The notes beneath the pieces were generated by a model. That model was not told the DNA's origin and ran no database searches. It saw only the letters and a list, made by a program, of their open reading frames with translations. From assembly GCF_054482525.1 (NCBI RefSeq), contig NZ_CM137006.1: a DNA stretch of 64,000 nt; one strand, 5' to 3'. Both the position numbers and the translations under genes were made by a program. How positions within the stretch are numbered: the first letter of the stretch is position 1; each line of letters begins with the position of its first letter. Below, in pieces: positions 1 to 64,000 of this stretch.

Positions 1-10664: not shown

Positions 10665-12344
10665 TTACAAAGACAGAATCACTTTTGCACCCACCGCCAG
10701 CTGATAGAGGATGGTGGAAATACCACGGGTAACTTCAATGTTTTTCGATTCATATTTCGGCAGAACCATAATCTCATCGCCCGGTTTGAGTGAATCCACA
10801 TCTTCTGCGTTGACGGCTGCACCGTTCTGACGAATGACGATAATTCTGGCGTTACCCGATTTCTGCGTCAGGCCACCACATTTCTCGATGTAATCCTCGG
10901 TGGTCATACCCTTCTGCCAGCTCACCGCGTTCGGGAACAGCACTTCGCCATGAACCATAACCAGCGATGTTTTCTCCGGAATATTGATGACGTCGCCATC
11001 TTCAAGCAGAACAGAATCAATATTGGATTCGTTGAGGATCACTTCACCTTTCGGAACCACGGTGCGTGCTTTCGCCACAAAGCGGCTGATCAGTTGTGCT
11101 TCCTGCATTCGCAGGCTGGCTTCTTCTTTGGTGGATGACTGGGCAGAAAGTGAGGCTTCCTCCAGTTTTTGCAGCGAGAGATTCAGCATCTCTTTCTGAC
11201 GCTGAGCTACTGATGGGCGATAAAGCTGAACCGCGTTCATCTGCGACATGCTGTTCGGGCGGACTTTTTCCAGAACCGCACGCATAGTGGAACCATAAGG
11301 CAGTACCATGGCATGTTCACCGGAGTGCGCGCCTTCAACCCGCACCTGAATGGTGCCGGCATAGCGGTCAGTGCTCACGATTAAGGTATCGCCATTTTGC
11401 AACATACGGCCTGGTGCAGAACTGATCGGATAGTATTCGCTGCGTTTTTGCAGCCCCTGTTTACGCATAATCGTAATGTGAGTCGCGCCAGGCTTAGGGC
11501 GCGCCCAGCTCAACGCTTCCGTTACGGGAATGCTGCTTTCGCGGAACTCAAAGTCGTAGCTGTTAAAGACATCGCCCTGAACGCTGAAAGTATGCTGACG
11601 CGGCCCGACGATGATGGTGTCACCATCGGCGAACTGCGAAAGCCCCAGTTTGCCGTTCAGCAGGAAGTCGTACAGGTTGACGTTGGAGCGCACGCGGTTA
11701 CCGCGCTTGACCACAATATCAACGTAACTTCCGCGCTCTGGATCAACGCCGCCAGCCTTGATCAGATAATTGAGTAACGAATCAGACGTCACACCGCCAT
11801 ACAGACCAGGATTACGCACAAATCCGGTCACGTACACTTTTACTGGCTGCGCCTGTAATAAGGAGGCGTAGACGTTGACGTTGGACTGGTACACTTCTTT
11901 CACTTTGGATGTGACCAGGGCATTTAACTGACTATTACTGACGCCAGCAACTTTCACCGGACCAACGTTCGGCAGGAAAATATTACCTTTGGGATCAATC
12001 TGTAACGCACCATCAAAGGTGAACGCACCCCACAAGCGAACCTGAATGCTATCGCCCGGATTCAGAATATAGTCAGGGTTGAATCCTACCGTCGCACCGC
12101 TATCCGCGCTGGTGCCGTTGAAAAGTTGAGCACCAAACATGCGGCTCATGACCACCGGCGGTGCGGGCGGCGGGGTATTGTCAAAGCCGCTCATGTTTTG
12201 CGTATCCGATTTTTGTCCGCTCAGAATACCGGTAAGCGGCGCTGCTCCTGTCAGGTTTGGGTCAGCGTTAATATCAATGGCCGCGCTGGCCTGCGCAGCC
12301 TGACAGGCGGCAATCAGTAAAATTGATTTCAATAATTTCATCAC
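10665..12344 (-). CDS. kpsD: Capsule polysaccharide export protein KpsD
   Basis: 559 aa with N-terminal signal peptide MMKLLKSILLIAACQAAQASA; Wza/KpsD-like. Confidence 0.9.
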   Translation of the reverse strand: MMKLLKSILLIAACQAAQASAAIDINADPNLTGAAPLTGILSGQKSDTQNMSGFDNTPPPAPPVVMSRMFGAQLFNGTSADSGATVGFNPDYILNPGDSIQVRLWGAFTFDGALQIDPKGNIFLPNVGPVKVAGVSNSQLNALVTSKVKEVYQSNVNVYASLLQAQPVKVYVTGFVRNPGLYGGVTSDSLLNYLIKAGGVDPERGSYVDIVVKRGNRVRSNVNLYDFLLNGKLGLSQFADGDTIIVGPRQHTFSVQGDVFNSYDFEFRESSIPVTEALSWARPKPGATHITIMRKQGLQKRSEYYPISSAPGRMLQNGDTLIVSTDRYAGTIQVRVEGAHSGEHAMVLPYGSTMRAVLEKVRPNSMSQMNAVQLYRPSVAQRQKEMLNLSLQKLEEASLSAQSSTKEEASLRMQEAQLISRFVAKARTVVPKGEVILNESNIDSVLLEDGDVINIPEKTSLVMVHGEVLFPNAVSWQKGMTTEDYIEKCGGLTQKSGNARIIVIRQNGAAVNAEDVDSLKPGDEIMVLPKYESKNIEVTRGISTILYQLAVGAKVILSL

Positions 12345-12364
12345 AAACTCATTCAGCGACAGCG

Positions 12365-13513
12365 TTAATCTCGGTGATCTTCAATAACAGCCAGCAACAG
12401 TTTCAGGGTGCCGAACAGCAGGCAGCACACCAGTAACCAGCAGGCGATCAAATAAGGGATATTTGGAAAAGACGATTCCTGCGGCAACTGTGGCGAACTG
12501 ATCACTGACAGCACCTTGAGCTTACGAGCCGCTTCTACACGGGTCTTTTCAATGGAGGTCAGGGTCAGTTTGTACAGCTCGGTGTTGAACTCTACTTTTG
12601 ATTTGATTTCTTCAAAATCCACCGCCATACGGTTTAGCTTGTCACCCTGCGGCGCTGTGATTTTGCTTTTTTCTTCGTCAATTTGTGCCTGCAATGACTG
12701 AATCGCATTACGCGCACTCACAACTTGCGGGGCGTCCTCACGCAGATACGTCAGCAAGTTCCGCAGGTCCGCTTCCATCTGGATCTTCTGGCCCATCAGC
12801 GTATTCACTAACGTGCTCGCCGCCTGTGCCTGTGCCTGTGGATCCAGAACGTTGTTGTTGTCTTGATAAGAGAGCAATTCCGCTTTGCTGGCGTCCAGAC
12901 GCTGGCGTGCCTTTTCCATCTCCGTTTCTGCAAAGGCAAGCTGGTCACGCGCGATGCGATGTGACATCTCATTGATAAAGCGCTCTGACTCTTTCAGCAC
13001 GGTTTGGTTAAACTTAAGCGCAAATTCCGGGCTAAAGCCCTGCGTCTGAATATTCAGTAATCCGGTTTTATCGTCATACGAGACGTTGATACGGTCCTTG
13101 TAGTACTTCAGGAAGCCTTCTGCGGTTTCATCCTTGCTAAGATGATTAAGAAAATCGAGCCCGCTGTGGCTAAACGCTTCACGAAAATTTAGTTGCTTAT
13201 CCAGCGCCGCCAGCATATCCGGCGAGTTGATGTACTCTTTCAGATACAACGCATCTTCTGCGGAACTGGGGTTAGAGGCACCCAGAAGCAGACCAAAATT
13301 CAGGCTGCCGCTGTTTAAATCATCCGAGCGTTTAATGGCGACTTTCGACTCGCTCATATAGCGAGGCTGGCTGAAGATAGCCAGATAGATCAGCAGCACC
13401 GCCATCGGTGCCAGAATGATGATTTTCGCCAGGTGTTTTTGGATATCTGCCAGTGAGATGGCAGACAGACGAGCACGCATCCAGGATACGGCAGACTTCA
13501 CTTTTATCAACAT
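12365..13513 (-). CDS. kpsE: Capsule polysaccharide export inner-membrane protein KpsE
   Basis: 382 aa; N- and C-terminal hydrophobic segments and coiled-coil middle. Confidence 0.9.
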   Translation of the reverse strand: MLIKVKSAVSWMRARLSAISLADIQKHLAKIIILAPMAVLLIYLAIFSQPRYMSESKVAIKRSDDLNSGSLNFGLLLGASNPSSAEDALYLKEYINSPDMLAALDKQLNFREAFSHSGLDFLNHLSKDETAEGFLKYYKDRINVSYDDKTGLLNIQTQGFSPEFALKFNQTVLKESERFINEMSHRIARDQLAFAETEMEKARQRLDASKAELLSYQDNNNVLDPQAQAQAASTLVNTLMGQKIQMEADLRNLLTYLREDAPQVVSARNAIQSLQAQIDEEKSKITAPQGDKLNRMAVDFEEIKSKVEFNTELYKLTLTSIEKTRVEAARKLKVLSVISSPQLPQESSFPNIPYLIACWLLVCCLLFGTLKLLLAVIEDHRD

Positions 13514-13584
13514 GTAACGATTATCAAAGTTTCAGTGGGGCGCAAACTCAATGAGAGACTAACCTCTCGCACCCCGTTGCTTAA

Positions 13585-14568
13585 TTAGTCGAAAATGCGC
13601 ACAAGGCCAGTGACTTTATTTGCCTTGTTGGTCACCAATAACGTTGAGACGCGGTGCTTTTGCATTTTTTCTTCCGCTTCAATGATCATGGTGTCTTCCG
13701 GTAGCGTCAGCGGTTCACGTGTCATCATCTGCGCAGCCGTGGCGGATGTCAGAGAATCCTCTTTTTCCATAAAGCGACGCAGGTCACCGTCGGTGATAAT
13801 GCCCGCTAGCCCACCTTCTGCGTCTTCTACCATCACCATTCCCTGGCATCCGCTGGTGATACGTTGAATCACGGTTTTAAATGACGCATCCAGCTGTACC
13901 GCAGGAACATCATGCTGCATGACATCAGCAACGCGGGTCAGCAGGCGACGACCTAATGAACCGCCCGGGTGATAGCGCGCAAAATCATTCGGCATAAATT
14001 TGCGTTGGTGGATCATGGCAATCGCCAGCGCATCGCCGATCGCCATCGTCAGCGTGGTAGACGTTGTTGGTGCAAGATTATTCGGGCAGGTTTCATTCGC
14101 CATGTGGAGTTCCAGCACGGCATCAGCATTTTTCGCCAGCGTGGAATTTCCATTATTGGTAATGGCGATAATTCGGTTGCCGAAATTTTTCAGTGAAGGA
14201 ACTAGCTTGAGGATTTCATCCGTTTCACCGCTGGCAGAAATAAGGATCAGAAGATCGTAAGGCGTAATCATGCCCAGATCGCCATGGAAAGCTTCTGCAG
14301 GATGAATAAAGAAACTAGGCGTACCCGTAGAGGCCAGCGTCGCTGACATTTTACGACCGACATGCCCTGATTTACCCATTCCCGAAAGAATAACGTGACC
14401 TTTACAGTTCATTATCAAATTAAGGACACGCTGGTACTGCCCGGAATCCAGTTGTTTAGACAAGTTTTGTAATGCTGCGCCTTGTTCTGCCAGAGTCTGG
14501 CGAACAGAGGTAATTAGATATGGATCGATAGTACTGCTCTGGTCATCAGGTAAATGTCTTTCAGACAT
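13585..14568 (-). CDS. kpsF: Arabinose-5-phosphate isomerase KpsF
   Basis: SIS domain plus CBS pair. Start placed at ATG 14568 (MSERHLPDD), preceded by AAAGGAG, giving 327 aa; the track ORF begins 36 nt upstream at 14604. Confidence 0.85.
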   Translation of the reverse strand: MSERHLPDDQSSTIDPYLITSVRQTLAEQGAALQNLSKQLDSGQYQRVLNLIMNCKGHVILSGMGKSGHVGRKMSATLASTGTPSFFIHPAEAFHGDLGMITPYDLLILISASGETDEILKLVPSLKNFGNRIIAITNNGNSTLAKNADAVLELHMANETCPNNLAPTTSTTLTMAIGDALAIAMIHQRKFMPNDFARYHPGGSLGRRLLTRVADVMQHDVPAVQLDASFKTVIQRITSGCQGMVMVEDAEGGLAGIITDGDLRRFMEKEDSLTSATAAQMMTREPLTLPEDTMIIEAEEKMQKHRVSTLLVTNKANKVTGLVRIFD

Positions 14569-14604
14569 ATCAGCTCCTTTGCACGGAAATAATGCCACAG
14601 TCAC

Positions 14605-15296
14605 AGCAAACCCGAACCCACTATAATTTATTTATGCTAAATCAATGGGTTGTAACAAAATTTTTAATGAATATAAAACCATGGTCAGTCCATGCTTATA
14701 TGCAGGACTTATCACCTTCTTATTAAGTCGCAATGTCTCATGGAGGTGCGAAGATGCTGCAATATTACAGGCGAGAAGGGGAACCAAATTTTGCCCACCT
14801 ATTTAACACACCCCTACATTATGAACAAGGAATTTAGGATTTTTATCATTTATTAAAATGTTTCCTACTTGACTATTAAGACCAAAAACAATTTATCAAT
14901 TGATTATTTCCTCGTAAAAAAAGAACGTATGACCATGTTATTAATAAATAAAACACGTAAATAATGGTGATGTTGTTTTATGATTAACTATTTAAGAACG
15001 GTATAATAAACAGGTTGACAATTTCTATGTAAAGAAGAAAATAATAAAATTTTAGCGGTGACTATTGAATGATATGATAGTTGTGGTGTTGATTATTTCT
15101 GGTAATGAATGCGGAATTAAATCTGGCCGGATTGTATTTTTGCTATATCTATTTTTCAGGAGATTATTATTAAATAGAAAAATAACAATGGTGATTATCT
15201 CTGGTTGAGTTGGAGTCACGTATGCCAGCGAGTGCTTTCTTCCGGGCCTTCCTTCACTTCAGAGAAAGAGCCTATGGAAAAGAGGCAATCATCAGG
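14605..15296 (-). promoter_or_regulatory. AT-rich kps region 1 promoter and long 5' leader region (exact sites not mapped)
   Basis: About 690 bp AT-rich non-coding DNA upstream of kpsF; no specific binding site identified by eye. Confidence 0.35.
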
Positions 15297-16722
15297 TAAT
15301 GCCGATCAGTTAAGGATCAGTTGACCGATCCAGTGGCTGTGTAAGAATCCGGAAACGCTCACTTGTTTCCGGATTTTTTTATGCACATTGGACAGGCTCT
15401 TGATCTGGTATCCCGTTACGATTCTCTGCGTAACCCACTGACTTCTCTGGGGGATTACCTCGACCCCGAACTCATCTCTCGTTGCCTTGCCGAATCAGGT
15501 ACTGTAACGCTACGCAAGCGCCGTCTTCCCCTCGAAATGATGGTCTGGTGTATTGTTGGCATGGCGCTTGAGCGTAAAGAACCTCTTCACCAGATTGTGA
15601 ATCGCCTGGACATCATGCTGCCGGGCAATCGCCCCTTCGTTGCCCCCAGTGCCGTTATTCAGGCCCGCCAGCGCCTGGGAAGTGAGGCTGTCCGCCGCGT
15701 GTTCACGAAAACAGCGCAGCTCTGGCATAACGCCACGCCGCATCCGCACTGGTGCGGCCTGACCCTGCTGGCCATCGATGGTGTGTTCTGGCGCACACCG
15801 GATACACTAGAGAACGATGCAGCCTTCCCCCGCCAGACACATGCCGGGAACCCGGCGCTCTACCCGCAGGTCAAAATGGTCTGCCAGATGGAACTGACCA
15901 GCCATCTGCTGACGGCTGCAGCCTTCGGCACGATGAAGAACAGCGAAAATGAGCTTGCTGAGCAACTTATAGAACAAACCGGCGATAACACTCTGACGTT
16001 AATGGATAAAGGTTATTACTCACTGGGACTGTTAAATGCCTGGAGCCTGGCGGGAGAACACCGCCACTGGATGATACCTCTCAGAAAGGGAGCGCAATAT
16101 GAAGAGATCAGAAAACTGGGTAAAGGCGATCATCTGGTGAAGCTGAAAACCAGCCCGCAGGCACGAAAAAAGTGGCCGGGACTGGGAAATGAAGTGACAG
16201 CCCGCCTGCTGACCGTGACGCGCAAAGGAAAAGTCTGCCATCTGCTGACGTCGATGACGGACGCCATGCGCTTCCCCGGAGGAGAAATGGCGGATCTGTA
16301 CAGTCATCGCTGGGAAATCGAACTGGGATACAGGGAGATAAAACAGACGATGCAACTGAGCAGGCTGACGCTGAGAAGTAAAAAACCGGAGCTTGTGGAG
16401 CAAGAGCTGTGGGGTGTCTTACTGGCTTATAATCTGGTGAGATATCAGATGATTAAAATGGCGGAACATCTGAAAGGTTACTGGCCGAATCAACTGAGTT
16501 TCTCAGAATCATGCGGAATGGTGATGAGAATGCTGATGACATTGCAGGGCGCTTCACCGGGACGTATACCGGAGCTGATGCGCGATCTTGCAAGTATGGG
16601 ACAACTTGTGAAATTACCGACAAGAAGGGAAAGGGCCTTCCCGAGAGTGGTAAAGGAGAGGCCCTGGAAATACCCCACAGCCCCGAAAAAGAGCCAGTCA
16701 GTTGCTTAACTGACTGGCATTA
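15297..16722 (+). mobile_element. IS4 insertion sequence, 1426 bp, intact
   Basis: Terminal inverted repeats TAATGCCGATCAGTTAAGG (15297-) and CCTTAACTGACTGGCATTA (-16722); 11-bp direct repeat CAATCATCAGG at 15286-15296 and 16723-16733. Confidence 0.9.
15363..16709 (+). CDS. IS4 transposase
   Basis: 448-aa ORF inside IS4; true start may be the internal MHIGQALDL Met. Confidence 0.9.
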
Positions 16723-16814
16723 CAATCATCAGGCTCTTTTTGAGTCATATGCGCCGATAATCAACTGTCTTGAACGTAACAATTATGGAGCAACATGATG
16801 CTACGATTCATTTC

Positions 16815-17000
16815 ACTCTTCGTTCTTTCTGAGCATTGCGTTCAGGATGGTCAGCAATTTACGCATACAGTCAACCAGCGCCACTTTTTTGGTTTTTCCG
16901 GCTGCTGACAGATGCATGTAAAACGCCTTTATCACCGGATTAAACCAGGTTACCACAAGCGCTGCCATGTGCAGGGCTGCTCTTGCCTCCGTACGCGCAC
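16815..17000 (-). pseudogene. IS110-family transposase, C-terminal fragment
   Basis: Minus-strand translation ends ...VALVDCMRKLLTILNAMLRKNEE*, the conserved IS110-family C-terminus; no N-terminal part. Similar DNA at 56393-56460. Confidence 0.5.
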
Positions 17001-17162
17001 TGGCGTCGTTCGGCCAGCAGATATGTGTGGGATAACAGGGATGTTATGTGAACTGAACTGTGTTTTGTTAACGGGGGATGTTTATTGATGATTCGGTAGT
17101 GTTTAAGACCTGATGGCGTTATGCTCCCAAGTTTATTTTATATAAAGATCCAAAAGCAAAAA

Positions 17163-17180
17163 CCCGCCTTGTGGGCGGGT
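17163..17180. terminator. GC-rich hairpin (CCCGCC-TTGT-GGGCGGG) flanked by A/T runs
   Basis: Perfect short stem-loop with A-run before and T-run after; next to the tRNA-like repeat. Confidence 0.35.
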
Positions 17181-17193
17181 TCTTTAGAATTAG

Positions 17194-17215
17194 TGGTGCC
17201 GGACTCGGAATCGAA
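17194..17215 (-). repeat. tRNA-Phe 3'-end-like 22-nt repeat (island att-site remnant)
   Basis: TGGTGCCGGACTCGGAATCGAA is the reverse complement of a tRNA-Phe acceptor/T-arm 3' end with one base missing; no full tRNA present. Confidence 0.5.
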
Positions 17216-17325
17216 AATTTCTTTTATCATATTGATATTAATACAATTTGTTTGGTTTGATTAAAAATGTACCCTCAATTATACCCGCAGTCCCTTTTGA
17301 TATCGAAAGGGAATCACACTCGGGA

Positions 17326-18168
17326 TCAGGCTGAGAGCACAGAAGGAAAGTACCTGGCTATTATATCGTTAATTCTGTCAATCAGTTCCAGCCTTTTGAA
17401 AGTGATGTGTGCAGATCCCTTCTTAAAGTATTTAATGATGAACATCTCGTCTTCATAGCGCTCTTTACCCTGAACGGACTGGATGTGACCATCCAGACGA
17501 ATAGTGATGTTTTCCCGGTTGTCGGGGATCGGTTTGCCGCTGAACAGATGTAGCATTCTTTCCAGGTCGACGAGTCGGTCAGTCTGTTGCCCGGTGATAA
17601 GATGAAACCCCCACCGGTCCCACCTCACCAGGTTGTTGACGATAATTTTACTGCCAAATTTGCAGGGGCAATTGGTTTTGTAATTCCAGCTCAGTCCCCT
17701 GAAGACGTTGATCACCCCTCGCTCAAACACCTCATCCTTATTCTGGTGTAGTTGTTCAAATGTGCTCAGAATGTTCGCTTCACTGATTTCCGGAAAATTA
17801 TCGTGCTCCAGTGACCGGTACCATGTATCACGGGCCTGTGCATCCATTAAGGAAAGCATCCCTGAACGTTGCATCAGGTCACGCCAGATTTCGCGATCGA
17901 GATTGCGTGTGATAGCTTTCATTGCGGTTTCCGGTTTCTCCATCAGCCAGCAGCCGCAGCGAAAATCCTGTTTCATGGCCCAGTCCGGGGCGGCTTTACC
18001 GCCAATACTTTCTGTCATTGCTGAGATTTCAGCCAGTTGCCGGATAAGTGTGTCGATTTGCAGCAGTGTACTTTTTCGTACAGCCAGAATGTGGCGGATA
18101 CTGGTTGAGCAGATAACGTCCGTATGCCCGGTGACCACTTCCGGATGGGAGATTGTGATGTTTGACAT
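17326..18168 (-). CDS. Conserved island protein, probably DUF4942 family (CP4-44-like module, copy 1)
   Basis: 280 aa; paralog of 45243-46109; occupies the module-terminal position after the YeeW-like genes. Confidence 0.6.
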   Translation of the reverse strand: MSNITISHPEVVTGHTDVICSTSIRHILAVRKSTLLQIDTLIRQLAEISAMTESIGGKAAPDWAMKQDFRCGCWLMEKPETAMKAITRNLDREIWRDLMQRSGMLSLMDAQARDTWYRSLEHDNFPEISEANILSTFEQLHQNKDEVFERGVINVFRGLSWNYKTNCPCKFGSKIIVNNLVRWDRWGFHLITGQQTDRLVDLERMLHLFSGKPIPDNRENITIRLDGHIQSVQGKERYEDEMFIIKYFKKGSAHITFKRLELIDRINDIIARYFPSVLSA

Positions 18169-18252
18169 TATCGGTTTCCCTTTTGGTTTATAAACGAAAA
18201 CGCCAGCCGTATTCAGGCTGGCGTCAGGGTAATGAAGCGTGGTGAGTGATAT

Positions 18253-18450
18253 TCACCGGTTCTGGTGCAGAAGCTGCAGATGACGCAGGGTACGGACATC
18301 CTCTCTGGCCTGTTCGATACAGGGCAACAGTGCTGCCGAATCCGTTCTATCCTCATCGTTGTCAAAGATAATTCCCGATTCGCAGTCGATATTGTCCTGC
18401 AGCCACGCAATGAGGATATCCAGCGCTGTTTCCGTGGTTAATGATTTCAT
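18253..18450 (-). CDS. Small conserved protein downstream of yeeW-like gene (copy 1)
   Basis: MKSLTTETALDILIAWLQDNIDCESGIIFDNDEDR...; start placed at ATG 18450 behind AGGAACAAC; paralog at 46194-46391. Confidence 0.5.
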   Translation of the reverse strand: MKSLTTETALDILIAWLQDNIDCESGIIFDNDEDRTDSAALLPCIEQAREDVRTLRHLQLLHQNR

Positions 18451-18461
18451 GTTGTTCCTGG

Positions 18462-18950
18462 TTATCAGTCGAAAGTGGGCAGGTCCGGCAGACATTCAGC
18501 GCTGGCATCCAGATGAATGAGACTGACGCCATAACGTTGGATGAGTGTGACAAACAGACGACGGAACGTTTTTGACAGCCCCAGGCGTTTAAGCCGCAGA
18601 ACCGGATATGATCACGCATCGGTACGTAACAGATATCCGCTACCTGTGAAATGAATCCATTCTGATTCGCCGAAGTCACTGGTCTGGTGTGACAGTGAGT
18701 ACAACCAGGCGTTGTCCGTTTCCGTGATATGTGCGGTACTGCAGCGTATGCCGGCAAGGGTTGCAAATGGCGGTGGTGTGCAGGTTGACTGTTGGTCGGA
18801 TTCCTCTGCCACACGGAGTGAATAATCGTTTTCAGCGACGTTATTAATCAGTTCAGTGAGATTAACACCATCGACGTCAACGACAATTCGCCCCATGTTC
18901 AGTGCCTGCACATTAATGCTGTCGGCTTCCAGCATCAGGGAAAGTTTCAT
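18462..18950 (-). pseudogene. YeeW-like protein, truncated by a TGA nonsense codon at codon 113 (copy 1)
   Basis: Copy 2 (46403-46894) reads through TGG (W) where copy 1 has TGA; downstream frame in copy 1 still encodes SYPVLRLKRLG... Confidence 0.55.
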
Positions 18951-19321
18951 CGTTTCTCCGGATGCTTACCCAGGGTAATGTTATTTACCGTTCTGTAATT
19001 GTCGCGGGTCATCAGGCCGGTCGCCCTGCGAGCCCGGAGGATATCGATGCTGTTTATTAACTGAGAGCGGGTACAGGCACTGAATTCCGGCTGGTCGGTA
19101 CGCACCAGTGCGTATTTTTCAACAAGAAAGTTCACTGCATCGCACAGTGAAATGCCAGCTTCAATATGCTGCTCAATCACACGTTCATCGGCGAACGGTG
19201 TGTCATTCAGCGTAAGGCCGTAATGCTGGTCCAGCAACCGGGACAGCAGTGTCTGCCAGATGGTGACGGGAGACGGGCAGCGCGATGCCTCCCGTACGTG
19301 TGTGTCGGGTAATGTTTTCAT
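18947..19321 (-). CDS. cbtA: CbtA/YeeV-family toxin
   Basis: 124 aa, [56 protein letters not shown]... Confidence 0.85.
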
Positions 19322-19410
19322 ACTGAAGGTTTTCCTGATATGCAGAGATGAAAAATGGAAAAGTGGCGTGGTGAAAGCACCAGGCCGGAGCAGAAGGTTA
19401 TTCCGGTGGT

Positions 19411-19791
19411 TTACTTTTTCGTTTCGGATGTTGGATAAACAGCCAGATAAACGTAACCACAGCTGCCGAGGGTGTCGGCTTCGCAGGTCAGCCCTTTCGC
19501 ATACAGTGTGACGGTATGCTGATGGCGGGGATTCAGTTCACCGCCGGTGAGCATGAGTTCCAGTTGTTTCATCAGCAGCGGAAAGGCCTGGTCCAGGTGG
19601 TACGCATCCGCGTCGCTGAACAGGCCTCTGATACCGGCGCGGTCGGCAAGGTAATGCAACCGGTTACCCTCCTGCACCAGACGTGCCCCGAAACAGGGCG
19701 TCACGGTGCAGGGTAGCCCCCCACCAGGGGCGGTTGTTGTTGTCGGGATGCGTTGTCCCGGGGAGTGTGTCTGACACGATAAAATCCTCAC
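19411..19791 (-). CDS. cbeA: CbeA/YeeU-family antitoxin, N-terminal frameshift relative to copy 2
   Basis: Residues after ~25 match YeeU ([31 protein letters not shown]...); copy 1 has a 6-C run at 19727-19732 where copy 2 has 5. Confidence 0.7.
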
Positions 19792-19856
19792 AGAAAATCG
19801 GTTAAGAATGGTCCGGTGGTGGCGATAATTCTGCTCATCTGAATGCCCTTCCAGAC

Positions 19857-20078
19857 TCAGTTCAGGGTGACGCTCATCAGCCGGACATACGGGCCAAAAC
19901 TGTCCTTACGGCGTTCAGCAAACACAGCCAGCACACCGGGAATATCCTGCACTTCACGACCGGTATACGTCTCAGCACTGCCGTGCCAGCGGTACTTACC
20001 GGTACAGAACGGAAAAAGACGGGATGCAGGATGCTGTTGGTGAATACGCATGGCTTCACCACGGGTGATAATTTTCAT
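19857..20078 (-). CDS. yeeT: DUF987/YeeT-like protein
   Basis: 73 aa, MKIITRGEAMRIHQQHPASRLFPFCTGKYRWHG...; conserved position between radC-like and cbeA. Confidence 0.7.
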   Translation of the reverse strand: MKIITRGEAMRIHQQHPASRLFPFCTGKYRWHGSAETYTGREVQDIPGVLAVFAERRKDSFGPYVRLMSVTLN

Positions 20079-20146
20079 GATGGGATACCTCTGAAGACAG
20101 AAGATAAAAGTGAAAACAAGTGTGATGTGGTTGTGACGGTGACGGG

Positions 20147-20638
20147 TTAAAGCAGACCGTGTTCGGCAAAGGAGAAAACCTGGTTGCCACCGACTATCAG
20201 ATGGTCCGGCACCCGGATATCCACCAGGCCCAGTGCCTGTACCAGACGTTCCGTGATAAGGCGGTCTGCCTTACTGGGTGTGACTTCACCGGACGGGTGA
20301 TTGTGCGCCAGCACCACGGCAGCGGCATTGTGGTACAGGGCGCGTTTAATCACTTCCCGGGGATGGACTTCCGTGCGGTTGATGGTGCCGGTGAAGAGGG
20401 TTTCACCGGCAATCAGCTGATTCTGGTTATTCAGATACAGTACCCGGAACTCTTCACGCTCCAGTCCCGCCATGTTCAGAATCAGCCATTCCCGTGCCGC
20501 ACGGGTGGAGGTGAAGGCCACGCCGGGTTCATGAAGATGGCGTTCCAGGGTTTTCAGGGCCCGCAGAATGAGACTGCGCTCGCCGGGCGTCATCTCTCCT
20601 GGCAGAAAGGAAAGTTGTTGCATTGTGCTTCTCTCCAT
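20147..20638 (-). CDS. yeeS: RadC-like JAB-domain protein (YeeS/YkfG/YfjY family)
   Basis: 163 aa; JAMM-like motif HNHPSGEVTPSKAD. Confidence 0.85.
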   Translation of the reverse strand: MERSTMQQLSFLPGEMTPGERSLILRALKTLERHLHEPGVAFTSTRAAREWLILNMAGLEREEFRVLYLNNQNQLIAGETLFTGTINRTEVHPREVIKRALYHNAAAVVLAHNHPSGEVTPSKADRLITERLVQALGLVDIRVPDHLIVGGNQVFSFAEHGLL

Positions 20639-21124
20639 TCAGTCGATGATGCGCATAATGGCGCTGCATTCCGGATGCTGCAGGGCGTAATCCCGCAGCC
20701 GGTAATAATGGACCGTCATGGCATAACACTCCGTACGACAGGCATGATGACTGTACGTCATCAGACAGGCAGCAATGCCGGCGGCTTCCGGGCTCATTTC
20801 AGCGCGGTTACCGTTCATGACATTGAACAGTACCCATGTTTCGTCATCATCGTCATCCGGTTCGGGTGCCATAAATGCCCCTCCGTTATTCAGTGTGTAC
20901 AGATTCCAGATACCACCGCAGTAGTCTTCACACAGACGGTCCATCCAGCCGAAGACACGGGGCTCCAGGGTCACCCACTGTGGAATGAGGCCAAAGTGCT
21001 GTGGCCAGAAGCTGATGCACTGTTCATCAGGGACGGGAGTGGCAACCAGTTGAGACTGGTTATTCCCTGATGCAGTAGTTACGGAAACAGAAGGTGTGGT
21101 GGAATTATGTGAAACGGTTGTCAT
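20639..21124 (-). CDS. Antirestriction protein (KlcA/ArdB-like, YfjX/YafX family)
   Basis: Start placed at ATG 21124 (MTTVSHNS...) behind AAGGA; acidic DDDDDE stretch; paralog at 48551-49036. Confidence 0.8.
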   Translation of the reverse strand: MTTVSHNSTTPSVSVTTASGNNQSQLVATPVPDEQCISFWPQHFGLIPQWVTLEPRVFGWMDRLCEDYCGGIWNLYTLNNGGAFMAPEPDDDDDETWVLFNVMNGNRAEMSPEAAGIAACLMTYSHHACRTECYAMTVHYYRLRDYALQHPECSAIMRIID

Positions 21125-21214
21125 GATATTATTCCTTATAAAAAGCAAATGAATGAAGAAGGCTCGGGGGCAGGGACAGACGTGAGTCAGGACGGCGCTT
21201 TCAGGTAAACGGTA

Positions 21215-22033
21215 TCAGCGCATGTTCTCCAGCAGCGTTTCCGCCATCACCCATAATGCGCGATTGAGCTTAATATCGGTGTCGATGCTGTGAATGGCCC
21301 GGGTATGGATACGTTTTCCTCTGGCACTGCGGCCGGAAATTCCGCCTTTCAGCATATTCTCCTGGATGGTCTGATATGCGCTCCACAGGTCCTTACCGTA
21401 ATCCTCCCTGCGTCGTGGCGTAAGAATGTCAGCGGTGGTGACGGGCTGATGTTCGTCACCATAACGGTAAGTCAGGGCCGCCTGTGCCAGCGCCTGGCGT
21501 GCCGGTGGCGGCAGGACCAGCGACTGCATGGCATCACGCTTCTCCTCTATCCGGTCAAACACGCCCACCACCTCGTAAGCCCCTTCGATAACTTTCTCCA
21601 CTACATTTCCCCGGTGTGGAACACGCACTTCCCCCAGAGACTGGCCACAGACGCACCCGTTCTGGCAGACGAACCTGAAGTAACCCGGCAGCATCTGGTA
21701 GCTGGAGGTACCGTCATGAGAGTTGAGCAGAATAATTTCAGGGACATGTTCTCCGTTTATCTCTCCGGCCCGCCGCAGACGCAGCATGTGTTTGGTATAT
21801 TCCCGGCGGCTCTGGTCGCGCACACGGGTCTGGCAGGCGAAGAACGGCTGAAAGCCTTCCCGCTGCAGATTTTCCAGGACGGTAATGGTGGGAATGTACG
21901 CATACCGTTCACTGCGGGAGGTGTGCCGGTCTTCCCCAAAAATACTGGGTACATGGCGTATCAGTTCTTCATGTGTCAGCGGACGGTCACGGCGTATCTG
22001 GTTTACATGACCAAAACGACTTGCTAATCGCAT
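21215..22033 (-). CDS. DUF932-family protein (YfjQ/YafZ-like)
   Basis: 272 aa; conserved module position; paralog at 49128-49946. Confidence 0.7.
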   Translation of the reverse strand: MRLASRFGHVNQIRRDRPLTHEELIRHVPSIFGEDRHTSRSERYAYIPTITVLENLQREGFQPFFACQTRVRDQSRREYTKHMLRLRRAGEINGEHVPEIILLNSHDGTSSYQMLPGYFRFVCQNGCVCGQSLGEVRVPHRGNVVEKVIEGAYEVVGVFDRIEEKRDAMQSLVLPPPARQALAQAALTYRYGDEHQPVTTADILTPRRREDYGKDLWSAYQTIQENMLKGGISGRSARGKRIHTRAIHSIDTDIKLNRALWVMAETLLENMR

Positions 22034-22123
22034 GATTTGCTCCTTATGAATGAGTTAGCGGTATAAATGAAAAAGCCGCGTCTTCTGGAGAAGACGCGGC
22101 CTGATGGATCAAGTGAATGACGT

Positions 22124-22357
22124 TTATTGCCTGAGAATTCCCTCACTGGCGAGATACGGATTTAGCTGTTTTCCGGCATCAGGTTCAAAATTCCAGCACC
22201 GCCAGCGTAGCTGCCCTTCAGCATTGCGAATAACCAACCGGAAATGTGTTCCCTGGTCATCTTCAATAAGCACATTAAGGTAAGCCGTTGTGACGGCAAG
22301 TGCCTGGTTGCGTGAGAAAGGGCCTTCGGGCAATAAACGTGATGTACAACCCGGCAT
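22124..22357 (-). CDS. DUF905-family small protein
   Basis: 77 aa; paralog at 50037-50246 (…[15 protein letters not shown]…). Confidence 0.6.
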
Positions 22358-22427
22358 ATCTGTTGCTCCCTGTAAGTAAAAGGCCCCGGTAATGATGACC
22401 GGGGCCTGAAGGGGAGTGACCTGATTA

Positions 22428-25274
22428 TCAGAAAGTCACGTTCAGTGTGGCCTGACCGTTATAACCTTCAGCGCTGCTGCCGCTGACACTGTGGGCATAA
22501 CCGGCCTGAACGCCCAGGGTGATATTTTCCCGGACACGGGCTTCCAGTCCGGCCTGCAGGTCCAGTGACGTGCCATTCTGGGACGGTGAGAACGTCATGT
22601 TACTGCCGGCTGCGGCTGTACCCATGCTCATGTCTCCCCGGGAGCTGAAGGTGCGGATAACAGAAGGCTGTACCCACCAGTTCACCGGCAGTTCACTCAC
22701 GCTGTGTTTGGCACTGTCGCGCAGGGTGTCACGGGATGAGGTGCCTTCGCCAAAGGTCATATCGTTGTGGCTGCCCAGACGGAAACCGGCACGCACATGT
22801 TGTGCACTGCCATGCCCGAACTTCACATAACCGGCGTTATCCTGACCGTCATCCAGGGAGAGCCCCTGCCAGGTGTACTGCAGTTGTGGCTCCAGCATCA
22901 GGTTGTCAGTGATACTGAAGGGCAGACCGGTTTCCAGTGAGCCCAGCCAGCCCCAGCCCCGGGCGCGGAAGTCGTTATTGTCCGATGACGCTTTCATGCT
23001 GTGGCGGGTTCCCTGTGCCACAATGTCAGCCCACAGGCCGGAGGATGTGTGTACCAGATTCAGGTATCCGCCCAGACTGCCGGCATCATCCCGGACCGTG
23101 CCGGCGCGGGAGCCGTCATCATCCTTAACATCAACGGAAGAATGGCCTGCAGCACCATACACCCCTGTCGTCAGAGACATACCGGCAACCTCTGTTCTGA
23201 GCAGGTCACCCTCCAGACGGACGAAGCCATAGCTGCCGCTGCTTTCCGGCGTGGCCCCACGGGCAATACCGCCGTTGTTATCGTGCCCGAGATGACCGCC
23301 CTGAATGCTGAGACGGACGCTGTTATTTTCACCGTTTACACCGGTCTGATGGCTGCGGGAGCCTGCCAGAATCCGGTCATAGTCCATTGCCTGTGTCAGC
23401 ATGGAGGCATACAGGGGGACTTCAGCACGATAAGCATTTTCACTGCGCAGGTACCAGTCTTCATCGCTGTCACGGTTCAGGGTGTAGTTAAAGGCGCCGG
23501 CCTGAAGCGGGCGGCTCAGGGCAAACGCACCTTCTTCTGTGGTGGCACCATTCTGTGCATCCACAACCCGGATACCCTGTCCGGTGGTTGCCACCCCGAG
23601 GTTACTGTTTCCGACATTTGTGAACGCAAGCCAGGTTTTGCCGGTTGCCTGGCCACCATTAATCACCAGCTGGTCAGAGGCATTGCTGCCATCAAGGCGA
23701 ACACGCATATTGATGGTGCCCCCCTGACCGGTGAGGTTACTGGTGGTCAGTTTATGGAACGTTACCGGGGAGTCGCCTTTTGCAACAGCACGGCTCAGCG
23801 CGGCATCCGGTGTCGTCTGATTATCAAAGTGAATCTCTCCTGCGTTAACAATATCGCCGGTACTGACCACATCACCATTCAGTACCATGCTGGCGCCTTT
23901 ACTGAGCTGTGTTCTGCCACTCAGACTTCCCCCGGCAGCCAGCGTCAGTGTTCCACGATGTCCGACAGTGGTGTTGCCTGCCTGTCCCCCGGCATTAACC
24001 GTAAAGCTGCCGCCATTTTCCAGTAGCAGGCCGCTGGCCTGCCCGGATATGCCATCAATACTGAACTTACCGCTGGCATTGGTCCCCTCAACAGTGGCAC
24101 CACTGTCTGCTATCAGGGCACCACCGGATGTCATGGTGACATCTGTTGCCTTACCACCGGCAGACACTGCCAGGGTACCGCCGTCATCCACCAGTGTTTT
24201 CTGCGCTGAATGGCCCTCCAGTACATCCAGGCGACCGCCGGACTCCAGAACAACGCCGTCAGCCTTACCGTTTTCCACCGTGAAATTGCCCAGACGGTTG
24301 CTGCCGGTGACGGTTGCCGCCGTACTGGTGACCAGTGCGCCGCCCTGCGTCAGGGTGACATTCGTGGCTGTACCACCGGCGTTCACCTGCAGTTTGCCTT
24401 TCTGGTTAACGGTGGTGAAATCCGCCAGACCACCTTCCTTGATAATCTGCCAGCCGTCACTGTTAACAACAGTGCCAGACGCCGTACCGCCGTTGTGCAC
24501 ATACTGGTACCCCCCATTCAGCGTGGTATCCAGTGCGTGACCATGTACAGTCTGGTCGCCGCCGGCATAAACCACAGTGGTATTTGCCGTTCCTTCAGCA
24601 GCCACAATCTGACGACCATTTTTATTGATGGTGGTGCGTACGGCATCTCCGTAGACGGTCTGCCCGGTATCACCATTTTCCGCATCCGGTCCTCCTTCCG
24701 CGCCAGTATTCACAACCGTGTCGGTTGCCATTGCGCCGGATTTGACGGCCTGCCAGCCCTTCTCATTAATGACGGTACCCGTTGCAATCCCGCCTTCATG
24801 TACCCACTGCTCACCGCCGTTCAGAGTGGTGTTCACTGCCTGCCCCTGAAGGCTCTGTCCGCCTCCGGCCCTGATAACCGTGTCTGAAACGCTTCCTCCG
24901 GCATTCACTCTCTGAAGACCACCACCGGTGACAGTAGTGTTGTTGGCGATACCGCCATTTTGTATCCATTGCCCGCCGGTATTGGCCTCGTTATCCGGCC
25001 CATACTCCAGACCGGTACTGATGGTCATTCCGTTGGCTGTACCGAAGACAATCTGGTTGTCATGATTTTCCAGTGCTCCGCCGCTCACGGTTTCTCCCGC
25101 CTGTACAACCGTGTCAGCAGCCAGTACCGGGAGTGATGTGACAGCAGCAAGAGACAGCGCAACCGCCACACCGGCGCGTTTTCCCCGTGAGCGGGCCAGT
25201 TCGGAGGCCACCACCAGGGTGCCCGTAATGTGATTCCATACCAGCCTGTAGCTGGTGTTCAGATGTCGTTTCAT
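22428..25274 (-). CDS. flu: Antigen 43 (Ag43/Flu) self-associating autotransporter adhesin
   Basis: Start at [18 protein letters not shown] (ATG 25274 behind AAGGAAAA); extended signal peptide, repetitive passenger, C-terminal beta-barrel ending ...[12 protein letters not shown]. Track ORF starts 75 nt upstream. Confidence 0.9.
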
Positions 25275-25487
25275 CAGCTTTTCCTTACAGAGGGTGAATA
25301 AAAAAGCCGGTACCCACAAATGTGGATACCGGCAGGTACAAAACAGCATGGTCAGATAAAGTGGTTTTTCCCGGACATAAATGCTTCCCCTCTCTCATCC
25401 GCCTGAGAAGTATCAGTCCGTTGTGTGCAATTCCGTTCTGCATGATGAAGAGATTCAGCTGCCTTTTCGCAGGCCATTAACCACTAT

Positions 25488-25531
25488 AAACGATCGATAT
25501 AAACGATCGATATCTGTTTTATCGATCGTTT
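25488..25531 (-). promoter_or_regulatory. agn43 phase-variation switch: three GATC sites (Dam/OxyR region)
   Basis: GATC at 25492, 25505 and 25524 inside AAACGATCGATATAAACGATCGATATCTGTTTTATCGATCG, about 220-250 bp upstream of the Ag43 start. Confidence 0.6.
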
Positions 25532-25646
25532 TATTCTATTAATAACAAGGCAGCCACGCAAGAGAAACAGGAGGAGTATGAGGGGTTTGTGTCATGTTTT
25601 CAGTTGGTTAACGCAATGTAATCAGGCATTTCCTCTGGCAGAGTGT

Positions 25647-26519
25647 TCAGAAGAAAATCCAGTTCCATACAGCGCGGGCAACAGAGACCACCGAGTCACG
25701 GACGGCACGCAGAACCGTGCGTGCAACAGAGGCAATACAGACGCTCTCCGCTGTGTCAAATATCCGGTCCACCGCACCGGTAAACTGTTCACGGGCCTGA
25801 GACCGGACAGATTCCGTGCGCAGCTCGTCCTGCAGGCGGGTCATCAGGGGACTGGCGGCATGGTCGGGAAGCGCTGTCATGAGCGCACTGACCAGCGTAT
25901 CCAGTTCCCAGCCGGTGCGGGCCGATACGGCCACAACCGGATGTACGGGCCGGAACAGACGGAATACCGCCTCCGTTTTTTCGCGAATATTCTGTGCCTG
26001 TGCGGGAGAAGGCTGAATACCGGCCATATCCCATTCATGGCAGGGCTCCGTTTTGTCGGCCTGCGTCACCACAAACAGCACCTGCTGATGTCCCCGGTGC
26101 AGGATGTGTCGCCAGAAATACTCATCCACAGACAGGGCGCGGTCATCGGCTTTAATCAGCCACAGCACCAGGTCCAGTTCGGGCAGAATGTCACGGTACA
26201 GGGCTTCATACTCTGCATCTCTGTCCCGGCTCTCGCCCACCCCGGGCAGGTCAGTGATAACCATGCTGTGACCGTGGCCACTCAGACGGAAGCGCCGCAC
26301 TTCCCGGGTGCCGGCGTGAACATCACTGACCGGGGTGACCTCCCCCTGAAACAGTGCATTACAGAGTGAGGATTTACCGGCCCCGCTTTTACCCATAATG
26401 CCAATCACGGGTTCGTGACTGGTGAGTTTGCGCAGATGTTCCAGGATGTGACGGGAAAGTGAGTAAGGCAGGGAGGAGAGCGGTTTTTCAATTGCCTCAA
26501 TGGCATCAGACGGATTCAT
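25647..26519 (-). CDS. yeeP: YeeP/YfjP/YkfA-family GTPase (copy 1)
   Basis: P-loop GIMGKSGAGKSSLCNALF and DLPG motif; start placed at ATG 26519 (the longer track ORF begins with GTG and no SD). Confidence 0.8.
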   Translation of the reverse strand: MNPSDAIEAIEKPLSSLPYSLSRHILEHLRKLTSHEPVIGIMGKSGAGKSSLCNALFQGEVTPVSDVHAGTREVRRFRLSGHGHSMVITDLPGVGESRDRDAEYEALYRDILPELDLVLWLIKADDRALSVDEYFWRHILHRGHQQVLFVVTQADKTEPCHEWDMAGIQPSPAQAQNIREKTEAVFRLFRPVHPVVAVSARTGWELDTLVSALMTALPDHAASPLMTRLQDELRTESVRSQAREQFTGAVDRIFDTAESVCIASVARTVLRAVRDSVVSVARAVWNWIFF

Positions 26520-26748
26520 ACATGTATTCCCGGTGAAAAAAGACAAAACCCCGCACACCGGAAAGATGGCGGGGGGATTCACGGAGATAATATCTGCCTG
26601 AAATTATTTGGAATGCAGGTATATGTGGCTGATTTGTATCAGCTAATGAGTACAGGTCTGAATCTAATCTGACAGTCCGCTCTGTGCCAGGAGCGGACAT
26701 TGTTTTCCAACTATTACCTAAGCCTGCGAACCATCTCATCTTCACCCC

Positions 26749-27636
26749 TTAAATTCTCAATGTATCGATAACCGCTCGTAGGGCGGGTGACACATTGCGG
26801 TGCGGATAATAGATATATGAACCCTCCAGGCGTTGGCTGTAGCATTGCAAAACTCTGATTAGCGCCCCCTGTTCTATATCATCAGACACTAATTCCTCCG
26901 GAACATAGGCCAGCCCCAGACCTAGCCTTGCGGCTTTGGCTTCCATATAACTGTCAGCAAAGGCCCATTGTCCCTGAGGCTGATGGGTGATCTTTTTACC
27001 GTCCTGATTGAGTTCCCAGACATACAGACTGCCGTCGCCGAACTGGTAAGCGATGCAGGGATGACCTACTAAATCGGTGGGGGTTTGTGGAAATCCGTAG
27101 CGCTGAAAGTGCCCGGGCGTGCCGACAACAGCCATCTCCATATCGGGCGAAATGCGCACCGCAACCATACCGCTATCCACTTCCGAGCCCAGACGTATAC
27201 CGGCATCGAAGCGCTCAGTAATAATATCGACAAACCGGCTTTCGCTGATGAGCTCCAGCCGAATATCCGGGTATCGTTGTTTAAACACCGCCAGCTTCGG
27301 CAGCAGCACTTTATCAATGGCGTGCTGGCTCGCATTAATTCGGACCGTACCCGATGGTGTATGGCGATAATGGGCCAGTGTGGCAAGCCCCATATCTAAG
27401 GCGTCAAATCCAGATTCGACGTTTCGATAGAGTAACTCGCCGGCATGGGTGAGCGATAACTTGCGCGTGGTGCGTACCAGAAGCTGCACGCCCAGTCGCT
27501 CTTCCAGCTCGCGCACTGCACGGCTAATTCCTGATTGCGCCAGGCCAAGCCTCTGCGCGGCGGCGGTAAAACTCCCTTCTCGCACGACCTGCATAAACAG
27601 ATAGAGATCGTTATAGTTTTCCCGTTTCGCCATCAT
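26749..27636 (-). CDS. LysR-family transcriptional regulator
   Basis: 295 aa; N-terminal HTH FTAAAQRLGLAQSGISRAVRELEERLGVQLL plus LysR substrate-binding domain. Confidence 0.85.
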   Translation of the reverse strand: MMAKRENYNDLYLFMQVVREGSFTAAAQRLGLAQSGISRAVRELEERLGVQLLVRTTRKLSLTHAGELLYRNVESGFDALDMGLATLAHYRHTPSGTVRINASQHAIDKVLLPKLAVFKQRYPDIRLELISESRFVDIITERFDAGIRLGSEVDSGMVAVRISPDMEMAVVGTPGHFQRYGFPQTPTDLVGHPCIAYQFGDGSLYVWELNQDGKKITHQPQGQWAFADSYMEAKAARLGLGLAYVPEELVSDDIEQGALIRVLQCYSQRLEGSYIYYPHRNVSPALRAVIDTLRI

Positions 27637-27788
27637 CCTTCCCCTGCTGCATCACAATTCAGAACAATATGTTATTAATCTTAGCATTTTTTACCCTCTA
27701 ATTAGCACTATTAATGCTAACTATAATGTGCGCGTTGCAACAAAGCACAGCAGTGTTATCCGTATGAAACCAGTATCTGGCATATTTT

Positions 27789-28940
27789 ATGAGGGGGATT
27801 TTGATGACTGCTTTCACCCAAAAATTGACAGCCGCGATACCCACCATGCTGTTATGCGTATCATTAAGTGGAGTCACAAATATGAGTTACGCTGATACAA
27901 CCAATCCGAACGCGCCCGTTTCGCAGGTCGAGAAATGGGATAAAACTTTTGCTGAGAGCACGAAAGTTGATCACCGTAAGGTGACCTTTCCGAACCGGTA
28001 CGGGATCACCTTAGTCGGGGATCTCTATATACCGAAGGATCGTGGCGATCGCAAGCTGGCAGCAATTGCTGTTAGTGGCCCCTTCGGGGCGGTGAAAGAG
28101 CAATCCAGCGGCCTGTATGCGCAGACGCTGGCTGAACGGGGGTTTGTCACTCTGGCTTTTGACCCTTCATACACGGGTGAAAGCGGTGGCTACCCGCGAA
28201 ACGTCGCATCTCCGGATATCAACACCGAGGATTTCAGCGCGGCGGTTGATTTCTTAGGCCTGCAAAAAGAGGTGGATCGCAACCGTATCGGGTTGCTCGG
28301 CATCTGCGGATGGGGTGGCATGGCCTTAAACGACGCCGCGATGGACACACGTGTCAAGGCGGTGGCGAGCAGCGTGATGTATGACATGAGCCGTGCAATG
28401 GGGCATGGCGTGGGCGATGGCAAAGACCGCTATACCACTGCCGATCGTCGTGCCGTATTGCAGTATTTGAACATGCAGCGCTGGAAGGATGCTGAAAATG
28501 GCGCTTTCGCGCCAGGCGGGCATGATATTTACGTTGATGAGAAGGGCAACGTCACCGCTTCCGATCGTATTTTACCGGAAACTTTGCCAGCGAATTCTAA
28601 TCCGGTATTGAAAGAGTTCTTTGATTATTACCGCATGCCGCGTGGTTTCCATGCGCGTTCGGTCAACTCAACCAGTGCCTGGAATGCAACCATGCCTCTG
28701 TCATTTATGAATATGCCGCTGCTGAGTTACGCTAATGAAGTTACTATCCCTACACTCATCGTGACCGGTGAAAAAGCCCATTCACGCTATTTTGCTGAAG
28801 ATGCCTTTAAGGCAATCGGCAGCAAAGAGAAAGAGTTAGTGATTGTCCCCGAGGCAAACCATGTTGATCTGTACGACAACGTTGCGGGTAAGATCCCATT
28901 TGCCAAATTTGAGCAATTTTTCAAGGCAAACTTAAGATAA
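27789..28940 (+). CDS. Secreted alpha/beta-fold hydrolase (dienelactone-hydrolase-like)
   Basis: 383 aa; signal peptide ending ...NMSYA; GxCxWG nucleophile-elbow-like LGICGWGG; divergent from the LysR gene. Confidence 0.7.
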   Translation: MRGILMTAFTQKLTAAIPTMLLCVSLSGVTNMSYADTTNPNAPVSQVEKWDKTFAESTKVDHRKVTFPNRYGITLVGDLYIPKDRGDRKLAAIAVSGPFGAVKEQSSGLYAQTLAERGFVTLAFDPSYTGESGGYPRNVASPDINTEDFSAAVDFLGLQKEVDRNRIGLLGICGWGGMALNDAAMDTRVKAVASSVMYDMSRAMGHGVGDGKDRYTTADRRAVLQYLNMQRWKDAENGAFAPGGHDIYVDEKGNVTASDRILPETLPANSNPVLKEFFDYYRMPRGFHARSVNSTSAWNATMPLSFMNMPLLSYANEVTIPTLIVTGEKAHSRYFAEDAFKAIGSKEKELVIVPEANHVDLYDNVAGKIPFAKFEQFFKANLR

Positions 28941-29117
28941 CCCGAAAGGTTTACCAGGCCACCTGTCGTAAACGGGTGGCTTTTAACTGCCTGGTGTGAT
29001 GCAGAATATGCCGCATCGCCCTATATTCTCACCCAACTATTATGTCGTTATTCCCTGAATAACTTCTGACCCGATTGCGCTTGAATCTGGCTGGTTCGAT
29101 ATTAAGGGGGGCTAATA

Positions 29118-30311
29118 ATGTCCACTGTAAGTCTCAAACAATTATACGGAAAAACGCATGCATACTGGAGCGGCGTATTCGCCATGACGCTTTGCGTGTT
29201 TGTGCTGATCGCTTCTGAGTTTATGCCAGTCAGCCTGCTTACGCTCATTGCCCATGATTTGCACGTTACCGAAGGGCTGGCAGGGCAAGGAATTGCTGTC
29301 TCTGGTGCGCTGGCGGTGCTTACCAGTCTGACTATCTCCCGTATTGTCGGAGACCTGAATCGAAAATATCTTTTGCTGGGACTGACGGTCTTAATGGCCA
29401 TATCGGGAATAATTATCACTATAGCACCTGACTATCCGGTTTATATGCTGGGGAGGGCTCTGATTGGTGTTGTCATTGGAGGGTTCTGGTCAATGTCGGC
29501 TGCAACCGCCATTCGGCTCGTGCCGCAGCACCAGGTTTCCCGCGCACTGGCAATTTTTAACGGCGGAAACGCACTGGCCACCGTTGTGGCAGCGCCACTT
29601 GGTAGCTATCTGGGGACAACCATCGGCTGGCGTGGGGCCTTTTTATGTCTGGTCCCCCTTGCGATAGCTGCGTTCATCTGGCAATGGGTCAGTCTGCCTC
29701 CGATGGAAAGTGATAAAACACAAAAGCCACAGAGATCTGTGCTTCGCCTGTTCAGCGTTGCCATCGTACCAACGGGACTGCTGGCCTGCGGACTCTTCTT
29801 TATGGGACAGTTTGCTTTATTTACCTACGTGCGCCTCTTTCTGGAGAGCGTCACCAGAGTGGGACCTTCTGATCTTTCTCTGATTTTGCTCGCAATAGGT
29901 GTAGCAGGCTTTGTCGGCACAATGATCGTCTCAACATTCCTGAACACCATATTTTATAAGACCTTAATAATGATCCCGTTGCTTATGGCAGCGATTACCG
30001 GTGCGTTACTGCTGGTCGGACACCATATCTGGGCTGTTGCCGTTTTACTCAGCCTGTGGGGGCTACTTGCGACAGCTGCGCCAACGGGGTGGTGGACATG
30101 GATAGCACGCGCGTTACCCGAAGATGCAGAGACGGGGGGAGGCCTCATGGTTGCAGTGATTCAGTTATCTATTGCACTTGGTTCAACGGCTGGAGGTCTG
30201 GTATTCGACAGTCTGGGATGGAGAAGTGCTTTTGGTTTAAGTGGTTTGTTACTTCTGGGAGCGGTAGCGATGACATGTGCCACATCCCGTCAAAACAGGA
30301 AGGCGCAGTAG
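29118..30311 (+). CDS. MFS transporter
   Basis: 397 aa; about 12 hydrophobic segments; MFS-like motif GDLNRKYLLLG. Confidence 0.85.
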   Translation: MSTVSLKQLYGKTHAYWSGVFAMTLCVFVLIASEFMPVSLLTLIAHDLHVTEGLAGQGIAVSGALAVLTSLTISRIVGDLNRKYLLLGLTVLMAISGIIITIAPDYPVYMLGRALIGVVIGGFWSMSAATAIRLVPQHQVSRALAIFNGGNALATVVAAPLGSYLGTTIGWRGAFLCLVPLAIAAFIWQWVSLPPMESDKTQKPQRSVLRLFSVAIVPTGLLACGLFFMGQFALFTYVRLFLESVTRVGPSDLSLILLAIGVAGFVGTMIVSTFLNTIFYKTLIMIPLLMAAITGALLLVGHHIWAVAVLLSLWGLLATAAPTGWWTWIARALPEDAETGGGLMVAVIQLSIALGSTAGGLVFDSLGWRSAFGLSGLLLLGAVAMTCATSRQNRKAQ

Positions 30312-30843
30312 CGCAATCCTTTTATTTCTGGCGTACGCTCTTTAAGGCATCCGGCTGAGAGGCTAATGATCACTCCTCGCTCACAACGGACCTTCAGCTC
30401 AGCCGCTCCGGCCGCTTCATGCCATGAATGTACGCAGCCAGTCAGAATATTAAGGTGCGGATTTCAGTTCACTTGCCAGCCCAGTGATACAGGACAGTAA
30501 TGACCAACAATTTGGTATTGATACAACAAGTTGCGGCCCCGGTTCGTGGGGGAGATGAAACGAAGGTAGCTGAAGTTACTGAAATGAAGAATTCAGAGAG
30601 ACTGAATGATATGCCTCACCTTTAGTGAATAGTGTAAAAACGGGAGACTCTCACCCGAGATTATCCACTCATGCTCAATGTATAACTTTCGTGCCCCTCA
30701 CAGGTAAGAGCCGGATACATTCGTTGTGTATGCTGCAGAATTGGTAACCGGGGCCCTGCAGTCTTTAACTCCATGTCTTGTGCTGCTCATTTGCCACAAA
30801 ATCCTGGTACGTCTGCTCAATCATTTCATTCAGCAGTTTTTTT

Positions 30844-30852
30844 GGGGGGGGG
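30844..30852. repeat. G9 homopolymer inside a decayed coding region
   Basis: Nine consecutive G; minus-strand translation on either side gives protein-like sequence in two different frames. Confidence 0.5.
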
Positions 30853-32688
30853 CTCCACGACTTCGGGCAATACTTTCAGGCTGTTTGTGGATTTTTCCGG
30901 ACAGTTTCAGCGGGACGGAACCATCAGCACGTTCATCACGCCTTTTTTGTTGCTCCCTGGCACTTTTCAGTTCATCCACAATATAGCTGCTCTTCTCGCA
31001 TTTTTGCCGATTTTAAAAATGCGAACAAAACATCCGTACATGATGTACAGATTAAACTGCCAGGGACTGGTGTCAGAAAACCTCCGGTTAGCCTGCTCTT
31101 TCCGGAATGTGCCGGTTATGAAAAACCGGAAATTCAGTCTCTGTTGTAAGATGTACCCTCTGATACTACGTTTTCGTTTTCTCTGTGTATTTAACTCACT
31201 GTATTTATTGTCTTTTTAAGCCTGACTGATATTCTCCGGTCATAGTGTGCCTGATAGACATCCCGTAACCTTCTCATTTTTATATAAAAATACCTGCACT
31301 GTCTTCAGCGCATCTGTCTCCTTTAAGTAAAAAATGTTTTCACGTATTGCTGTAAATTCATTTTAAATCAGTATGTTATCCTGATATTGCTGTCTCCTGG
31401 TTTGATGCGTAATCGTTCTGCCTTTCTGGATGATTCTGGTGCTTCCGGGTGCATTCTCCTCTGCACATGCAACAGTTCGTCATCGCCACGTGCCCAAAAG
31501 CATATAAAAACGAATCGAATCTGATCGTTTTTTCAATCGTTTTTCACAGGAATTTCGTAGGGTGTTCTCCGCTATAGCCTCCATATTTGCTGTCTTTTTC
31601 TTCATAAATCGTATGCAATATAACCAGTCTGTCAAGACATCTTCCCTGCTGTTGAGGTGACGATCTCATTTCTGGTCTTTTCCGGGAGAGAGACGGTCAG
31701 ATGAGCGAGCCGGATTTACTGCCAGAGGTACTCCCCGCGGCAGAAAATAGTGCTCCTGTTTCCGCAATCCGGGATCGGCAACGTCCCATGGTTAATGCCA
31801 CTTGCAGCGTCAGGCACTGCAGGTTTACGTCGTGATCTGATTTCTTCTGCACTTATCCCGATCACGGAAGTTCCCCCTGCGCAGACATCGGTTCCTGCCG
31901 ACATCTCACAATACCGCCAGGCAGTCATGCAGTAACACCCGCAATGCGGTCTGCGGTTTTAAGCGCACTCTCCTGTATTCAGTGCACCGATAATGCATCA
32001 TAGAAAGTCCGGGGGGAGTTACTGAATGTCTGTTAAGTGGTGCCGTGGGTGGAGACTGCTTACTTTTCCACAGTAACTGCAGTCATTCAGGATGCTCAGG
32101 AGAGAATATGTCAACGCCACGGGCCGGGCCATTTTCATGCCAGCCAGGATATTTTCAATATTGATGCTGTCTGCTTTTCACCATTTCATCCTCACTGACT
32201 GATGTTGTATTTTTGTGCAGCACTACAGATTTGCGTTTCTCTTTTAACTGGTCACGCTCTCCTTTGATATTCAGCGTGGTTGAGTGATGCAGCAGTTGAT
32301 TCAGGATTGCTGTTGCCCTGCAACCACCATATCAACTTCTTCCCGGCATGCCGGCGCTGGTATCCAGGCCGGGTTTCGAAGTGAAGCGTTCCTGACGGAC
32401 TCATTGATATCCGGGCCGGATGTAGTCATGCAGCATGGAACGTCTACCCGTATACACTGACGGCGTCCGGCCGTGTACATCTCTTCCGCGGTTCAGGGAG
32501 CAGCTGTCGCCATGTACTTATTGTCACCAGGAGAGGCATGTACCGCAGCATGCCAGCTCAGCAGTGACAGGATGCCCTTAAGACATCCGTCATGGCTCAG
32601 TATGACGACGCCCCCGCTCTGCAGGTGAGCATGCGGGGCCGGGAGCAGCATTCCCGTATTTTGCCGCACCTTCCGGAAGCAACCGGCA

Positions 32689-33297
32689 TCAGTTACGGTT
32701 ATCGTCAACCGTTGTGCGGTATGCCAGGAGCACGTACTGATCCATCAGATCCGCCAGTGCTGCGTTCTGCTTCTGACGGTCGATGATCCATTCCCCCAGC
32801 TCTTTTTCTGATTTACGTTTCAGGTTCTCCGTCCAGTCGTCAAGGCTGTTTCCGGTCATTAAATCAAGCCAGCAAAGCCAGACCAGTTTGAGGCGCAACT
32901 CAGTGCCACCAAACTGACGGAAGAGGCTGATCAGTTTATTTGCCAGAGAACGCTGCCTCAGACGTTCACATTCAGACAGCAGAATGCCTTCCAGCATCGG
33001 ATGATGAACCAGCAGATGTTCGCTGGTGCATAAGTTCACCACCAGATCATCATCCAGGGGCGGCGTGGCCCGTTTGTCAGAGCCATAAATCAGCCGGTGC
33101 AGACTCCGGGGGACGATGGCAATCTCCGGTTTTTCACCATTGAATGACACCCACCCGGGCGTCAGATTATGGAAGTAGTGGATATTCGGATGACACACGC
33201 CCCAGGATACGGCGTGCCGGGTGAAGCCGGTCAGCCATTTCTGGTAGCTTTCGTGGAGCAGCTCGTAACGGGTCTGATACTGTGGTTTCATTTTCAT
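32689..33297 (-). CDS. Hypothetical protein downstream of alpA
   Basis: About 200-aa ORF; ATG 33297 behind GTGAGGAA; no motif recognised. Confidence 0.5.
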   Translation of the reverse strand: MKMKPQYQTRYELLHESYQKWLTGFTRHAVSWGVCHPNIHYFHNLTPGWVSFNGEKPEIAIVPRSLHRLIYGSDKRATPPLDDDLVVNLCTSEHLLVHHPMLEGILLSECERLRQRSLANKLISLFRQFGGTELRLKLVWLCWLDLMTGNSLDDWTENLKRKSEKELGEWIIDRQKQNAALADLMDQYVLLAYRTTVDDNRN

Positions 33298-33384
33298 ATT
33301 CCTCACGGGGGATAACAGGCAGCAGAACGCCGCCGGCAGGCCGGAGATTGCGTCTGCTGTGGGTGAAGGGGCAGTGGTTAAAAA

Positions 33385-33570
33385 TTACGGACGGGACTGT
33401 GCAATACGCGCCTGCAGCCAGGCTTCCACTTCACTTTTCAGCCAGCGGGAGCTGCGGCCAAGTTTGATGGGAGCCGGAAAGGCCCCATCCTTGATGAGCT
33501 TGTAAAACCACTTATCGGTCAGGCCGGTCAGCTGAGTGATAAACGCCATATCGACCATCTGGTCATCCAT
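33385..33570 (-). CDS. alpA: AlpA-family transcriptional regulator
   Basis: 61 aa; ITQLTGLTDKWFYKLIKDGAFPAPIKLGRSSRWLKSEVEAWL is AlpA/Vis-like. Confidence 0.8.
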   Translation of the reverse strand: MDDQMVDMAFITQLTGLTDKWFYKLIKDGAFPAPIKLGRSSRWLKSEVEAWLQARIAQSRP

Positions 33571-33580
33571 CAGCGAAACT

Positions 33581-33588
33581 GGGGGGGG
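33581..33588 (-). repeat. C8 homopolymer (coding strand) between an SD-preceded ATG (33592) and the alpA start
   Basis: GGGGGGGG on + strand; upstream ATG with GGAGG; current length gives a 9-codon out-of-frame mini-ORF overlapping the alpA ATG. Confidence 0.5.
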
Positions 33589-33975
33589 TCATAAAAATCT
33601 CCTCCGGATGTTGTTAATCTCAACCGGCGTTGATGATGAAAACAACGCACCACCTTCACCGGCATAACAACCGGGGAGAAACGTAAAAAATCAGTAGGGG
33701 AATATTCCTGCCAGGAGAGAAACGGTTGTGTACAGGCAATACAGGTTGTCTGTTTTGTCAGTGAAGCCGGTATAAACGGAAGATGATTTTGTGTTGCCGG
33801 AATATGGGATGGTATTTTGTCGTGACGGAATCAGTATTTTCAGTGATGATTATTACTGCGCAGGGGAGTACCGGAGAGAAACCACGCCCTGTACCTGCCA
33901 GAGCGGTGGTTTGTATTGACTGAACGGAAGATAAAGCGAGGTAAACACTGTTGTGGTGAGCGGAGAAGACTGAGA

Positions 33976-34767
33976 TTATTCTCTGTAATTACAAACAACA
34001 GTGATCTTATCCGGTTTTTTTACCGTTACGGGTTTCAGGGGATCAATTTTATAGACCGGGGTAATGACCACGCCGTAATTTATGGAGAAAAGCGGGATCC
34101 AGCAATAAACGTCAGGATATTTCTGTGTCTCCGGAATACCTTTTGTGCCAGAGGCCATCAGATCTTTAACGCTCACGAAAAATGACTTCCGCAGATCAAA
34201 AAAGTACTCGTTATATATCACATCCTTTGCCAGCAGGATGACTGCATTACCAACAGCCGATTTTACAGGTGTTTCATCAGGTGGATTATCGTGATTGTAT
34301 ATTGTTCTTTCTATATAAATAAAACAGGCATATTTCGTCTTCTCCCCGGATAGTTGCATCTGGTATTCGCAAATGTCTTTGATATACCGACTTTCAACCC
34401 TTCCAATCATCTTATCCCGGCGATAGTGTCTTTTATGTTTCAGCGCGTACAGAACACCATTTGAACTGTCAAACTCCAGGACACTTCTGGTGAAAAGTTT
34501 GTTTTCCCAGATCTCCAGACAATACTTCTCTGCACTGACGACATTGCGTTTGTGGGGAAGATCCCGTTGATACACTCCATTTAATAAGCGTGACTGCAGT
34601 TCGCCTGCAAGTTGATAGTAACAGTTAATGTCATTAAGGACAGGTGCTGTGGCGTTGAGTAATGTGTTGATTACCTTAGAGCGCGAAAGTTTGTGGGTAT
34701 GACAGTACTCATCCACAATTCGCAGTGTCTCATCACTGGTCATATTGAAAGTTATACGTGTTGTCAT
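33976..34767 (-). CDS. Hypothetical protein with N-terminal ribbon-helix-helix-like domain and ~220-aa unknown C-terminal domain
   Basis: 263 aa; N-terminus MTTRITFNMTSDETLRIVDEYCHTHKLSRSKVINTLL fits a beta-strand/two-helix RHH pattern; low GC. Confidence 0.55.
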   Translation of the reverse strand: MTTRITFNMTSDETLRIVDEYCHTHKLSRSKVINTLLNATAPVLNDINCYYQLAGELQSRLLNGVYQRDLPHKRNVVSAEKYCLEIWENKLFTRSVLEFDSSNGVLYALKHKRHYRRDKMIGRVESRYIKDICEYQMQLSGEKTKYACFIYIERTIYNHDNPPDETPVKSAVGNAVILLAKDVIYNEYFFDLRKSFFVSVKDLMASGTKGIPETQKYPDVYCWIPLFSINYGVVITPVYKIDPLKPVTVKKPDKITVVCNYRE

Positions 34768-35094
34768 GATGAAGTTTTCTGTTAATCATACTGGTTGATA
34801 TGCATAACATTTCATAAAAAATACTGTTAATTCATATAATTGATTTTTTGACTGGTTTTATCCTCGTGTGGTGGAAAGCAGTATTACTGCCACTGTAGTC
34901 AGCATAAATCTATCACACAGAACCACCGAAAATGAAGCATTGCTCAGGGGGAAGCTGCCACTCGTATGAGTTCTCTGAACCATGATAACCAGTATTTTTC
35001 GTTTTGGGTGATTTGTTTATCGTTACAGCTACATACAGTTCATGTACCATTAAAAAATAATAAAGGTTAATTAGTATTATTTATAGAAGTATGT

Positions 35095-35300
35095 TTATGT
35101 AATTCTACCGTGTAAATGAACCCTGTAATTCTACCTTGTAAATACACCTTGTAACCAAGTCCTGTAGAAGTCTGTCTCATAGAAGTATCTGTGCAGTGAT
35201 ATTCTCTGTAGTAGTACTTGTAACTCTGTCCTTAACTCTCTCTTCAGTAATGTAGTCCCGCAACACCTGAATATAAATCTGTAATGTTCACACACTGACT
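35095..35300. repeat. Iteron-like direct-repeat array in AT-rich leader
   Basis: Tandem GTAATTCTACC(G/T)TGTAAAT (35100-35145) followed by many TGTA(A/G) half-sites; lies in the 1.4-kb ORF-poor region upstream of the Gp2-like gene at 36183. Confidence 0.5.
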
Positions 35301-36182
35301 GTAACGTGCTTTGTTAAGTAATGTCTGCTATTTTTTTCTGTTATTTTTCCTGTTGTTTTCTGTATTTTGTTGTATGGTGTAATAACTATTCTGAACCCGT
35401 CATCACCTTTATAGCTAAGAGTATGACTTCGCCAGTGTTGATACTGTGGATAACGGTGATTAAGGAATTACTGTTAATGATCTGTTCCTGCAGCTCACCT
35501 GATGAGTTTTGGTAGTAATACGTAAAAGAGTATGCCTCATGTCATTAAAAAGTCTTCCGGAGTGTTGTTTAACCCTGTACCTCTGTTACTCATGTAGTAC
35601 GTTGCGGAAAGCTACGTTAATTGTAATATCTGGTTATGGCGTTATGCCTTCAGTATTAAAAACATCTTTTACCGGAGAAACTGGGAAGTGGAAAGGCTTT
35701 CGGGATAACGTCAGGCCATTATGACGATATTACGTTAATCACAGTACAAGATAACGAGAGGGTAATGGAATTTTAAACCAGAGTAGTTCCACTGTTGTTC
35801 ACTGGAAAAAGTGATTTCCCACGCGCGTTATAAGCTTACTCCAGAGGAGATGGAAGCCTTCAACTCTGCGGTCGATCACCGGCTGGCAGAACTGACCATG
35901 AACAAACTTTACGATCGTGTTCCCGCTTCAGTCTGGAAATATGTTACCTGATAAATGTTTCTGATGAAGTACAGTCGTCACAATGACATCACTTCAGATA
36001 TTATCTGCGCTGTGATTGACTGTCACGTATGCCGTTCTCTGTATGGTTCTGATACCCGGGTGTGGTCCCACTTTCTCTGTGGCGCCCGGGGAGTTGTGAA
36101 CCTGCACGTCTTCGTGTGATAACGTTTTCTTCAAAAATTACGCCAGCGCTTCTTCCTGTGTTACAGAACACGAGGAAGAAAC

Positions 36183-36782
36183 ATGAAGACTTACAACACC
36201 AATCCCGGTTACGAAATGGATCCCCAGCTCCTGACACACTTTAACCAGCATCTGGATTCATTATTCGGGGTATATTCGAAACTGTTACCGTTCAGAATGG
36301 ATTTTGCTTACCGAAAAAACACCCTCAGCTACAGATGTGCCTGCAGGTACGCCATGTGCGCGGAGATACTGCGACTGATTAACGAAGTGGGAGAGAAACT
36401 GGTCGGGTATGCCTGGGTAATGGAATATACGGAACGTAAAGGGCTTCACATTCATTTTGTGGGCTATCTGAACGGTCAGAGCCACAGGAGTTCGTATCTG
36501 GTATCCAGATTGATGGGAGATATCTGGAGGCGGGTTACCGAGGGTGATGGTTACTACCACTGGTGCCGGTTTAATAAAAATTATCCGGTAAACATTAACC
36601 ACGTCATTCACTATTCAGATCACAAAGCGGTGAATGCCTTACGCTATGCCATCAGCTACCTGGCCAAACGAGAACAGAAAGAATGTGGCATCATCCTGAA
36701 ATGCAGCGGGCTTCCTGAAAAAAGTAATCGGGGTCGACCGCGACTGGGCAGCCCCCTGCCGGAGACTTATTCTCTGGTGTAA
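36183..36782 (+). CDS. Gp2-like protein (YfjJ/YagK family; inovirus replication-initiator-like)
   Basis: 199 aa; family pattern LPFRMDFAY...KGLHIHFVGYLNG...LRYAISYLAKREQKECG. Confidence 0.75.
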   Translation: MKTYNTNPGYEMDPQLLTHFNQHLDSLFGVYSKLLPFRMDFAYRKNTLSYRCACRYAMCAEILRLINEVGEKLVGYAWVMEYTERKGLHIHFVGYLNGQSHRSSYLVSRLMGDIWRRVTEGDGYYHWCRFNKNYPVNINHVIHYSDHKAVNALRYAISYLAKREQKECGIILKCSGLPEKSNRGRPRLGSPLPETYSLV

Positions 36783-37090
36783 GACCCTGAACGACAACTA
36801 CGGGCTGGCGCTAATTGTTACAGTCGGTTCCGGAGGCCACTTCAGGGACTCTGCGCATTTTTTACGACATGGCTATTCCGTATGAACCATACGGAGATTT
36901 AACCATGGCACATTCTTTACCATTCCTTCCGGCAACCGATACAGCACATCCTCCGATGTCCATCCCTGCCTGCTGACAGTTTTTTACGCCGGAGGGCCAT
37001 TGTGTGACAACCACAGTGCTGTAACAGCAACCAGCCTGCTTTACCCAAACTCCAGTCCAGATTTTAACTGAACCGCCATTCACACCCTGA

Positions 37091-39290
<2,200 letters not shown>

Positions 39291-39302
39291 GCTTTTCATA
39301 CT

Positions 39303-39803
39303 TTATGAACGTACATCAGCAAAATGCGTCAGTAATTTTTGATTAATGTCTTTAAACAGTTCACGTTCATCATAGGTCAGAGGACTCCAGATTTCTTTCA
39401 GGTACTGGTTTTGTGTAAGGGTAATGCCCTGAATAAAGGACAGGCCTTCAGATGTCAGACTGATTTTTTTAGCACGGCGGTCCTCTTTGCTATCAGTTCT
39501 TTCTGTATATCCGGCTTTTTCTAAAAAATCTGTAATGCGGGTAATGTTTGTTCTGGTAAACTGGAGTTCTCTGCTGATCTCTGAAGGCGAAAGACAATGA
39601 TTATCTGCTGTAGATAATACGGTGAGAACCATATATGTTGAGTAATTTATTCCGTATCCTCCCAGCATTCTCGATATATTATCCTGTATTTTCTTGTTTG
39701 CACGGATACAGAGTTGTATCAAAAGATGTTCCTGACAGGGATACAGGGGATCTTTGTTTTGTTGATATTTGATTATCTTCTCTAATGAGTGTATGTTTTC
39801 CAT
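39303..39803 (-). CDS. MarR-family regulator, possibly PapX/SfaX/FocX-like
   Basis: 166 aa; winged-helix LSPSEISRELQFTRTNITRITDFLEKAGYTER; low GC; stop codon lies 1-2 bp from the IS100 end. Confidence 0.65.
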   Translation of the reverse strand: MENIHSLEKIIKYQQNKDPLYPCQEHLLIQLCIRANKKIQDNISRMLGGYGINYSTYMVLTVLSTADNHCLSPSEISRELQFTRTNITRITDFLEKAGYTERTDSKEDRRAKKISLTSEGLSFIQGITLTQNQYLKEIWSPLTYDERELFKDINQKLLTHFADVRS

Positions 39804-40603
39804 TTAATCATTTTCCATATACTGAAACATTCTGCCTTTATATAAAAGTGCATCAGTCATCCGGTAAATATCTACTTTTCACAACAATCTATGACTGCCT
39901 GATATCTGTATGAGTGAGGCGGCCCGGCAGAGAGTAAGAGCAGATTCCTTCAAATAAAAGAACATAAATGTTCATCGCTGACAAGATGGTGAAAGAATTA
40001 TTTATACTGTTAAATCAGTATAGATAATCTATCTGCCCCTGTGCTTTGTTGAACGAATCCTGACGGCCCTGAATATTCATGCAATATTATTTTATTCAGT
40101 GCACGGTAATATCCTGATTTCCATAGCATGGTGGATATGTGTATCCGGGATGGATGTTTACCAGAACCTTCTCTGTTCCAGTGTGTGGAGTTTTACAGAA
40201 GAGGCGACTGTATGCAACTCTTGCCCCGTAACTGTCTTTATTCGTTTCTCCACACTCTCCGGACATTGTAAATTCCAGATGTGTGGCAGTGTGTTTTTCG
40301 TAAATCGTACACAATGCATTTTTACACGGAGTTCAGCCAGTCGTATCACTGAGAGTTTTTTTTCTGATTTGTACCACTCATGCAGCAGTGATAAGGAGAT
40401 ATTTTCTCTGTCGGGCCAGCAGGGGCGGTGCCACCTGTTTAGTTTTCTTATGTTTGGTAAAAGAGAGGCTAAAATATATACAACAGGCGTATGTAATGAT
40501 TCATATTGTTAATCATTAACCAGTAAGAATTAATGTAGTGGATCGGTAATTCAGGACACCTCGAAATCCTGTTAATGTTAAAACAGTGAAAATGGGGTGA
40601 TGC

Positions 40604-40921
40604 ATGAGCAAAACTCGTCGGACTAAACGCACCTTTTCCCCGGAGTTCAGGCTCGAAGCTATCGAGCAAGTAGTTAAATACCAGCGCGATGTCAGAGAAG
40701 TCGCGCTGGCACTTGAGCTCAATCCTGACCATTTGCGTAAATGGATACGGTTGTATAAGCTGGAACTTCAGGGTATTGAGCCCGCTGGTAATGCCATACC
40801 CCTGAACAGCGAGAAATTCAGCAGCTTAAAAGCGCAGATAAAGCGCCTTGAGATGGAAAAAGAAATACTAAAGCAGGCTGCCGTGCTGATGAGCGAAATC
40901 CCCGGCAAGCTGTCGCGCTAA
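40604..40921 (+). CDS. IS3-family transposase OrfA (element A)
   Basis: 105 aa; HTH plus leucine-zipper-like C-terminus ...KRLEMEKEILKQAAVLMSE. Confidence 0.75.
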   Translation: MSKTRRTKRTFSPEFRLEAIEQVVKYQRDVREVALALELNPDHLRKWIRLYKLELQGIEPAGNAIPLNSEKFSSLKAQIKRLEMEKEILKQAAVLMSEIPGKLSR

Positions 40922-41040
40922 TCACACTGCTGAAAGCAAAGCGGCCAGTGCGGATTATTTGTCATTTATTCGGTGTTCACCGTAGCGTTTATTACGCGCA
41001 GGTGAAGCGTCCTGTTAATGTATCAGCGCCAATGATATAA
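40918..41040 (+). pseudogene. IS3-family OrfB 5' fragment (element A), cut by insertion of element B
   Basis: In the -1 frame after orfA; about 40 codons (…RPVRIICHLFGVHRSVYYAQVKRP…) then ends at the terminus of the inserted element. Confidence 0.5.
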
Positions 41041-41325
41041 GACAGTAATTAGGATTCGGACGATTTCCTGGACTGCTTTATTATGCCAGCCCGCATTGTT
41101 GGCGGTACATTTCAGGGATGACTGCACCCAGCGAAAATTTTATACGCCGCTCGTTATACCATCTGATGTAAGCATCCACATGCCGCATGAATTTTTCAGG
41201 CGTGATACCCAATCATTTACGCCCATAATATATTTCAGTTTTCAGTCTGCCGAAAAAGCCTTCGCATGCAGCATTATCAGGCGAGCATCCTTTACGGGAC
41301 ATTGAGCGAATAAGGCCTGCTGTAT

Positions 41326-41796
41326 TCACTCTTTCCAGCCAGGCCAGCGATAATGCCCACCTCTGTCACTGTGTATCACCGGTCGTTCGCCAGCATTTAA
41401 CGTTTCGACAGCGTTATCCAGCATAGTGTTGACCAGTTCAGCATCGGGGCGTGTACTGAGAGACCAGCTCACAACTTTTCTGTCGAAGCAGTCCACCACC
41501 GGTGATAGCCAGACTTTTCCTGCAGGAAGCTGGAACTCCGTGATATCTGTCAGCCATTTCTGATTAGGTTGCTCCGCCTTAAAATCTCTGGCGATAAGGT
41601 TATCCGGAGAAGGTCCGATTTCTCCGCAATATGAGCTGTAGCGGCGATGACGGTTACGGCTGACGACAAGCTGTTCCTCCACCATAAGTCTGCGTACAAC
41701 CTTTTCTGATAGCCGATCCCCCTCATGCCTGAGCATCGCATGCAGGCGACGATAGCCATAACACTGGTAATTACTGTTAAATATATCTGTCAGCAT
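41326..41796 (-). pseudogene. IS3-family OrfB fragment (element B)
   Basis: 156 aa covering the N-terminal and part of the catalytic region; the C-terminal region continues in another frame. Confidence 0.6.
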
Positions 41797-41904
41797 CGTA
41801 CGTATCGTGGCGTATTTATCACTGGCTTTCAGTGCAGCCCGGTGATAAAAATAACTGCTACGGGCAAGGCCCAGAACATGCAGTAATTCTGTCAGGGGAT
41901 ATGT

Positions 41905-42608
41905 TTATCTCAGGGCATCAGTAATCTTTGTTTTTTCTCTGTTGTTCAGGTGACTGATGCTGATGCCCGGGTCTTTTTTTATTATTTCCTCCGCTTTTTT
42001 CAGAATATCCAGTTCCATCTGCCGGCGGCGTATTTCCTGATTCAGTCGGGCGACTTCCTCCCGCAACGCATCGCGTTCTGCCTCCAGGGAAGGGGCGTTA
42101 TGTTTACGCATAGTCTGGTAAGCACTGTTGCCGATAATTTCATCTTTCCATTTATACAATACCGCGCGACTGACACCAATACGCCTGGCGATTTCACTGG
42201 CTGATCCTTGTCGTGTACAGAGTACCATGACAGCCTGACGTTTGACTTCTGGTTCAAAGGACGCAACCGGATTGGTCTTACTGGTAAATACACGTCGTCT
42301 GTCGGGGGAACGTTCATTAACCCAGCGAGCGAGCATATCGGTACAGGGATAACCCAGAGTCCTGCTGGTAAACGCCAGGCAGCAGCCGTGGTTAAGATAA
42401 TGTTCAACGGCAACCTGTTTTTGCTCATCGGAGTAACGGTGCTTATGACGAATGGATTCTTTTGATCCGCCACCTGCTTCCCATGAACGGATCCAACGCC
42501 GCAGATTTCTTTTCGAAGGGTAGCCCAGTTCGCGTACGACGGGGCCAGCTTCTTACCATATTTGAAATAAAGCTCAATGGTGCGAATTTTTTGTTCTTCA
42601 GTAAACAT
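41905..42608 (-). pseudogene. IS3-family OrfA, frameshifted (element B)
   Basis: Two overlapping ORFs in different frames together cover one orfA (MFTEEQKIRTIELYFKYGKK... and ...LYKWKDEIIGNSAYQ...EVARLNQEIRRRQMELDILKKAEEI). Confidence 0.6.
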
Positions 42609-42858
42609 GTTTCATCTCCTGAGAGTCCAGGAAATCGTCCGCATCCCCTAACGGTCAAAAATCGTGGCGTTGATACAGGGGAAATCCGTAGTTTTTGATG
42701 CCAGCCATAACGTGTTTGACTATAAAGTATTACGAAAGGACTTTAATGAGCCCCTGGAATAATTCATTAAAGTAATTTACTTCGCTATCCTTTTCCCAGT
42801 TACTCACAAAGAAAAATATTCATAAAATAATTCCCGGGCTGGCAGCCCGGGATGATTA

Positions 42859-44121
42859 CTATTTTAATGGATTGTTAATCTTTGCATATTCAAACGGGCT
42901 GATACATTGTTCTCTGTTCGCACCCAGAAAATCTGCCCACCACTGTAGCATCAGTCGACGTTCTTCCAGATGTTCTGCTTTATGGATATATGCAGCACGT
43001 ACACCATTACGCTCCTGATGGCTCATCTGACGTTCCACAGCATCGCGGGACCACAAACCTGATTCAATCAATGCACTGCACGCCATCGCCCGGAATCCAT
43101 GACCACAGACTTCCTGGGTTGTGTCATATCCCATCACCCTCAGGGCTTTATTTACAGTATTTTCACTGATCGGTTTACGCGGGTCATGTGCTCCCGTAAA
43201 GATCAGACCATTTTCACCAGCCCATGTCTGTAGTTCTGTCAGTATGGCTACAGCCTGTTTGCTGAGTGGCACAAGATGTGGTGTTCGCATCTTGGAGCCC
43301 CGGTGTGAGTATTTTACGCCTGGCAGAGGTTCGCGTTCGGCTGGAATAGTCCACATGGCATTGTCAATATCAATTTCAGACCAGCGGGAATATCTGAGTT
43401 CACTGGAACGAATAAAAACCAGTAAATTCAGCATAACTGCCAGTCGGGTGACAGGCTGACCTTTATAACCGTCAATACGCGACAGAAGTTCAGGCAGGCG
43501 TGAAAGATCCAGAGCAGGGCGATGCTGGCGTTTTACCGTGGTCAATGCACCAGCCATATCCAGAGCCGGGTTATATCTGATGATGCCAGACTGTACGGCA
43601 TAACGCATTACAGCAGATATTCTTTGCTGCAGACGACTGGCGATTTCATAAATTTGTTTTGCTTCTGCAGCACGAACAGGGATAAGCAGGTCCGGGGTAT
43701 TGAGTGTTGTGATATCCCGGTTGCCGATAAAGGGGAAAACGTGTGTCTCGAGGCTTTTGATTACTTTATCGCTGTGTGATTGTGCCCATTGTTTATTACT
43801 GGCATGCCAGCGTCGTGCAATATGTTCAAAAGAGAGTTGTAAATCAGGGACTACTTTTTTAGCTCTTTTTTGTTCGCAAGGGTCAATCCCCTCTGAAATC
43901 AGTTTTCGGGCCTCATCCCGTTTTGTACGAGCTTCGGAGAGAGAAACTTCTGGATATACACCAAGTGCCAGAGTCTTCTCCTTACCCAGAATACGATAAC
44001 GGAGACGCCAGTAACGGGAACCATTAGGATGAACCAGCAGGAACATGCCAGCCCCGTCAGTGAGTTTATAAGCCTTGTCAGTGTGCTTTGCAGCCCGGAT
44101 TTTTGCGTCAGTCAGTGCCAT
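42859..44121 (-). CDS. int: P4/CP4-57-type tyrosine integrase
   Basis: 420 aa; MALTDAKIRAAKHTDKAYKLTDGAGMFLLVHPNGSRYWRLRYR N-terminus; C-terminal catalytic region with R...HxxR...Y. Confidence 0.9.
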   Translation of the reverse strand: MALTDAKIRAAKHTDKAYKLTDGAGMFLLVHPNGSRYWRLRYRILGKEKTLALGVYPEVSLSEARTKRDEARKLISEGIDPCEQKRAKKVVPDLQLSFEHIARRWHASNKQWAQSHSDKVIKSLETHVFPFIGNRDITTLNTPDLLIPVRAAEAKQIYEIASRLQQRISAVMRYAVQSGIIRYNPALDMAGALTTVKRQHRPALDLSRLPELLSRIDGYKGQPVTRLAVMLNLLVFIRSSELRYSRWSEIDIDNAMWTIPAEREPLPGVKYSHRGSKMRTPHLVPLSKQAVAILTELQTWAGENGLIFTGAHDPRKPISENTVNKALRVMGYDTTQEVCGHGFRAMACSALIESGLWSRDAVERQMSHQERNGVRAAYIHKAEHLEERRLMLQWWADFLGANREQCISPFEYAKINNPLK

Positions 44122-44286
44122 AGTTCAGCCTTCTGAATGCGTTAAAGAGGGTACAAATTCTGTCGAACTGGGGTATACCCGCAATTATACCCACACAATG
44201 GGGTTGATGTGGGGGGAATCTGGTTGAGTTCGGTAGAATTGATTTGGAGGCAGAACGCTTAAATTGTGGCGTTCTGAAACGAAAAA

Positions 44287-44306
44287 CGGACCTCCGTGGA
44301 GGTCCG
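44287..44306 (-). terminator. Hairpin CGGACCTCC-GTG-GAGGTCCG followed by T-run on the minus strand
   Basis: Perfect 9-bp stem between the tRNA-like repeat and the integrase gene. Confidence 0.4.
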
Positions 44307-44318
44307 TTGATATGAATT

Positions 44319-44340
44319 TGGTGCCCGGACTCGGAATGAA
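44319..44340 (-). repeat. tRNA-Phe 3'-end-like repeat (island att-site remnant)
   Basis: TGGTGCCCGGACTCGGAAT matches the reverse complement of a tRNA-Phe 3' end, then diverges; no full tRNA. Confidence 0.55.
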
Positions 44341-44584
44341 ACTGGTTATATAACCAATTGTTTTGTATCGACTGTTTTATCCTTGTTCTTTTTGAGGCCA
44401 CCAATGAGGCCCCCATGTGCAATTCGAATTCTTTTGACGCTATAATCCCTCTTTCTTGTGGTTTGTTGTAATCATTTTGTCTGGTTCGATATGCTGAATC
44501 GCGGAATCGAAGTGACAACAAAATACAGAGATTTATAAAATACCTGGCTACCTGTGTTAGGGAGCGTTAACGCACAGATTTTGT

Positions 44585-44911
44585 TTATGGCTGCCAGAAA
44601 TGATCTGATGGTTTGTCGTCTGGCTCTGCAAGTACCCTGTTGATATCCCGGGAACCATGAACGATACGTTCGATACGAACTTCAGTATCCAGTACCCTGA
44701 ACAGCAGAAGGTAACGACCATACGAACAACCTCTGATCCCAGCCCCTAACTCGGGTCTTTCTCTGTAGAGTACTGGCGATTCGGCTATCAACAGACATTG
44801 TTGGTAAAGCTCTTCGGTAAAACTGATTGCACGGACAGGATTATCCTGAGCGATCCAGTCACCTATAGCTTCAAGATCGTGTTCTGCTAATGGTGAAACA
44901 GTCAGTTTCAT
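44585..44911 (-). CDS. parE: ParE/RelE-superfamily toxin (type II TA)
   Basis: 108 aa; 4-nt overlap with the upstream antitoxin gene. Confidence 0.75.
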   Translation of the reverse strand: MKLTVSPLAEHDLEAIGDWIAQDNPVRAISFTEELYQQCLLIAESPVLYRERPELGAGIRGCSYGRYLLLFRVLDTEVRIERIVHGSRDINRVLAEPDDKPSDHFWQP

Positions 44912-45171
44912 ATTGGCTGTTCACCTTCTGCCATCTTTTTGTATTTGTGCGTCAGTCGCCCGAATACCTCTTCAGCACTTTTACTTTCACCGCTGTTGAT
45001 GCCTGCGGCCACGGCGCTCTGGAGTGATTCAAGCTTTATCTGCTGTTCCCGTTCTTCCAGAGCACGAAGTCCGGCACGAATGACTTCACTTGTATTGTTG
45101 TACCGACCACTTTCTATTTGTTCGCGGATAAACGTTTCAAAGTAAGGACTGAGGGATACACTGGTAGGCAT
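44908..45171 (-). CDS. parD: ParD-like antitoxin (type II TA)
   Basis: 87 aa; ...SEVIRAGLRALEEREQQ... ParD-type fold signature. Confidence 0.7.
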   Translation of the reverse strand: MPTSVSLSPYFETFIREQIESGRYNNTSEVIRAGLRALEEREQQIKLESLQSAVAAGINSGESKSAEEVFGRLTHKYKKMAEGEQPI

Positions 45172-45242
45172 GGTTATTTTCTCGCCGATTGATTACTATC
45201 AATTAATAATAGTTAATATTCGCGAATTGTAAAATACCTCTT

Positions 45243-46109
45243 TTATGCCTTGCGGCTTTTGTTCACTGTGCTTGCCAGGGCTTCCGGGTAGTGTCTGGCA
45301 ATAATATCATTAAGCCTGTCAACCAGCTCTGGTTTCCTGAACGTGATGTGCGCGGAGCCCTTCTTAAAGTATCTGATGCTGAACATCTCATCTTCATAGT
45401 CCTCTTTACCCTGAACAGACTGGATGTGATCATCCAGATGAATGGTGATGTTTTCCCGGTTGTCGGGGATCGGTTTGCCGCTGAACAGGTGCAGCATTCT
45501 TTCCAGATCGGCAAGTCGATCGGCCTGTTGTCCGGTGATAAGATGAAACCCCCACCGGTCCCACCTCACCAGATTGTTGACGATAATTTTACTGCCAAAT
45601 TTGCAGGGTGAATTGGTTTTGTAATTCCAGCTCAGTCCTCTGAAAACGTTGAGCACCCCTCGCTCAAACACTTCATCTTTGTTCTGGTGCAGTTGTTCAA
45701 ACGTGCTCAGGATATTTGCTTCGCTGATTTCCGGAAAATTATCGTACTCCAGTGACCGGTACCATGTATCACGGGCTTGTGCATCCATTAATGACAGCAT
45801 CCCTGAACGTTGCATCAGATCACGCCAGATTTCGCGGTCAAGGTTGCGGGTGATGGCTTTCATTGCGGTTTCCGGTTTTTCCATCAGCCAGCAACCGCAG
45901 CGAAAATCCTGTTTCATGGCCCAGTCCAGTGCAGTTTTACCTCCGATGCTTTCCGTCAGCACCGAGATTTCTGCCAGTTGCCGGATAAGTGTGTCGATTT
46001 GCAGCAGCGCACTCTTTCGTACAGCCAGAATGTGGCGGATGCTGGTTGAGCCGATAACGTCCGTATGCCCGTTGACCACTTCCGGACGGGGGGCTGTGAT
46101 TTCAGACAT
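45243..46109 (-). CDS. Conserved island protein, probably DUF4942 family (copy 2)
   Basis: 288 aa; paralog of 17326-18168. Confidence 0.6.
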   Translation of the reverse strand: MSEITAPRPEVVNGHTDVIGSTSIRHILAVRKSALLQIDTLIRQLAEISVLTESIGGKTALDWAMKQDFRCGCWLMEKPETAMKAITRNLDREIWRDLMQRSGMLSLMDAQARDTWYRSLEYDNFPEISEANILSTFEQLHQNKDEVFERGVLNVFRGLSWNYKTNSPCKFGSKIIVNNLVRWDRWGFHLITGQQADRLADLERMLHLFSGKPIPDNRENITIHLDDHIQSVQGKEDYEDEMFSIRYFKKGSAHITFRKPELVDRLNDIIARHYPEALASTVNKSRKA

Positions 46110-46193
46110 AATCGATATTCCTTTTTGCAGATAAATGAAAACGCCAGCCCTGTTCAGGCTGGCGTCAGTGGAATGAAGTCTGGTGAGTAAGAC

Positions 46194-46391
46194 TCACCGG
46201 TTCTGTTGCAGAAGCTGCAACTGGCGCAGGATACGGATATCCTCCCTGGCCTGTTCGATACAGGGCAACAGTGCTGCCGAATCCGTTCTATCCTCATCGT
46301 TGTCAAAGATAATTCCCGATTCGCAGTCGATATTGTCCTGTAGCCACGCAATCAGAATATCCAGTGCGGTTTCCGTGGTTAATGATTTCAT
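46194..46391 (-). CDS. Small conserved protein downstream of yeeW-like gene (copy 2)
   Basis: Paralog of 18253-18450; start at ATG 46391, 11 nt after the yeeW-like stop. Confidence 0.5.
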   Translation of the reverse strand: MKSLTTETALDILIAWLQDNIDCESGIIFDNDEDRTDSAALLPCIEQAREDIRILRQLQLLQQNR

Positions 46392-46402
46392 GTTGTTCCT
46401 GG

Positions 46403-46894
46403 TTACCAGTCGAAAGTGGGCAGGTCCGGCAGACATTCAGCGCTGGCATCCAGATGAATGAGACTGACGCCATAACGTCGGGTAAGTGTGACAACCAGAC
46501 GACGGAACGTTTTTGACAGGCCCAGGCGCTTAAGCCGCAGAACCGGGTATGACCACGCATCGGTACGTAACAGATATCCGCTACCTGTGAAATGAATCCA
46601 TTCTGATTCGCCGGTGCCATTCGTCTGATGTGACAGCGAGTACAGCCAGGCGTTGTCCTTTGCCGTGATATGCGCGGTACTGCAGCGTATGCCGGTAAGG
46701 GCCGCCGCAGATGATGGCGTGCGCTCTGCTGATGTCCGGTCAGATTCATCAACAACACGAAGGGAGTAACCGTTATCGCAGACCACGTTAATCAGTTCAG
46801 CGAGAGTAACACCATCGACGTCAACGACAATGCGCCCCATGTTCAGTGCCTGCACGTTAATGCTGTCGGCTTCCAGCGTCAGGGCCAGTTTCAT
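46403..46894 (-). CDS. yeeW: YeeW-like protein, full length (copy 2)
   Basis: 163 aa; intact counterpart of the truncated copy at 18462-18950. Confidence 0.65.
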   Translation of the reverse strand: MKLALTLEADSINVQALNMGRIVVDVDGVTLAELINVVCDNGYSLRVVDESDRTSAERTPSSAAALTGIRCSTAHITAKDNAWLYSLSHQTNGTGESEWIHFTGSGYLLRTDAWSYPVLRLKRLGLSKTFRRLVVTLTRRYGVSLIHLDASAECLPDLPTFDW

Positions 46895-47268
46895 TGTTTC
46901 GCCCCCGGATGTTTACCCAGGGTAATGTTATTTACCGTTCTGTAATTGTCGCGGGCCATCAGGCCGGTTGCCCGGCGGGCCCGGAGGATATCAATACTGT
47001 TTATTAACTGAGAACGGGTACAGGCGCTGAATCCTGGCTGGTCGGTACGTACCAGTGCGTATTTTTCAACGAGAAAGTTCACCGCATCGCACAGTGAAAT
47101 GCCTGCCTCAATATGCTGCTCAATCACACGTTCATCAGCGAACGGTGTGTCATTCAGTGTGAGGCCGTAATGCTGGTCCAACAGTCGGGTGAGCAGTGTC
47201 TGCCAGATGGTGACGGGAGACGGGCAGCGCGATGCCTCCCGTACGTGTGTGTCAGGTAATGTTTTCAT
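46891..47268 (-). CDS. cbtA: CbtA/YeeV-family toxin (copy 2)
   Basis: Start at MKTLPDTHV (47268); the track ORF extends upstream to 47370. Confidence 0.85.
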   Translation of the reverse strand: MKTLPDTHVREASRCPSPVTIWQTLLTRLLDQHYGLTLNDTPFADERVIEQHIEAGISLCDAVNFLVEKYALVRTDQPGFSACTRSQLINSIDILRARRATGLMARDNYRTVNNITLGKHPGAKQ

Positions 47269-47314
47269 CTTAAGTTCTCTGTAACTGGTAGTGCTAAAGG
47301 TGAGATATTCGGGG

Positions 47315-47689
47315 TTATGAGGTGGTTGCGGGTGCCAGTGTCGGATAAACAGCCATATAAACGTAACCACAACTGCTGAGGGTATCGGCTTTGCAGGTCA
47401 GCCCTTTTGCATACAGCGTGACGGTATGCTGATGGCGGGGATTCAGTTCACCGCTGGTGAGCATGAGTTCCAGTTGTTTCATCAGCAGCGGAAAGGCCTG
47501 GTCCAGATGGTACGCATCCGCGTCGCTGAACCGGCCTCTGATACCGGCGCGGTCTGCAAGGTAATGCAACCGGTTACCCTCCTGCACCAGACGTGCCCCA
47601 AAACAGGGCGTCACGGTGCAGGGTAGCCCCCACCAGGGGCGGTCGTTGTTATCGTCGGGATGCGTTGTCCCGGGGAGAGTGTCTGACAC
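47315..47689 (-). CDS. cbeA: CbeA/YeeU-family antitoxin (copy 2, intact frame)
   Basis: 124 aa, [42 protein letters not shown]...; GTG start. Confidence 0.8.
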   Translation of the reverse strand: MSDTLPGTTHPDDNNDRPWWGLPCTVTPCFGARLVQEGNRLHYLADRAGIRGRFSDADAYHLDQAFPLLMKQLELMLTSGELNPRHQHTVTLYAKGLTCKADTLSSCGYVYMAVYPTLAPATTS

Positions 47690-47768
47690 GATAAAATCCT
47701 CACAGAAAATTGGTTAAGAATGGTCCGGTGGTGGCGATAATTCTGCTCTTCTGAATGCCCTTCCAGAC

Positions 47769-47990
47769 TCAGTTCAGGGTGACGCTCATCAGCCGGACAT
47801 ACGGGCCAAAACTGTCCTTACGGCGTTCAGCAAACACGGCCAGCACACCGGGAATATCCTGCACTTCACGACCGGTATACGCTTCAGCACTGCCGTGCCA
47901 GCGGTATTTGCCGGTACAGAACGGAAAAAGACGGGATGCCGGATGCTGACGGTGAATACGCATGGCTTCGCCACGGGTGATGATTTTCAT
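47769..47990 (-). CDS. yeeT: DUF987/YeeT-like protein (copy 2)
   Basis: 73 aa paralog. Confidence 0.7.
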   Translation of the reverse strand: MKIITRGEAMRIHRQHPASRLFPFCTGKYRWHGSAEAYTGREVQDIPGVLAVFAERRKDSFGPYVRLMSVTLN

Positions 47991-48058
47991 AGTGGGATAC
48001 CTCTGAAGACAGAAGATAAAAGTGAAAACAGGTGTGATATGGTTGTGGCGGTGACGGG

Positions 48059-48550
48059 TTAAAGCAGACCGTGTTCCGCAAAGGAGAAAACCTGGTTGCC
48101 ACCAACTATCAGATGGTCCGGTACCCGGATATCCACCAGGGCCAGTGCCTGTACCAGGCGTTCCGTGATAAGGCGATCTGCCTTACTGGGGGTGACTTCA
48201 CCGGACGGGTGGTTGTGTGCCAGTATCACGGCAGCGGCATTGTGGTACAGGGCACGTTTAATTACCTCCCGGGGATGGACTTCCGTGCGGTTGATGGTGC
48301 CTGTGAAGAGGGTTTCACCGGCAATCAGCTGATTCTGGTTGTTCAGATACAGTACCCGGAACTCTTCCCGCTCCAGTCCCGCCATGTTCAGAATCAGCCA
48401 TTCCCGTGCCGCATGCGTGGAGGTGAAGGCCACACCGGGTTCATGAAGATGGCGGTCCAGGGTTTTCAGGGCCCGCAGAATGAGGCTGCGCTCGCCGGGC
48501 GTCATCTCTCCGGGCAGAAAGGAAAGCTGTTGCATTGTGCTTCTCTCCAT
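48059..48550 (-). CDS. yeeS: RadC-like JAB-domain protein (copy 2)
   Basis: 163 aa; HNHPSGEVTPSKAD. Confidence 0.85.
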   Translation of the reverse strand: MERSTMQQLSFLPGEMTPGERSLILRALKTLDRHLHEPGVAFTSTHAAREWLILNMAGLEREEFRVLYLNNQNQLIAGETLFTGTINRTEVHPREVIKRALYHNAAAVILAHNHPSGEVTPSKADRLITERLVQALALVDIRVPDHLIVGGNQVFSFAEHGLL

Positions 48551-49036
48551 TCAGTCGATGATGCGCATAATGGCGTTGCATTCCGGATGCTGCAGGGCGT
48601 AATCCCGCAACCGATAATAATGGACCGTCATGGCATAATTCTCTGTACGACAGGCGTGATGACTGTACGCCATCAGACAGGCGGCAATGCCGGCGGCTTC
48701 CGGGCTCATTTCAGCGCGGTTGCCGTTCATGGCATTGAACAGTACCCATGTTTCGTCATCATCGTCATCCGGTTCGGGTACCATAAATGCCCCACCGTTG
48801 TTCAGGGTGTACAGATTCCAGATACCACCGCAGTAGTCTTCGCAAAGACGGTCCATCCAGCCGAAGACACGGGGCTCCAGGGTCACCCACTGTGGAATGA
48901 GGCCAAAATGTTGCGGCCAGAAACTGATGCGCTGTTCATCAGGGACGGGAGTGGCAACCAGTTGAGACTGGTTATTCCCTGGTGCAGTGGTTACGGAAAC
49001 AGAAGGCGTGGTGGAGCTATGCGAAAAGGTTGTCAT
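48551..49036 (-). CDS. Antirestriction protein (KlcA/ArdB-like, copy 2)
   Basis: 161 aa paralog. Confidence 0.8.
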   Translation of the reverse strand: MTTFSHSSTTPSVSVTTAPGNNQSQLVATPVPDEQRISFWPQHFGLIPQWVTLEPRVFGWMDRLCEDYCGGIWNLYTLNNGGAFMVPEPDDDDDETWVLFNAMNGNRAEMSPEAAGIAACLMAYSHHACRTENYAMTVHYYRLRDYALQHPECNAIMRIID

Positions 49037-49127
49037 GAGATGATTCCTTATAAAAAGTAAATGAATGGAAGAATGCCCGGGGACTGGTACAGACGTGAGT
49101 CAGGGTTGCACTTTCAGGGAAACAGCA

Positions 49128-49946
49128 TCAGCGCATGCTCTCCAGCAGCGTTTCTGCCATCACCCACAATGCGCGATTGAGCTTAATGTCCGTGTCGATG
49201 CTGTGAATGGCACGGGTGTGGATACGTTTTCCTTTAGCGCTGCGACCAGAAATCCCGCCTTTCAGCATATTTTCCTGGATGGTCTGATAAGCACTCCACA
49301 GGTCCTTACCGTAATCCTCCCGGCGTCGTGGCGTCAGAATGTCGGCGGTGGTGACGGGCTGATGTTCGTCACCATAACGGTAAGTCAGTGCCGCCTGTGC
49401 CAGCGCCTGGCGTGCCGGTGGCGGCAGGACCAGCGACTGCATGGCATCACGCTTTTCCTCAATCCGGTCAAAAACGCCCACCACTTCGTAAGCCCCTTCA
49501 ATGACTCTGTCCACCACATTTCCCCGGTGCGGAACACGCACTTCCCCCAGAGACTGACCACAGACGCAGCCGTTCTGGCAGACGAACCTGAAGTAACCCG
49601 GCAGCATCTGGTAGCTGGAGGTACCGTCATGGGAGTTCAGCAGGATGATTTCAGGGACATGTTGTCCGTTTATCTCCCCGTCACGGCGCAGACGCAGCAT
49701 GTGTTTGGTATACCCCCGGCGGCCCGGGTCACGTACGCGGGTCTGGCAGGCAAAGAAGGGCTGAAAGCCTTCCCGCTGCAGGCTTTCCAGCACGGTGATG
49801 GTGGGGATCCAGGTATAGTTCTCGCTTCTGGATGTGTGCTTATCTTCCCCGAATACGCTGGGGACGACCTGCATCAGTTCTTCGCGAGTTAAGGGGCGGT
49901 CACGGCGTATCTGGTTCGCATAACCAAAACGACTTGCTAATCGCAT
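49128..49946 (-). CDS. DUF932-family protein (copy 2)
   Basis: 272 aa paralog. Confidence 0.7.
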   Translation of the reverse strand: MRLASRFGYANQIRRDRPLTREELMQVVPSVFGEDKHTSRSENYTWIPTITVLESLQREGFQPFFACQTRVRDPGRRGYTKHMLRLRRDGEINGQHVPEIILLNSHDGTSSYQMLPGYFRFVCQNGCVCGQSLGEVRVPHRGNVVDRVIEGAYEVVGVFDRIEEKRDAMQSLVLPPPARQALAQAALTYRYGDEHQPVTTADILTPRRREDYGKDLWSAYQTIQENMLKGGISGRSAKGKRIHTRAIHSIDTDIKLNRALWVMAETLLESMR

Positions 49947-50036
49947 GATTTGCTCCTTATGAATGAGTTAGCGATATAAATGAAAAAGCCGCGCCTCCCG
50001 GAGAAGACGCGGCCTGATGGATGAAATGAATGACGT

Positions 50037-50246
50037 TTATTGTCTGAGAAGCCCTTCACTGGCGAGCCACACATTAAGCTGTTTTCCGGCATCGGATTCA
50101 AAATTCCAGTACCGCCAGCGCAACTGACCTTCAGCATTACGGATAACCAGCCGGAAATGCGTTCCCTGGTCATCTTCAATAAGCACATTGCGGTAAGCTG
50201 TTGTGACGGCAACCGCCTGTTCGCGTGAGAAAGGGCCTTCGGGCAA
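50037..50246 (-). CDS. DUF905-family small protein (copy 2)
   Basis: 69 aa paralog. Confidence 0.6.
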
Positions 50247-50275
50247 TTAAACAGGGTGACAGTCCGACATACCGG

Positions 50276-50953
50276 CTATTTTCCGATAAATTCAACGCTG
50301 GCACCGGTGGCATTACCGTCAGCACCAACCGTGACGGTCACTTTGTCGTACGCACGGTCTTCAGGATTGAACACTTCAAACTCAACCTTATTGCCTTTTA
50401 CTTCGTAAGAGCCAAAATCAGCGGTTTCTGTTGTTTCCTCGTCATATTCCCGGGCGTATGCCAGCCGGGCAGCCTGCAGGACGGAATCTTTATTAATGGC
50501 GGGTGTCTGTTTCGGGGAAAAACCGGCAAGTGATGTGACAAATTTCGGACAGACCTTCAGCATATCACCGCGGGTGAATTCCATTCGTACACCAAATGCC
50601 TGTAAAACGGACACATCACGCTCTGCTATGGAGTGAACGGCTTTTTTGACCATTTCCGGCGCCTGTCCGACTTCCACCTCAACAGCCCTGAATCCTGTCT
50701 GCTGATTACACATTTGTGATGTGGGGATCAGGTTACCGTTAATACTGATACGGCTGCCCAGGAGCGTCTGTACGCCATTCGGGCATCCCTGCATCAGGCC
50801 GGTAATACCAATCGTGCCATTTTTCAGCATTACCAGCGCCTGACCATCTTCCGTCATGGTCTGACACCAGCCGTTTTTGACAGCCCAGTTACCGGCGGAG
50901 GTGGAGAAGGATGCCACAGTGAACAGCAGGGGAAAAAGCATTCTGGTATTCAT
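50276..50953 (-). CDS. Secreted or periplasmic protein of unknown function (occupies the Ag43 slot in module 2)
   Basis: 225 aa; signal peptide MNTRMLFPLLFTVASFSTSAGN; several Cys. Confidence 0.6.
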   Translation of the reverse strand: MNTRMLFPLLFTVASFSTSAGNWAVKNGWCQTMTEDGQALVMLKNGTIGITGLMQGCPNGVQTLLGSRISINGNLIPTSQMCNQQTGFRAVEVEVGQAPEMVKKAVHSIAERDVSVLQAFGVRMEFTRGDMLKVCPKFVTSLAGFSPKQTPAINKDSVLQAARLAYAREYDEETTETADFGSYEVKGNKVEFEVFNPEDRAYDKVTVTVGADGNATGASVEFIGK

Positions 50954-51071
50954 GACTGACCTCTGAAATTAAAGAGCGTGTTATTGATAATGACAGACGG
51001 TATACGGCAGTGGTTACCGTAATCCGTTGTCGTGTAAAGGTATACGGTTGCCACGGGGGACTCCGGGGCGC

Positions 51072-51956
51072 TCAGAACAGGTGATCCCACAGTGTGACCA
51101 GTAGGTGGATAATGCGGGCCCGGGCTTTACGCAGAAGCTGTAACATCCAGGCCGGAAAACTGAACCGGGCAACGGCGTCGTCAAAACTTTTCCCGATGGC
51201 GTCACCAAAAGTCTGTTGTGCGTGTTTCCGGGCCTGTTCAGAGCGGTTTTCCCCCCGGATATGTGAATAAACCGCGCTGGTTGCCTGTGGTGGCAGTGCG
51301 TGGATCATCAGTGACACCAGTGCCGGAAGATTCCAGCCGACAGGCGCTGCAACGGAGAGTACCGGAAATGATGACGGGAACAGGGTGGCCACCCGGGCTG
51401 TTACTGTCGCCAGTGAGAGTTCCTGCTGACGGGACGGGCATTTTTCTGCGTCGTTCCATTCTTCAGCAGGAAACACGCGATCGGCATGGCTGAGAACAAA
51501 CAGAAAACGCGAGGGATCTGCACCTTCATTCAGTAAAAACTGATGCATGGCAATATCAGCAGCATACGCACGTTCATCAGCCCGCAGGATCCAGATAATC
51601 AGATCCAGTTCCGGCAGTAACTGACGGTAAAGCTCCCGGTATTCCTGATCATGCTGCGGTGTTTCACCAATGCCGGGCAGATCGACCAGCGTCATTCTGC
51701 GTTCACCAATCTGCAGGGTGAGGCGATGAGCCTGGCGGGTGCAGCCGTTCAGGGGATGCGTGGCGCAGATACGGGACTGAAAAATGGCATTACACAGACT
51801 GCTTTTGCCGGTGCCGGATTTACCCATAATGCCAATCACGGGCTCGTAATGAATAACACCGTGGAGATGTTCAAGGATTTTCTGGCGAATTTCTTCAGGA
51901 AGAAACGTCAGATATGATTTCACTTGTGCGGAGAGGGAAGAATGGCTGAATGACAT
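51072..51956 (-). CDS. YeeP/YfjP/YkfA-family GTPase (copy 2)
   Basis: 294 aa; P-loop GIMGKSGTGKSSLCNAIF, DLPGIG. Confidence 0.85.
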   Translation of the reverse strand: MSFSHSSLSAQVKSYLTFLPEEIRQKILEHLHGVIHYEPVIGIMGKSGTGKSSLCNAIFQSRICATHPLNGCTRQAHRLTLQIGERRMTLVDLPGIGETPQHDQEYRELYRQLLPELDLIIWILRADERAYAADIAMHQFLLNEGADPSRFLFVLSHADRVFPAEEWNDAEKCPSRQQELSLATVTARVATLFPSSFPVLSVAAPVGWNLPALVSLMIHALPPQATSAVYSHIRGENRSEQARKHAQQTFGDAIGKSFDDAVARFSFPAWMLQLLRKARARIIHLLVTLWDHLF

Positions 51957-52062
51957 ACCGGTATCCTGTTGATTTCACTGAACCGGATCACACTAATCCG
52001 GTTTATCATTCAGGTAATATGGGCGTGAAAAAATCTGGAGTGACAAAGTGTGGAGGGAAGAG

Positions 52063-52995
52063 ATGACTGCACAACAGATTGATGCATTACGCGACATTGT
52101 TAATAAGGCCAGAGTTACCGCCATTTGTAAAAGTCCGGCCTGGAAATATACTCTGCGAATACTGAAGCGCAGCAGACTCGTGTACAGAGGAGAACGGTCA
52201 GAATCGTTTGATCCGGAGAAACATTTTAATCGTTATACGGTGCGTTATCTGTACCTGCTTAACATAATGGCACTTGAGCTAAAGTCAGATACACGGATTA
52301 AGGTTGAGGTAGGTCAATGGTATCGCATGACGGGTAAACGTTTATCACTTAATGTCCCGCCTTTTATGCTGATTCCGCGTAATATCCGGAGAAAAGTGGA
52401 TGGATTCAGACAATCAGAAGGCGAAGCAACAAAACAAACGGCTCAACCGTTCACGGGCAGTTTGTATGAGGTTTTGAGCAGGGATAACGATTCGGCTGAG
52501 CTGGACGCCTGGTTTGCTGAACCACCGCTGACACGACAGGAAGTGCGGGAGGGGAGGCGTGTCACAGATTTTAATCCATGGGCGCAGTCTTCGTTTATTT
52601 GCCGTTCAGCATCCCCGACGTTTGAACTTTTTTACCAGGAATATAAGCGACTGGGATTAAGTGTTTTTTTTGATCCGGAAAATAGAAAACCTTTTGAAAG
52701 TATAAAAAAACATTTCGGGGATAAACCACAGTTACTGGAGAGACTGGGGGATGTGTTGTTTTTCACGTCGCTTTATAACCAGGGATGTTTAGGGGAGTTT
52801 GTCAATGCGCTTGTGGAAAAGGAGGACATTTATCTGAAAGCGTCCCCCGGGGAAGAAAAGCTGAAAGCACACCAGAAAATGATTAACTACATTGAAGAGT
52901 TCTGCAACAAAATGACGGAAAAGTATCTGATATCCGCAGCCAGGAGACACTACCAAAAGAAGAAAATCGGCAGGAGCAGAAGTGGTGAAAGTTAA
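52063..52995 (+). CDS. Hypothetical protein A (unknown function)
   Basis: ATG 52063 behind GGAGGG; 310 aa; no recognised motif; divergent from the GTPase gene. Confidence 0.55.
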   Translation: MTAQQIDALRDIVNKARVTAICKSPAWKYTLRILKRSRLVYRGERSESFDPEKHFNRYTVRYLYLLNIMALELKSDTRIKVEVGQWYRMTGKRLSLNVPPFMLIPRNIRRKVDGFRQSEGEATKQTAQPFTGSLYEVLSRDNDSAELDAWFAEPPLTRQEVREGRRVTDFNPWAQSSFICRSASPTFELFYQEYKRLGLSVFFDPENRKPFESIKKHFGDKPQLLERLGDVLFFTSLYNQGCLGEFVNALVEKEDIYLKASPGEEKLKAHQKMINYIEEFCNKMTEKYLISAARRHYQKKKIGRSRSGES

Positions 52996-53822
52996 TACAG
53001 TCTGTGGTTCTGAATCACCAGCCTGTGGTTCTGAATCAGATGTTCCAGGACAGCCTGTTGTGTTGTTTTCAGTTCTCTGGTCAGTCTGTCCAGAGTACGT
53101 TTTGCATCTGATGATATTTTAACGTTGATTTGTACCCGCTTATCTTTTTTTCCGTCGGTAAACTGTTTTCGGAATGCATTGTGCATCTTGTCGAAAAATT
53201 TTTCTTTTGCGGCAACCCCATAGTGAAGTACTTTTGGCTGCTGTAAGTATGGTGTATCTGCGGGGAATAAAATTTTTAGTAAAACTACGATAGCAATGTA
53301 TCTTTCGTTATCACTTACAGGATAAAACCAGGAAAGATACGTGTGCGGGATGCGTGCATTGATATATTTCCATGCCCATTCGAGTTGTTCTGTATTCTTT
53401 TTAAGCCATTTGGCTTCGTTTCTCTTTTCGATCTGCAGCCAGTTTTGATGCATTGTTGAGATGAAGCAATCTGATTGATTGTCAAGGATTAATGCATTAA
53501 TCCATTTGCTTATAACATCCAGTCTCATTTCATGATCTGAAGGAATTGTTGTTATGGGTATACTCCCCGCAGGAATCAGCCCCATCATGGCTGTATTGAA
53601 CCCTAATTCATTACGAACCCCAAGGAGTTTGGGATCTGTGTTAATTATAACTAACCAGAACCAGAATGCTGCAATTTCATTTTTTTTAACCCATTCAGGT
53701 ATGTGATTATCTGTCAGTTGTTTATCATTCAACAAATACTCAATTGTTTCATTTTCCCAGCTATATCCATTCACGTTATAACCATCTTCATATTGTTTCA
53801 TCTGATTACGCCTCAATCGCAT
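52992..53822 (-). CDS. Hypothetical protein B (unknown function) with C-terminal ribbon-helix-helix-like segment
   Basis: Low-GC ORF; C-terminus ...VKISSDAKRTLDRLTRELKTTQQAVLEHLIQNH; alternative starts at 53801 or 53915; 3' end overlaps gene A by 4 nt. Confidence 0.5.
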   Translation of the reverse strand: MRLRRNQMKQYEDGYNVNGYSWENETIEYLLNDKQLTDNHIPEWVKKNEIAAFWFWLVIINTDPKLLGVRNELGFNTAMMGLIPAGSIPITTIPSDHEMRLDVISKWINALILDNQSDCFISTMHQNWLQIEKRNEAKWLKKNTEQLEWAWKYINARIPHTYLSWFYPVSDNERYIAIVVLLKILFPADTPYLQQPKVLHYGVAAKEKFFDKMHNAFRKQFTDGKKDKRVQINVKISSDAKRTLDRLTRELKTTQQAVLEHLIQNHRLVIQNHRLY

Positions 53823-54494
53823 TCTCTTCTGGTGATTTTCACTATCACATGGAAATCGAATATGCAAGGAAGTTAACAAAAAAACATTGCATCCGGACTT
53901 GTGTTCAAAAAGCAATCACTTCAAGGCTTGATCACTCTGTGAGATGCTGAAGAACTATTCTCTAACTATTCACGATCTATTCTTGATCTATTCATAATAA
54001 ATTAAAACATGCTATCAACTACTGCTCATATCCTCCTTGGGTGTGTCGTTGTACTGTTCGACTGTTCTTGTGGTCAGATTAACAATCTGAAGAGTAAAAG
54101 CGACAGTAATCTGTCTGTTATAGTGGCGATAAAAACACTGAATGCGCATCCTGTATGTGAAATCCTGTCATGTGGAGCAGTAAGCAATGACAGGCATGCA
54201 TGTTATATGTGAAGGGGGCCGGGAGACGACATAATCAGTATGGCTGTCATTCTGGTTGTAAAACGCGATCACTTTCCGGGGGTAAAAGATGATATGGAAG
54301 CTGACAAACGGTTTGCTTCGGATTGTCTTTTCTGGGGCCTGAAATACGGGGACAGAAAAATAATTCCAGAGTAAATCTGCTCCGTTTTCAGAACAAAAAT
54401 CCCCATGCTGGCCGTGAAAAACTGAAACGAACATTCAGTCTGCATGAGTGTCTGAAGATGTTGAGAATGTCGGTATGATACTATATACACATGT

Positions 54495-54700
54495 TTTTAT
54501 TAAGTGTTATATACATATCTTTTTAAATAGATAATTCTACACATATTTTACTAAGTGTTTTTACTAAGCATTTCAGTAAGTGTTATACACGTATTTTCTA
54601 CTAAGTGTTTTACCAGACATACACATGTTTTCATAAACAATTCTACAAGTGTTTTCATTAAGTATTGTTATACACATTGCTTTGTCTGATACACATCCAG
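54495..54700. repeat. Iteron-like array of TAAGTGTT / ATACAC motifs
   Basis: At least five (C)TAAGTGTT copies at about 22-25-bp spacing, interleaved with ATACAC; inside a 1.6-kb ORF-poor region between hypothetical B and the Gp2-like gene at 55552. Confidence 0.5.
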
Positions 54701-55506
54701 TTTAGTAAACCTGTCAGTCCTGTTTTTACGTTAACTAAAATCAGCTTAATGCTACTACAAAACAATCTTTCCTGTTTAAGCAATCAATATGATATTCTAT
54801 TTTTCTGATGTTACATTTAACCTTTTATGAGTTTTCGTGTTTTTAGTCGTTAACCTGAGACAAGTGTTTTTATGTAAAACGCAAATCCGGCTGAGATAAC
54901 CTGGCGTGATTTACTGTGTGCTTACGATGATTTTGTTAAATGGTTTTATGGATGATTTTGTAGCGATAAGATTGATGAGATGATTAACTGGCCCTGGTGT
55001 TTTTTCTCAGTGCAAGGTGATTATCTTCATCATAAGGCTCTTTTCAGAAAAAGCGTGATGATTGGTTCTGGTGTTTTGATTCAGATGAGATTTACGTTAT
55101 CGATGGTTAATCGTTTTTATGGTGTGTTGAAAAGTAACGTTTTCAGGATAAGAAAATCGATTCTGATGTTGGTGGTTTTTGTTCTCGGGGCAGGGTTATC
55201 TGTAAACAGGTTTTAAACGCGCTATTCGGCTCTGTGATTGAGTTTTGTGGTTAAGCTGTAGGTTTTGGTATTGTTGTTGATTCACAGCAGCAGAAAGCGT
55301 TCTGATTGCGTTTTTGGTGTTTTGTTTGCACGTTCTGTTGATCCGTTTCCCTTCGGGCTTTGTAGTTTTTAAAAACCATTTATGCCGTTGTTGTGTGTTT
55401 TACCCTGCGTGTAGGTTTATCTTTTCTTCGTGGGGGATTCATTCTGTTTTAATCAGGAGCCATTGGCGTTGCTCAATGGCGGGATGCCGTAAAGTTTTAC
55501 CGCAGT

Positions 55507-55544
55507 GATTAATGATGTGAAGTCAATCCAAATCAACGGAGATC
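55507..55544 (+). promoter_or_regulatory. Conserved ~35-40-bp element GATTAATGATGTGAA...CAACGGAGATC (copy 1)
   Basis: Near-identical core to 61295-61327; ends 8 bp before the Gp2-like gene start at 55552. Confidence 0.4.
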
Positions 55545-55551
55545 TCTCATC

Positions 55552-56283
55552 ATGAATCAACCAATACACAATGCTTACTGGTTATCCCGTTTTGACAGCC
55601 TTCTCGACAGTGCCCTAGTGCAGCACCGTGCCGTCTCGTTAATTCGGGTGGATTTACGTTTTCCTGAGTATATGCCTGCCACTATTATGGATACCGATTT
55701 AGATTCAGCAGTGATTTCTCGTTTTTTCGAATCCCTGAAAGCAAAAATTCAGGCTTACCAGCGGAAAAAACGACGTGCCAACAAGCGTGTGCGTGCAACC
55801 ACTCTGCGTTATTTCTGGTGTCGGGAGTTTGGCAAGGAAAAAGGCAGGAAACATTATCACGTGATATTACTGCTCAACAAAGATACCTGGTGCTCGCCAG
55901 GGGATTTCACCGTTCCTTCTTCGCTGGCGACGCTGATCAAGCTGGCATGGTGCAGTGCTCTGCATCTCGAGCCCTGGCAGGGTAATGGACTGGTTCATTT
56001 TTCCAGGCGGACGCCTTTCCGTAAACCGACATCATCTGATGCTCGCCCTTCTTCCGATGATACGCCTTTGTCGGGTGGATGTTCTGAAACCAGGAAGGCT
56101 TCAGACAAAAAGCCGGGTGAAGCCGCTGTTCTCTGGGTCAAGCGTGGTGATGTGGAAGCGATGCAGAAAGCCATGGAGAGAGCCTGTTATCTCGTGAAGT
56201 ATGAGACGAAGCAGCATGACGGTTCTGGGCAACGTAATTATGGTTGCAGTCGTGGGCCGGGGCGTCTACTGGATGGCAGGTGA
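55552..56283 (+). CDS. Gp2-like protein (YfjJ/YagK family)
   Basis: 243 aa; VSLIRVDLRFP...RKHYHVILLLNKD...CYLVKYETKQ family pattern. Confidence 0.75.
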   Translation: MNQPIHNAYWLSRFDSLLDSALVQHRAVSLIRVDLRFPEYMPATIMDTDLDSAVISRFFESLKAKIQAYQRKKRRANKRVRATTLRYFWCREFGKEKGRKHYHVILLLNKDTWCSPGDFTVPSSLATLIKLAWCSALHLEPWQGNGLVHFSRRTPFRKPTSSDARPSSDDTPLSGGCSETRKASDKKPGEAAVLWVKRGDVEAMQKAMERACYLVKYETKQHDGSGQRNYGCSRGPGRLLDGR

Positions 56284-56392
56284 GCCCTGTAAAACGGCAT
56301 CCGGTGCCTGAGCATACGTCACGTAATTAACTGTCTTGACCAACAAAATTATGGAGTAACCTGATGGCAGGATTCATTACATTTCTTTGTTC

Positions 56393-57034
<642 letters not shown>

Positions 57035-57051
57035 TATTGCCCATTCTTGCT

Positions 57052-57094
<43 letters not shown>

Positions 57095-57467
57095 TGGCTC
57101 AGCGTATGCGCCATTTGCTTACATATGGGCTTAAACCCTAAGGGGCCCCAGGCTGCATACGCTTTGCCAAATCTGTTCGCTGCTCATGATAACGAAGAAC
57201 CAGGATACAAGGTGGAAGATCCTCAACGCTCAGGGGCGCAATGTTCCCTGTGTTTCATGCCCCCATCGTTTGTTGCTGTGGTGCCAGACTTCTGAGGCAC
57301 CTCCATGTCGTTTTGCTTTTGTCAGCATCATAAATGCGTCGGGACTGGTGAATGGATACAAGCCATTTTATTATCGACGTCAGCGAACATACTCACAATG
57401 TCGGTATATTTCTGAACTGAACAGTAAGTTTTGCGTTGATTACAGTATGCGAAGGAGGTCCATTACA

Positions 57468-59072
57468 ATGAATCCCGATTATGTGCAATCCTTGCAGACA
57501 TCCCACCACTTCCCAGCTGATTTAACCTACAGATTATTTCCTAGTGAGCTTGCGTATCTCATTGACGACTTATATGAAAGTACCCAACTTCCGTTGGAGC
57601 TCATTTTTAATACTGTACTGGCAACGCTCTCACTCTCCTGTCAGTCATTGGTTGACGTTGTTCATCCTCACACCAACATGCCGGAACCCTGCTCACTTTA
57701 TCTGTTGGCAATCGCAGAGCCAGGCGCGGGAAAAACAACGATAAACAGACTGGTGATGAACCCCTGTTACGAATTTGCCGATCGACTCATTCAACAATAC
57801 GAAGAGAGAAACAAAGATTATAAGACTGAACTACAGATCTGGAATACCCGGCAGAAAGCGCTTGCTGCCAATTTAAGAAAGGTTGTTAACCGGGGGTATC
57901 CGGGGGAACAGGAAGAAGAGGCGCTGCGTAATCACGAAAGAAATAAACCGACACGTCCGGTTCGACCGAATTTTATCTATGAAGATGTTTCGCTTAAAGC
58001 GCTTGTGGAAGGGCTCAATGAACATCCTGAGGCAGGGGTTATTTCTGATGAGGCGGTCACTTTTTTCAGAAGCTATCTGAAAAATTATCCGGGCCTGTTG
58101 AATAAAGCATGGAGTGGGCAACCGTTTGATTTTGGACGGGCTGACGAGAAATACCATATCGCGCCACGTCTGACATTTTCGTTAATGTCTCAGCCGGATG
58201 TCTTTACGAATTATATAAATAAAAATGACGTACTGGCGTGGGGAAGCGGATTTCTTTCCCGGTTTCTGTTCAGTCAGGTTGTAAGTTCTTCCTGGATACG
58301 TGATTATACGAGAGGTGAGTTCAGAACAATATCAACCCTGGAGAACTTTCATAAAAAGATTAACGGATTCCTGTTAAACCACAACATTAATTTCCCCGGC
58401 ATGAGCACCGAAAGGAAGACATTAAAACTTGCGAAGAAAGCGTTGGGGGAGTGGCAGGAAAACCAGATTAAGATTGAAAGAAAAGCGCTTGCAGGCGGGG
58501 AGTGGGAACACATCAGAGATATTGTTCTGAAAGCAGGTTCTAATATACTGAGGATAGCTGGAATATTCACCTGCTATTGCTATAAAGATGCTGAGGAAAT
58601 TGAATCAATTGCGCTTTTTAAAGCTATGCATCTCATGGACTGGTATCTGGAGGAGGCGAGCACAATATTTTATCCCATGTCTGCACGATGCCAGTTTGAA
58701 CAGGATGCCTGTGAACTGTATGCATGGATTATGACCCGAATAAGGCAGAATAATTGGCGTGCTATCAGGAAAACAGACATTGAAAGATATGGTCCCAATC
58801 GACTGAGAAGAGCAGAAAAACTTACACCTGTACTCAATCAGTTAATCTGTCAGGGGTATTTATGTATCATCAGAATGCGATCGCATCAGGCACTTTATGT
58901 TTCTGTTTATTGTAACAATGGTTACCTCCTTCCTTTAGGCGCAATGTATTACGAACAGTTTGATATTGTTCTACCCGAGAATATTCATAAAGCGAAAGCA
59001 TATCACGTTAATATTCCACCGGAATTAATTCCGTCATTTGCGTCACCTTTTTCAGAGTATAGCTTATTTTGA
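57468..59072 (+). CDS. DUF3987-like P-loop protein (YfjI-like; putative primase/helicase-associated)
   Basis: Start ATG 57468 behind AAGGAGG (track ORF extends 282 nt upstream); Walker A-like AEPGAGKTT. Confidence 0.7.
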   Translation: MNPDYVQSLQTSHHFPADLTYRLFPSELAYLIDDLYESTQLPLELIFNTVLATLSLSCQSLVDVVHPHTNMPEPCSLYLLAIAEPGAGKTTINRLVMNPCYEFADRLIQQYEERNKDYKTELQIWNTRQKALAANLRKVVNRGYPGEQEEEALRNHERNKPTRPVRPNFIYEDVSLKALVEGLNEHPEAGVISDEAVTFFRSYLKNYPGLLNKAWSGQPFDFGRADEKYHIAPRLTFSLMSQPDVFTNYINKNDVLAWGSGFLSRFLFSQVVSSSWIRDYTRGEFRTISTLENFHKKINGFLLNHNINFPGMSTERKTLKLAKKALGEWQENQIKIERKALAGGEWEHIRDIVLKAGSNILRIAGIFTCYCYKDAEEIESIALFKAMHLMDWYLEEASTIFYPMSARCQFEQDACELYAWIMTRIRQNNWRAIRKTDIERYGPNRLRRAEKLTPVLNQLICQGYLCIIRMRSHQALYVSVYCNNGYLLPLGAMYYEQFDIVLPENIHKAKAYHVNIPPELIPSFASPFSEYSLF

Positions 59073-59092
59073 AATAACCTTACACAGATAAA

Positions 59093-59116
59093 ACAAAATC
59101 AACCAACCTTCATTCG
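59093..59116 (+). terminator. Hairpin CCAACCTTC-ATTC-GGAGGTTGG downstream of the DUF3987 gene
   Basis: Stem-loop 20 bp after the stop; weak T-tract. Confidence 0.3.
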
Positions 59117-60668
59117 GAGGTTGGTGATAAGGCGTTTTGCATATCCTGCACCTATGCAAATGTTCACCAATTATGGGGGGGGAATGAGAATTTCTCTGAA
59201 AAAACCGCTACGGTAGCAACAGTAGCAGCACATGCACCACATCTGTGATTTAATTTTGTTTTCATAATGACCTGCTGTCAGAGCTGGTTGAATACAGGAG
59301 TGTGCGCACTGGTGGAAGCATGGCTTTCGTTTTTTATTGATCGAAAGTGAATCGAAAGATTATTTTTAACATAGATTAAAGCTAATCATTAACCATATTG
59401 TGTGAGTTTTCATATATAACTTCGTTTGATTTTCGTCGTGATGAGTGTAGGTGTATATGATAATGTCGGTCTCTGCCTGAATAACGAATGGTTATCACTG
59501 TTACTGAAAAGAGATGCTGTTCAAGTTTGCATTTCAATAGGAGAGTGAAGAAAAATGATTTGATATTTTTTCTGTAAGATAATGGTTTGTCATGTTCGTA
59601 TTCAGAACGGATGATTTCTTATTTTTACTCATCAAACATGGATAATTTTAATTTAGGTTTATTACTATAATTAGTATCTACCCCTTTATTTATCATCCAT
59701 CTCTGCCCTTCATTTTCCCTCTCTGTCTTTACACATTCCATTACTCTTATTCTCATCCAGTTATATTCACTCCCTTCCTTGTCTAATCTTCATTGTCACC
59801 ATTATCATGGTATCCACCTTCTCCATTCCTCAATCATAACTACTGTAACTCATATGATACTCAGATAAGTTATTCTCTACTACGCTATTGCTGATATCCA
59901 TCTGTTCCTGTTTTCAGTAAAATAATAATTTATTTTAATTTTATCCATCATGAGCTGTATTTGCTTAACAATGATTGTTTATCTGATATGTTTTAACCAT
60001 TCTGGTAAATATCAATACTTCTGTCATCACTGATTAACTGAATGCTTACTCTTTAATAAGGTATCCATTATTCTGTAACGATTAGCCGAGCAGGGTAAAT
60101 AACAGAATTAATAGAGTGAATTTCTGATTGTGTTTGTTCGTTCCTGATTATCTTGTATTTTAAATAAAATGAAAATTATCCATCCATGGTATGTTTCATT
60201 CTGGTACCGTGTACCCGTTAACGTTCATATCTTGAACATGAGTTGTTTTTAACAGATAAAATGAGTGCGTGTAAGTTTATTGGGTTACAGGTATCGTGTT
60301 GGCCTTGTACACGGTTTTTTAGAACCATTGAGAGCAAGTTTGTAATTTATGATGGTGATTAGTCGTAATATGTTTCTTGAACTTCTGATCGTGGGTTTTT
60401 ATCGCATATTTTGCAGTATTTCGTGATGTTTATTGATTCTGTATTTTATTCACTCCTCGTTTATCTCATCTCTTTAGCTAATACCATCAGATAATCCATT
60501 TATTTCTGCACAACGCTACGTGTCGTTAATAACCGACGTATCCATTCTGTTACAGCATGCCTGATAAATACCGTCTGTAAGTTATTACCGTTTTAGATCT
60601 GATTATGAGCGAAAGCATTAATTCGTTTACAGCACTTAAAACGTCATTAACTTTCAGGAGTCATCAGC

Positions 60669-61235
60669 ATGCCTAAATCTTACACACCAAACTGGTTTTT
60701 TACCGCTTTACTTGACAATCACATCAATCAGTTGGTCGCACGCTATTCCCGTCTGCGGGCCTTACGCATGGATTTCTTCTACAGGAAAGATACGCCTGAT
60801 TTCTTACAACCTGATCATCGCTGGCTTGAATTGCAGTTGCGTATGCTGCTGGAGCAGGTGGAACAATTTGAAAATATCGTTGGTTTCTTCTGGGTGATTG
60901 AATGGACGGCTGATCATGGTTTTCATGCGCATGCGGTTTTCTGGCTCGATCGTCAGAGGGTTAAAAAAATATATCCCTTTGCGGAGCGGATTACGGAATG
61001 CTGGCAGTCTATTACGCATAACAGCGGTTCGGCACACCGCTGTACATATCAGCCGCATTATACATACAACATCAACATTCCTGTGCGCCACAACGATCCT
61101 GAAAGCATCGATAATATTCGCGGTGCCCTGCATTATCTGGCGAAAGAAGAGCAAAAAGACGGGCTGTGTGCCTACGGCTGCAGTGAAGTTCCTGAGCGTC
61201 CTGCTGCAGGGCGTCCTCGTAAGCCTCACTTCTGA
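60669..61235 (+). CDS. Gp2-like protein (YfjJ/YagK family)
   Basis: 188 aa; LRMDFFYRKD...HGFHAHAVFWLDR...LHYLAKEEQKDG. Confidence 0.75.
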   Translation: MPKSYTPNWFFTALLDNHINQLVARYSRLRALRMDFFYRKDTPDFLQPDHRWLELQLRMLLEQVEQFENIVGFFWVIEWTADHGFHAHAVFWLDRQRVKKIYPFAERITECWQSITHNSGSAHRCTYQPHYTYNINIPVRHNDPESIDNIRGALHYLAKEEQKDGLCAYGCSEVPERPAAGRPRKPHF

Positions 61236-61294
61236 AGCTTAAGGCCTGAGCCTCCGCTCCTGGAAACACTCCGTCGGTAAAAATCTACCGCCCT

Positions 61295-61327
61295 GATTAA
61301 TGATGTGAACTGAAGTCAACGGAGATC
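61295..61327 (+). promoter_or_regulatory. Conserved element GATTAATGATGTGAA...CAACGGAGATC (copy 2)
   Basis: Matches 55507-55544 with a 3-bp insertion and a 7-bp deletion; lies between two Gp2-like genes. Confidence 0.4.
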
Positions 61328-61518
61328 ATTCACCTTAAACCCACCTCAGGAATTTTACACCTGTCTGGTCTCCTGACTGTCCTGGCATACGACATCTGCC
61401 ATCCCCGGTTCCACGGTTATCACATCAACAATCTCAGTACACGACGCCTTCAGTTTCACCATACGCTCGTCTTTCGCTGGCGGGGATGCGTCGTGCGTTT
61501 CCATATGGAGCATATCTT

Positions 61519-62091
61519 ATGAATGGTATCCCTCATTTCGACTATAGCCTGGCGCCCTTCTGGCCGTCTTATCAGAACAAAATCATCGGTGTTCTCAACC
61601 GTGCGCTGCGTGAACAGTCCTGCTCCCGGGTACGGCGGATCCTGCTTCGTCTGCCGTGGGAACATGACAACGCCTTCAGTGACAGAAAAATCTGGTTCGG
61701 TATGGATTTTATCGAAACCGTCAGTGCGCTGATGAATGCAACACCCGGACGTGACCTCTGCTGGCTCCTGACCCGTCATCCTGAAAAACCGGAATACCAC
61801 GTGGTGTTATGCGTCAGACAGGAGTATTTCGATGGCCCTGAACTGGACCGGCTGATTCTGGATGCCTGGAGCAACGTACTGGGCTTCGCGTCACCGGGTG
61901 AAGCGGCACCGTACCAGAAGCAGATAACACGGGATGTGGTGCTGGACAGTCGTTCACCGGACTGCGAAGACATCCTCAAAGAGTTGATATGGGCGTTCAG
62001 TGATTTCGCCCGCGATCGTCGTGGTGTGCGCGATCCGGAAGCCCGTTACCTCGCCGGTAATCCCTGGTATCCCGTAGCAGGCCAGCTCTGA
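61519..62091 (+). CDS. Gp2-like protein, divergent (putative YfjJ/YagK family)
   Basis: Start ATG 61519 behind GGAG; RVRRILLRLPW...EYHVVLCVRQEY resembles the family core. Confidence 0.5.
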   Translation: MNGIPHFDYSLAPFWPSYQNKIIGVLNRALREQSCSRVRRILLRLPWEHDNAFSDRKIWFGMDFIETVSALMNATPGRDLCWLLTRHPEKPEYHVVLCVRQEYFDGPELDRLILDAWSNVLGFASPGEAAPYQKQITRDVVLDSRSPDCEDILKELIWAFSDFARDRRGVRDPEARYLAGNPWYPVAGQL

Positions 62092-62159
62092 AAACACCGT
62101 TCAGCAGATTAATCCGCATTTGCACAACCTTCATAAATCTCATAAAGGACATTCTGACC

Positions 62160-62396
62160 ATGTTGACCTCAATGACAGGCCACGACAGCGTGTTGCTGCG
62201 TGCTGACGATCCCCTGATCGACATGAACTACATCACCAGTTTCACCGGTATGACCGACAAATGGTTTTACAAGCTGATCAGTGAAGGCCATTTCCCGAAA
62301 CCCATCAAGCTGGGCCGCAGCAGCCGCTGGTACAAAAGTGAAGTGGAGCAGTGGATGCAGCAGCGAATTGAGGAATCACGAGGAGCAGCAGCATGA
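62160..62396 (+). CDS. alpA: AlpA-family transcriptional regulator
   Basis: ITSFTGMTDKWFYKLISEGHFPKPIKLGRSSRWYKSEVEQW; true start may be the internal MNYITSF Met. Confidence 0.75.
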   Translation: MLTSMTGHDSVLLRADDPLIDMNYITSFTGMTDKWFYKLISEGHFPKPIKLGRSSRWYKSEVEQWMQQRIEESRGAAA

Positions 62397-62506
62397 AACG
62401 TGTTGTGATGCCGGTACGCTGGCAATGTGCAAAATGCCGGCGCTGGTATTGCGGAAATCAGCCCTGTCCCTGGTGCTGGCGACATTACCGTTCATTTTCC
62501 TGCTGA
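62393..62506 (+). CDS. Small Cys-rich zinc-ribbon-like ORF (37 aa) coupled to alpA
   Basis: ATG overlaps the alpA stop (ATGA) with AGGAG 7 nt upstream; MKRVVMPVRWQCAKCRRWYCGNQPCPWCWRHYRSFSC has two CxxC pairs. Too short for the ORF track. Confidence 0.35.
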   Translation: MKRVVMPVRWQCAKCRRWYCGNQPCPWCWRHYRSFSC

Positions 62507-62664
62507 CCCTCTCCGGTCAGCCAGCAGGTTGTAGCTCTTTCCTGACTGATTCGTCATTCCATTCACATTGTTTATAACTGGCATTACACCGGTGTTGATG
62601 CGCACCTTCCCGTGTGTCTGCACCGGCTTAACAAAATTCAACAGGGTTTGAAAAGGAACATTTC

Positions 62665-63213
62665 GTGCAAATAACCGAAGCCTTAATTTCAGAGCCGGGA
62701 GACATCCGGCGTTTTGTTCAGCAGGCGGTGGACCACTGGCCGCGTCTGCTGGCAGTCCACTTCACGCTCCATTCGGCTGAAGGAAACATCAACGGGCAAC
62801 AGATTCAGGCATTCTGTACTTCCTTTTACCGACAGGTGCACGAACGTATTACTGAGCGTAATCACACTGCCTGTCCATCCTCGCCGGTGGTATTACGCTG
62901 GTTGCGGGAACAACATGGAGGAGCAACAATACGATGCCTGTTGCTGCTCAGCCAGACGAGCATTTGCCATCCGCGGGCCAGTGCCACGGTTGATGAAGAA
63001 TGTTCGCAACGGGTGGATTTATTGCAACAGACCTGGAAGGTGATAAGCGCTGGCGGACAATGCCAGGTTGAAAGGTGTTTTCGGGTTGCCCGGGGTGATA
63101 CATCTGGCCAGTATGTTGCGTTAAAAACAGTCGCATTGTCTCTGGGGTTACCGGTTGTGATCGCCATTACCCATCGTCCGGTACAGCGCTGTACATTGAT
63201 TACAGCTCAGTGA
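62665..63213 (+). CDS. Hypothetical protein, possibly divergent Gp2-like
   Basis: 182 aa, GTG start; weak pattern similarity (RLLAVHFTLHS...RCLLLLSQ). Confidence 0.45.
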   Translation: MQITEALISEPGDIRRFVQQAVDHWPRLLAVHFTLHSAEGNINGQQIQAFCTSFYRQVHERITERNHTACPSSPVVLRWLREQHGGATIRCLLLLSQTSICHPRASATVDEECSQRVDLLQQTWKVISAGGQCQVERCFRVARGDTSGQYVALKTVALSLGLPVVIAITHRPVQRCTLITAQ

Positions 63214-63231
63214 ATCAGCGCAGTTGTGCAG

Positions 63232-63534
63232 TCAACGAGGTTTTCTGGCTTTTCGTCGGTCATTCAGCATCATTAAACGGGTCTCTGCCTCTTTCTGTTC
63301 CTGTGGTGTCACTTCCCCGCACGGCTGACCGTTCAGGTTGTAACGGGCGCCACCTGCTATTAACGCACGGTAATAGCGCGGAGACTGCACATAAGACGCC
63401 ACTGCTGCATGTAATGTACCAGCGCCAAACGCCAGTTCTCGGATGGCGATATCCTGTATCAGGTCGTCAGGTATCCCCACTTTAAGTGGTTTTGTTTTTT
63501 TCCCGGTTGAATGACTCAGGCCAGAGTTCCACAA
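63232..63534 (-). CDS. Hypothetical protein
   Basis: 100-aa ORF; unknown function. Confidence 0.35.
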   Translation of the reverse strand: MWNSGLSHSTGKKTKPLKVGIPDDLIQDIAIRELAFGAGTLHAAVASYVQSPRYYRALIAGGARYNLNGQPCGEVTPQEQKEAETRLMMLNDRRKARKPR

Positions 63535-63548
63535 GACGAATAATGCGC

Positions 63549-63743
63549 TTACGGTTTTTGCTCTGGCGTTTTGTCATGTCGCCACGGTGTTTTATCAGCA
63601 GGTTTCTGTTTATCGTTCAACTGTGGTATCTGGTCACCGGCCTTCATTTTGTATGCTGTGTCCGTTTTATCCTGCAGCGGCGTTGCCGGTGATTTACTGA
63701 AAATACCCTGCGGTTTACGGTTAATGGTCAGAGTTACCATCAA
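63549..63743 (-). CDS. Hypothetical small protein
   Basis: 64-aa ORF 14 nt upstream of 63232-63534; Lys/Pro/Asp-rich; could be spurious. Confidence 0.25.
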   Translation of the reverse strand: MMVTLTINRKPQGIFSKSPATPLQDKTDTAYKMKAGDQIPQLNDKQKPADKTPWRHDKTPEQKP

Positions 63744-64000
63744 TTTTGTTACCTCGCGCTGTCAATGGAAGTAGTACCTCATCCGATATCTGAAAATGTT
63801 TTCCGGTGGATGTTACAGCGAATTTCATGTAAGACATGTTGTTGTCGGTATTGTTCAGTACTGTGCGTTGTGAGCGTATTCGTTATCAGACAGAGGGGCA
63901 GGGAACAAACGTCAGAGGTTAAGGATATCCGGGAACAAATGGCGTAAACGGACATCTCAGTGCCTGAGAAACAGTACAGGTCAGGCCATCATGGCCTGCA

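What the first reader, a model, noticed from the sequence alone, without database searches (positions are those of the whole stretch)
62381..62506. 37-codon zinc-ribbon-like ORF translationally coupled to alpA
Its ATG overlaps the alpA stop (ATGA) and has an AGGAG site 7 nt upstream. The product MKRVVMPVRWQCAKCRRWYCGNQPCPWCWRHYRSFSC has two CxxC pairs. It is too short for standard ORF calling, so it is likely missing from annotations. A small Zn-ribbon partner of an AlpA-type excision regulator would be a plausible recombination-directionality or regulatory cofactor.
Basis: partly seen in the sequence, partly recalled or inferred. Interest (0 to 1): 0.45.

Follow-up and report, generated by a model that had tools for sequence, protein, structure and literature searches.

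The report
Unannotated zinc-ribbon mini-gene after alpA
A 37-codon gene right after an AlpA-type regulator gene in an E. coli genomic island very probably encodes a real, conserved zinc-binding mini-protein of unknown function; annotation pipelines either skip it or call an overlapping wrong-frame ORF instead.

Summary
ORF 62393-62506 (+) exists, its ATG overlaps the TGA of an AlpA-family gene (ATGA), AGGAG lies 7 nt upstream, and the product has two CxxC pairs.

The same Cys-rich frame, with motif RW-C-x2-C-R-x-YCG-x2-PCP-x-C, lies directly downstream of alpA homologues in at least 12 enterobacterial genera and on Klebsiella IncHI1B/FIB plasmids. Synonymous sites are saturated while the protein is kept: pN/pS is 0.33 in this frame and 1.2-1.3 in the other two.

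It is a divergent stand-alone member of Pfam Zn_ribbon_11 (PF11682, function unknown). Homologues pass the Pfam threshold; the window's copy does not.

The exact 37-aa protein is absent from a 15-billion-protein collection. The overlapping hydrophobic-frame ORFs are deposited as "hypothetical protein". That frame is not conserved across genera or across E. coli indel variants.

In E. coli the gene is often damaged (a 26-bp deletion in 16 of 66 copies), and selection within E. coli cannot be demonstrated.

Function is inferred only. It is most likely a basic, nucleic-acid-binding accessory protein co-expressed with AlpA. No AlpA interaction signal was obtained.

Verdict: a real gene, a new member of a known uncharacterised family, of moderate interest.

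The parts
62160..62396 (+). AlpA-family winged-helix/HTH gene (78 aa). The small ORF is coupled to its stop codon.
   Evidence: Pfam Phage_AlpA 2e-10, 40.8 bits vs cut-off 21. PHROG 'excisionase and transcriptional regulator' 7e-10. PDB relatives are an AlpA-family protein (8c3t), TorI and RdfS. PGAP calls it 'helix-turn-helix transcriptional regulator'. 25% identity to K-12 AlpA.
62381..62385 (+). Shine-Dalgarno-like AGGAG, 7 nt upstream of the small ORF's ATG, inside the alpA 3' end.
   Evidence: Read directly from the sequence. Purine-rich SD-like runs sit at a similar distance in homologues of other genera.
62393..62506 (+). Small ORF, 37 codons plus stop: a stand-alone Zn_ribbon_11-like Cys4 mini-protein. 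ATG overlaps the alpA TGA (ATGA).
   Evidence: The frame is conserved in at least 12 genera. pN/pS is 0.33 vs 1.29 and 1.17 in the other frames.
62411..62482 (+). Conserved core, codons 7-30 (P7...R30). Predicted Zn ligands are C12 (62426-8), C15 (62435-7), C25 (62465-7) and C28 (62474-6). C20 (62450-2) is a subfamily-specific conserved Cys.
   Evidence: In the 14-sequence alignment P7, C12, C15, R17, Y19, C20, G21, P24, C25, P26 and C28 are invariant. In the 23-sequence alignment Y19, C20, G21, P24, C25, P26 and C28 stay invariant and R9, W10, C12, C15 and R17 are at least 90% conserved. Many E. coli variants end at R30. hhalign to DUF7828-Zn_ribbon_11 domains aligns the two CxxC pairs but not C20. 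The AlphaFold2 model has a hairpin at 9-11/18-20 and a helix at 26-35.
62483..62503 (+). Variable C-terminal tail (HYRSFSC), not conserved. Indels here scramble it among E. coli copies.
62407..62432 (+). Net 26-bp segment absent from a common E. coli variant (e.g. strain 55989). Its loss removes the first CxxC and fuses the MKRV start to the hydrophobic frame.
   Evidence: Alignment. Variants. Junction searches.
62425..62577 (+). Overlapping alternative-frame ORF (MCKMPALVLRK...HSHCL, 50 aa). It is deposited as 'hypothetical protein' in sister genomes and is judged here to be a wrong-frame call.
   Evidence: Not conserved across genera or across E. coli indel variants. No SD-like run in the 15 nt upstream.
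62665..63213 (+). Next gene in the same orientation, 182 aa, a distant Gp2/YagK-YfjJ-type protein. It holds the same position as the Gp2-type gene of the Klebsiella plasmid module.
   Evidence: PGAP 'hypothetical protein'. 26% identity, E 2e-11 to the 'inovirus-type Gp2 protein' of pKpCol17ndm.

Best explanation
ORF 62393-62506 is a genuine protein-coding gene that annotation missed.

What it encodes: a 37-aa, very basic, Trp/Arg-rich mini-protein made of a single Cys4 zinc-ribbon or treble-clef-like module. The predicted ligands are C12/C15 and C25/C28. It is a divergent stand-alone member of Pfam Zn_ribbon_11.

How it is expressed: it is transcribed together with the AlpA-type winged-helix gene. 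It is translated either by termination-reinitiation at the ATGA overlap or from its own AGGAG site.

Shown: conservation of the coding frame, the motif, the gene order and the family link.

Inferred:
- It binds one Zn ion.
- It acts as a nucleic-acid-binding accessory factor of the island's conserved Gp2-like/AlpA/Zn-ribbon regulatory module. It would modulate AlpA-dependent transcription, and hence possibly excision or replication, rather than acting alone.

The overlapping hydrophobic-frame 'hypothetical proteins' annotated in sister E. coli genomes are wrong-frame calls. In the 26-bp-deletion lineage they are the read-out of a frameshifted pseudogene.
For: (1) Frame conservation. Directly downstream of alpA homologues (overlapping the stop, or 5-20 nt after it), the same Cys-rich peptide is encoded in Kosakonia, Citrobacter, Superficieibacter, Siccibacter, Tenebrionibacter, Hafnia, Trabulsiella, Rosenbergiella, E. 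albertii, C. koseri and others.

(2) Codon signature. Across 20 unique 24-codon cores, pS is 0.70 and pN 0.23 (ratio 0.33) in this frame, against 1.29 and 1.17 in the shifted frames. All 24 third positions vary, against 15 and 13 at positions 1 and 2. From the same loci, the Zn core gives 0.315 and the AlpA core 0.146.

(3) Family link. Small homologues score 27-44.5 bits on Pfam Zn_ribbon_11 (GA 24), with a continuous gradient down to the window's copy. hhalign to C-terminal Zn_ribbon_11 domains of DUF7828 proteins gives probability 73.6%, E 2.9e-5.

(4) Linkage. 8 of 8 contexts found via the Zn protein itself have a Phage_AlpA gene immediately upstream. One metagenome contig carries an AlpA-Zn fusion (P0026).

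(5) Translation signals. AGGAG at -7 and the ATGA overlap. No terminator-like site lies between the genes.

(6) Fold. AlphaFold2 gives pLDDT 72 overall and 78-84 in the core, with a hairpin plus a helix.

(7) The rival frame. E. coli indel variants keep codons 1-30 of this frame but scramble the hydrophobic frame's product.
Against: - Within the E. coli-type sequences alone, substitution counts do not favour this frame (10 S / 20 N vs 11 S / 18 N).
- 16 of 66 examined copies carry the 26-bp deletion and 9 more are otherwise disrupted, so selection in E. coli may be relaxed.
- The window's own protein gives no Pfam hit.
- 9 of 23 AlpA homologues with the same signature lack the gene.
- Copies in L010 and L018 lack a canonical start and L012 is degenerate.
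- The AlpA-linker-Zn AlphaFold model shows no docking (pTM 0.42, no pLDDT gain).
- There is no expression, zinc-binding or functional data, and nothing in the searched literature.
- The core sequences were picked by the Cys motif, which inflates apparent conservation of the Cys codons.
Confidence: 0.65

Rival explanations
1. Decaying relic. The Zn-ribbon gene family is real elsewhere, but in E. coli-type islands, including this degraded IS-ridden island, the copy is no longer under selection. It is an intact-looking remnant with no current function.
For: - Within-E. coli S/N counts of 10/20 do not differ from the other frames.
- The 26-bp deletion type makes up 16 of 66 copies and is found at >=95% junction identity in about 700 RefSeq records.
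- Nonsense, start-loss and frameshift variants exist.
- The island in the window has pseudogenes next door (frameshifted ProQ/FinO, IS1, IS110) and only an integrase remnant.
- The C-terminal tail is scrambled among copies.
Against: - 41 of 66 copies keep codons 1-30 intact despite frequent indels immediately downstream.
- Amino-acid changes in E. coli fall mostly at positions that also vary across genera. Only R17H and P24L touch positions that are invariant in the 14-sequence alignment.
- The SD and the ATGA overlap are retained.
Confidence: 0.2
2. The overlapping hydrophobic-frame ORF (62425-62577, or its MKRVAM-fused 52-aa form) is the real gene, a small membrane protein as annotated by PGAP in sister genomes. 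On this view the Cys-rich frame is incidental.
For: - PGAP annotates WP_000831911 (52 aa), WP_152950218 (50 aa), WP_024186938 (78 aa) and WP_001342704 (41 aa) in this frame.
- The clusters have 49 and 65 members, and one member was seen on at least 1000 contigs.
- The frame is open in both long and short variants.
- In the short variant it inherits the SD and ATG.
Against: - In the cross-genus alignment both shifted frames, one of which is the hydrophobic frame, give pN/pS above 1 (1.29 and 1.17). One of them also acquires stops in 7 of 20 genera-level sequences.
- In other genera this frame gives unrelated peptides, e.g. MENTPVLDVSPLPATVLW.
- Among E. coli variants its product changes entirely after indels: TLPFIFLLTLSGQ vs LTTPAHLSAGTLW vs ILPADILRSAN, with variable length.
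- No SD-like run lies upstream of ATG 62425.
- There is no family hit.
Confidence: 0.07
3. Neither frame is translated. The region is a non-coding 3' UTR or intergenic spacer between alpA and the next gene, and the ORF is a chance feature.
For: Short ORFs are abundant: 55 of at least 25 aa in 4 kb. There is no direct expression evidence.
Against: Three-base periodicity of substitution and 11 invariant residues persist across saturated synonymous divergence. Related family members pass the Pfam threshold. There is no Rfam match.
Confidence: 0.03

Closest known systems
Pfam PF11682 Zn_ribbon_11 ('Probable zinc-ribbon', formerly a DUF), including the C-terminal domain of DUF7828 proteins that NCBI names 'putative zinc ribbon protein'
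   Same: It shares the W-x-C-x2-C...Y-x-G...C-x2-C motif and the same enterobacterial islands and plasmids, often the same operon. Small AlpA-adjacent homologues pass the Pfam threshold. hhalign gives E 2.9e-5.
   Different: The window's protein scores below any reportable Pfam hit. It is a stand-alone 37-aa domain without DUF7828. It carries an extra invariant Cys (YCG) and a PCP-x-C second knuckle. The family itself has no known function.
AlpA / Vis / TorI / RdfS-type winged-helix excisionase-regulators (Pfam PF05930 Phage_AlpA). This applies to the upstream partner gene.
   Same: The upstream gene is a family member by HMM and by PDB relatives. From established knowledge, K-12 AlpA activates intA and CP4-57 excision, and AlpA-type proteins also act as transcription activators or antiterminators.
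   Different: No member described in the searched literature has a zinc-ribbon partner. K-12 CP4-57 alpA has no such ORF downstream. Here alpA is flanked by Gp2/YagK-like genes rather than by an integrase.
Small Zn-finger transcription factors of P2/P4-type elements (Ogr/Delta, PF04606)
   Same: Both are small Cys4 zinc proteins encoded by P4-related mobile elements, and both are co-resident with an AlpA/Vis-type gene. This resemblance comes from general knowledge.
   Different: There is no sequence relationship: the best Pfam Ogr_Delta E-value is 0.26, for one homologue only. The Cys spacing differs (CxxC-x9-CxxC, against about 22 residues between pairs in Ogr) and it is half the size.
Retroviral-type zinc knuckle (C-x2-C-x4-H-x4-C)
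   Same: C12-x2-C15-x4-C20-x4-C25 reproduces the knuckle spacing. The peptide is basic and aromatic, like nucleic-acid-binding knuckles.
   Different: There is no zf-CCHC Pfam hit. In related Zn_ribbon_11 domains the position of C20 is Y, H, Q or A, so it is unlikely to be a ligand.

Membership tests
Pfam PF11682 Zn_ribbon_11 | HMM score at or above the gathering threshold (24 bits) | tested here: not met
   The window's 37-aa protein gives no hit at E<=10. Small homologues score 44.5, 34.7, 32.5, 30.9, 30.0, 27.3 and 27.1 bits (pass), then 23.3, 22.0, 20.5, 20.4, 14.9 and 10.1 bits (fail). The link is therefore transitive, through homologues.
Pfam PF11682 Zn_ribbon_11 | Motif W-x-C-x2-C ... 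Y-x-G ... C-x2-C (two CxxC knuckles 9 residues apart) | tested here: met
   The window has RWQCAKCRRWYCGNQPCPWC. DUF7828-type domains have DWHCSGCNNDYYGELYCLTC.
Pfam PF11682 Zn_ribbon_11 | Profile-level homology to bona fide domain members | tested here: inconclusive
   hhalign of A4 vs A5 gives probability 73.6%, E 2.9e-5 over 31 columns. This is supportive, but the profiles are short and shallow (4 sequences in A5).
Pfam PF11682 Zn_ribbon_11 | Binds zinc through four Cys | not testable with these tools
Pfam PF05930 Phage_AlpA (upstream gene 62160-62396) | HMM score above the gathering threshold | tested here: met
   40.8 bits vs 21.
Recombination directionality factor (RDF) system / RDF cofactor | Encoded next to, and acting with, a cognate integrase; changes excision frequency | tested here: not met
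   No integrase is adjacent. The only integrase remnant is a frameshifted fragment next to cadC, about 18 kb away. In related intact loci the pair sits among Gp2/YagK-like and GTPase genes. The effect on excision is not testable here.
Translationally coupled gene pair | Overlapping stop/start or a very short gap, with an SD inside the upstream gene, conserved in relatives | tested here: met
   ATGA overlap with AGGAG at -7. The ATGA overlap is kept in the E. coli-type copies whose junction is undisturbed; a few copies have a TAA stop with no overlapping ATG, or no in-frame alpA stop. In other genera there is a TGATG overlap or gaps of 5-20 nt. Actual coupling is not testable.
Ogr/Delta zinc finger (PF04606) | HMM match | tested here: not met
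   Best E-value is 0.26, for one homologue, and there is none for the window's protein.
Retroviral-type zinc knuckle (zf-CCHC) | HMM match, and the third ligand conserved across relatives | tested here: not met
   No Pfam hit. The C20 position is not Cys or His in related Zn_ribbon_11 domains.

The most novel reading that the evidence does not exclude
The mini zinc ribbon is an obligate partner (co-activator, specificity subunit or antagonist) of a subfamily of AlpA-type winged-helix regulators. Together they would form a previously unrecognised two-protein switch that controls transcription, excision or replication of CP4-like genomic islands. These islands are present in about a third of complete E. 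coli genomes, including O157:H7 SpLE1, and in the related module on Klebsiella IncHI1B/FIB resistance plasmids.
Probability: 0.2. Interest if true: 0.55.

Novelty: new member of a known kind. Interest (0 to 1): 0.4.

Why it matters
- It adds a conserved, very widespread microprotein gene to E. coli and Klebsiella mobile-element biology. The long-type junction is found in 2013 of 5426 complete E. coli genomes, and copies occur in O157:H7 Sakai SpLE1 and on NDM-carrying Klebsiella plasmids.
- It exposes a systematic annotation error. Pipelines either skip the gene or deposit an overlapping wrong-frame "hypothetical protein"; one such sequence was seen on at least 1000 contigs.
- It gives a concrete, testable handle on two unknowns: the uncharacterised Zn_ribbon_11/DUF7828 family, and what AlpA-type regulators do in CP4-like islands that lack a neighbouring integrase.
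- The practical pay-off is modest unless a regulatory role is demonstrated.

Tried and rejected
- Family searches on the window's 37-aa protein (Pfam, NCBIfam, PHROGs) gave nothing usable. The family link came only through homologues.
- The first protein-database search failed because the query was shorter than 40 aa. It was redone with another lead sequence.
- A viral-contig DNA scan gave 0 hits, and tblastn against 50,697 phage genomes gave 0 hits. The module is not phage-borne.
- Rfam found no RNA family in 60000-64000. The promoter/terminator scan found nothing above shuffled expectation and no terminator between alpA and the ORF.
- An AlphaFold2 model of AlpA, a 20-aa Gly/Ser linker and the Zn protein, using a paired 16-sequence alignment, gave pTM 0.42 and no rise in Zn-domain pLDDT. 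It therefore gives no support for, and no strong evidence against, a direct complex.
- Within-E. coli substitution counting could not discriminate the two overlapping frames.
- K-12 CP4-57 alpA was checked for a comparable ORF and has none.
- Literature searches for the peptide, PF11682, DUF3279, DUF7828, AlpA plus zinc ribbon, and YagK/YfjJ found no description.
- Zinc-knuckle ligand set (C12, C15, C20, C25): considered and rejected, because C20 is not conserved in related domains.
- Ogr/Delta relationship: considered and rejected, because there is no significant match.

Full report
**1. Observation**

The window's 3' end carries, on the + strand, a 78-aa gene (62160-62396) followed by ORF 62393-62506. 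The ORF product is MKRVVMPVRWQCAKCRRWYCGNQPCPWCWRHYRSFSC. The ATG overlaps the upstream TGA (ATGA), and AGGAG at 62381-62385 lies 7 nt before the ATG.

The upstream gene is an AlpA-family winged-helix protein: Pfam Phage_AlpA 40.8 bits against a cut-off of 21. Its PDB relatives are an AlpA-family protein, TorI and RdfS. It is only 25% identical to K-12 AlpA.

A 37-codon ORF by itself is not remarkable, since 55 ORFs of at least 25 aa overlap these 4 kb.

**2. Context**

The window is E. coli and is 100% identical to strain ECCNB12-2, NZ_CP033635. The gene lies in a degraded CP4-like island inserted beside cadC. The island carries:
- CbtA/CbeA, RadC, an antirestriction gene, DUF932 and a YeeP-like GTPase;
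- a YfjI-family gene and several Gp2/YagK-YfjJ-like genes;
- IS elements and a frameshifted ProQ/FinO gene;
- only a fragment of an integrase.

In that RefSeq record the small ORF is not annotated.

**3.

In E. coli 55989, PGAP annotates a 52-aa "hypothetical protein" starting at the same ATGA. That genome is a net 26 bp shorter (window 62407-62432). The shared downstream DNA is therefore read in another frame, which is hydrophobic.

In the window this second frame is also open (62425-62577). In other genomes it is the frame PGAP calls, at 50, 78 or 41 aa. The real question became which frame, if either, is the gene.

**4. Cross-genus test**

I fetched loci encoding close relatives of the AlpA-like protein, one genome per species. 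Immediately downstream of alpA sits a Cys-rich ORF with the motif [IV]P-x-RW-x-C-x2-C-x-R-x-YCG-x2-PCP-x-C. Its start overlaps the alpA stop or lies 5-20 nt after it.

The genera are Kosakonia, Citrobacter, Superficieibacter, Siccibacter, Tenebrionibacter, Hafnia, Trabulsiella and Rosenbergiella, plus an unnamed Enterobacteriaceae isolate.

In the 14-sequence alignment eleven residues are invariant: P7, C12, C15, R17, Y19, C20, G21, P24, C25, P26 and C28. In the 23-sequence alignment, which includes degraded copies, Y19, C20, G21, P24, C25, P26 and C28 stay invariant, and R9, W10, C12, C15 and R17 are at least 90% conserved.

Over 20 unique 24-codon cores:

| Frame | pS | pN | pN/pS |
|---|---|---|---|
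| Cys-rich frame | 0.70 | 0.23 | 0.33 |
| +1 frame | 0.27 | 0.34 | 1.29 |
| +2 frame | 0.29 | 0.34 | 1.17 |

All 24 third positions vary, against 15 and 13 at the first and second positions. Using the same loci, the AlpA core gives pN/pS 0.146 and the Zn core 0.315, and synonymous sites are saturated in both.

Caveat: the cores were extracted with a Cys-motif pattern, which favours the Cys codons. However, the loci themselves were chosen by AlpA, not by the ORF.

Of 23 AlpA homologues carrying the subfamily signature, 14 have the motif downstream. Copies in L010 and L018 lack a canonical start, and the L012 copy is degenerate.

**5. Family**

- Profile searches found only 21 clusters among 5.8 billion proteins and 25 representatives among 1.84 billion. 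The family is narrow, or mostly uncalled.
- Several small homologues pass Pfam Zn_ribbon_11 (PF11682, "Probable zinc-ribbon", GA 24) with 27-44.5 bits. Others fall just below, and the window's copy gives no hit. The scores form a continuum, with the E. coli type at the divergent end.
- The same domain forms the C-terminus of DUF7828 proteins encoded a few genes downstream in related elements.
- Profile-profile comparison aligns the two CxxC pairs, W, Y and G (probability 73.6%, E 2.9e-5).
- The position of C20 is Y, H, Q or A in those DUF7828 domains. The likely Zn ligands are therefore C12/C15 and C25/C28, and C20 is subfamily-specific.
- AlphaFold2 with a 23-sequence alignment gives a hairpin (9-11, 18-20) and a helix (26-35), with pLDDT 72 overall and 78-84 in the core.
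- Structure and sequence searches of the PDB gave nothing significant.

**6. Linkage to alpA**

Eight contexts were found through the Zn protein itself rather than through AlpA:
- C. koseri (L046);
- E. albertii (L047);
- two copies on one metagenome contig (L048);
- three further contigs from genome or metagenome assemblies (L113, L114, L115);
- a Klebsiella IncHI1B/FIB NDM plasmid (L118).

In every one a Phage_AlpA gene lies directly upstream.

The Klebsiella plasmid shows the fuller module: Gp2-like, AlpA, an unannotated 44-aa Zn ORF, two "putative zinc ribbon proteins", Gp2-like, DUF2913. The window's next gene (62665-63213) is homologous to that plasmid's downstream Gp2-type gene (E 2e-11).

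One metagenome contig encodes an AlpA-Zn fusion (P0026). This is a weak "Rosetta stone", because it rests on a single assembly.

The module is absent from 50,697 phage genomes and from K-12 CP4-57.

**7. State of the gene in E. coli**

| Measure | Result |
|---|---|
| Long-type junction at >=80% coverage | 2013 of 5426 complete genomes |
| Deletion-type junction at >=95% identity | about 700 records |
| E. coli-type copies with MKRV...PCPWCWR intact | 41 of 66 |
| Copies of the 26-bp-deletion type | 16 of 66 |
| Copies otherwise disrupted | 9 of 66 |

Most of the 66 copies came from a metagenome scan, and many of the intact ones stop at R30.

Indels just after codon 30 scramble the tail of the Cys frame. 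They also change the entire product of the hydrophobic frame (TLPFIFLLTLSGQ vs LTTPAHLSAGTLW vs ILPADILRSAN). This argues that only codons 1-30 of the Cys frame are protected.

Simple S/N counts within E. coli do not separate the frames, however. Relaxed selection in E. coli therefore remains possible.

The exact 37-aa sequence is not in the 15-billion-protein collection. The 50-aa and 52-aa hydrophobic ORFs are, in clusters of 65 and 49 members, and one member was seen on at least 1000 contigs. O157:H7 Sakai SpLE1 also carries an intact, unannotated copy.

**8. Mechanism**

Shown:
- a selected coding frame;
- a Cys4 motif homologous to Zn_ribbon_11;
- invariant placement after alpA, with SD and an overlapping or near-overlapping start;
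- no terminator-like site between the genes.

Inferred:
- it binds one Zn ion;
- it binds nucleic acid, since it has eight Lys/Arg residues and five Trp in 37 aa, and the N-terminal tails of homologues are basic;
- it works with the AlpA-type regulator in controlling the island's Gp2-like/AlpA/Zn-ribbon module.

A direct AlpA complex is not supported by the linker-fused AlphaFold model (pTM 0.42), although that test is weak. An RDF-cofactor role in the strict sense is not supported by context, because no integrase is adjacent.

**9. Novelty and verdict**

No paper in the searchable library mentions the peptide, PF11682, DUF7828 or an AlpA zinc-ribbon partner.

The gene is best filed as a new, divergent, stand-alone member of a known but uncharacterised family, with a newly noted fixed association with a subfamily of alpA genes and a systematic wrong-frame annotation in E. 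coli.

Interest is moderate at 0.4. It would rise if the pair proves to be a two-protein regulatory switch.

Noticed in passing
window 62425-62577 (+); L002 3280-3438; L003 1807-1959; L004 1794-2030; L006 1775-1900: PGAP and other pipelines deposit 41-78-aa 'hypothetical proteins' in the hydrophobic frame that overlaps the Zn-ribbon ORF. The clusters have 49 and 65 members, and one member was seen on at least 1000 contigs. These look like systematic wrong-frame calls.
   Followed up: yes
window 62407-62432 vs L002 about 3293: A net 26-bp deletion is common in E. coli (16 of 66 sampled copies; about 700 RefSeq records at >=95% junction identity). It removes the first CxxC and fuses the MKRV start and SD to the hydrophobic frame. 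The ATGCCGG repeat at both ends suggests slippage, but the exact event (one deletion or two) is not resolved.
   Followed up: partly
proteins P0010, P0018, P0025, P0029 (E. coli): A lineage carries an in-frame deletion between two GCAGCAGC repeats. It removes the AlpA C-terminus (RWYKSEVEQWMQQRIEESRGAAA) and fuses truncated AlpA (...KLGRSS) directly to MKRVVMPVRW... of the Zn ORF.
   Followed up: no
L113 30-320 (metagenome contig Ga0487874_00184): A 96-aa protein in which a full AlpA domain runs on into the Zn ribbon (…QQRITDSGADAMQASKIPPRWICDKC…). It could be a natural fusion or an assembly/frameshift artefact. It comes from a single contig at a contig end.
   Followed up: partly
L048 4173-4307; L115 3034-3225 / L116 868-1059: In some relatives the Zn-ribbon gene is followed, with overlapping stop and start, by a very acidic 44-63-aa ORF (e.g. 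...WAEDEESEDDDVYYDSS...). It has no family match, and no counterpart was seen in the window.
   Followed up: no
L118 (Klebsiella pneumoniae pKpCol17ndm, IncFIB/IncHI1B) 1992-5390: The whole module sits on large conjugative resistance plasmids of Klebsiella, Raoultella and Citrobacter: Gp2-like, AlpA, an unannotated 44-aa Zn ORF at about 2971-3105, two DUF7828-Zn_ribbon_11 genes, Gp2-like, DUF2913. The small ORF is unannotated there too.
   Followed up: partly
L112 (E. coli O157:H7 Sakai SpLE1) about 2514-2625: SpLE1 carries an intact, unannotated copy (MKRVVMPVRWQCAKCQRWYCGTRPCPWCWRYSRSSSC) downstream of a truncated alpA-like gene annotated as 'regulatory protein' ECs_5414.
   Followed up: partly
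window 60669-61235, 61486-62091, 62665-63213 (+): There are three paralogous or related Gp2/YagK-YfjJ-like ORFs around the alpA-Zn pair. Only the first reaches the Pfam YagK_YfjJ_C threshold. The third is recognisably related to a plasmid 'inovirus-type Gp2 protein' (E 2e-11). The second (201 aa) has no family match.
   Followed up: partly
window 63232-63743 (-) and beyond; L001 7133-12601: There is a frameshifted ProQ/FinO-family pseudogene, then IS1. Just beyond the window end in the identical genome lie sul2 and aph(3'')-Ib. A resistance region therefore abuts this island.
   Followed up: no
window about 43960-44120 (record NZ_CP033635 4546248-4546407): The island is inserted beside cadC. 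Only a frameshifted integrase fragment remains at that junction and no tRNA gene lies in the window, so the island is probably immobile.
   Followed up: no
L010 2668-2979; L018 2753-2890; L012: The Kosakonia arachidis copy has ATA where relatives have the ATG. The Rosenbergiella copy has a 5' indel that puts its ATG out of frame. The Entomohabitans copy has an internal stop. This is sporadic decay of the small gene outside E. coli as well.
   Followed up: partly
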